DNA of 63,672 nucleotides, filler included, from Octopus bimaculoides (lineage: Eukaryota), in NCBI RefSeq assembly GCF_001194135.2. It is 4 parts of 4 records of this genome, joined end to end, with 100 filler letters (N's around TTAATTAATTAA, not from the genome) between each part and the next. Parts side by side here need not be neighbours in the genome. Positions count along the whole stretch, not along the records: positions 25,024 to 48,054 come from NC_068981.1; 3 more parts are not named here. One strand, 5' to 3'. The notes below the pieces were generated by a model, which saw nothing but the letters and a program-made list of their open reading frames with translations, was not told where the DNA came from and searched no databases. The position numbers were made by a program, and so were the translations under genes. Shown here in pieces: positions 1 to 63,672 of this stretch (the stretch's first letter is position 1; each line of letters starts with the position of its first letter).

Positions 1-33
<33 letters not shown>

Positions 34-569
34 CATATATATATTCATATATAGATATATATTATAAAATAAGAAAATGGAAAGATTTAATAGATATAAA
101 TTCATTTATTAATGAATTAACATTGCCTACAATTATTTCAATTTACAGTGAGTACAAATTACAAAGCATATGATAAAATATGTTTGCCTTTTGAAGATCT
201 TGAATGAAATATCTTCAGGACAAGGGACTTTAGGGAGGTTACATGTTGATCGGTTGAAATACTCCAATAGGCTATGTATGTATATATATATAATCACAAT
301 TTAGGTTAGTTGAAATATGTTTGTTACATATCTCAACTGCTAAAGATAAATACACTGCAGTTACCGTGGAGAAGAAATCTCTCTTATGGGAGAAAGGTGT
401 GAAAACACCCAGTTCGTTCAGTGTCGCCATCTCTCGGGGATCTTAGACATCGATGTTTCGAGTTTATTGACTCTTGTCGATGAGATGAACTTAAAAGATG
501 CAACTCTAAGCGAACTAAATAAAGCTTGTAGGTTTATATATTATTCAGCCAACACGTTTACTTCGTTAT

Positions 570-570
<1 letters not shown>

Positions 571-628
<58 letters not shown>

Positions 629-662
629 CATACATACATACATACATACATACATACATACA
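571..662. repeat. (GATA)n-(CATA)n compound microsatellite
   Basis: Direct reading of tandem GATA then CATA units. Confidence 0.95.
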
Positions 663-3600
663 TGATGGTTGCCCCCTCGTTATCGAGTATGGCCATTGCA
701 CAAAGCTTAACTTAACGGTGCTGTGATCGAATGTGACTTTTTAGCCCATGTCTTGCACAGAGTTGGCATCCAAAACCTTTACTGGCAGTAGCTAACTGTT
801 GTTGTAATTAGGCTCCATGTACCTCTGCGTGTCGTTTAAGTCATACATACATACATACATACATACATACATACATACATACATACAAACATATAACCAC
901 TCGCGTGGGAAAGTATTGTGGTTTATCCAGTGATGGACCAATTTCTCCAAAAGTGTAAATATCACTGACTTTCACGATGTGAACTGGAAGTAATTTTAAA
1001 GAAAAAAATAAGAATATAAACATGTTGTTTATATTTTCAATATAAAGACTGATTTCTATCATTATTGTTTAATTGTTGGGTATTGTGATTTCTATTTGAC
1101 TTTCTTTTTTATGCTTTATTTATTATTTTGGAGAGGGAAGAAATGGAGTATTTAGTAACAGTAGCGTGTATTTCAATGTTATTACAAGGGTTTCAATTGT
1201 TGCTGATTAGGTAGTTTCGTCTTACGTACGGAACATTATAATCGCCACAGGACTTCCAGCAATTTTTTGAGGTGTTGGAGGATGGTCTGGCATTTTTTAA
1301 CTTTGCTTTCGTCCGCTTCTTCCGCGGATAAATTTAATTATTCTGGGTGTAATCTTGTTTTATTTTCTCTTTCCGTCAGATGAGATCAATGTTTCTAGCG
1401 ATCTATGTGAAGCTACGATCTTCTGATACGCGGTTTCTTCGACGTGGTTTCGATTTCTGGTTCAATCTATTTTCAGAACCTATTGAAGGAAGAGTCTACA
1501 TGGTTGATCAACTTGCTAGAAACAGCTGTTAACTCACCCTCAAATCACTTCTTTCTGTTTAAGCAGTGAAAGACACATTGGCTCTATGATGAAGGTCATT
1601 ACTTATATATTTCATCAACAACCTGATGACTCGGGACTGATCATAGATTAAACAATAATCTATCAATTTACTATTTCAGCAATAGACATCGGTTAAAATG
1701 ATGGACGCTAAAACATCATAATAATAGACGCTATAATATCATAACAAAGGTTGTTATTATATCATAAGTCTTATGGATGCAAGATGTGAAAGAAAAACAC
1801 GTTGCTATATGTACATCTAAATTGTGTCAATATAAAGACGAAATGATCGCAAATGGAAGGATGATTCTGGGTTGAACTGGTGTTACTAAAAAGGAGGAAA
1901 TCATTTGTGGTCTCTCAACTTCCTAGAAATAAGTTTCATCCTAAAACTGACGAATACTTTGAATAATATGATCCTAGATAGACTGCAATCGAATACATAA
2001 TGTCAGGTTGCGCAACCGTAAGATATAACCTACTGGGTCAAACCTCAACATATTTCTGGTGTCTATTTTATTGACCGTGTAGAAACGAGAGTAAAAGGCG
2101 AGCGTGGTGTAACCTCAACTAAGAACACGCATGAACGAAACTGAATACTAAAAAGCATCATTTAGTCCGGCGCTTCCACGTTTTCTTTATTTCTTTATAT
2201 TTCTCTTATTCTACCGCCCTAACACAGGGAATAATATTAATATTAATAACAAGAAAAATAAACAGTCATTTGAAATCGACTCAAACAAAATTTAATCTGC
2301 CTCTATTCCCAGCTGTCAACTCTAATGTCAGAACAGTGAAGTCCTATGTTCAATGGTGGGGTGCGTGATCTGTTGTTATTGGCAAGCTGGTTCAGGGTGG
2401 GCCAAATCATTTTGGCATGTTTTTGGTGCTTTTTTACTATTCTATTCTTTTTTTCATTCTATATTTTCTGTTCTCTTCTCCGTCTTTCTTTTTCTGTTTT
2501 GTGGCATTGGGCCGCAAGTTTCCCATGACAGAAACAGTTTAGGATACAGAAAAGACGAAATTGAACATATTTACTGTTTGTATGTGTGCATGTATGTGTA
2601 TGTGCATATATATATATATATANNNNNNNNNNNNNNNNNNNNNNNNNNNNNNNNNNNNNNNNNNNNNNNNNNNNNNNNNNNNNNNNNNNNNNNNNNNNNN
2701 NNNNNNNNNNNNNNNNNNNNNNNNNNNNNNNNNNNNNNNNNNNNNNNNNNNNNNNNNNNNNNNNNNNNNNNNNNNNNNNNNNNNNNNNNNNNNNNNNNNN
2801 NNNNNNNNNNNNNNNNNNNNNNNNNNNNNNNNNNNNNNNNNNNNNNNNNNNNNNNNNNNNNNNNNNNNNNNNNNNNNNNNNNNNNNNNNNNNNNNNNNNN
2901 NNNNNNNNNNNNNNNNNNNNNNNNNNNNNNNNNNNNNNNNNNNNNNNNNNNNNNNNNNNNNNNNNNNNNNNNNNNNNNNNNNNNNNNNNNNNNNNNNNNN
3001 NNNNNNNNNNNNNNNNNNNNNNNNNNNNNNNNNNNNNNNNNNNNNNNNNNNNNNNNNNNNNNNNNNNNNNNNNNNNNNNNNNNNNNNNNNNNNNNNNNNN
3101 NNNNNNNNNNNNNNNNNNNNNNNNNNNNNNNNNNNNNNNNNNNNNNNNNNNNNCTAGAAGGAGCAGTCGAACTCCAAACCACAATTAGGGATAATTTCGA
3201 AAGGGAATGAAAAATAAAAACATTTACCATATATTTCCTGAACCATGGTTTCAAGCTATTTTTAGCAAAATAAAATAATATTTTGCAAGGTCAGCTATCG
3301 TCAGCAGGAAAGCCAAGCTTAACACATAAAAACGAGGCACTACATAGAAACATGCCTCGTGCTTATATGTTATAATTTTTCATATCTACCGCGCATGTGC
3401 GGTTTTTCTTATCGGCAGCAAATACAAAAAATGCCGATTTTCTTCCAGAAATTAGCCAAAAAGAACATTATATCATTATTAATAAATTTCAGGGTAGCAA
3501 ACAATTTACAAATCCTATTTGCTACCAGTGGTCTAGCGAGAAGAAGAAAAAAAACTAGTCAATAGACTATATATTATTCATATAAATACATACAGTGTAC

Positions 3601-3754
3601 ATTTAACACATAAGAGAGATGTCCATAATAGGACATCTAACCTGCTAGAAGGAGCAGTCAAACTCCAAACCACAATTAGGAATAATTTCGAAAGTGAATA
3701 AAAAATAAAAACATTTACCATCTTTATCCTTACGTTTATCATGTTTATATCAAG

Positions 3755-3871
3755 TCAATTCAGAAGTGCTTGAAATTCTTTAAGTCTTTCTATACTTTCG
3801 TGCCAAAGAATGAAACAGTCATCTAGATATCTTTTCCAGTTATTTTCTATGTACAGGGAGAATGGGTTTCC
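3755..3871 (-). mobile_element. Penelope-like retroelement RT fragment
   Basis: Minus frame reads GNPFSLYIENNWKRYLDDCFILWHESIERLKEFQALLN. W-x-R-Y-x-D-D-x-F-x-x-W is the catalytic RT motif typical of Penelope/Poseidon elements. Cut by an N gap. Confidence 0.8.
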
Positions 3872-4255
3872 NNNNNNNNNNNNNNNNNNNNNNNNNNNNN
3901 NNNNNNNNNNNNNNNNNNNNNNNNNNNNNNNNNNNNNNNNNNNNNNNNNNNNNNNNNNNNNNNNNNNNNNNNNNNNNNNNNNNNNNNNNNNNNNNNNNNN
4001 NNNNNNNNNNNNNNNNNNNNNNNNNNNNNNNNNNNNNNNNNNNNNNNNNNNNNNNNNNNNNNNNNNNNNNNNNNNNNNNNNNNNNNNNNNNNNNNNNNNN
4101 NNNNNNNNNNNNNNNNNNNNNNNNNNNNNNNNNNNNNNNNNNNNNNNNNNNNNNNNNNNNNNNNNNNNNNNNNNNNNNNNNNNNNNNNNNNNNNNNNNNN
4201 NNNNNNNNNNNNNNNNNNNNNNNNNNNNNNNNNNNNNNNNNNNNNNNNNNNNNNN

Positions 4256-4304
<49 letters not shown>

Positions 4305-4330
4305 CACGCACACACATATGCATATATCTG

Positions 4331-4613
4331 GGATTCAAGGGCCCGCAGCTATTTAACGCCTTGCCAACGCATCTGAGGGATCTCCATGGAGTCGTGGTAG
4401 ATGTTTTCAAGAAACAACTTGACTTCTTGCTATCCAAGATCCTAAATGATCCAATATCAAGGAAGGAAACTTAAAAGAGGGCAGCGGTAAAGAACTTCCT
4501 CCTTCACCAAAAGCCTATCACACAGAAACGGCCGGTTAAAAAGTGATTACACTGGCGGTACCCCAGCATGGCAACAGCCTCAGGGCTGAAACATATTAAA
4601 GAATAAAAGAATA
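4331..4613 (+). mobile_element. CR1/L2-group LINE 3' end (ORF2 C-terminus plus 3' UTR)
   Basis: Reads GFKGPQLFNALPTHLRDLHGVVVDVFKKQLDFLLSKILNDP...stop (GP-x-LFN-x-LP...FK-x-x-LD pattern). The tail ends in aagaataaaagaata. Confidence 0.7.
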
Positions 4614-4619
4614 TATATA

Positions 4620-5545
4620 CAGGGTTGGATAAATTAATGGAAACACCTTAAAATTCCCAAAAAATTAATTTTAATATGGGGTAGTACTGCCCTTGGCAGT
4701 AATTACAGCCTGAATTCTACGAGGTATGAACTTGTACAAAGTTTGAATTGTTTCCAAAGGAATTTTTGTCTATTCTTCAGCTAAAACAGTCTCCAGTTCT
4801 TGTAGTGATGATGATGGAGGATATTGACTCCTTATTTTTTTTCTAAAATGCACCATAAATATTCAATAATATTGAGATCTGGGGACTGTGGTGGCCAGAG
4901 AAGATGTTCAACTTCACTAGAATGTCCCTCGTGACATTCAATATCAACTTTAGCTGTATAAATTGGTGCATTATCATCCTGAAAGATTGCGTTTCCCTCC
5001 GGAAACAGTTCTGCAACCATAGGATGAATTTGATCAGATAAAATGCTTAAATAGTCTTGACTATTAATTCTGCCATGAAGAGAAGCCATTGTGCCGACGG
5101 ATTTCCAAGATATAGTCCCCCACCCCGCAAATCATCACAGATCCTCCTCCATGTTTAACAGTTAGAAGAAGACAGTCTGGGTCAAATGCTTCTTTTGGCT
5201 ATCTCCACACGTATATTCAGCCGGTGGAATATACGGAAATAAGGTAAAAGATGATTCGTCCGAGAAGATAACATTCTTCCACTGCTCTAGAGACCAATTC
5301 TGTAGGTTTTTACTCCACTCTAAACGCTTTGCAACGTTTGTTCTTGAAAGTAGTGGATTTTTTTATTGCAGCGCTCCCGTGAAATCCGGCTTTGTGCAGC
5401 TCCCGGCGAACAGTTTTTGTGGAAACTGGTTTCTTGAGGTGTTCATTAAGCTCTGCAACAATTTTGGGAGCTGTACTTTTGTAATCCTTTCTAACAATTC
5501 GCGTAAGAGTCCGACGGTTCCTATCTGAAAGTTTTGGTTTCCTTC
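4620..5545 (-). mobile_element. Tc1-family DNA transposon, decayed, 5'-truncated, DD36E spacing
   Basis: Contains the HTH region GRKPKLSDRNRRTLTRIV, WKNVIFSDESSF, TVKHGGGSVMI and FQDDNAP...WPPQSPDLNIIE. One TIR (TA-cagggttggataaattaatggaaacacc) starts at 4620. Confidence 0.9.
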
Positions 5546-5549
5546 CATC

Positions 5550-5735
5550 GTCGTGGTTATCGACGTAATCATCGTCTTCGTCTTCCCCATCTTCCTCCCC
5601 ATCATTATCATCATAATCACCGCCACCGCCACCACCATCAAAACCACCAGCACCATCAAAACCACCAGCACCACCAACACCACCACCACCACCACCAACA
5701 CCACCAGCACCACAACAACAACAACAGCCACTGTT
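5550..5735. repeat. (CAT/CAC/CAA)n compound trinucleotide repeat
   Basis: Direct reading. Confidence 0.85.
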
Positions 5736-5794
5736 CTTACTACTTCCAAAGCTAATCATTTCACGTATTCTCACTTTCATGTTTTTCTATCTTT

Positions 5795-6280
5795 CTATCT
5801 TGTTTCAGCCATCAGACTGCGGTCATGCAAGCCTTGAAGAATTCTAGTCGAATGAATCGACCCCAGTACTTATATTTTAAGCTTGACACTTATCTTATCG
5901 ACATTTTTTGCCGAACCGTCAAGTTACGTGGACGTAAACACACCAGTACCAGTCATCAAGTGGTGCTGGTGGTGGGCAAACACAGACACAGATGCACACA
6001 AACATACACTCACACAAACACACACACACATATACACGCACTCACACACATACATACACGCGCACACGCATATATGTGAGGCTTCCTTAAGTTTCCGTTT
6101 ACCAAATCTACTCACAGACTTGCAATACCAATAACAGGACTGAGTACTTTATAATAAATAACAACTATAGTTGGCCTGACACTATAGTTAATGTCTCCAA
6201 ATTGGCACGCAGTGGGACTGAGCCCAGACCCATGTGGTTGGAAAGCAAACTTCTTACCACACAGCTAAGTCTATGCCTAT
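5795..6280 (-). mobile_element. tRNA-derived SINE, long OK-like family, with internal (CA)n
   Basis: Reverse-complement similarity to the intact copy at 33084-33480 (head cttaccacacagc, body, tail gtttcag). Confidence 0.7.
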
Positions 6281-6929
6281 ATCTATTCCGTACATTTGTT
6301 TCATCCTCCACTTATTCCTGATTTCTCTCCCTTTGCAATGGTCTCTATTTTGTTGGCCTCGTTTCTCCACATTAGCTTCATTGAACTGTCCATATTTACT
6401 GCTTAACGTAGTAGTCTTCTTTCATGCTGTGACAGAAGTAGTTGGCTCAGTTATTGCCATCTACGCTCGGTATTTACGTTACATCTCCTACAACTTCATG
6501 CCTCATAATATCAAGCCATTTGAAAGCCTAGGTTCATCGTGTCTGCTGTCATCCCAAATCAGCAGACAGATAAATCTCTGCAGTGTTACACAATCAGCTA
6601 TAGTTTTTTTCTTTCTTTTTGTAATTTTTTGGCGGGTAGGGATTTCTAGGCGGAAAGAACTCGATTGATCTCTGTTGTATGAGCTCCACCTGCTTCAGAA
6701 ATGGCAAAGGCATCATTTAAAGTAGTTACTAAGTAATGTAAACTTATATAGTCTTTTGTATGTCTAGTAGTTGGTGGTGGCCCTTTCTTAATACACATGT
6801 CAGGCGCTCGTTGTTTGTTTGTTTGTTTTTTGTTTTTTTTTTCCATTTAAATTAAGGACTTGAAGCGAATAAAATACTCGCTTTCGTTTATAAGCTACTT
6901 CAGTATGCGAATGGCATTCTTTTCTACTT

Positions 6930-7110
6930 TAGATACAAGGCCCGGAATGTAGAGGAGGGGACCAGTTGATTGCATCGACTCCCAGTACGCAACTGGTACT
7001 TATTTACAGGCCCCAAAAGGATGAAAGGCAAAGTCGACCTCTGCGAAATTTGAATTCAGAACGTAAAGACAGACGAAATACCGCTAAATATTTCGCCCAG
7101 CGTGCTAACA
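6930..7110 (-). mobile_element. tRNA-derived SINE, OR-like family
   Basis: Shared core aactggtacttat...gaaaggcaaagtcgacc...tttgaattcagaacgtaa...gaaataccgctaa. Confidence 0.8.
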
Positions 7111-7347
7111 TTTCTTATTTCTTTATTGCTCACAAGGGGCTAAACATAGAGGGGACAAACAAGGACATGCAAAGGGATTAAGTCGATTAGATCGACTCCG
7201 TGCATAACTGGTACTTAATTTATCGACCCCGAAAGGATGAAAGGCAAAGTCGACCACGGCGTAATTTGAACTCAGAACGTAACGGCAGACGAAATACCGC
7301 TAAGCATTTCGCCCGCCATGCTAACGTTTCTGCCCGCTCGCCGCCTT
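7107..7347 (-). mobile_element. tRNA-derived SINE, OR-like, full head, alternative 3' tail
   Basis: Head ggcggcgagcgggcagaaacgttagca with B-box-like gagttcaaatt. Tail is tgtcccctctatgtttagccccttgtgagcaataaagaaataag. Confidence 0.85.
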
Positions 7348-8100
7348 ATGCGAATGGCATTATTGCTCATCGGACAATTTTGTCTTATGTTTATCCAATG
7401 TTTCAATATTTACACTCTCTTGAAATCTGCAGCCATATGCGTCATAAAAGTAAAGAAACTATTTATAACGAGACACCATGACACTGGCCATTGCGATCAT
7501 ATGCAAGTAGATACAACATCTATTTATAGCTAGGCTAACTGAGTCCTTGAGAGTTGATTATACTAGTGAAAGAAATACATTTTTGACCCCAACATTCGGA
7601 TGGAATCTCTCTACCCATTGACGACCAAATCCACCTCCTATAACTTTTCTAATTTATCTCCTATAAAATACAACAATATTTGTTGCACTGAACCCCAAAA
7701 GACAAATGTCATAATGGTCTACTTAAGCTGCTTGGAGAAATATGTCAGGCTATAAGGTATTATATTATTTTGAAAGATAAGAAAAGCAGCTGGGAAGAAT
7801 GCTGCCTTTTACATATTCATTTCAAAACACGAGACATTATTTCAGTTTTCTGTACAACTTGACTGTTCAGCCGCCATAACTCAGCTTTCACTGTACATTC
7901 CGCCTTTAAGGTTTTTATTCTTTTACTGGTCTCAGTCATTGTACTGCGGCCACCCTGGGACACCACCTCCCGTGTTTGATTGATCATATACATCACCAAC
8001 ACTAGTAATTATTCCAGCATGAAATGTGAATTACACCGTCATTCAAGCTCTTATTGTTCATACTGTATCTCATTATTCCTCGTAATCACATGCGCGCGCG

Positions 8101-8139
<39 letters not shown>

Positions 8140-8924
8140 ATATATGTATATATATATATATATGTTTGTATGATGGCAATTATAATTCGCTGATATTCCG
8201 AGTTTTACGCCACCGTTTTACAATACCATTAACGGGCATGGGTACTTTATAATGAATAACAAACTTATATATGTATAACATATTTCGGGGAAAAGTCTCT
8301 GATAAATACTTAGATTCAATATTTAAATAATTGTAACGGAGAATTTATCATTTACAATGTGTATAAGAGAACAGTTGAAAAGCCATTTAGATGTAGTGCA
8401 GAGACTAAGAAAACTGCGATACAACAAGATATAAACTGAAAAAGATATGAAAAAGGAAAAGGTATAGGGAGAGGAAAGAAACGGTAGAGAAGGAAAATAT
8501 AGAAAGAAAATAGAGGAACATAGATGTTGCTTCAAAAAGAAATTATGAAACTAGATAGGGTGGCTAATAAGAAGTAGAACTTTGCTGCATACACCAGTTG
8601 GAAAGCGTATATTTATAAAATATGAGTGTAATGTTGAGCGAGAAAGTGTAGAATACACGAAAATGTAAGTGACGGACAGAAAGGCAGAAATAGTGAATTT
8701 AGTGAGAGGTACAGGTGGATGTGTTAATGCATAAGTGAGTTTCGAAAAAGAATGGGGAGTATGAGGTCGTTTAGTTCAATGGACAAATTTTAAGACACCA
8801 TGGTTAGTGATCAATTTCTTTAAATTAAAGAAATTCCATTATCGGTAAAAAAAAAATTCTCTATGACGTTTTTTGTTGAAATGTCGTCGCCAAAGCAAAT
8901 ATATTCTACAACTTTATATTCTGA

Positions 8925-9118
8925 TGAAGACGAAGACGAAGACGAAGAAGAAGAAGAAGAAGAAGAAGAAGAAGAAGAAGAAGAAGAAGAAGAAGAAGAA
9001 GAAGAAGAAGAAGAAGAAGAAGAAGAAGAAGAAGAAGAAGAAGAAGAAGAAGAAGAGGAAGGAGAAGAAGAAGAAGAAGAAGAAGAAGAAGAAGAAGAAG
9101 AAGAAGAAGAAGAAGAAG
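8925..9118. repeat. (GAA)n microsatellite
   Basis: Direct reading. It explains the poly-E/K/S pseudo-ORFs. Confidence 0.97.
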
Positions 9119-9124
9119 GATCTA

Positions 9125-9430
9125 TGCTAATCGACCAAACATAATTATTAAAGATGTAAGTGTTCCCATCGATAAAAATATATCTGTCACCGATAAAAAT
9201 ATATCTGTCAAGGAGTTTGGCAAACTCAGTAACTATAAGGACCTGGAAATTGAAATACATAAGATGTGGCATCTTAAAAATGAGAACTATTCCTGTTATT
9301 GTAGGAGCCCTAGGTATGATAAAAAAAAGGAATGTCAGAAATATCTAGATAAGATCCTAATAGAACCATGTCTCAGAGAAATCCAAAATATTGTACTGCC
9401 CATATCCTTATAAAACCCTATCCATTTAAA
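9125..9430 (+). mobile_element. RLE-type (R4/Dong-like) non-LTR retrotransposon 3' fragment
   Basis: With frameshifts it reads ANRPNIIIKD..VSVPIDKNISVKEFGKLSNYKDLEIEIHKMWHLK..TIPVIVGALGMIKK...IQNIVL, the restriction-like endonuclease C-terminus. It contains an internal 21-bp duplication. Confidence 0.7.
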
Positions 9431-10840
9431 CGTCTGTATTGTATCACATGAAGATATTTCACTACCTCCTTTCCCCAAGCTTTCAGTCACATTGTAACAT
9501 CACTTATTCTTCACTCGCCGCAGGGCGCTGGGTTTGTCTCGGCAAATGACAGTAATGACTGAAACAAGTAAAAGAATAAAAGAGTAAAGAGTAATCAGAA
9601 AATAAGATTTCGAAACTGGCATTTTCTGCATGATAGGTGTCTACCACAAAATGAAAGCAAAATCATTTCGAAGAAGAATTTTTATTAAACAAACGAAAGC
9701 AAAATATTACCACGACTAATGTTGCAAGAGCTTCTGAAGTTTTAATAAATTTTAATAACTAAAGTTATGTGAAATGGTCGAACGAAAAGGGAAAATATCC
9801 TCAACGACGTTTTTTGAGGAAAATTGCACAAATTGGTCCTCATCAAGAGGGTTATCTGTCGGGAAAGCATGGTCTGACATAGAGTAAGCAAAAATTTATA
9901 TAAGACATTCTATTGTAAAAATTGCTTGGCAATGACGGACTATTCAGTTAGTATATATATATATATATATATATATATATNNNNNNNNNNNNNNNNNNNN
10001 NNNNNNNNNNNNNNNNNNNNNNNNNNNNNNNNNNNNNNNNNNNNNNNNNNNNNNNNNNNNNNNNNNNNNNNNNNNNNNNNNNNNNNNNNNNNNNNNNNNN
10101 NNNNNNNNNNNNNNNNNNNNNNNNNNNNNNNNNNNNNNNNNNNNNNNNNNNNNNNNNNNNNNNNNNNNNNNNNNNNNNNNNNNNNNNNNNNNNNNNNNNN
10201 NNNNNNNNNNNNNNNNNNNNNNNNNNNNNNNNNNNNNNNNNNNNNNNNNNNNNNNNNNNNNNNNNNNNNNNNNNNNNNNNNNNNNNNNNNNNNNNNNNNN
10301 NNNNNNNNNNNNNNNNNNNNNNNNNNNNNNNNNNNNNNNNNNNNNNNNNNNNNNNNNNNNNNNNNNNNNNNNNNNNNNNNNNNNNNNNNNNNNNNNNNNN
10401 NNNNNNNNNNNNNNNNNNNNNNNNNNNNNNNNNNNNNNNNNNNNNNNNNNNNNNNNNNNNNNNNNNNNNNNNNNNNNNNNNNNNNNNNNNNNNNNNNNNN
10501 NNNNNNNNNNNNNNNNNNNNNNNNNNNNNNNNNNNNNNNNNNNNNNNNNNNNNNNNNNNNNNNNNNNNNNNNNNNNNNNNNNNNNNNNNNNNNNNNNNNN
10601 NNNNNNNNNNNNNNNNNNNNNNNNNNNNNNNNNNNNNNNNNNNNNNNNNNNNNNNNNNNNNNNNNNNNNNNNNNNNNNNNNNNNNNNNNNNNNNNNNNNN
10701 NNNNNNNNNNNNNNNNNNNNNNNNNNNNNNNNNNNNNNNNNNNNNNNNNNNNNNNNNNNNNNNNNNNNNNNNNNNNNNNNNNNNNNNNNNNNNNNNNNNN
10801 NNNNNNNNNNNNNNNNNNNNNNNNNNNTATATATATATAT

Positions 10841-10993
10841 GACGGGCTCCTTTCAGGTTCCACCTACCAAGACTACTCACAAGGCTTTTATCGGACCGAG
10901 GCTATAGTAGAAGACATTTGCCCAAGGTACGACTTAACCCGGAACCATGTGGTTAGGAAACAAGCTTCTTACCACACAGCTACACCAGCGCCT
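10841..10993 (-). mobile_element. OK-like SINE, 5' half
   Basis: Matches head and body of 33084-33250 (gaggctatagtagaagaca, cttaccacacagc). Confidence 0.8.
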
Positions 10994-11855
10994 ATGTACA
11001 CACACACTCACACACACACACACAAGTGAGCACATAAGTGCAAAACAAGGTGGACAATTAGTAGTATTAAAACTGCAAACACATGCATTCATACCTGTGT
11101 ATTCGTAATGACTTATACATACTAAATGTGTCATTTCTGCTGAAATGAAGCTTACAGTTTTCTGTTTGTCCGTATGTAAGAAATATCAACTCTGTATCAT
11201 TGCTTTCAATCCTGTAGTTAATTATAATTTATTATCCATATACGTGATTCACACATGAACAAAATCAGATAGGAACCCACCTTACCGACACACATTTCAT
11301 TTAAAGATATTAACATGCGAGACTAACATAAAAGGTAAAGAAACCCTTAATTCCGAGCGACAACTTTTCAATCACATAAAAAGTCGTACTGTTAAAATGT
11401 GTTACTAAAATACATAGAAAAGACATGAGCGGTTTTCTTTCAAACAATTATTAACCGAAAATTCCAGAAAGTTTTCTAAGCCATGTGGCGTTGTCACTCA
11501 GTGTATTTTGTCATGGAGTTGGCACATGCCTCTAAACCTACACAGACACCAAAAGCGCACTCGCTCACATAAGTTTGTGATTTAACATAGTCTTGATTGT
11601 TACTGCTAAGTGAAACTAAAGAACTAAAGGATATTAATCTAAATGTAAATGTTAATTTAAGGCTATTACATTAAAACGAGTTTAAGAATAACAACAGAAC
11701 ATTTACTGCTATGGAAATTTAATATTGAAAGTATAAACACTTTTATTATTAATTTGTGTTGACTGGGACTTGACGTTTCACTCGAGGGTTTCTCCAGTCA
11801 CTTAGGTTAAGTCGTCGGAGTAAATGTAAAGGCTCATCAAAACTAATTTCATGTG

Positions 11856-11892
<37 letters not shown>

Positions 11893-12049
11893 CATATATA
11901 CATATATACATACACGCACACATACGCACACATATATATATGTATGTATGTATACCTATAATGGAATATTGTGATGTACATACATATATGCATACATACA
12001 TACATATATATATATGTGTGAGTGTGTATGTGTGACGTTGTGTGTGTAA

Positions 12050-12235
12050 ACCCGCATAACTTCTGAAGTTCACAGATGATTTTCTCCAAACTGGGAACAT
12101 GCATTACTTATGTTCCAGAGATGGTTTTAGACTCTTAAAATGTTTCACATAATGAGTAATAGGTCTTCTGGGAGCAGAAAATACCCTTTCCAGGGCTACG
12201 TGGACAAGGAAGGTAACTCTTTGTGAAGTAACTTT
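12050..12235 (-). mobile_element. Possible hAT transposase C-terminal relic
   Basis: Broken frames give ..VALERVFSAP...FKSLKPSLEHK*...SLEKIIC, loosely like the hAT dimerisation domain. Weak. Confidence 0.25.
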
Positions 12236-12506
12236 CAGAATTTGGTTGTCTCCCTCACATCTAGCGTGATTAATCCGCTGAACGTTTTTCATCTTTTTAA
12301 AATATTGATATTAATGTTTTTTTATTGACAGTTGATTATTAACATAGCAGTATCATCTCAGTTCATTGTATGCATTTCTTAAAATTTGCTAAGATGGTGA
12401 TACTATTTGCCTTTCATTATTAATATACAATTGTCATCTCATTTTATTACATCATATTTTTTGACATGATGCCTCCAAAGATGAGATCTTCCATTGGTCG
12501 AAAAAT

Positions 12507-12750
12507 TATCACAGTCTCAGTTGGCTGTGTGAAAGAGCAATACTGGCTCCAAAAATCAGCACTGTAAGTAAAATTAACGAGCAGTTGCTGCAGTACCTTC
12601 CTAGAAGTCCTCTACTACATCCTACGATGCGCTGCAGTATCCACTGTACTTTGTGATTGGTGAAGATGGATACCATTTCGGCATAATACCAACAAACCCG
12701 AATACTGCACTAACACAGCGGTTTCTTGCATGGACTTCAGTATCAAAGCA
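12507..12750 (+). mobile_element. Helitron RepHel fragments
   Basis: YHSLSWLCERAILAPKISTVSKINEQLLQYLP (PIF1-type helicase segment) is followed by SYDALQYPLYFVIGEDGYHFGI (Helitron N-terminal segment). Confidence 0.75.
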
Positions 12751-12769
12751 TATTCTCCAATTACTACCA

Positions 12770-26606: not shown

Positions 26607-26882
26607 ACTTATTCTTTGTAAGCATAGTACTTATTTTATCGGTCCTTTTTGACGAACCACTATATTACGGAGATGTAAACACACCAACATCAGCTGTCAA
26701 GCGAAAGGAGAGGGACAGACACAGACATAAAGATACACTCATAAATATATACATATATATACACTGGGTTTCTTTTCACTTTCCCTCTACCAAATCCACT
26801 CAAAAGGCTTTGGTCGGCCCGAGGCTATAGCAGAAGACGCTTGCCCAAGATGGCACATAGTGGAACTGAACCCGGTACCATG
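26607..26882 (-). mobile_element. OK-like SINE lacking head and extreme 3' tail
   Basis: Matches the body of 33084-33480 (ggacttattctttgtaagc, gaggctatagcagaagac). Confidence 0.8.
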
Positions 26883-27005
26883 TATACATATAGGTATGTA
26901 TATATACATATACATGTAGGTATGTACATGTATGTATATATGCATATATTTATATATTATTTATATTACATGATATTATATTATATATTACATTATATAT
27001 ATATA

Positions 27006-27050
<45 letters not shown>

Positions 27051-27053
27051 ATG

Positions 27054-27124
<71 letters not shown>

Positions 27125-27854
27125 NNNNNNNNNNNNNNNNNNNNNNNNNNNNNNNNNNNNNNNNNNNNNNNNNNNNNNNNNNNNNNNNNNNNNNNNNNNN
27201 NNNNNNNNNNNNNNNNNNNNNNNNNNNNNNNNNNNNNNNNNNNNNNNNNNNNNNNNNNNNNNNNNNNNNNNNNNNNNNNNNNNNNNNNNNNNNNNNNNNN
27301 NNNNNNNNNNNNNNNNNNNNNNNNNNNNNNNNNNNNNNNNNNNNNNNNNNNNNNNNNNNNNNNNNNNNNNNNNNNNNNNNNNNNNNNNNNNNNNNNNNNN
27401 NNNNNNNNNNNNNNNNNNNNNNNNNNNNNNNNNNNNNNNNNNNNNNNNNNNNNNNNNNNNNNNNNNNNNNNNNNNNNNNNNNNNNNNNNNNNNNNNNNNN
27501 NNNNNNNNNNNNNNNNNNNNNNNNNNNNNNNNNNNNNNNNNNNNNNNNNNNNNNNNNNNNNNNNNNNNNNNNNNNNNNNNNNNNNNNNNNNNNNNNNNNN
27601 NNNNNNNNNNNNNNNNNNNNNNNNNNNNNNNNNNNNNNNNNNNNNNNNNNNNNNNNNNNNNNNNNNNNNNNNNNNNNNNNNNNNNNNNNNNNNNNNNNNN
27701 NNNNNNNNNNNNNNNNNNNNNNNNNNNNNNNNNNNNNNNNNNNNNNNNNNNNNNNNNNNNNNNNNNNNNNNNNNNNNNNNNNNNNNNNNNNNNNNNNNNN
27801 NNNNNNNNNNNNNNNNATATATATATATATATATATATAATATATAATATAATA

Positions 27855-28325
27855 TAATAAAAATAATATATAAATATATGCATATATATACATACATGTA
27901 CATACCTACATGTATATGTATATATAGATACCTATATGTATATGTATACATACATGCATATATGGGTACAGAACATAAGAAAAACGTGAACAAAATGAGA
28001 AACGAGGACATAAAAAACAAAAACATAGAAAACGAACTTTTTTTCAAACAACGAAAGAACAAATATAGAAACGTAACAGGCAAGATAAACCATGGGACAA
28101 CTGATGAAGGGAATGTTCTTTATGTTACCTGTCTTGTTTCTCTATTTGTTTCTTTCGTTGTTCGAAAAAAGTTCGTTTTCTATACTTTTGTTTTTCATGT
28201 TGCCGTTCCTTATTTTGTTCACGCTTTTTGATGTCCTGTACTCATATATGGATGTATATATACATAGATAAGTAGGTATGTACATATATGTATAAATACA
28301 TATATTTATATATTATTTATATTAT
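27855..28325. repeat. Imperfect foldback (~230-bp arms), Penelope-type inverted end
   Basis: 27960-28088 is the approximate reverse complement of 28113-28250, and the AT-rich outer arms also pair. The same family occurs at 45530-45665. Confidence 0.75.
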
Positions 28326-28369
28326 TATATGATCGAACGCCACGCATCCATTTCAAGTGAGTTTTATAT

Positions 28370-28455
<86 letters not shown>

Positions 28456-29319
28456 NNNNNNNNNNNNNNNNNNNNNNNNNNNNNNNNNNNNNNNNNNNNN
28501 NNNNNNNNNNNNNNNNNNNNNNNNNNNNNNNNNNNNNNNNNNNNNNNNNNNNNNNNNNNNNNNNNNNNNNNNNNNNNNNNNNNNNNNNNNNNNNNNNNNN
28601 NNNNNNNNNNNNNNNNNNNNNNNNNNNNNNNNNNNNNNNNNNNNNNNNNNNNNNNNNNNNNNNNNNNNNNNNNNNNNNNNNNNNNNNNNNNNNNNNNNNN
28701 NNNNNNNNNNNNNNNNNNNNNNNNNNNNNNNNNNNNNNNNNNNNNNNNNNNNNNNNNNNNNNNNNNNNNNNNNNNNNNNNNNNNNNNNNNNNNNNNNNNN
28801 NNNNNNNNNNNNNNNNNNNNNNNNNNNNNNNNNNNNNNNNNNNNNNNNNNNNNNNNNNNNNNNNNNNNNNNNNNNNNNNNNNNNNNNNNNNNNNNNNNNN
28901 NNNNNNNNNNNNNNNNNNNNNNNNNNNNNNNNNNNNNNNNNNNNNNNNNNNNNNNNNNNNNNNNNNNNNNNNNNNNNNNNNNNNNNNNNNNNNNNNNNNN
29001 NNNNNNNNNNNNNNNNNNNNNNNNNNNNNNNNNNNNNNNNNNNNNNNNNNNNNNNNNNNNNNNNNNNNNNNNNNNNNNNNNNNNNNNNNNNNNNNNNNNN
29101 NNNNNNNNNNNNNNNNNNNNNNNNNNNNNNNNNNNNNNNNNNNNNNNNNNNNNNNNNNNNNNNNNNNNNNNNNNNNNNNNNNNNNNNNNNNNNNNNNNNN
29201 NNNNNNNNNNNNNNNNNNNNNNNNNNNNNNNNNNNNNNNNNNGGATAATAAAAGTTCACAGTTCGTCTTTTTTCCAGTGGTTGTGGAGGTTGGTCTGTAC
29301 TTCCTTGAAGGTAGAGGTG

Positions 29320-30135
29320 CTTATGCTTAATCCCAGGTAAATTTTGACAATATTTTGAATGATGCATTCATGTTGAAGTGCTTAGCTAGTGTGAAAATGG
29401 TCTGCGTGGGTTTATAGAGTGAGATAGACAGACATCAAGATAGACAGAAGTGTGTTGTGAGTGAGTGGATAGAAGAGAGAGGAGAAAGAGAGAGAAGAAA
29501 TAGAGAGAGAAAAAAAGAGAGGAGACAGGAATGGGATAGGTGCAGAATGAAAGAATGAATGAGATCGAAAGTAAAGAAAAATCAAAGTCAAAATAAAAAA
29601 TAAAAAATAGGGAATAAAATTAATAAAGATAGAGATAATGTACCAGTATTATTCTTCTTTCCTTTTCCTTTCTTTCTCTTAGCTAGCATTATTCCTTAAA
29701 CTTTTAACTTTCAAATTTTTAATTTAATTTTTAACTTTTAAATTTTAATTATTTAATTTGTATCCTTTATATATTTAATTGTAGTTTTATCCTACATATA
29801 CCCCATTAAGCTAGGCATCTATTTTTAGTATCCCTACTGACCACTAACCATTCCTAACCTATTTAATCAATAGACATAAAAACCTTCCTCCCCTGCTTTA
29901 CCAAAACCTTTAATACCTGATCTCTGACCCCTAATTGACTCTCAAGAATAATAACACTGGTACCTTACCGCTATATTTATTCCGTTTATTTCTTTTTTTT
30001 TTATTGTTTTATTTATTTTTCATTTTGATTTTGAATTTTCTTTGTTGTCGATCTCATTCTTTCCCGCACCCAATCCCTTCCTGACTTCGCTCTTTTTTCT
30101 CTCTCTCTCCTTCTTTTCTCTCTCTCTCCTTCTTT

Positions 30136-30167
<32 letters not shown>

Positions 30168-30339
30168 GCTCTCTTCTATCCACTCATTCACAACCCACTG
30201 CTCTCTATCTTGATGACCGTCTTTTTCACCCTATCGACCCACGCGGACCATTTGCACACTAGCTAACCATTTCAACATGAACGCACCATTCAAAATACTG
30301 CCAAAATTCTGCTTGAATTTACCTGGGATTAAGCATAAG
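29320..30339. repeat. Long inverted repeat (arms 29320-29656 and 29944-30339)
   Basis: Shared blocks ttcaacatgaa(t/c)gca..attcaaaata, aatttacctgggattaagcataag and ctcttctatccactca occur in opposite orientation. Confidence 0.85.
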
Positions 30340-30489
30340 GATCTATTCCTTCCCGCAGCGTTGGATTAACCATCAGGCAAAATAAGTACTGCTTAGAGCA
30401 TCAAGGGAAGGAGGGAGAATCACAGAATTGGTAAATGGTTTACGGCACAAAATAAATCACTTTAAACTTGCCAAAATAATATTCGGGAT

Positions 30490-30780
30490 GCCTTTATCTC
30501 TACTAAGTATAGATGCAGACGTGTTACCTAAGATTAATTTTGAGGATCTGATCAAAGACTTTGCAGTTCAAAAATGTAGGAAGAAACTTTTCAAATATAA
30601 ATAAAGTTGAAGTATACGAGAATAAACATTATTTTCCCTCTTACTGTTTTGTTTCGTTTTGAAAAGTAAAAATTTGTTTTATGTTTTGTTACTGTTTATA
30701 TTTTGAATTACATAGTCTTTTATGAGGGCACCAAATTTTTTTAAGTGCTTAGGGCCTTGATGTGTCTTAGTCTAGCCCTG
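30490..30780 (+). mobile_element. hAT transposon 3' fragment
   Basis: LSLLSIDADVLPKINFEDLIKDFAVQKCRKKLF is the hAT C-terminal motif. The element ends ...ctagccctg (CAGGGC-type TIR). Confidence 0.65.
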
Positions 30781-31334
30781 CTTTCACGGAGTACAGACCA
30801 ATCTCTATACCCTCCGGAAAAGGATGAACTGTGACTTTTTATTATCCTGTCTTATATGTACTTTTATTCTTTATTCTATTTTATTCTTTATAAACTGTGA
30901 ATTTCCCTGTCTAGAAATTTCATACATACTCACTTTGCCTCTGAAAAAGGAGTACCCAGTGTACGGACATGCTAGCCTATCACTTGAGATATCCCAGGAA
31001 CAGCTGTAAGACTTCAAATTAACCTTATTAAATTATTACATTGAATTACCCTAGTTAAGATATTATAAATGACCTGAGATACACATCCTGCTTTGGATTT
31101 TGATGTCTTTTTCCTCTAATGTATACCTGCTAACACGGAAGCCTGATATGGATCCCTAGATCCAGCCTCAACTGTGAACTTGGAACATAACAGATGACTA
31201 ACTATAACACTTACTCAGCGTACCTATTCGTTTAGATCACCAGTGTACTAAACTCCTCACATCCTATATATATATGTATGTATATATACACACACACATA
31301 GATATACACACACACACACACACANNNNNNNNNN

Positions 31335-31375
<41 letters not shown>

Positions 31376-31494
31376 GCAGACTTAAACTCTTACAAGCTTA
31401 TTAACATAGAAACTGGATCCTTCGATGATATTATGTTTGGTACTGGATAATTAAAACTTAAATCTTTTATTACCCATTTTTTTTCATATTTATT

Positions 31495-31680
31495 ACAAAA
31501 TGCTTAGCGGTATTTCGTCCGGCTTTACGTTTTGTGTTGAAGTGATGCCGGGGGTAACTTTGCCCTTCGTTCTTTGGGTTCGATGAAATAAATACCCGTT
31601 GAGCATTGGGGTCGATGTAATTGACAATCCCTCTCTCTCCCAAAATTCCAGGCCTTGTGCCTAGAGTAGAAAAGATTATT
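31495..31680 (+). mobile_element. OR-like SINE (OR2-type tail)
   Basis: gcttagcggtatttcgtcc...ggggtcgatgtaattgac...ggccttgtgcctagagtagaaaagattat. Confidence 0.75.
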
Positions 31681-31824
31681 TTCACATTTATTTTTAATAA
31701 ACGAAGTAAATAATTATAGTAACACGTCGATAACGTATTAACGCAATTATTTTTTTATTTCAGAAATCCTATGATATTGTAAATAGTATGTGAAGAAAAA
31801 AAATGACCGCCTTCTTCGTTTCCT

Positions 31825-31953
31825 TTAGTATAGATAACTGGGTTCTTCCTGCGGAGATTCTGTAGTAGAATCACTCTCAGAAATACTCTTAGAATTACTC
31901 GCAGAACCACGACTATTGACTGGCGGGCAATTTTCTTTGTTGAGCATGGCTTC
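31825..31953 (-). CDS. Candidate terminal coding exon of the secreted Cys-rich peptide gene (EAMLNKENCPP...ESPQEEPSYLY*)
   Basis: Acceptor tttatttctactttcag|G, phase 0, matches the phase-0 donor at 33893. 42 codons plus TAA; AATAAA lies ~65 nt downstream. The pairing with the upstream exon is inferred. Confidence 0.5.
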   Translation of the reverse strand, partial: EAMLNKENCPPVNSRGSASNSKSISESDSTTESPQEEPSYLY

Positions 31954-32349
31954 CTGAAAGTAGAAATAAATTGCGTAGTACTGATTATATTTTAAACTAG
32001 GTATTAATATAATATATTTTATTATTCAGAAAGAGAGCACTTTTTAAACAAGATATCTAAAGATCTTTGCAAATCAAAAATGAGAGTTTTTAATTTCATT
32101 TGTTACCTTATTTAATTTTTCTTAGGACAATTATGTTGTAGCCAAAGTTTGAATTCTATAATTTCATAAATTAATGTTTTACCGTAACGAAACACAGTGG
32201 GTGACAAAGTTATGCAATTAATAACTAACTCCTTCGTGTAAGTATTTTCATGGTATAAGCATTCTGACATTATTTCTCTTTACTATAGATAGAATTCTTT
32301 TAACTAGTTTGTCCGGAATCATTTTAGATATCACATATTATACACAGGA

Positions 32350-32570
32350 TTCGAGAACTCCCTAGTGTTTTCAGTCATAAGAAAGCGTCGTCTAGCTCTT
32401 GCTGGACGTTTAATGAGACACAGTGAAACTGATGTGAGAGTCCTGTTCTGCCCCTACTCATAGGCATGGTCACCCAAATCTGATCCTCTTGAAAATCATT
32501 GAGGAAAATGTTGGACTACATGGCAGTGTCTTGATGAACGCGATACATGGAGGAACTTCATAGTATCAAC
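32350..32570 (+). mobile_element. RTE-clade LINE 3' fragment
   Basis: LPSVFSVIRKRRLALAGRLMRH...ERDTWRN resembles the RTE ORF2 C-terminus (RRLxxAGHxxR...DRxxWR). Confidence 0.65.
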
Positions 32571-33083
32571 AATTAGATTTAGATTGATTTTAAAATAAAA
32601 AAGCAAGATTTCTTTTAAATGTACAATACTGCAATATATATGAATATTTCGTCACGTTGTTTGTCTCTTATACTTCATGAAATACATCTACATTTCAGTC
32701 TTCATTAAGAGACTGTCGTGTAACGATAAACATGTATATCATGTCATCTTATCACAGACGGAAAAAGCGACGAGCGTTATATATTCTTGTTCTTCATGTT
32801 CTATTTTCAAATCCCACTAGAATCAACGTTACCTTTAAACCCTTCGGGGTCGATGAAACAAACAGCTAGTCAAGAGCTGTCGGTACTTTTTGTTTATCTC
32901 ACCTCCATTAAAAAATTGCCATTAAAAAAAATTGGGTTATCTCCCCACTAAAAAATCGACTTAATGTGGCTATAAGAGTTTGGATTAAAAGAGTCAGATG
33001 CTTTTGATTCAATACTTCAACTCATTGTTTGACGTTTGGCCTCCTCAATAGGCATGCTATGATTTGTTATAAAAATATTATCA

Positions 33084-33480
33084 GGCGTAGGAGTGGCTGT
33101 GTGGTAAGTAGCTTGCTTACCAACCACATGGTCCCGGGTTCAGTCCCACTGCGTGGCATCTTGGGCAAGTGTCTTCTACTATAGCCTCGGGCCGACCAAT
33201 GCCTTGTGAGTGGATTTGGTAGACGGAAACTGAAAGAAGCCTGTCGTATATATGTATATATATATGTATGTGTGTATGTGTTTGTATGTCTGTGTTTGTC
33301 CCCCCAACATCGCTTGACAACCGATGCTGGTGTGTTTATGTCCCCGTAACTTAGCGGTTCGGCAAAAGAGACCGAAAGAATAAGTACTAGGCTTCCAAAG
33401 AATAAGTCCTGGGGTCGATTTGCTCGACTAAAGGCGGTGCTCCAGCATGGCCACAGTCAAAAGACTGAAACAAGTAAAAG
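33084..33480 (+). mobile_element. Full-length OK-like tRNA-derived SINE
   Basis: A-box-like tggctgtgtgg, B-box-like gggttcagtccc, CORE-like ttgggcaagtgtctt, internal (TA/TG)n, and tail ggcggtgctccagcatggccacagtc...ctgaaacaagtaaaag. Confidence 0.9.
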
Positions 33481-33892
33481 NNNNNNNNNNNNNNNNNNNN
33501 NNNNNNNNNNNNNNNNNNNNNNNNNNNNNNNNNNNNNNNNNNNNNNNNNNNNNNNNAAGTAAAAGAAAAGTAAAAGAAAAAGATTCATTGAGATGTTTAA
33601 TTTTTTTCAGTTTTCATGTTTATTAATTTTTCAGTTTCCATGGTTATTAATTTTTCTGTTTTCTTTTGTTTCATTGAGGGTTAAACAATTTTTTTTAGTT
33701 GAGGGAGATGACCCAAAATACCGATATTCCTCGTAAAACGGGAGAGATAACCCAATTTTTTTAATGGGGGTGCGATAACCAAAAAGTATCGCTAACTATT
33801 ACTGTTATAGTACTTTTTTTTATTTTCTTCGAGAAAAAGGTAAATTTGAGTGAAAATATTTTAAAGTTACGAAACTAAGCGGCATGACTTAC

Positions 33893-34063
33893 CGCCCTAG
33901 TTCTACAATAGCAAGCGCATTTCTTGCTACAAGCGACACTCGTAGAAAGTTTACAAAGTGCTACCATGCATCTAGTGGAGCATCCACCAGAAAAGAATAC
34001 TGCTTCTACTCCAACACACAGCGCCAATGATATCAACATCAATTTTAAAGTTAAAGAAACCAT
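33893..34063 (-). CDS. First coding exon of a small secreted cysteine-rich peptide (MVSLTLKLMLISLALCVGVEA-VFFSGGCSTRCMVALCKLSTSVACSKKCACYCRTRA)
   Basis: Strong acceptor (T)n-gcag|AAAATG and perfect donor GCG|GTAAGT. Open 171-nt frame with a hydrophobic signal peptide ending V-E-A and 7 Cys in the mature part. Confidence 0.8.
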
Positions 34064-34508
34064 TTTCTGCAAAAAAAAAAAGAAAAACAGAACACACTAC
34101 AATTAATACAACTATACGATAATATTCCTGCATATTCAAATATAAGTTTAAACTTTCTGCTACCTCATATATTAATTTTAAAAAAAACAAGGTAGGATGT
34201 TTTCCACAGTTTACTGTAGCTAGTTTAATGTTTTGACATGCAGGTGAGCCCTTCCCACTCCCACCTACTTTCTCGCTTCTGTAACAGATGATGGAAGCGG
34301 CAGCGAAAGTGCTGTTTTCTGATTGGCTGAAAATTCTGAAAATTATCAAACTTTGAACATCTGTAACATTTTCATAAAGTTTTTCTAGAATAAATGAATA
34401 ACAAATTCGGATTCAGCGTCAAAAATTACAGCTATATGATACATTAAAAATGTTTTTTAAAGAGTTAGACATGCACTGACGATAACCACAAAGATCCCAC
34501 GCATATAC

Positions 34509-34542
34509 ATACATGCATACATACATACATACATACATACAT

Positions 34543-34577
<35 letters not shown>

Positions 34578-34601
34578 GGCATACGCACACACACACACAC
34601 A

Positions 34602-34697
<96 letters not shown>
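34509..34697. repeat. (CATA)n-(CAGA)n-(CA)n compound microsatellite
   Basis: Direct reading. Confidence 0.95.
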
Positions 34698-34699
<2 letters not shown>

Positions 34700-35479
34700 A
34701 AACACTATGTTTTGTTAGTAAATGCTTAAAAGAGAATCTGGATAAACTGGGATTTTCAGAAAGAGAAATTGTCCGGTTAATTCGTACATTACGAGTGCAA
34801 TCTGTGAGTAGAACAGTAAAAATATACAACACTTTTCTCAAGTTCCAAATGTGAATTTGTCTGTATTATCTATATCCCAAAGATGGAGCTTTGTATCTTT
34901 GTTGGAAACCGGCTCCCTCCTCAGTGGAAGATTTATAATAATTAAGAAATAGAAGAAGCACATAATGCATAGTACTATGACCACTTCCTAAACTCGATAA
35001 GTCCTTAAAAACTTTCCAAGAGGTTCCTGTGCACGAATTTGTTTTGAGCGAGTAAAGTGCCGCACAACACTGAACCCACTTTCAGTACAATGAGCTATAA
35101 AACTAGTGGCACAACAGGGGTTGAGACGCCCGGAAACCATCTGCACTTCAGACTTTGTTCTTTTCTTGATACAAGTTTCCCTTCTACTAGAAGGAAATTC
35201 TTTCGACACTAGAGGCCCTATATTCCCGATGGTTGACGTGGCATTTAACTCATAGCTGGGACCCGATTAGATGCTACCCCTCCGGGTCAGAATACACGTG
35301 GGAACAATAATTTTTTAGCAAACAAACCCTCAGCTTTCACGACATAGTTTGATGCATTCAGTAGTAACATATCATGTAGGCCGAAATGTTCTTCCTATTC
35401 CTAACTATATAAATATGAAAATGCAAATGTTTAAAATTAAATCCGCCTATGCAATAGATCCTAGAACTTTTTCTTTGTA

Positions 35480-35772
35480 AGCCGAGTACTTATTCAATCG
35501 GTATCTTTTGCCGAACCCCGCTATATTTACAAGGGCGTCAACACATCAACATCGGTTGTCAAGCGATGGTGGGGGGAAAACACAGACACAAAGGTACACA
35601 TACATGAATATATATAGATATTGGTATGTATATATATATGTGTGTTAGAAGGTTTGGAGGTGATGTACAGATATTATATGTTAGAAAAAATAATGTATTC
35701 AGAGATCTGGATGGTTGTACATATACAAATATCTGTTTATATACAACCATCCAGACCTCTGAATACCTTATT

Positions 35773-35804
<32 letters not shown>

Positions 35805-36320
35805 GTGAGAATTTATAAGCAAACAAAAGACGAAGACGGGTGTGTAAACAATAAACAGATGTATTAGTTTAACGCTCGGGAAGTTAGAAAGTCTTTTACG
35901 TTTCAAGCCTACGCTCTTCGACAGAAAGGAACACACAAATAAACAGGGAGAGAAAATAAAATATATATAAAATAAAATATAGAATAATATATATGTATAT
36001 CTGTAATATAATATGCGACAATTATTCGGTTGCTATAATAATTGTCACATATTATATTACAGATAAATTCCTCTATTTGCATAATATCGAGGTCTCTTTC
36101 ATTCTTTTGTTGTCTTACCATTACTATTAATATATATATACATACATATATATATATGACGGGCTTCTTTTAGTTTCCGTCTACCAAATCCACTTACAAG
36201 GCCTTGTTCGGTCCGAGGCTATAGTAGAAGACACTTGCCCGGCGTGCTACGGATTGGGACTGAACCCAGTGCCATGTGGTTGGGAAGCAAGCTGCATACC
36301 ACACAGCCACGCCTGCGCCT
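35480..36320 (-). mobile_element. OK-like SINE split in two (35480-35600 and 36157-36320) by Penelope-type terminal fragments
   Basis: The 3' and 5' halves of the SINE flank an inserted ~500-bp block that contains a hairpin and a hammerhead-like motif. Confidence 0.65.
35893..35928 (-). ncRNA. Degenerate minimal hammerhead ribozyme motif
   Basis: CUUU-CUGUCGA-A-GAGC-GUAG-GCUU-GAAAC-GU-A-AAAG. Stems I, II and III form; the core deviates from CUGANGA. Confidence 0.45.
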
Positions 36321-36388
36321 ATATGTATATGATTGTATGTATGTATGTATGTATAAAACTAGCATTTGTTTTAACACCAAGTGGACAT

Positions 36389-36805
36389 TTCCTCTAGCAG
36401 GTTAACGATGCTCAACTGCATCCGAGATACTGCGAGGAAGAGAAATTGTCCTCTTCGGGTTAAAAAAAATCGCAGTAAAGTCTTTTCGAACGGACAGCCA
36501 TGTTGAAGTGGCAACGAACATTACTTGTTAGCACAACTACTTCATTAGTCTATTAGAAAGATTTTAGAACGAGCATTTTTGCTTGTTGCAAAATCAGCGA
36601 CCGTACGTCGCTTTGAATTATATATGTTGCGTGCAGAAGCGAGCTACTGCCATCTCTTGTAGACGAGGTATCTAGTACTGAAGAGAGGCAGAAATAGCCC
36701 GAAACCAGGCTAGTCTACTGGTCCAGCGCTAGAAGGTATTAGGGATTCACTCCCCTGCTCGCAATATCTCGGATGCGGGAGTGCATCGTTAATCAGCTAG
36801 AGGAG
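36389..36805. mobile_element. MITE-like element with ~48-bp TIRs
   Basis: cctctagcaggttaacgatg...gcatccgagatactgcgag (36389-36436) is the reverse complement of 36758-36805. Confidence 0.6.
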
Positions 36806-37604
36806 AAGTCCTACTGAGGTTAAAAAATCGCACTAAAGTCAGTTCAAAGGGACAGCCATGTTGAAGTGGCTACGAACATTACTTGTTAGGACAATTACCG
36901 CGTTAATCTTCTAAAGAGATTTTAGAACTAGCATTTTTGCGCGCGCGCGCACACACACACACAGACACACATCGTGTGTATATATGTATACATACACACA
37001 CATATATATTCAACCAATGAATTTGTCTCCATGTATAGCCTCTATAGTCAACATCTGTATAGCACCTTACTTTTTGTATCGATCAATGCGTTTCCCNNNN
37101 NNNNNNNNNNNNNNNNNNNNNNNNNNNNNNNNNNNNNNNNNNNNNNNNNNNNNNNNNNNNNNNNNNNNNNNNNNNNNNNNNNNNNNNNNNNNNNNNNNNN
37201 NNNNNNNNNNNNNNNNNNNNNNNNNNNNNNNNNNNNNNNNNNNNNNNNNNNNNNNNNNNNNNNNNNNNNNNNNNNNNNNNNNNNNNNNNNNNNNNNNNNN
37301 NNNNNNNNNNNNNNNNNNNNNNNNNNNNNNNNNNNNNNNNNNNNNNNNNNNNNNNNNNNNNNNNNNNNNNNNNNNNNNNNNNNNNNNNNNNNNNNNNNNN
37401 NNNNNNNNNNNNNNNNNNNNNNNNNNNNNNNNNNNNNNNNNNNNNNNNNNNNNNNNNNNNNNNNNNNNNNNNNNNNNNNNNNNNNNNNNNNNNNNNNNNN
37501 NNNNNNNNNNNNNNNNNNNNNNNNNNNNNNNNNNNNNNNNNNNNNNNNNNNNNNNNAGCTTAGCTAGACATACAGATATTTATATATACCTTTATCTATT
37601 GACA

Positions 37605-37639
<35 letters not shown>

Positions 37640-37655
37640 CACACAAACACACACA

Positions 37656-37696
<41 letters not shown>

Positions 37697-49680: not shown

Positions 49681-50586
49681 ATGAACAGCGAGAGACTCCA
49701 AGACGCTATAAAGAATATGTCTGGATGCATAAAGTATGATGACTGGATAGGAATCATGGACGAATTAGAGCACTACACGTTTGAGGAACGTAACACGTTG
49801 ACAATGTTACTCTATAACGGAGTAACACCGATGTTTCATGCTGCGACAACCAATAATGTCGATCTCATATCTTATCTCGTCGAAGAATGCCAAGCCCCGG
49901 TTGATCAAAAATGCGCTCTGTACAATATAATATATATAACACCATTTTGGGCGGCTATATGGACAAACAATTATGAAGCCGCTTACTGTCTTTTACAATT
50001 CGGAGCAGATATAAATTCAAAGGGTTGGTGGGGTTCAACAGCGCTGATGAGATGTCTGGCAGAAAAGGATGTTAAAATGGCTGACTTCCTTTTGGCCAAT
50101 AACGCCAATGTTAATATATGTAGCGAACTCGGTAAAACACCGCTAATGTTGGCTGCATTTAATTTCGATATAACAAAAGAGCTGCTAAAGCAGAGCAAAC
50201 ACACGTTACATTTAAAAGATGTTAATGGTAACACGGCTCTTCATTATGCTGTCAGGAATCAGAACTTAAACGTCACCAAGTTGTTGATTGAGGAAGGCTT
50301 AAACCCTTATACCCAGAATTATGATGGCAAATCTGCTTTCGATATTGCTGAAGAAAATAGATGTATACACATGGCAGTTGCTCTTTCTTGTTGGGAAATG
50401 GCTAAGGAAGTAAATCGTACTCTCAAAATTCCTTATCCTTTTCCAGTTCAGCTTGTTTTAAGGAATTCTTTTAAGCCTACTTATCAGTCCATGGACAAGA
50501 AAAGAAGTACAACCGATATGTACTTGACTGACAAGTGTCTGCAGCCGTTATGTGGTTGCAAAAGTGTGAACAGATCTGGTGGATGA
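49681..50586 (+). CDS. Ankyrin-repeat protein, Fem-1-like repeats, 301 aa, single coding exon
   Basis: Uninterrupted ORF with about six ANK repeats (GVTPMFHAA, TPFWAA, GSTALMR, GKTPLMLAA, GNTALHYAV, GKSAFDIA). A polypyrimidine acceptor (tgtgttttcacag, ending 49675) just upstream favours ATG 49681 over the ORF-track start at 49591. Confidence 0.85.
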   Translation: MNSERLQDAIKNMSGCIKYDDWIGIMDELEHYTFEERNTLTMLLYNGVTPMFHAATTNNVDLISYLVEECQAPVDQKCALYNIIYITPFWAAIWTNNYEAAYCLLQFGADINSKGWWGSTALMRCLAEKDVKMADFLLANNANVNICSELGKTPLMLAAFNFDITKELLKQSKHTLHLKDVNGNTALHYAVRNQNLNVTKLLIEEGLNPYTQNYDGKSAFDIAEENRCIHMAVALSCWEMAKEVNRTLKIPYPFPVQLVLRNSFKPTYQSMDKKRSTTDMYLTDKCLQPLCGCKSVNRSGG

Positions 50587-51364
50587 CTTCCTCGGTAAAT
50601 ATTAACTGTATCTGTGAAGGGTCTTCTACATAGTAATTATAAATGAAATGATAGTGTTATGCGACCATACTTGAATACTAGGAAGCGGAAATTGAATCAA
50701 CGATCAAATGAATACAGAGAAGAGTAAATAGCGTTTATCGAATGAATATCCTTTATGAAGAACACCTGGAATGATCCACTCTCGCAAACTGAAGACCAAA
50801 CTATGAAAACGGACTCCCATTTGAAGAACAGCAAACACAAAAACAAAATCACGATAAATTTTGAAGACCCACAAAAAAGCAGAAAACGTAAAAAAAAAAA
50901 AAATAATTAAAATACCCCCCAAAAAATAAGCATTTGTAAAAGAATTAAATTTAAATATTCAGCATGCATTTAAAAAAATATTTAAAAAAATAATACATAA
51001 AAATTAAAAGATTATATATATATATATATATAATACAAAAATACATAAAATGTATGTGTGTGTATATATAAGCGTGTATAATATAACAGTCTATATATAT
51101 TTGTACTGTTTAATATTTGTTTTTGATATTGTTTGTTGACGGGACGACGATGACCATGATGCAATGGTCAGCTATTGGTGTTGGTTAAAGAAGAACGTTC
51201 TAATATTCTTCTGTGTACTTTGTTGTGACGTAATCGTAGATCAGCCTCGATATCGATTCAACAAAAAGACACTTAGGTAATCAGACGAAGTGCCGGGTGC
51301 AATCCGAATCCACGGATCCGAGGCTTCAGATATGCCGTACCTCTCGTGTCATTAATATATGCAG

Positions 51365-51564
51365 AGTACCTCGTTACCGCGACGGAGAAAATGCTTAGCG
51401 GCAATTCTTACGGTTTCACGTTCTGCGTTCGAATCCCACCGAAGTCTACTTTGCCTTTCGTCCTTGTGAGATCGACAGATAAGTACCAAGTAAGTACGGG
51501 GTCGATGTTATCGACTGGTACCTCTCCTAAAATGTCAGGCATTTTGCCTATAGTAGGAAGGCAT
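51365..51564 (+). mobile_element. OR-like SINE (OR2-type tail)
   Basis: aaatgcttagcggc...gttcgaatccc...ctttgcctttc...gataagtacca...ggggtcgatg. Confidence 0.7.
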
Positions 51565-52489
51565 ATAAACAAAGTACGACATTTATACCTATGACTAGGG
51601 CAGTAGATGGGACGCGTCTTTCCCTGCATTGGTGTCAATCACCTTGGGAATATTCACGAGTTCCCCGTTAATGTTATATTTCTTTGGTAAACGTCCGTAC
51701 TTTTATGTTATAGTATTTGATACTTTAACTAATTGTATTTCTGTTTTATTTTTGTATTATTCAACCAAAATGTGTAACTTTTTGAAAATAAATCTTCTAC
51801 CAATAACTATTGAACAATCCTGGTTTCTATTTATTTTGTAAATTGTGAGAGTGCTAAAGACAAGAAGTGAATGAGGTGACAATCATAATGAATGCGTGAT
51901 GTTGAGGGAACCCAAGTCAGGTTTGTAGCTTCAGTTGCTCAACGACAGAGACAAAGACACCACACAGCAGTAAATGAAACTGTGAGGCGAAGAAATGACT
52001 AAGGGCCTCAGTGGTGGAGCAGGAATCAGGATTACAGGAACGAAAAATAGGTTTTAATACCACCAGGAATCGAGATTTCTCGCTCGAAACCTGGAAATGT
52101 TGTTCTCTGAGTAGATGTGGTTCACCTCAAACTGTGATCATACGAAAATTCGAAGGCGGAGAGAGGTTTGTGTATAACGCCAAGGAAGTTGAACTGGTAA
52201 AACAAGAATTTCAAGATGCCAGGAACATTATTGCAGGCAACGTGGAGACGCTGCTGGAACAAGTCTTCCAACGGTTAGTTTTGTCACATAACACTCTGCT
52301 CTTCTGTCACGCTGCTGACTTGTCCATCCTTCCAACACCTTCCACATCAGTCCTTTTTCTCACAAACATCTCCCTCACACACCACATATCACTCACTCCC
52401 CGCATCTATCGTTCTCTGCAACGGCCACACATCTCAATCTCATGAAATAACATGACAATACCAAACTAATTTTATCTAGTCTTGGTTTT

Positions 52490-52564
<75 letters not shown>

Positions 52565-52933
52565 AACACACACACACACACGCAATCACACACACATACA
52601 CACACACACACATATATAAAGAACGAACTTTGTATACACAATTTGAAGCATTGATGTAAACATGATCTTCTGGTGATTTGATGAGCGAGCTTTCTTCGTC
52701 TGCATTGATTTGTAAATTTAGAATCTGATGGTATAATGCGAAGCATACATATTAGCATAGGCATGGGAACATAATATATTATACACTGAAATTATTATTA
52801 AATGAAGAAGGCTACGAAACGGCCGTAAGCCTAAGGATGACAGCAGGTAGTTAAATAAACAGATTCACCTCTTAAACCACCTGACATTTTGTTGGTATGT
52901 AGATATACATACACACATACATACATATATATA

Positions 52934-53504
52934 TAGTACCTCACTTTACGAGGACCCGATTTACGAGACAACGAGTTTACGAGTGTTATTTTTCAGCTCA
53001 CTTTTGTATGGTGAGCTGAAATGTTTCAAGCACAAGATCCAAATTTTAAACGATGTGCAAACGTTTCAACTACCAAAACGAATTCTGCGTGTTGCCAAGA
53101 AATTTACAGAGAACGAAAAATCCTTCTACAAAGTCAACAAATCTAGACTGGTTTTTAAAAAAGAAATCTACTAGTTCGTCTACGAATGCTTGTGTATCGG
53201 TTCTCGCATCTACAAGTGATGGTCTAATGCGACTGAAAGTGATTCAGAAAACAATAACAATAATAATATTTTTTATTATAAATGGTCTTGGCATTCTTTT
53301 TACTTTACATAAAATATTCTTTACATCCAACTGTTGTTTTATTCCCATTTATTTACGAGTATTATAAATTTTGTAGGTAAAATATTTTGGTGGGAAACGA
53401 ATTACGATTTATAACATTGATGCTATGGGAAATCATTGCTCTGCTTAACGAGTTTCCGCTTTACAGACGGTCTTCCAGAACAAATTAACAAGTATATCGA
53501 GGCA
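52934..53504 (+). mobile_element. Tigger/pogo-type non-autonomous element
   Basis: Termini tagtacctcactttacga ... tatatcgaggc. Internal CCQEIYRERK...LDWFLKKK resembles the Tigger transposase C-terminus. Subterminal ttacgag repeats. Confidence 0.65.
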
Positions 53505-53666
53505 TATATANNNNNNNNNNNNNNNNNNNNNNNNNNNNNNNNNNNNNNNNNNNNTTAATTAATTAANNNNNNNNNNNNNNNNNNNNNNNNNNNNNNNNNN
53601 NNNNNNNNNNTATATATGCATATAAATATGTATGTATTTAAATATATATATATATATATATATTCA

Positions 53667-54024
53667 CACATGGATCTGGGTTCAGTCCCACTGCGTGGCA
53701 CCTTGAGCAAGTGTCTTCTACTATAGCCTCAGGCCGACCAAAGCCTTGCGAGTATATTTGGTAGATGGAAACTGAAAGAAGCCCGTCGTATATATATACA
53801 TGTATATATATGTTTCTGTGTCAGTGTTTGTCCCACCAACATTGTTTGACAACAGATGCTGGTCTGTTTACGTCCCCGTAACTTAGCGGTTCGGTAAAAG
53901 GAGCCGATAGAATAAGTACTAGGTTTACAAAGAATAAGTCCTGGGGTCCATTTGCTTGACAAAAGGCGGTGCTCTAGCATAGCCGCAGTCAAATCACTGA
54001 AACAAGTAAAAGAGTAAAAGAATA
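53667..54024 (+). mobile_element. OK-like SINE, head truncated
   Basis: Collinear with 33120-33480. Confidence 0.88.
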
Positions 54025-54029
54025 TATAT

Positions 54030-54140
54030 ATATTTTGGATTTGGTTTGCAAGATTCTTTATGTGAATTCGTGTGTTGAAGCATATTTTGTTGTGTCTGGG
54101 GAGAGTCATTATCTTTAAGAGCCTTATAATTTAACACACT
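54030..54140. repeat. Interspersed ~110-bp repeat (further copies reversed at ~57955-58050 and ~40680-40750)
   Basis: ggatttggtttgcaagattctttatgtgaattcgtgtgttgaagcatatt and its reverse complements. Confidence 0.7.
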
Positions 54141-54478
54141 ATCTATTTGTCTGTCTGTCTGTACACATATACAAACGCATACACATGCAGTTCATTCAAA
54201 CATACACTGGTATCCACACACACACATATAAATATATGTATATACATATATATGCACACATATACATACATATGTACACATATACATACATATACGTTTG
54301 TAATTATTGAGGACACATTTATATATAAATATATGCAGGGACACACGCACGTAAACACTAAGAGACGTCCATACACACACGTATACACACACACAAATAT
54401 GTACAAATATGCGTAGAAACGTACATATAAGATGCTGCACAGTAAATTTCACAAATTACTATCTCTGTCTCTCCCTCC

Positions 54479-54513
<35 letters not shown>

Positions 54514-54780
54514 CACACACACACATATATATACATACAAATACGAGTATGCATATACGCACACACACACACATATATATGTACGTACAGAAACACGCCA
54601 ATAGACACACACATACAAAGACACGTACACCCATTGATACACACATGCATACAAGTATGCATGCATGCATACATTCATCTATACAAGCATATCTACTTAC
54701 ACACACACACACACACACATGTATATATCGGAGCATATACATAAATATATACTCTCAGAAGTGTTCACCTATCCATATAT

Positions 54781-54812
<32 letters not shown>

Positions 54813-54874
54813 GTATGCATATGTATGTATACATGTATGTACATACACACACACGCGTACAAGTATGCGTAGCA

Positions 54875-54967
54875 AGCCCATACACACACACATATATATA
54901 TGTTCATATGTATATGTTCATACACATACAACCATGCGTAGCCACGCACATATTCAGACACATACGC

Positions 54968-55004
<37 letters not shown>

Positions 55005-55201
55005 CATATACATGTATGTATATATATGTACATATATACACACACACACATATATATTTATATATGTATATCTACTTACACACGCATATAACCACTCGTA
55101 GCCATTCACACATACACACACACACACATATATATGTTTATATGTATATGTTCATACACATACAACCATGCGTAGCCACACACATATTCAGACACATACG
55201 C

Positions 55202-55233
<32 letters not shown>

Positions 55234-55345
55234 GTATGCATATACATATACATGTATGTATATATATGTACATATATATACACACACACATATATTTATA
55301 TATGTATATCTACTTACACACGCATATAACCACTCGTAGCCATTC
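54875..55345. repeat. Tandem duplication of a ~235-bp CA/TA-rich unit
   Basis: caaccatgcgtagccac...attcagacacatacgcg...ataaccactcgtagccattcac occurs twice head-to-tail. Confidence 0.85.
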
Positions 55346-55539
55346 ACATATACACATACACACACACACACATATGCACGCATGCACGCACACGGAGTTT
55401 AGATTGAACCGGAAATTAACAAGGAAAGCCTGTAAAATATCCATTTAAAAGCCTGAAGTAAAATTACTTCATTCTTGTTTAAAGGTTGAGTAAAGTTTTG
55501 CTTGATGGAATTTCACCGATCAATAAATGGACTGCTGTA

Positions 55540-56247
55540 ATTGTGCCAGCAACGACACGGCTTTCAGAGAATAATTTGCTTGATCTTACTCAATGTGGCA
55601 GCCATTTTAACTGTCTATTTCTCTCTCTATTTTAATCACTGTGTCTGTGTGTCTCTCTCTCCTAATGACTGCGTCTGTTTATCTCTCTGTTTCCCCTCTC
55701 TTTCTCTCTGTCTGTCTCTATCTCTCTCAGTAAAAACCCCATGCAAACAACGACACGCTTGTCAGAGAAAAATTCGCTTGATCTTACTGAATGTGGCAGC
55801 CATCTTTCCTGTCTTCTTCTTCTTCCAATCTCTCTCCCTGTTTCTTTCTATTTCTCTTTCTCCTTGTCTCTGCCTTTCTCTCTCAGTAAAACCCTGTGCT
55901 GACAACAACCAATTTACTTGTCTCCCTGTTTACCTCCCTCCCGCCCTGTCTGTCTCTATCTCTTCCTCTCTCAGTAAAATCTTTTGTCTACAATAACACG
56001 GCTTTCAGAGGATAACTTGTGCGATCTAGTCTATGTGGCTGTAATTTTCTCTCTCTCTCTCTCTCTCTCACTTAATCACTGTCTCTCTTACTGTGTCTCT
56101 CTCTCTCCATCTCTCTCCCTGTCGCACTGTTTCTGTGTCTGTCTGTCTGTCTCTACCTGACTTTCTCTCACTGCTTATCCCTTTCAACTTTTGTCCTTGT
56201 TTCTGTCTTTCTCTCTCAGTAAAACCCTATACTTGCAACAACAATCG

Positions 56248-56296
<49 letters not shown>

Positions 56297-57370
56297 CTCC
56301 GAATCTGCTTTCCTGTCTCTCACTTTTTCCTTTTCTCTTCCTCTTTTTCTGTAAAATCTTGTGCCAACAACAATACGGCTTTCACAAAATAACTTGTTCG
56401 TTCTTACTCAATGTGGCAGCCATCTTAACTGTCTAGCGCTCTCTCCATTAATCACTGTGTCAGTCTCTCTATCTCTCTGTCACTCTGCTTCTGTCTGACT
56501 GTCTCTGTCGCCATTTGTCTCTTTTTTTCTCTCTTTGACCCTCTCTATCTCTCTCAGTAAAAACCCCATGTAAACAAGAACACAGTTTTCAGAGAATGAC
56601 CTGCTCGGTCTTACTGAATATGGCAGCCATCTTTCTCTCTCTCACTGTGTGTCTGTTTGTTTCTGTCTGTCTGTCTGTCTCTCTCTGTCTCCCTCTCCAT
56701 CTGTCTCTCTGTTTCTCTCTCTGTCTGTTCCGTTTCTCTTCGTAAAAGCCCCCCATGAAAACAAGAACACAACTTTCAGAGAATAACTTGCTTGATCTTA
56801 CTGAATGTGGCAGCCATCTTAACTATTTATCCTTCTCCTTCAATCACAGCACCTGTCTGTCTCTCTGAGCCTTCTTTTCTGTCTAGCTCTGTTCCTCTCT
56901 TCATCTGTCTGTCTGTCTGTATTTTTCCCAGAAAAAAAAGGCTCATGTAAACAGCGGCGCAATTTTCAGAGAAAAATTCGCTTGATCTTACTCAATGCGG
57001 TATCCATCTTAAGTATTTCCCCTCTCTTTCAATCACAGGGTCTGTCTGTCTTTCTCTGAATCTCTCTGACTCGGTCTTCATTTGTCTAGCTCTCTCTGTG
57101 TCCCCCTCTTCATTTGTCTTTTTCTCTCTATCTCTTACAGAAAAAAAAACTCCTGCAACCACAACAGGGCTTTCAGAGAATAACTTCCTCGGTCTTACTC
57201 GATGTGGCAACCATCTTAACCATTTCCCCCTCTCTTTCAATCACAGCATCTGTCTGTCTGTCTCTCTATGTCTGCTTTCCTGTCTTTCTACGTGTCCCTC
57301 TTCCTCTGTCTGTCTATCTGTCTCTCATGTCTCTCTTGGTAAAAAAAAGAAAAACCATGCAAAAAAACGA
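55540..57370. repeat. Array of ~200-bp units: conserved ~75-nt core plus variable CT-rich spacer
   Basis: Core gtaaaa..cc.atg.aaacaa.aacacggctttcagagaataacttgcttgatcttactgaatgtggcagccatctt at ~55541, 55730, 55974, 56351, 56557, 56742, 56929 and 57138. Truncated heads at ~55885, 56218 and 57339. Confidence 0.9.
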
Positions 57371-57559
57371 TGCGGTTTATCTTAGATAGGAAGATAAACA
57401 GATATCTAGATAGGCAGATATACAGATAGCATAAACAAATATACATCGATAGATAGCTAGATCGATAACGATAGAGAGAGATTGATAGCTACGTTAATGT
57501 TTGTTCACTTACAATGCTTTCCAATCTTGGCAGATGGGCAGCAATATCGGACTAGTGGG

Positions 57560-57710
57560 GTAAATCGGTTACACCGACCCCGATGTTCAGCAGTTACTGA
57601 TTTTTATTGATCCCAGAAGGATAAAAATCAAAGTCGACTTTGGCGGAATTTGAACTCAGAATGTAAAAACAGCGTTTTGCTAGATGCTGCTGCCAACTCA
57701 CTGCTTTATG
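57560..57710 (-). mobile_element. OR-like SINE, diverged
   Basis: gaaggataaaaatcaaagtcgactttggcggaatttgaactcagaatgtaa. Confidence 0.7.
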
Positions 57711-59013
57711 CTCAGCAATGATCCTTTTTACGATAGGTACAAGGCCCGAAATACATACATACAAATGTACGCACATACCTGCATAAATACACATATATAT
57801 GTACACATATATAGACGCATGTATATGCATACACACACACACTGACCCACACGCATGCGCACAAACAAACAAACAAAGGAACGCAGTGTGAGAAACGGAC
57901 AGACGCAACGAAAATTTTAGGAAAATAAGAATGGAAATGAGTGGAAATTTTACCGGTGCGTGTGTTGAATTATAATGACCCTCCCCAGACAAAACAGAAT
58001 ATGCTTCAACACACGAACTCACATAAAGAATCTTGCAAACCAAATCCCAAAACGAAATATACATATATATATATATATATTTACAAACATATATATATAT
58101 ATATTTTTATACAGANNNNNNNNNNNNNNNNNNNNNNNNNNNNNNNNNNNNNNNNNNNNNNNNNNNNNNNNNNNNNNNNNNNNNNNNNNNNNNNNNNNNN
58201 NNNNNNNNNNNNNNNNNNNNNNNNNNNNNNNNNNNNNNNNNNNNNNNNNNNNNNNNNNNNNNNNNNNNNNNNNNNNNNNNNNNNNNNNNNNNNNNNNNNN
58301 NNNNNNNNNNNNNNNNNNNNNNNNNNNNNNNNNNNNNNNNNNNNNNNNNNNNNNNNNNNNNNNNNNNNNNNNNNNNNNNNNNNNNNNNNNNNNNNNNNNN
58401 NNNNNNNNNNNNNNNNNNNNNNNNNNNNNNNNNNNNNNNNNNNNNNNNNNNNNNNNNNNNNNNNNNNNNNNNNNNNNNNNNNNNNNNNNNNNNNNNNNNN
58501 NNNNNNNNNNNNNNNNNNNNNNNNNNNNNNNNNNNNNNNNNNNNNNNNNNNNNNNNNNNNNNNNNNNNNNNNNNNNNNNNNNNNNNNNNNNNNNNNNNNN
58601 NNNNNNNNNNNNNNNNNNNNNNNNNNNNNNNNNNNNNNNNNNNNNNNNNNNNNNNNNNNNNNNNNNNNNNNNNNNNNNNNNNNNNNNNNNNNNNNNNNNN
58701 NNNNNNNNNNNNNNNNNNNNNNNNNNNNNNNNNNNNNNNNNNNNNNNNNNNNNNNNNNNNNNNNNNNNNNNNNNNNNNNNNNNNNNNNNNNNNNNNNNNN
58801 NNNNNNNNNNNNNNNNNNNNNNNNNNNNNNNNNNNNNNNNNNNNNNNNNNNNNNNNNNNNNNNNNNNNNNNNNNNNNNNNNNNNNNNNNNNNNNNNNNNN
58901 NNNNNNNNNNNNNNNNNNNNNNNNNNTAGGTTACGGAGACATAAACGCACGATCACCGGTTGTCAAGCGGTGTTGGGGAACAAACACAAACGCATAAACA
59001 CACAGACCCATAA

Positions 59014-59090
<77 letters not shown>

Positions 59091-59162
59091 TGTGTTAAAT
59101 AAATTAAGATAACAAGGCCAAAACAATGTGATACTTCTAGGACATTTATAAAGAGAAAGGTG

Positions 59163-59210
59163 GTCTTACAGCTGTTTCAAGGCAATAAAAGATATTTCAT
59201 CATCAGAGAC
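59163..59210 (-). ncRNA. Minimal type-I hammerhead ribozyme motif (stem II decayed)
   Basis: GUCU-CUGAUGA-UGAAAUAUCUUUUAUUGCCUU-GAAAC-AGCU-GUA-AGAC. Core intact, perfect 4-bp stem I. Confidence 0.6.
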
Positions 59211-59348
59211 GAGTTAAGAGGGTTGCAATAGAAGGAATTAGCATAGTTCATCATATAAGAAGTCATTTTGGAAAGGGAGAGATACAGAAAGCATAAAGGG
59301 AAATATAACGAACTCCACTACTTCCTTGTGTTGCAACCCTCTTAACTC

Positions 59349-59397
59349 GTCTCTGATGATGGGATATCTTTTATTTTCCCCGAAACAGCTGTAAGGC
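59349..59397 (+). ncRNA. Minimal type-I hammerhead ribozyme motif
   Basis: GUCU-CUGAUGA-U-GGG...CCC-GAAAC-AGCU-GUA-AGGC. Intact CUGAUGA/GAAA core, GUA cleavage triplet, palindromic stem III (ACAGCUGU). Confidence 0.75.
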
Positions 59398-59473
59398 CAC
59401 CTTTCTCGTTATAAATGTCCTAGAAGTATCACATTGCCTTGGCCTTGTTATCTTAGTTTACTTGACACACAAA

Positions 59474-59564
<91 letters not shown>

Positions 59565-59689
59565 ACTCACTCACACACAGATTATTAAGGTGGTTATTCG
59601 CAATTTACAACCGGAAGGCAGCAAGTGTAGTCGTCAACCAAATCTGAACCCAGCCTTGATATGACTCCATCTCGCTTTCTGTTACCGTA

Positions 59690-60057
59690 TTAGTATTAGT
59701 AGCAGTAGAAATAGTAGTAGCAGAGGTAGTAGTAGTTGATATTGCATCTGACGATTTAGGTGCTGTTAATACTTTTCTTCTTCTTCTTCTTCTCGTCCCC
59801 TTCTTCATCATCAGCATCATGTTATTGTTCTTCTTGCTGTTGTTCTTCCTTTTCTTTTTCTTCTTGTGCATCTCCTTCTTCCTCTTGTTGTTGTGCTTCG
59901 TCTTCATCTTCTACTTCTTCTTCTTGTTCTTCTTGTTCTTCCTCTTCTTCTTCTCCTTTCTCTTCATCTCTTTCTTCTTCTTCTTCTTCTTCTCCTCCTC
60001 CTCCTTTCTCTTCATCTCTTTCTTCTCCTTTTTCTTCTTCTTCTTCTTCTCCTTTTT

Positions 60058-60098
<41 letters not shown>

Positions 60099-60334
60099 TC
60101 TCCTTTTTCTACTACTGCTACATCTTCTTCTTCTTCTTCTTCTTCTTTTTCTTCTTCTTCTTCTTCTTTTTCTTTTTCTTCTTCTCCTTCTCCTTTTTCT
60201 ACTACTGCTACTACTTCTTCTTCTCCTTCCTCTTCTTCTTCTTCTTCTTCTTCTTCTTCTTCTTCTTCTTCTTCTTCTTGTTCTTCTTCCTCTTGTTGTT
60301 GTTGCTCTTCTTAGCGTTATTATTATTATTATTA

Positions 60335-60371
<37 letters not shown>

Positions 60372-61130
60372 CACTATTATTATTATCATTATTATTATTA
60401 TTATTATTATTAATATTAGTAGTAGTAGTAGTAGTAGTAGTAGTAAAAGCATTAGATTTTGTTGATATTTTTGTCGACGGTTTTCGTTGCTGTTAATACC
60501 CTGATTACCACAAAATCACCATCACCACCATCATCATCATTATCAATTATTATTAATAAGTGTTGCTTTTCTTCTTCTTCTTCTTCTTACTGTGGGTTCC
60601 TTTGTTATGCTTCTTGCCGATGTTTGCTTGTGGAAACTCCAGCGTTTGCAATGCTGATAATTGTTGTTGTTGTTGTTGGTAGTGGTGGTGACGATGTTGT
60701 TGTTGTTGTTGTTGTTCAATTATGATTTGTTTGTCTCCAGTGTTTGATCAGTAATTAGGATTAAATAGACGATAGCGAAAGAACAACGAATACGACAACA
60801 ACAACACCAACAATAAAAAAGATGTTATGAAGAAGAAGAAGAAGAAGAAGAAGAAAAAAACCAGAAAAAGAAAAGAGAAACGAACGTGGATGAAGCGGGA
60901 GGGAAGAGGAAGAGGAGAAGGAGAGGAAAATCGAGGAGAAAGAGGGGGAGGAAGAAAAGAGATGGAGGAAAAAGAGGAGGAGGAAGAGGGGGAGGGGAAA
61001 AAGGAGAAAGAGATGGAGGAGGAAGAGGGGGAGGGGAAAGTGGAGAAAGAGATGGAGGAAAGAGAGGAGGTGGAGGAGAAGGTAGGGAGGAGGAGGAGGA
61101 GGAGACAAAGGATTCTTTTTTCGCCGAATC
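59690..61130. repeat. Compound trinucleotide microsatellite field (AGT, CTT, CTA, ATT, GTT, GAA, GAG)
   Basis: Direct reading. Source of the low-complexity pseudo-ORFs. Confidence 0.92.
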
Positions 61131-61281
61131 AAGACCAGAGACGTTCATCGTTGAATGATGATGTAGTCCTAGATAGACTATGCCTGAATGAAAGACACAC
61201 ACACACGCACGCATGCGCACAGAAATGTTTACCTTCTATGCATATGTGCATTTGGCCTTGTCTAATTTAGTACTGTCGCTG

Positions 61282-61318
<37 letters not shown>

Positions 61319-61419
61319 TATTATTATAATTACGATTACTGTTCGTCTTTGTTTATTTTAGTAGTTGTGAGTAACGGGAAACTGCCGAATGGTTGCCAAA
61401 ATTCAGCATGGCTGCAGTC

Positions 61420-61466
<47 letters not shown>

Positions 61467-61682
61467 AATATATGTGTGTATGCATGTATATAAATATGAA
61501 TGCATAAATGTATATATGTAGACACACACACACATACACACACGTACACACCACACCCGAACAAACACATTTGTAGATGGATGGATGGATGGATGATTGA
61601 ATAGATAGATAGACGGGTAGATGTGTAGATAGAAAGGTGGCCAGAAACAGACAGATCAAAATATAATTACATATATATATAT

Positions 61683-61713
<31 letters not shown>

Positions 61714-62140
61714 GTATGTATATATATTATATATATAATATATATGTATGTATATATATCATATGCATATTATATTATATATATGTATACACATATACAC
61801 ACATATATATATATACATATAGAAACATATATATATGTGTGTGTATATACACATTTATATATCTGTATATAAAACATATAAATGGAAAAAATGTACAGGT
61901 GTACATACATGTCACTAGATCTATACGCATTTGCATGCGTTTGTGTGAGGGTGTGTGTGTATGTGTGTGTGCATATATGCGTTTGCGTGTGCGTGCGTAT
62001 GTGTGTGTGTGTGTGTGTCGGCAGATAAGTTTGGAAAGAGTTGGAGCATAATGTGTACTGTTGTGCATCTCGTAGACTGCGCCATTTTAAAACGGACTGA
62101 ATGCTGGCCAAGTAAGTAATGAGACAGAAAGATAGAGAAG

Positions 62141-62205
<65 letters not shown>

Positions 62206-62269
62206 NNNNNNNNNNNNNNNNNNNNNNNNNNNNNNNNNNNNNNNNNNNNNNNNNNACATATGTCTATCG

Positions 62270-62323
<54 letters not shown>

Positions 62324-62392
62324 TTATAGCAATATCTATCTATCTATCTATCTATCTGTCTGTCTCTGTGTGAATATACATAAGTCTGTATC

Positions 62393-62423
<31 letters not shown>

Positions 62424-62485
62424 AAATATATATATATACATATGTTTGTGTGTGTGCATTTATATACATAGATATATATACATAC

Positions 62486-62570
<85 letters not shown>

Positions 62571-62584
62571 ATACATAGATATTC

Positions 62585-62652
62585 ACGGTGGTGCTCCAGC
62601 ATGACCACAGCCACTTGGCTGAAATCCATAAATAAATAAATAAATAAATAAA
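62585..62652 (+). mobile_element. Isolated OK/CR1-type 3' tail ending in (TAAA)n
   Basis: ggtggtgctccagcatgaccacagcc...ggctgaaa...(taaa)n. Confidence 0.6.
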
Positions 62653-62849
62653 TAGATATGTATACATGTACGTAATTTATATATACGCACATTCAGACGT
62701 AAACGCACATACACAATCACACACACATATTTTCTTAGACTTGTTTCAGTCATCTAACTGCGGCCATGCCGGAGCATACTGACAGAGAGATATGTATAGA
62801 AGCGCATACATAAATAAGATTCAGACGAACAACTATTTTGTTGGTATCC

Positions 62850-63260
62850 TTATCACCACCACCATCATCATCATCATCATTATCATCGTAGTCATCATCA
62901 TCATCATCATCATAATCGTCATCTACATCATAATCACCATCATCATCAGCAGCACCACCATCATGACAACTCCTCCACCAACTCTACCATCTACACGACG
63001 ACGACGACGACGACCACCACCACCACCACCACTTCCATCTTCATCACCTTTATATAATAATAATGATGATGATGATAATTATGATGATGATGATTAACAT
63101 TATTCTCATCTTCACTTTCATCATCATCATTATCATCATCACTATCATCATTATCATCACCATGCTTGTGTTTTACTATTGTTTTTTTGTTGTTGTTGCT
63201 GTCCTTGTTGTTGATGTTGTTGTTGAGGATGTTGATGTTGTTGCTGTTGTTGTCTTTGTT
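62850..63260. repeat. (CAT/CAC/GAT/GTT)n microsatellite field
   Basis: Direct reading. Confidence 0.9.
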
Positions 63261-63634
63261 TTTGTTTTATATTTTTACTGTCTTATTGTGCAACATTAAA
63301 CTAAAGCTGAATATTTGCCAACGAATGAAAATAAACGAAATCAAACGAGATTCCAAGCGAAAGAGAGCGAGAGCGAGAGAATGACAGAAAGAAAGAGAGG
63401 GAAAGAAGGAAAAGAGAGGACGAAAGAGGATGCGAGACAAGAAAGATATTATGTAAAGCTACGTATGGTGTCACAACAACTACGAGTTATGAATACTGCA
63501 ATATATTGTAAAGTCTATTTGTTTTGAAGCAGTTAATTTTAGTCGGACACGAAATATTAATAACTTGCGAGTGAAAGTATGAATGGCGTTAGATTTGAGA
63601 AGAGGAAAAGACAGGGAGACAGAAAGGGAAAAAG

Positions 63635-63672
<38 letters not shown>

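Follow-up and report, generated by a model that had tools for sequence, protein, structure and literature searches.

An expressed, tandemly arrayed octopus gene encodes a predicted secreted cysteine-rich peptide of an octopod NP1-type family

The window (the whole stretch of Octopus bimaculoides DNA analysed here, 63,672 nucleotides with filler included) carries on its minus strand a gene whose exons 1 and 2 together specify a precursor of 99 amino acids. The minus-strand sequence at coding exon 1 reads ttttttttttgcag / AAAATGG...AGGGCG / gtaagt, with slashes at the exon edges. The exon is flanked by an acceptor (...gcag) and a donor (gtaagt), opens with 3 nt of 5′ UTR ahead of an ATG at 34063–34061, and stops after codon 57, in phase 0. 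Its product is a signal peptide, MVSLTLKLMLISLALCVGVEA, followed by a core, VFFSGGCSTRCMVALCKLSTSVACSKKCACYCRTRA, in which the cysteines are spaced C-x3-C-x4-C-x7-C-x3-C-x-C-x-C and which contains six K/R and no D/E residues. Cleavage of the signal peptide is predicted after VEA, from the n/h/c-region pattern. Exon 2, preceded by ...ctttcag, adds 42 amino acids (seven D/E versus three K/R), comprising a conserved LNKENCP motif with an eighth cysteine, which lies 12 residues beyond the core, and an acidic Ser/Thr-rich tail that runs to a TAA stop at 31827–31825. A tblastn search for paralogues inside this piece of the window found none. The features of the locus are as follows.

31754–31759, minus strand: AATAAA, candidate polyadenylation signal, some 70 nt past the stop (sequence).
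31807–31824, minus strand: portion of the 3′ UTR seen in cDNA; the contig from RNA run X1 meets Illumina adapter at 31807, with the loose end TTCCCTACACGACGCTCTTCCGATCT.
31825–31953, minus strand: coding part of exon 2, residues 58–99 (translation and cDNA).
31954–33892, minus strand: intron, 1939 nt as assembled, GT..AG; the X1 joint is recorded as 'skips 1939, CT..AC (cut +1)', depth 4904.
33052–33480, no strand assigned: high-copy interspersed SINE-like repeat, with summed depths of 1e4–1e6 in RNA and DNA runs.
33481–33556, no strand assigned: assembly gap (N) inside the intron, bridged by the cDNA.
33893–34066, minus strand: coding exon 1 (sequence and translation); the X1 cDNA agrees with it throughout (0 mismatches) and departs from the genome precisely at its two edges.
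33893–34000, minus strand: cationic Cys-rich core, residues 22–57 (translation and family alignments).
34001–34063, minus strand: signal peptide, codons 1–21 (family alignments).

The gene is transcribed and spliced. Run X1 contains one contig of 361 nt, with a word depth of 4904 and no mismatches to the genome, which covers 34066–33893 and then 31953–31807; the 1939 nt left out between them have minus-strand GT..AG ends. The original prediction had placed a junction between 33893 and 31953, and this is recovered exactly in the cDNA, where it yields the 99-residue protein; the gene that it described, with two coding exons for a secreted cationic Cys-rich peptide ending in an acidic Ser-rich tail, is borne out by cDNA and translation. 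A further exon carrying 5′ UTR had been guessed at, and the cDNA does leave the genome exactly at the acceptor, continuing into 14 unplaced nucleotides (CAACACTTCATTTA). Together with the two coding exons, this 5′ UTR exon brings the gene to three exons or more. Nothing in the window matches the 14 nucleotides, or even just their last 9 nt, and L001 and L002 contain no match at a sensible place with up to 2 mismatches allowed; the 5′ UTR exon probably sits in one of the many assembly gaps. At the other end of the transcript, X1 depth is low over 31694–31790 (3.95), and the AATAAA motif within this interval can be proposed as a polyadenylation signal from its sequence. Expression is very high and restricted to a single library: X1 alone holds either exon among the at least 17 O. 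bimaculoides RNA runs listed, and there were no reads on either exon in the ~6% (about 1.9 Gb) sampled of each of two 2026 RNA runs. In run X2, which is from another species and is tentatively classed as 'RNA?', the one matching contig is unspliced.

The assembly gap at 33481–33556 is wholly intronic, and so leaves the reading frame unaffected; because the cDNA spans both of its sides, these belong to one transcript in the order and orientation given. In a DNA contig from run X5 (O. bimaculoides, depth 6.3) just 5 letters separate 33480 from 33563, from which the true gap is probably short, a reading to be taken with caution since the region is a low-complexity repeat tail. The intronic repeat adjoins the gap, is not part of the gene product and has copies elsewhere in the piece and in L001; no tRNA was found in it with ARAGORN. 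The possibility that the exon itself belongs to a high-copy repeat was checked and dispelled by its ordinary depth in the genomic runs of other species (32.7 and 8.3), in which the signal-peptide part is common to just one further contig.

The 99-residue protein matches UniProt A0A0L8GPL3 (O. bimaculoides) exactly, and UniRef applies the name "TIL domain-containing protein" to it and to both of its paralogues. The newer NCBI assembly, as annotated in the collection examined, lists both paralogues but has no gene record for this product. The earlier concern that annotation could easily miss this gene is not supported, since UniProt contains the exact model, though it has a small point as regards the newer assembly annotation examined. 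The gene is genuine, yet its sequence and its family are both already public. Literature searches on A0A0L8GPL3, B6Z1Y7, LOC10687568x and octopus TIL domain-containing proteins returned nothing relevant, and the searchable literature yielded neither functional data for any family member nor antimicrobial or toxicity tests of the peptide.

Comparison with 1.84 billion representative sequences using phmmer found P0002 (8.6e-17), P0003 and P0005, and a profile search added NP1 of Hapalochlaena maculosa, B6Z1Y7_HAPMA (8e-26). Another hit of the representative search, the 608-aa repeat protein P0004, was dismissed as a low-complexity match. The view in the original prediction that the Cys spacing matches no nameable family is not supported: NP1, two tandem paralogues and this protein make up a small family in octopods; the search for homologues that it had proposed recovered paralogues, NP1 and orthologues, all with conserved cysteines. 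Seven core cysteines are invariant in the paralogues, NP1 and two orthologues, and the eighth is present in every family member for which exon 2 is known, its absence from P0003 being an artefact of intron read-through. The signal peptide is identical to that of NP1 at 19 of 21 residues, and in the alignment of family signal peptides M1, K7, L10, S12, L13, L15, E20 and A21 are invariant, with x-E-A at the end. The family is restricted to octopods and its first described member is NP1 of H. maculosa, which we take to be among the "novel peptides" that Fry et al. 2009 are reported to have obtained from a posterior venom-gland cDNA library.

The gene and its two neighbouring paralogues, LOC106875686 and LOC106875685, all occupy one strand of CM046601.1, inside a stretch of ~70 kb. 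Positions 17033–18859 of L001, the LOC106875686 locus, are 100% identical to 48054–46228 of the window, and this overlap places LOC106875686 on the same strand as our gene and ~20 kb upstream of it; LOC106875685 is ~46 kb further along the same chromosome. In all three paralogues the acceptor lies 3 nt before the ATG, the donor is a phase-0 GTAAGT and the last cysteine is encoded in exon 2. The paralogues, in tandem on one strand, form a cluster in which this gene is the third member.

In two other octopod species the ORF is intact, with all eight cysteines and the stop position kept. Comparison of orthologues gives 10 amino-acid and 6 silent changes, a dN/dS of ~0.5 that denotes moderate constraint and is no proof of positive selection. 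Between paralogues, dS and dN are 0.14 and 0.09 in the signal peptide and 0.72 and 0.61 in the core, such that a conserved signal peptide stands beside a fast-diverging mature core. Gene families for venom and defence peptides typically show such a pattern.

We consider it somewhat better than an even chance that this expressed NP1-family gene encodes a secreted peptide, most probably of the posterior salivary (venom) gland, with an extracellular target. A venom or defence role, as the original prediction supposed, is plausible, the closest named relative being NP1 of a blue-ringed octopus, and the assignment to the salivary gland draws on the presumed origin of NP1 together with the single-library expression. 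On this reading, the pre-peptide would enter the secretory pathway and lose its signal peptide after VEA. The product of ~78 residues would then fold with four disulfides, one of which would link the core with the beginning of the exon-2 segment, and would be released in very large amounts by one secretory tissue, most probably the posterior salivary gland. The basic core could form the active surface, acting on an extracellular prey target, which we rank as most likely, or on microbes, while the disordered acidic tail would offset the charge of the core and keep it soluble, and may be trimmed later. The tissue, disulfide pairing, processing and target named here are inferences. AlphaFold2, run on a five-sequence family alignment, gave a model too poor for fold comparison (pLDDT 48.7, pTM 0.20), and neither the mature peptide nor the family profile matched any sequence of a solved structure in the PDB. 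A weak Pfam match to FAM176 (E=0.09), whose 13 bits fall below the cut-off of 31.5, was rejected as compositional.

Other readings of the locus fare less well. It might be non-functional, whether as an ORF arisen by chance, an exon derived from a repeat or a duplicate in decay, and happen to be transcribed: a dN/dS of ~0.5 falls short of strong constraint, differences from organism B are commoner in the coding sequence (18 of 297 nt) than in the flanking non-coding sequence (~6 of 237 nt), and the product has no gene record in the newer NCBI annotation examined. Against this, the transcript in X1 is very abundant and precisely spliced, the intact ORF, eight cysteines and stop position are preserved in two other species, depth in genomic runs is that of a single-copy sequence, and paralogues with an identity of only 40–48% otherwise have one and the same Cys framework. 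The cDNA and orthologue evidence effectively refutes this interpretation, which we regard as extremely improbable. The UniProt name implies something different, namely a reduced TIL-type (Ascaris-family) serine-protease inhibitor that restrains abundant salivary serine proteases. The C-x3-C loop, which we presume to correspond to the reactive site position of the bee inhibitor AMCI, holds K or R in four of the five family members; by eye, the spacing of the eight cysteines (3,4,7,3,1,1,12) resembles that of Cys2–Cys9 in AMCI, 1CCV (3,3,7,3,3,1,11); the UniRef name is shared by the A0A0L8GPL3 protein and both paralogues; and serine proteases dominate expression in octopus salivary glands (PMC7656900). 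However, PF01826 matches none of the five family members at E<=10, with or without the signal peptide, the family profile finds nothing among PDB sequences, and hhalign assigns a probability of 0.5% against three solved TIL inhibitors. TIL HMM scores are no better than those of shuffled sequences (p 0.09–0.66), and the conserved signature G-C-x-C-x-x-G-(F/Y), seen in the TIL alignment, is absent. There are eight cysteines here as opposed to ten in TIL domains, and without Cys1 and Cys10 two of the canonical TIL disulfides would be broken. The public "TIL" label could not be reproduced by Pfam, profile–profile comparison or shuffle tests, and as judged from these sequence comparisons an inhibitor of this type is rather improbable.

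The analogy drawn in the original prediction was with mussel peptides and CS-alpha-beta folds, and would make this a host-defence peptide in the manner of the myticin, mytilin and MGD precursors, with a cationic disulfide-rich killer masked by an anionic extension until cleavage. The layout agrees, in that mussel antimicrobial precursors of 96–100 aa likewise consist of a signal peptide, an eight-Cys mature peptide and an extension at the C terminus (PMC3210125), and here a core of +6 with no acidic residue precedes a tail with seven D/E against three K/R. Sub-threshold matches to the Pfam family PF10690, Myticin-prepro (E 6e-4 to 0.01), were obtained for three family members, and octopus salivary glands are a proposed source of antimicrobial peptides (PMC7693380). 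The PF10690 scores are nonetheless only 16–20 bits against a cut-off of 28.5, the A0A0L8GPL3 protein and P0002 give no match, and with the signal peptide removed the matches vanish or drop to E=0.52, 11 bits. Against nine real myticins hhalign gives a probability of 1.2%, and myticin HMM scores fall mostly within the shuffled range (nominal p 0.04–0.26 with the signal peptide, 0.08–0.46 without). The Cys spacing is unlike that of myticin, and the mature peptide of myticin C is encoded by its own exon (PMC3210125), whereas the octopus signal peptide and core share one. The charge contrast is weak in paralogue P0005. The eighth cysteine lies within the "extension" and there is no conserved dibasic cleavage site between core and tail, which together make a simple cleaved-off anionic propiece doubtful. 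The resemblance to myticins and CS-alpha-beta peptides is thus one of layout, with no homology demonstrable by Pfam, hhalign or shuffle tests, and a masked antimicrobial peptide of this kind seems unlikely.

Returning to the preferred reading of a secreted salivary or venom-gland peptide, a bolder extension of it is that NP1-type peptides constitute an octopod-specific four-disulfide class with their own fold and target, unrelated to TIL, myticin or CS-alpha-beta peptides, a class that owes its diversity to tandem duplication accompanied by faster change in the mature region and that supplies a major active component of saliva or venom. We hold this possible but doubtful. The best-known constituents of octopus venom are enzymes, tachykinins and, in the blue-ringed species, tetrodotoxin, and to our knowledge the small "novel peptides" from octopus gland cDNA have never been characterised. 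What is new here is a tandem gene cluster of the NP1-type family in the reference octopus genome, to which we add the very high single-library transcription of one member, the irreproducible "TIL" label, and the pattern of conserved signal and hypervariable core. None of this overturns existing knowledge, and the peptide could reasonably be chosen for synthesis and assayed for toxicity, antimicrobial action and protease inhibition.

Among known systems the closest is the octopod family itself. NP1, LOC106875686 and LOC106875685 have the identical C-x3-C-x4-C-x7-C-x3-C-x-C-x-C framework, with the further cysteine in an exon-2 motif N-K-x-N-C-P, and NP1 and the paralogues are alike in length (77–99 aa), exon structure and splice phase; overall identity of our protein to them is nevertheless only 40–48%. 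NP1 looks orthologous to the neighbouring gene (P0002, with which it has CRTPWEVR...EHGGFE...PTF in common) and not to the A0A0L8GPL3 gene. The latter and its orthologues alone bear the long acidic Ser/Thr-rich tail (SASNSKSISESDSTTESPQEEPSYLY), whereas the tails of other family members are His/Gly/Phe-rich or short and neutral. TIL domains (PF01826; for example AMCI 1CCV, LL-TIL 8HWU and NAPc2 1COU) are likewise small, secreted and disulfide-rich, but have ten cysteines in five disulfides where the mature octopus product has eight cysteines. Myticins, which are haemocyte peptides of Mytilus, are likewise molluscan secreted precursors of ~100 aa (PF10690) in which a signal peptide of ~20 aa precedes a cationic core of 36–40 aa, with 7–8 cysteines including C-x-C, and an acidic C-terminal extension; their spacing is C-x4-C-x3-C-x4-C-x4-C-x8-C-x-C-x2-C, with all eight cysteines in the 40-aa mature peptide. 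The conotoxin superfamilies offer a parallel in evolutionary mode only, being unrelated in sequence to the octopus peptide. A conserved signal beside a diverging mature region is the known conotoxin pattern, and there too the signal is kept even at silent sites and the Cys framework is kept, while rapid divergence of the mature region sets tandem or recent duplicates apart. Unlike conotoxin genes, the octopus gene has no separate pro-region exon, its signal and core being encoded together, and its product is much longer than a conotoxin and bears a C-terminal tail.

Comparison of public sequencing runs with positions 31500-34400 of the window identified a single 361-nt contig in one O. bimaculoides RNA run (X1, 2015) with a word depth of 4904. 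The contig matches 34066-33893 and then 31953-31807 without mismatch, skipping a minus-strand intron of 1939 nt with GT..AG ends, before it enters Illumina adapter at 31807. The two-exon gene of the original prediction, whose sequence description was exact to the base on re-reading, is therefore a true gene, with the same exons and junction in the spliced cDNA. The contig also carries 14 nt upstream of 34066 that are absent from the genome at that place, and an upstream 5' UTR exon therefore exists. The elements of the gene and its intron are as follows.

34066-33893, minus strand: coding exon 1, with a polypyrimidine tract and gcag acceptor, AAAATGG at 34066, and an end in AGGGCG followed by gtaagt at 33893
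From 31953, minus strand: coding part of exon 2, starting after ...ctttcag at 31954
33481-33556: assembly gap of 76 N, located in the intron where a very high-copy repeat ends in an A-rich stretch
33052-33480: very high-copy interspersed SINE-like repeat in the intron, with an A-rich GTAAAAG-type tail, adjoining the gap

In translation, exon 1 opens with a signal-like segment of 21 residues, MVSLTLKLMLISLALCVGVEA, followed by VFFSGGCSTRCMVALCKLSTSVACSKKCACYCRTRA, which holds seven cysteines and six K/R residues with no D/E. Exon 2 adds EAMLNKENCPPVNSRGSASNSKSISESDSTTESPQEEPSYLY before a TAA stop, contributing the eighth cysteine and seven D/E versus three K/R residues, for a protein of 99 aa. 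A 125-aa minus-strand ORF in another frame (33972-34349), overlapping the start of exon 1 and the upstream intron, looks like chance: no support for it was found, and the acceptor at which the cDNA contig departs from the genome falls within it. Expression of the gene is sharply restricted and very high in one library: among the O. bimaculoides RNA runs listed, the exons are present only in X1, and the portion of about 1.9 Gb (roughly 6%) read from each of two RNA runs of 2026 contained no reads on either exon.

The assembly gap cannot alter the reading frame because it lies inside the intron, and both of its flanks belong to one transcript because the cDNA spans them. One same-species DNA contig (run X5, depth 6.3) joins 33480 to 33563 with just the five letters AATAG between, so that the true gap is probably shorter than the 76 N written, a weak indication given the repeats. 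Further copies of the SINE-like repeat lie at 26614-26883, 35473-35621 and 36138-36329, and at 12188-12501 of L001, the locus of a paralogue. Its summed depths are 1e4-1e6 across runs, reaching 1e5-1e6 in DNA runs; it is abundant on both strands in RNA runs, and ARAGORN found no tRNA-like gene within it. The intron also holds 2.5 copies of a 24-nt tandem repeat, TTTTTCAGTTTTCATGGTTATTAA, at 33603-33663, past the gap on the exon-1 side. A second repeated element (31500-31693) lies directly downstream of the 3' end of the gene; it is not in the X1 transcript, reaches depths in the hundreds to thousands across RNA runs from two species, and forms joints with the intronic repeat. Long (AC)n microsatellites occur upstream of the gene at 34519-34697 and 37605-37733.

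The 99-aa product matches UniProt A0A0L8GPL3 of Octopus bimaculoides exactly; that entry is named "TIL domain-containing protein", and the gene was thus not undiscovered. For GCA_001194135.2, the collection searched lists both paralogues but no gene with this exact product; the gene is therefore annotated in one public set and perhaps missing or differently modelled in another. An unfiltered phmmer search of 1.84 billion representative proteins returned only four credible matches, namely the protein itself, P0002 (LOC106875686; 91 aa, E 8.6e-17), a further database protein (P0003) and P0005 (LOC106875685), both LOC genes being from O. bimaculoides; a fifth match was a spurious repeat protein. 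A profile search added "NP1" of Hapalochlaena maculosa (P0006, B6Z1Y7; E 8e-26). Across all members the signal peptide is nearly invariant (our protein and NP1 agree at 19 of 21 residues) and the cysteines follow the framework C-x3-C-x4-C-x7-C-x3-C-x-C-x-C; every member with a known exon 2 has a further cysteine, usually within N-K-x-N-C-P. At 76 aa and with apparently seven cysteines, P0003 could pass for a short-tailed member lacking the eighth, and this is a gene-calling artefact: its source contigs (L003-L007, Logan contigs SRR11869384-94, e.g. L003 438-668) are genomic and its last 20 residues read through a GTAAAT donor. The NP1 family was reportedly first recorded in 2009 and is not known to have been characterised since; NP1 itself reportedly comes from a cDNA survey of posterior venom glands by Fry, Roelants and Norman (J Mol Evol 2009), in which several "novel peptides" of unassigned function are said to have been described.

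Positions 17033-18859 of L001 are 100% identical to window 48054-46228 (GCA_001194135.2, chromosome CM046601.1), which puts LOC106875686 on the same strand, some 5.7 kb past 48054 and about 20 kb upstream from our gene; another 46 kb or so along that chromosome, again on the same strand, is LOC106875685. In all three genes the acceptor lies 3 nt ahead of the ATG and the donor is a phase 0 GTAAGT; the first coding exon encodes the signal peptide and seven cysteines, and the second the last cysteine and the tail. The intron flanks of these genes can be aligned at 73-76% identity. The three genes form a tandem-duplicated family; no further copy was found inside the window piece. What is new is that our gene forms a third, tail-divergent member of this NP1-type cluster, with extreme and restricted expression. 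We hold its identity and family membership with high confidence.

Both the TIL label and the myticin analogy failed the tests applied to them, which is also new here. UniRef labels P0001 (our protein), P0002 and P0005 alike as "TIL domain-containing protein", and by eye the cysteine spacing resembles Cys2-Cys9 of TIL inhibitors, with K or R often in the would-be reactive-site loop. However, PF01826 gave no Pfam match at E<=10 for five members tested with and without signal peptides, hhalign of the family against three solved TIL inhibitors (confirmed by PDB sequence search and then aligned) gave a probability of 0.5%, and TIL HMM scores were no better than those of shuffled sequences. A TIL-type inhibitor is thus improbable, and the label, which was not reproducible, seems to have been over-predicted from the spacing of the cysteines. 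As for the mussel myticins, the likeness of layout in the original prediction is real, but it is no evidence of common descent. Three relatives have sub-threshold matches to PF10690 (E 6e-4 to 0.01), which are lost or fall to E=0.52 without the signal peptide; comparison by hhalign with nine genuine myticins gave a probability of 1.2%, and myticin HMM scores lie mostly inside the range obtained from shuffled sequences (nominal p 0.04-0.26 when the signal peptide was included, 0.08-0.46 when it was not). Moreover, the mature peptide of myticin C has its own exon in a split coding sequence (PMC3210125), unlike the octopus gene, where signal and seven-cysteine core occupy one exon. PDB sequence searches gave no match, and AlphaFold2 on a five-sequence alignment reached a pLDDT of 48.7, too poor for a fold search.

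The signal peptide would be cleaved after VEA and four disulfides would form, of which the exon-2 cysteine must join one, so that the first part of the tail would belong to the folded unit. The remainder, acidic and rich in Ser and Thr, is probably disordered; it may offset the charge of the basic core, bear modifications or undergo trimming. Given that NP1 reportedly comes from a venom-gland library, and that expression in the posterior salivary gland is dominated by serine proteases and other secreted products (PMC7656900), a secreted component of saliva or venom appears the likeliest role, and action on a target in prey is somewhat favoured over antimicrobial or protease-inhibitor activity. 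This specific functional reading is tentative, and we rate it at a little below even.

In two other octopod species (B and C), genomic contigs run collinear with the two exons and the sequence flanking them; the ORF is intact, the stop has not moved and none of the eight cysteines is lost. Species B differs by ten amino-acid replacements and six silent changes (Nei-Gojobori dN 0.052, dS 0.104, ratio 0.5); differences at 18/297 coding positions versus about 6 of about 237 flanking non-coding nt hint at accelerated coding change, in numbers too small for proof. Between our gene and P0002, dS and dN are 0.14 and 0.09 in signal-peptide codons and 0.72 and 0.61 in the Cys-rich core. A second genomic contig (33995-34087 in runs X7 and X8, 34018-34110 in X6) matches only the acceptor and the part of exon 1 that encodes the signal peptide, and then diverges; it is the signal-peptide exon of a paralogue and shows, at the level of DNA too, how much better the signal region is kept than the mature one. 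Gene conversion could account for this, as could selection acting on the signal sequence. The gene is a secretory pre-peptide gene in a tandem family with a conserved cysteine framework and a fast-evolving mature region. In conotoxins and many defence peptides the signal is conserved and the mature region hypervariable while the cysteines stay fixed, a pattern matched by the conserved signal, divergent core and fixed cysteines of the octopus family.
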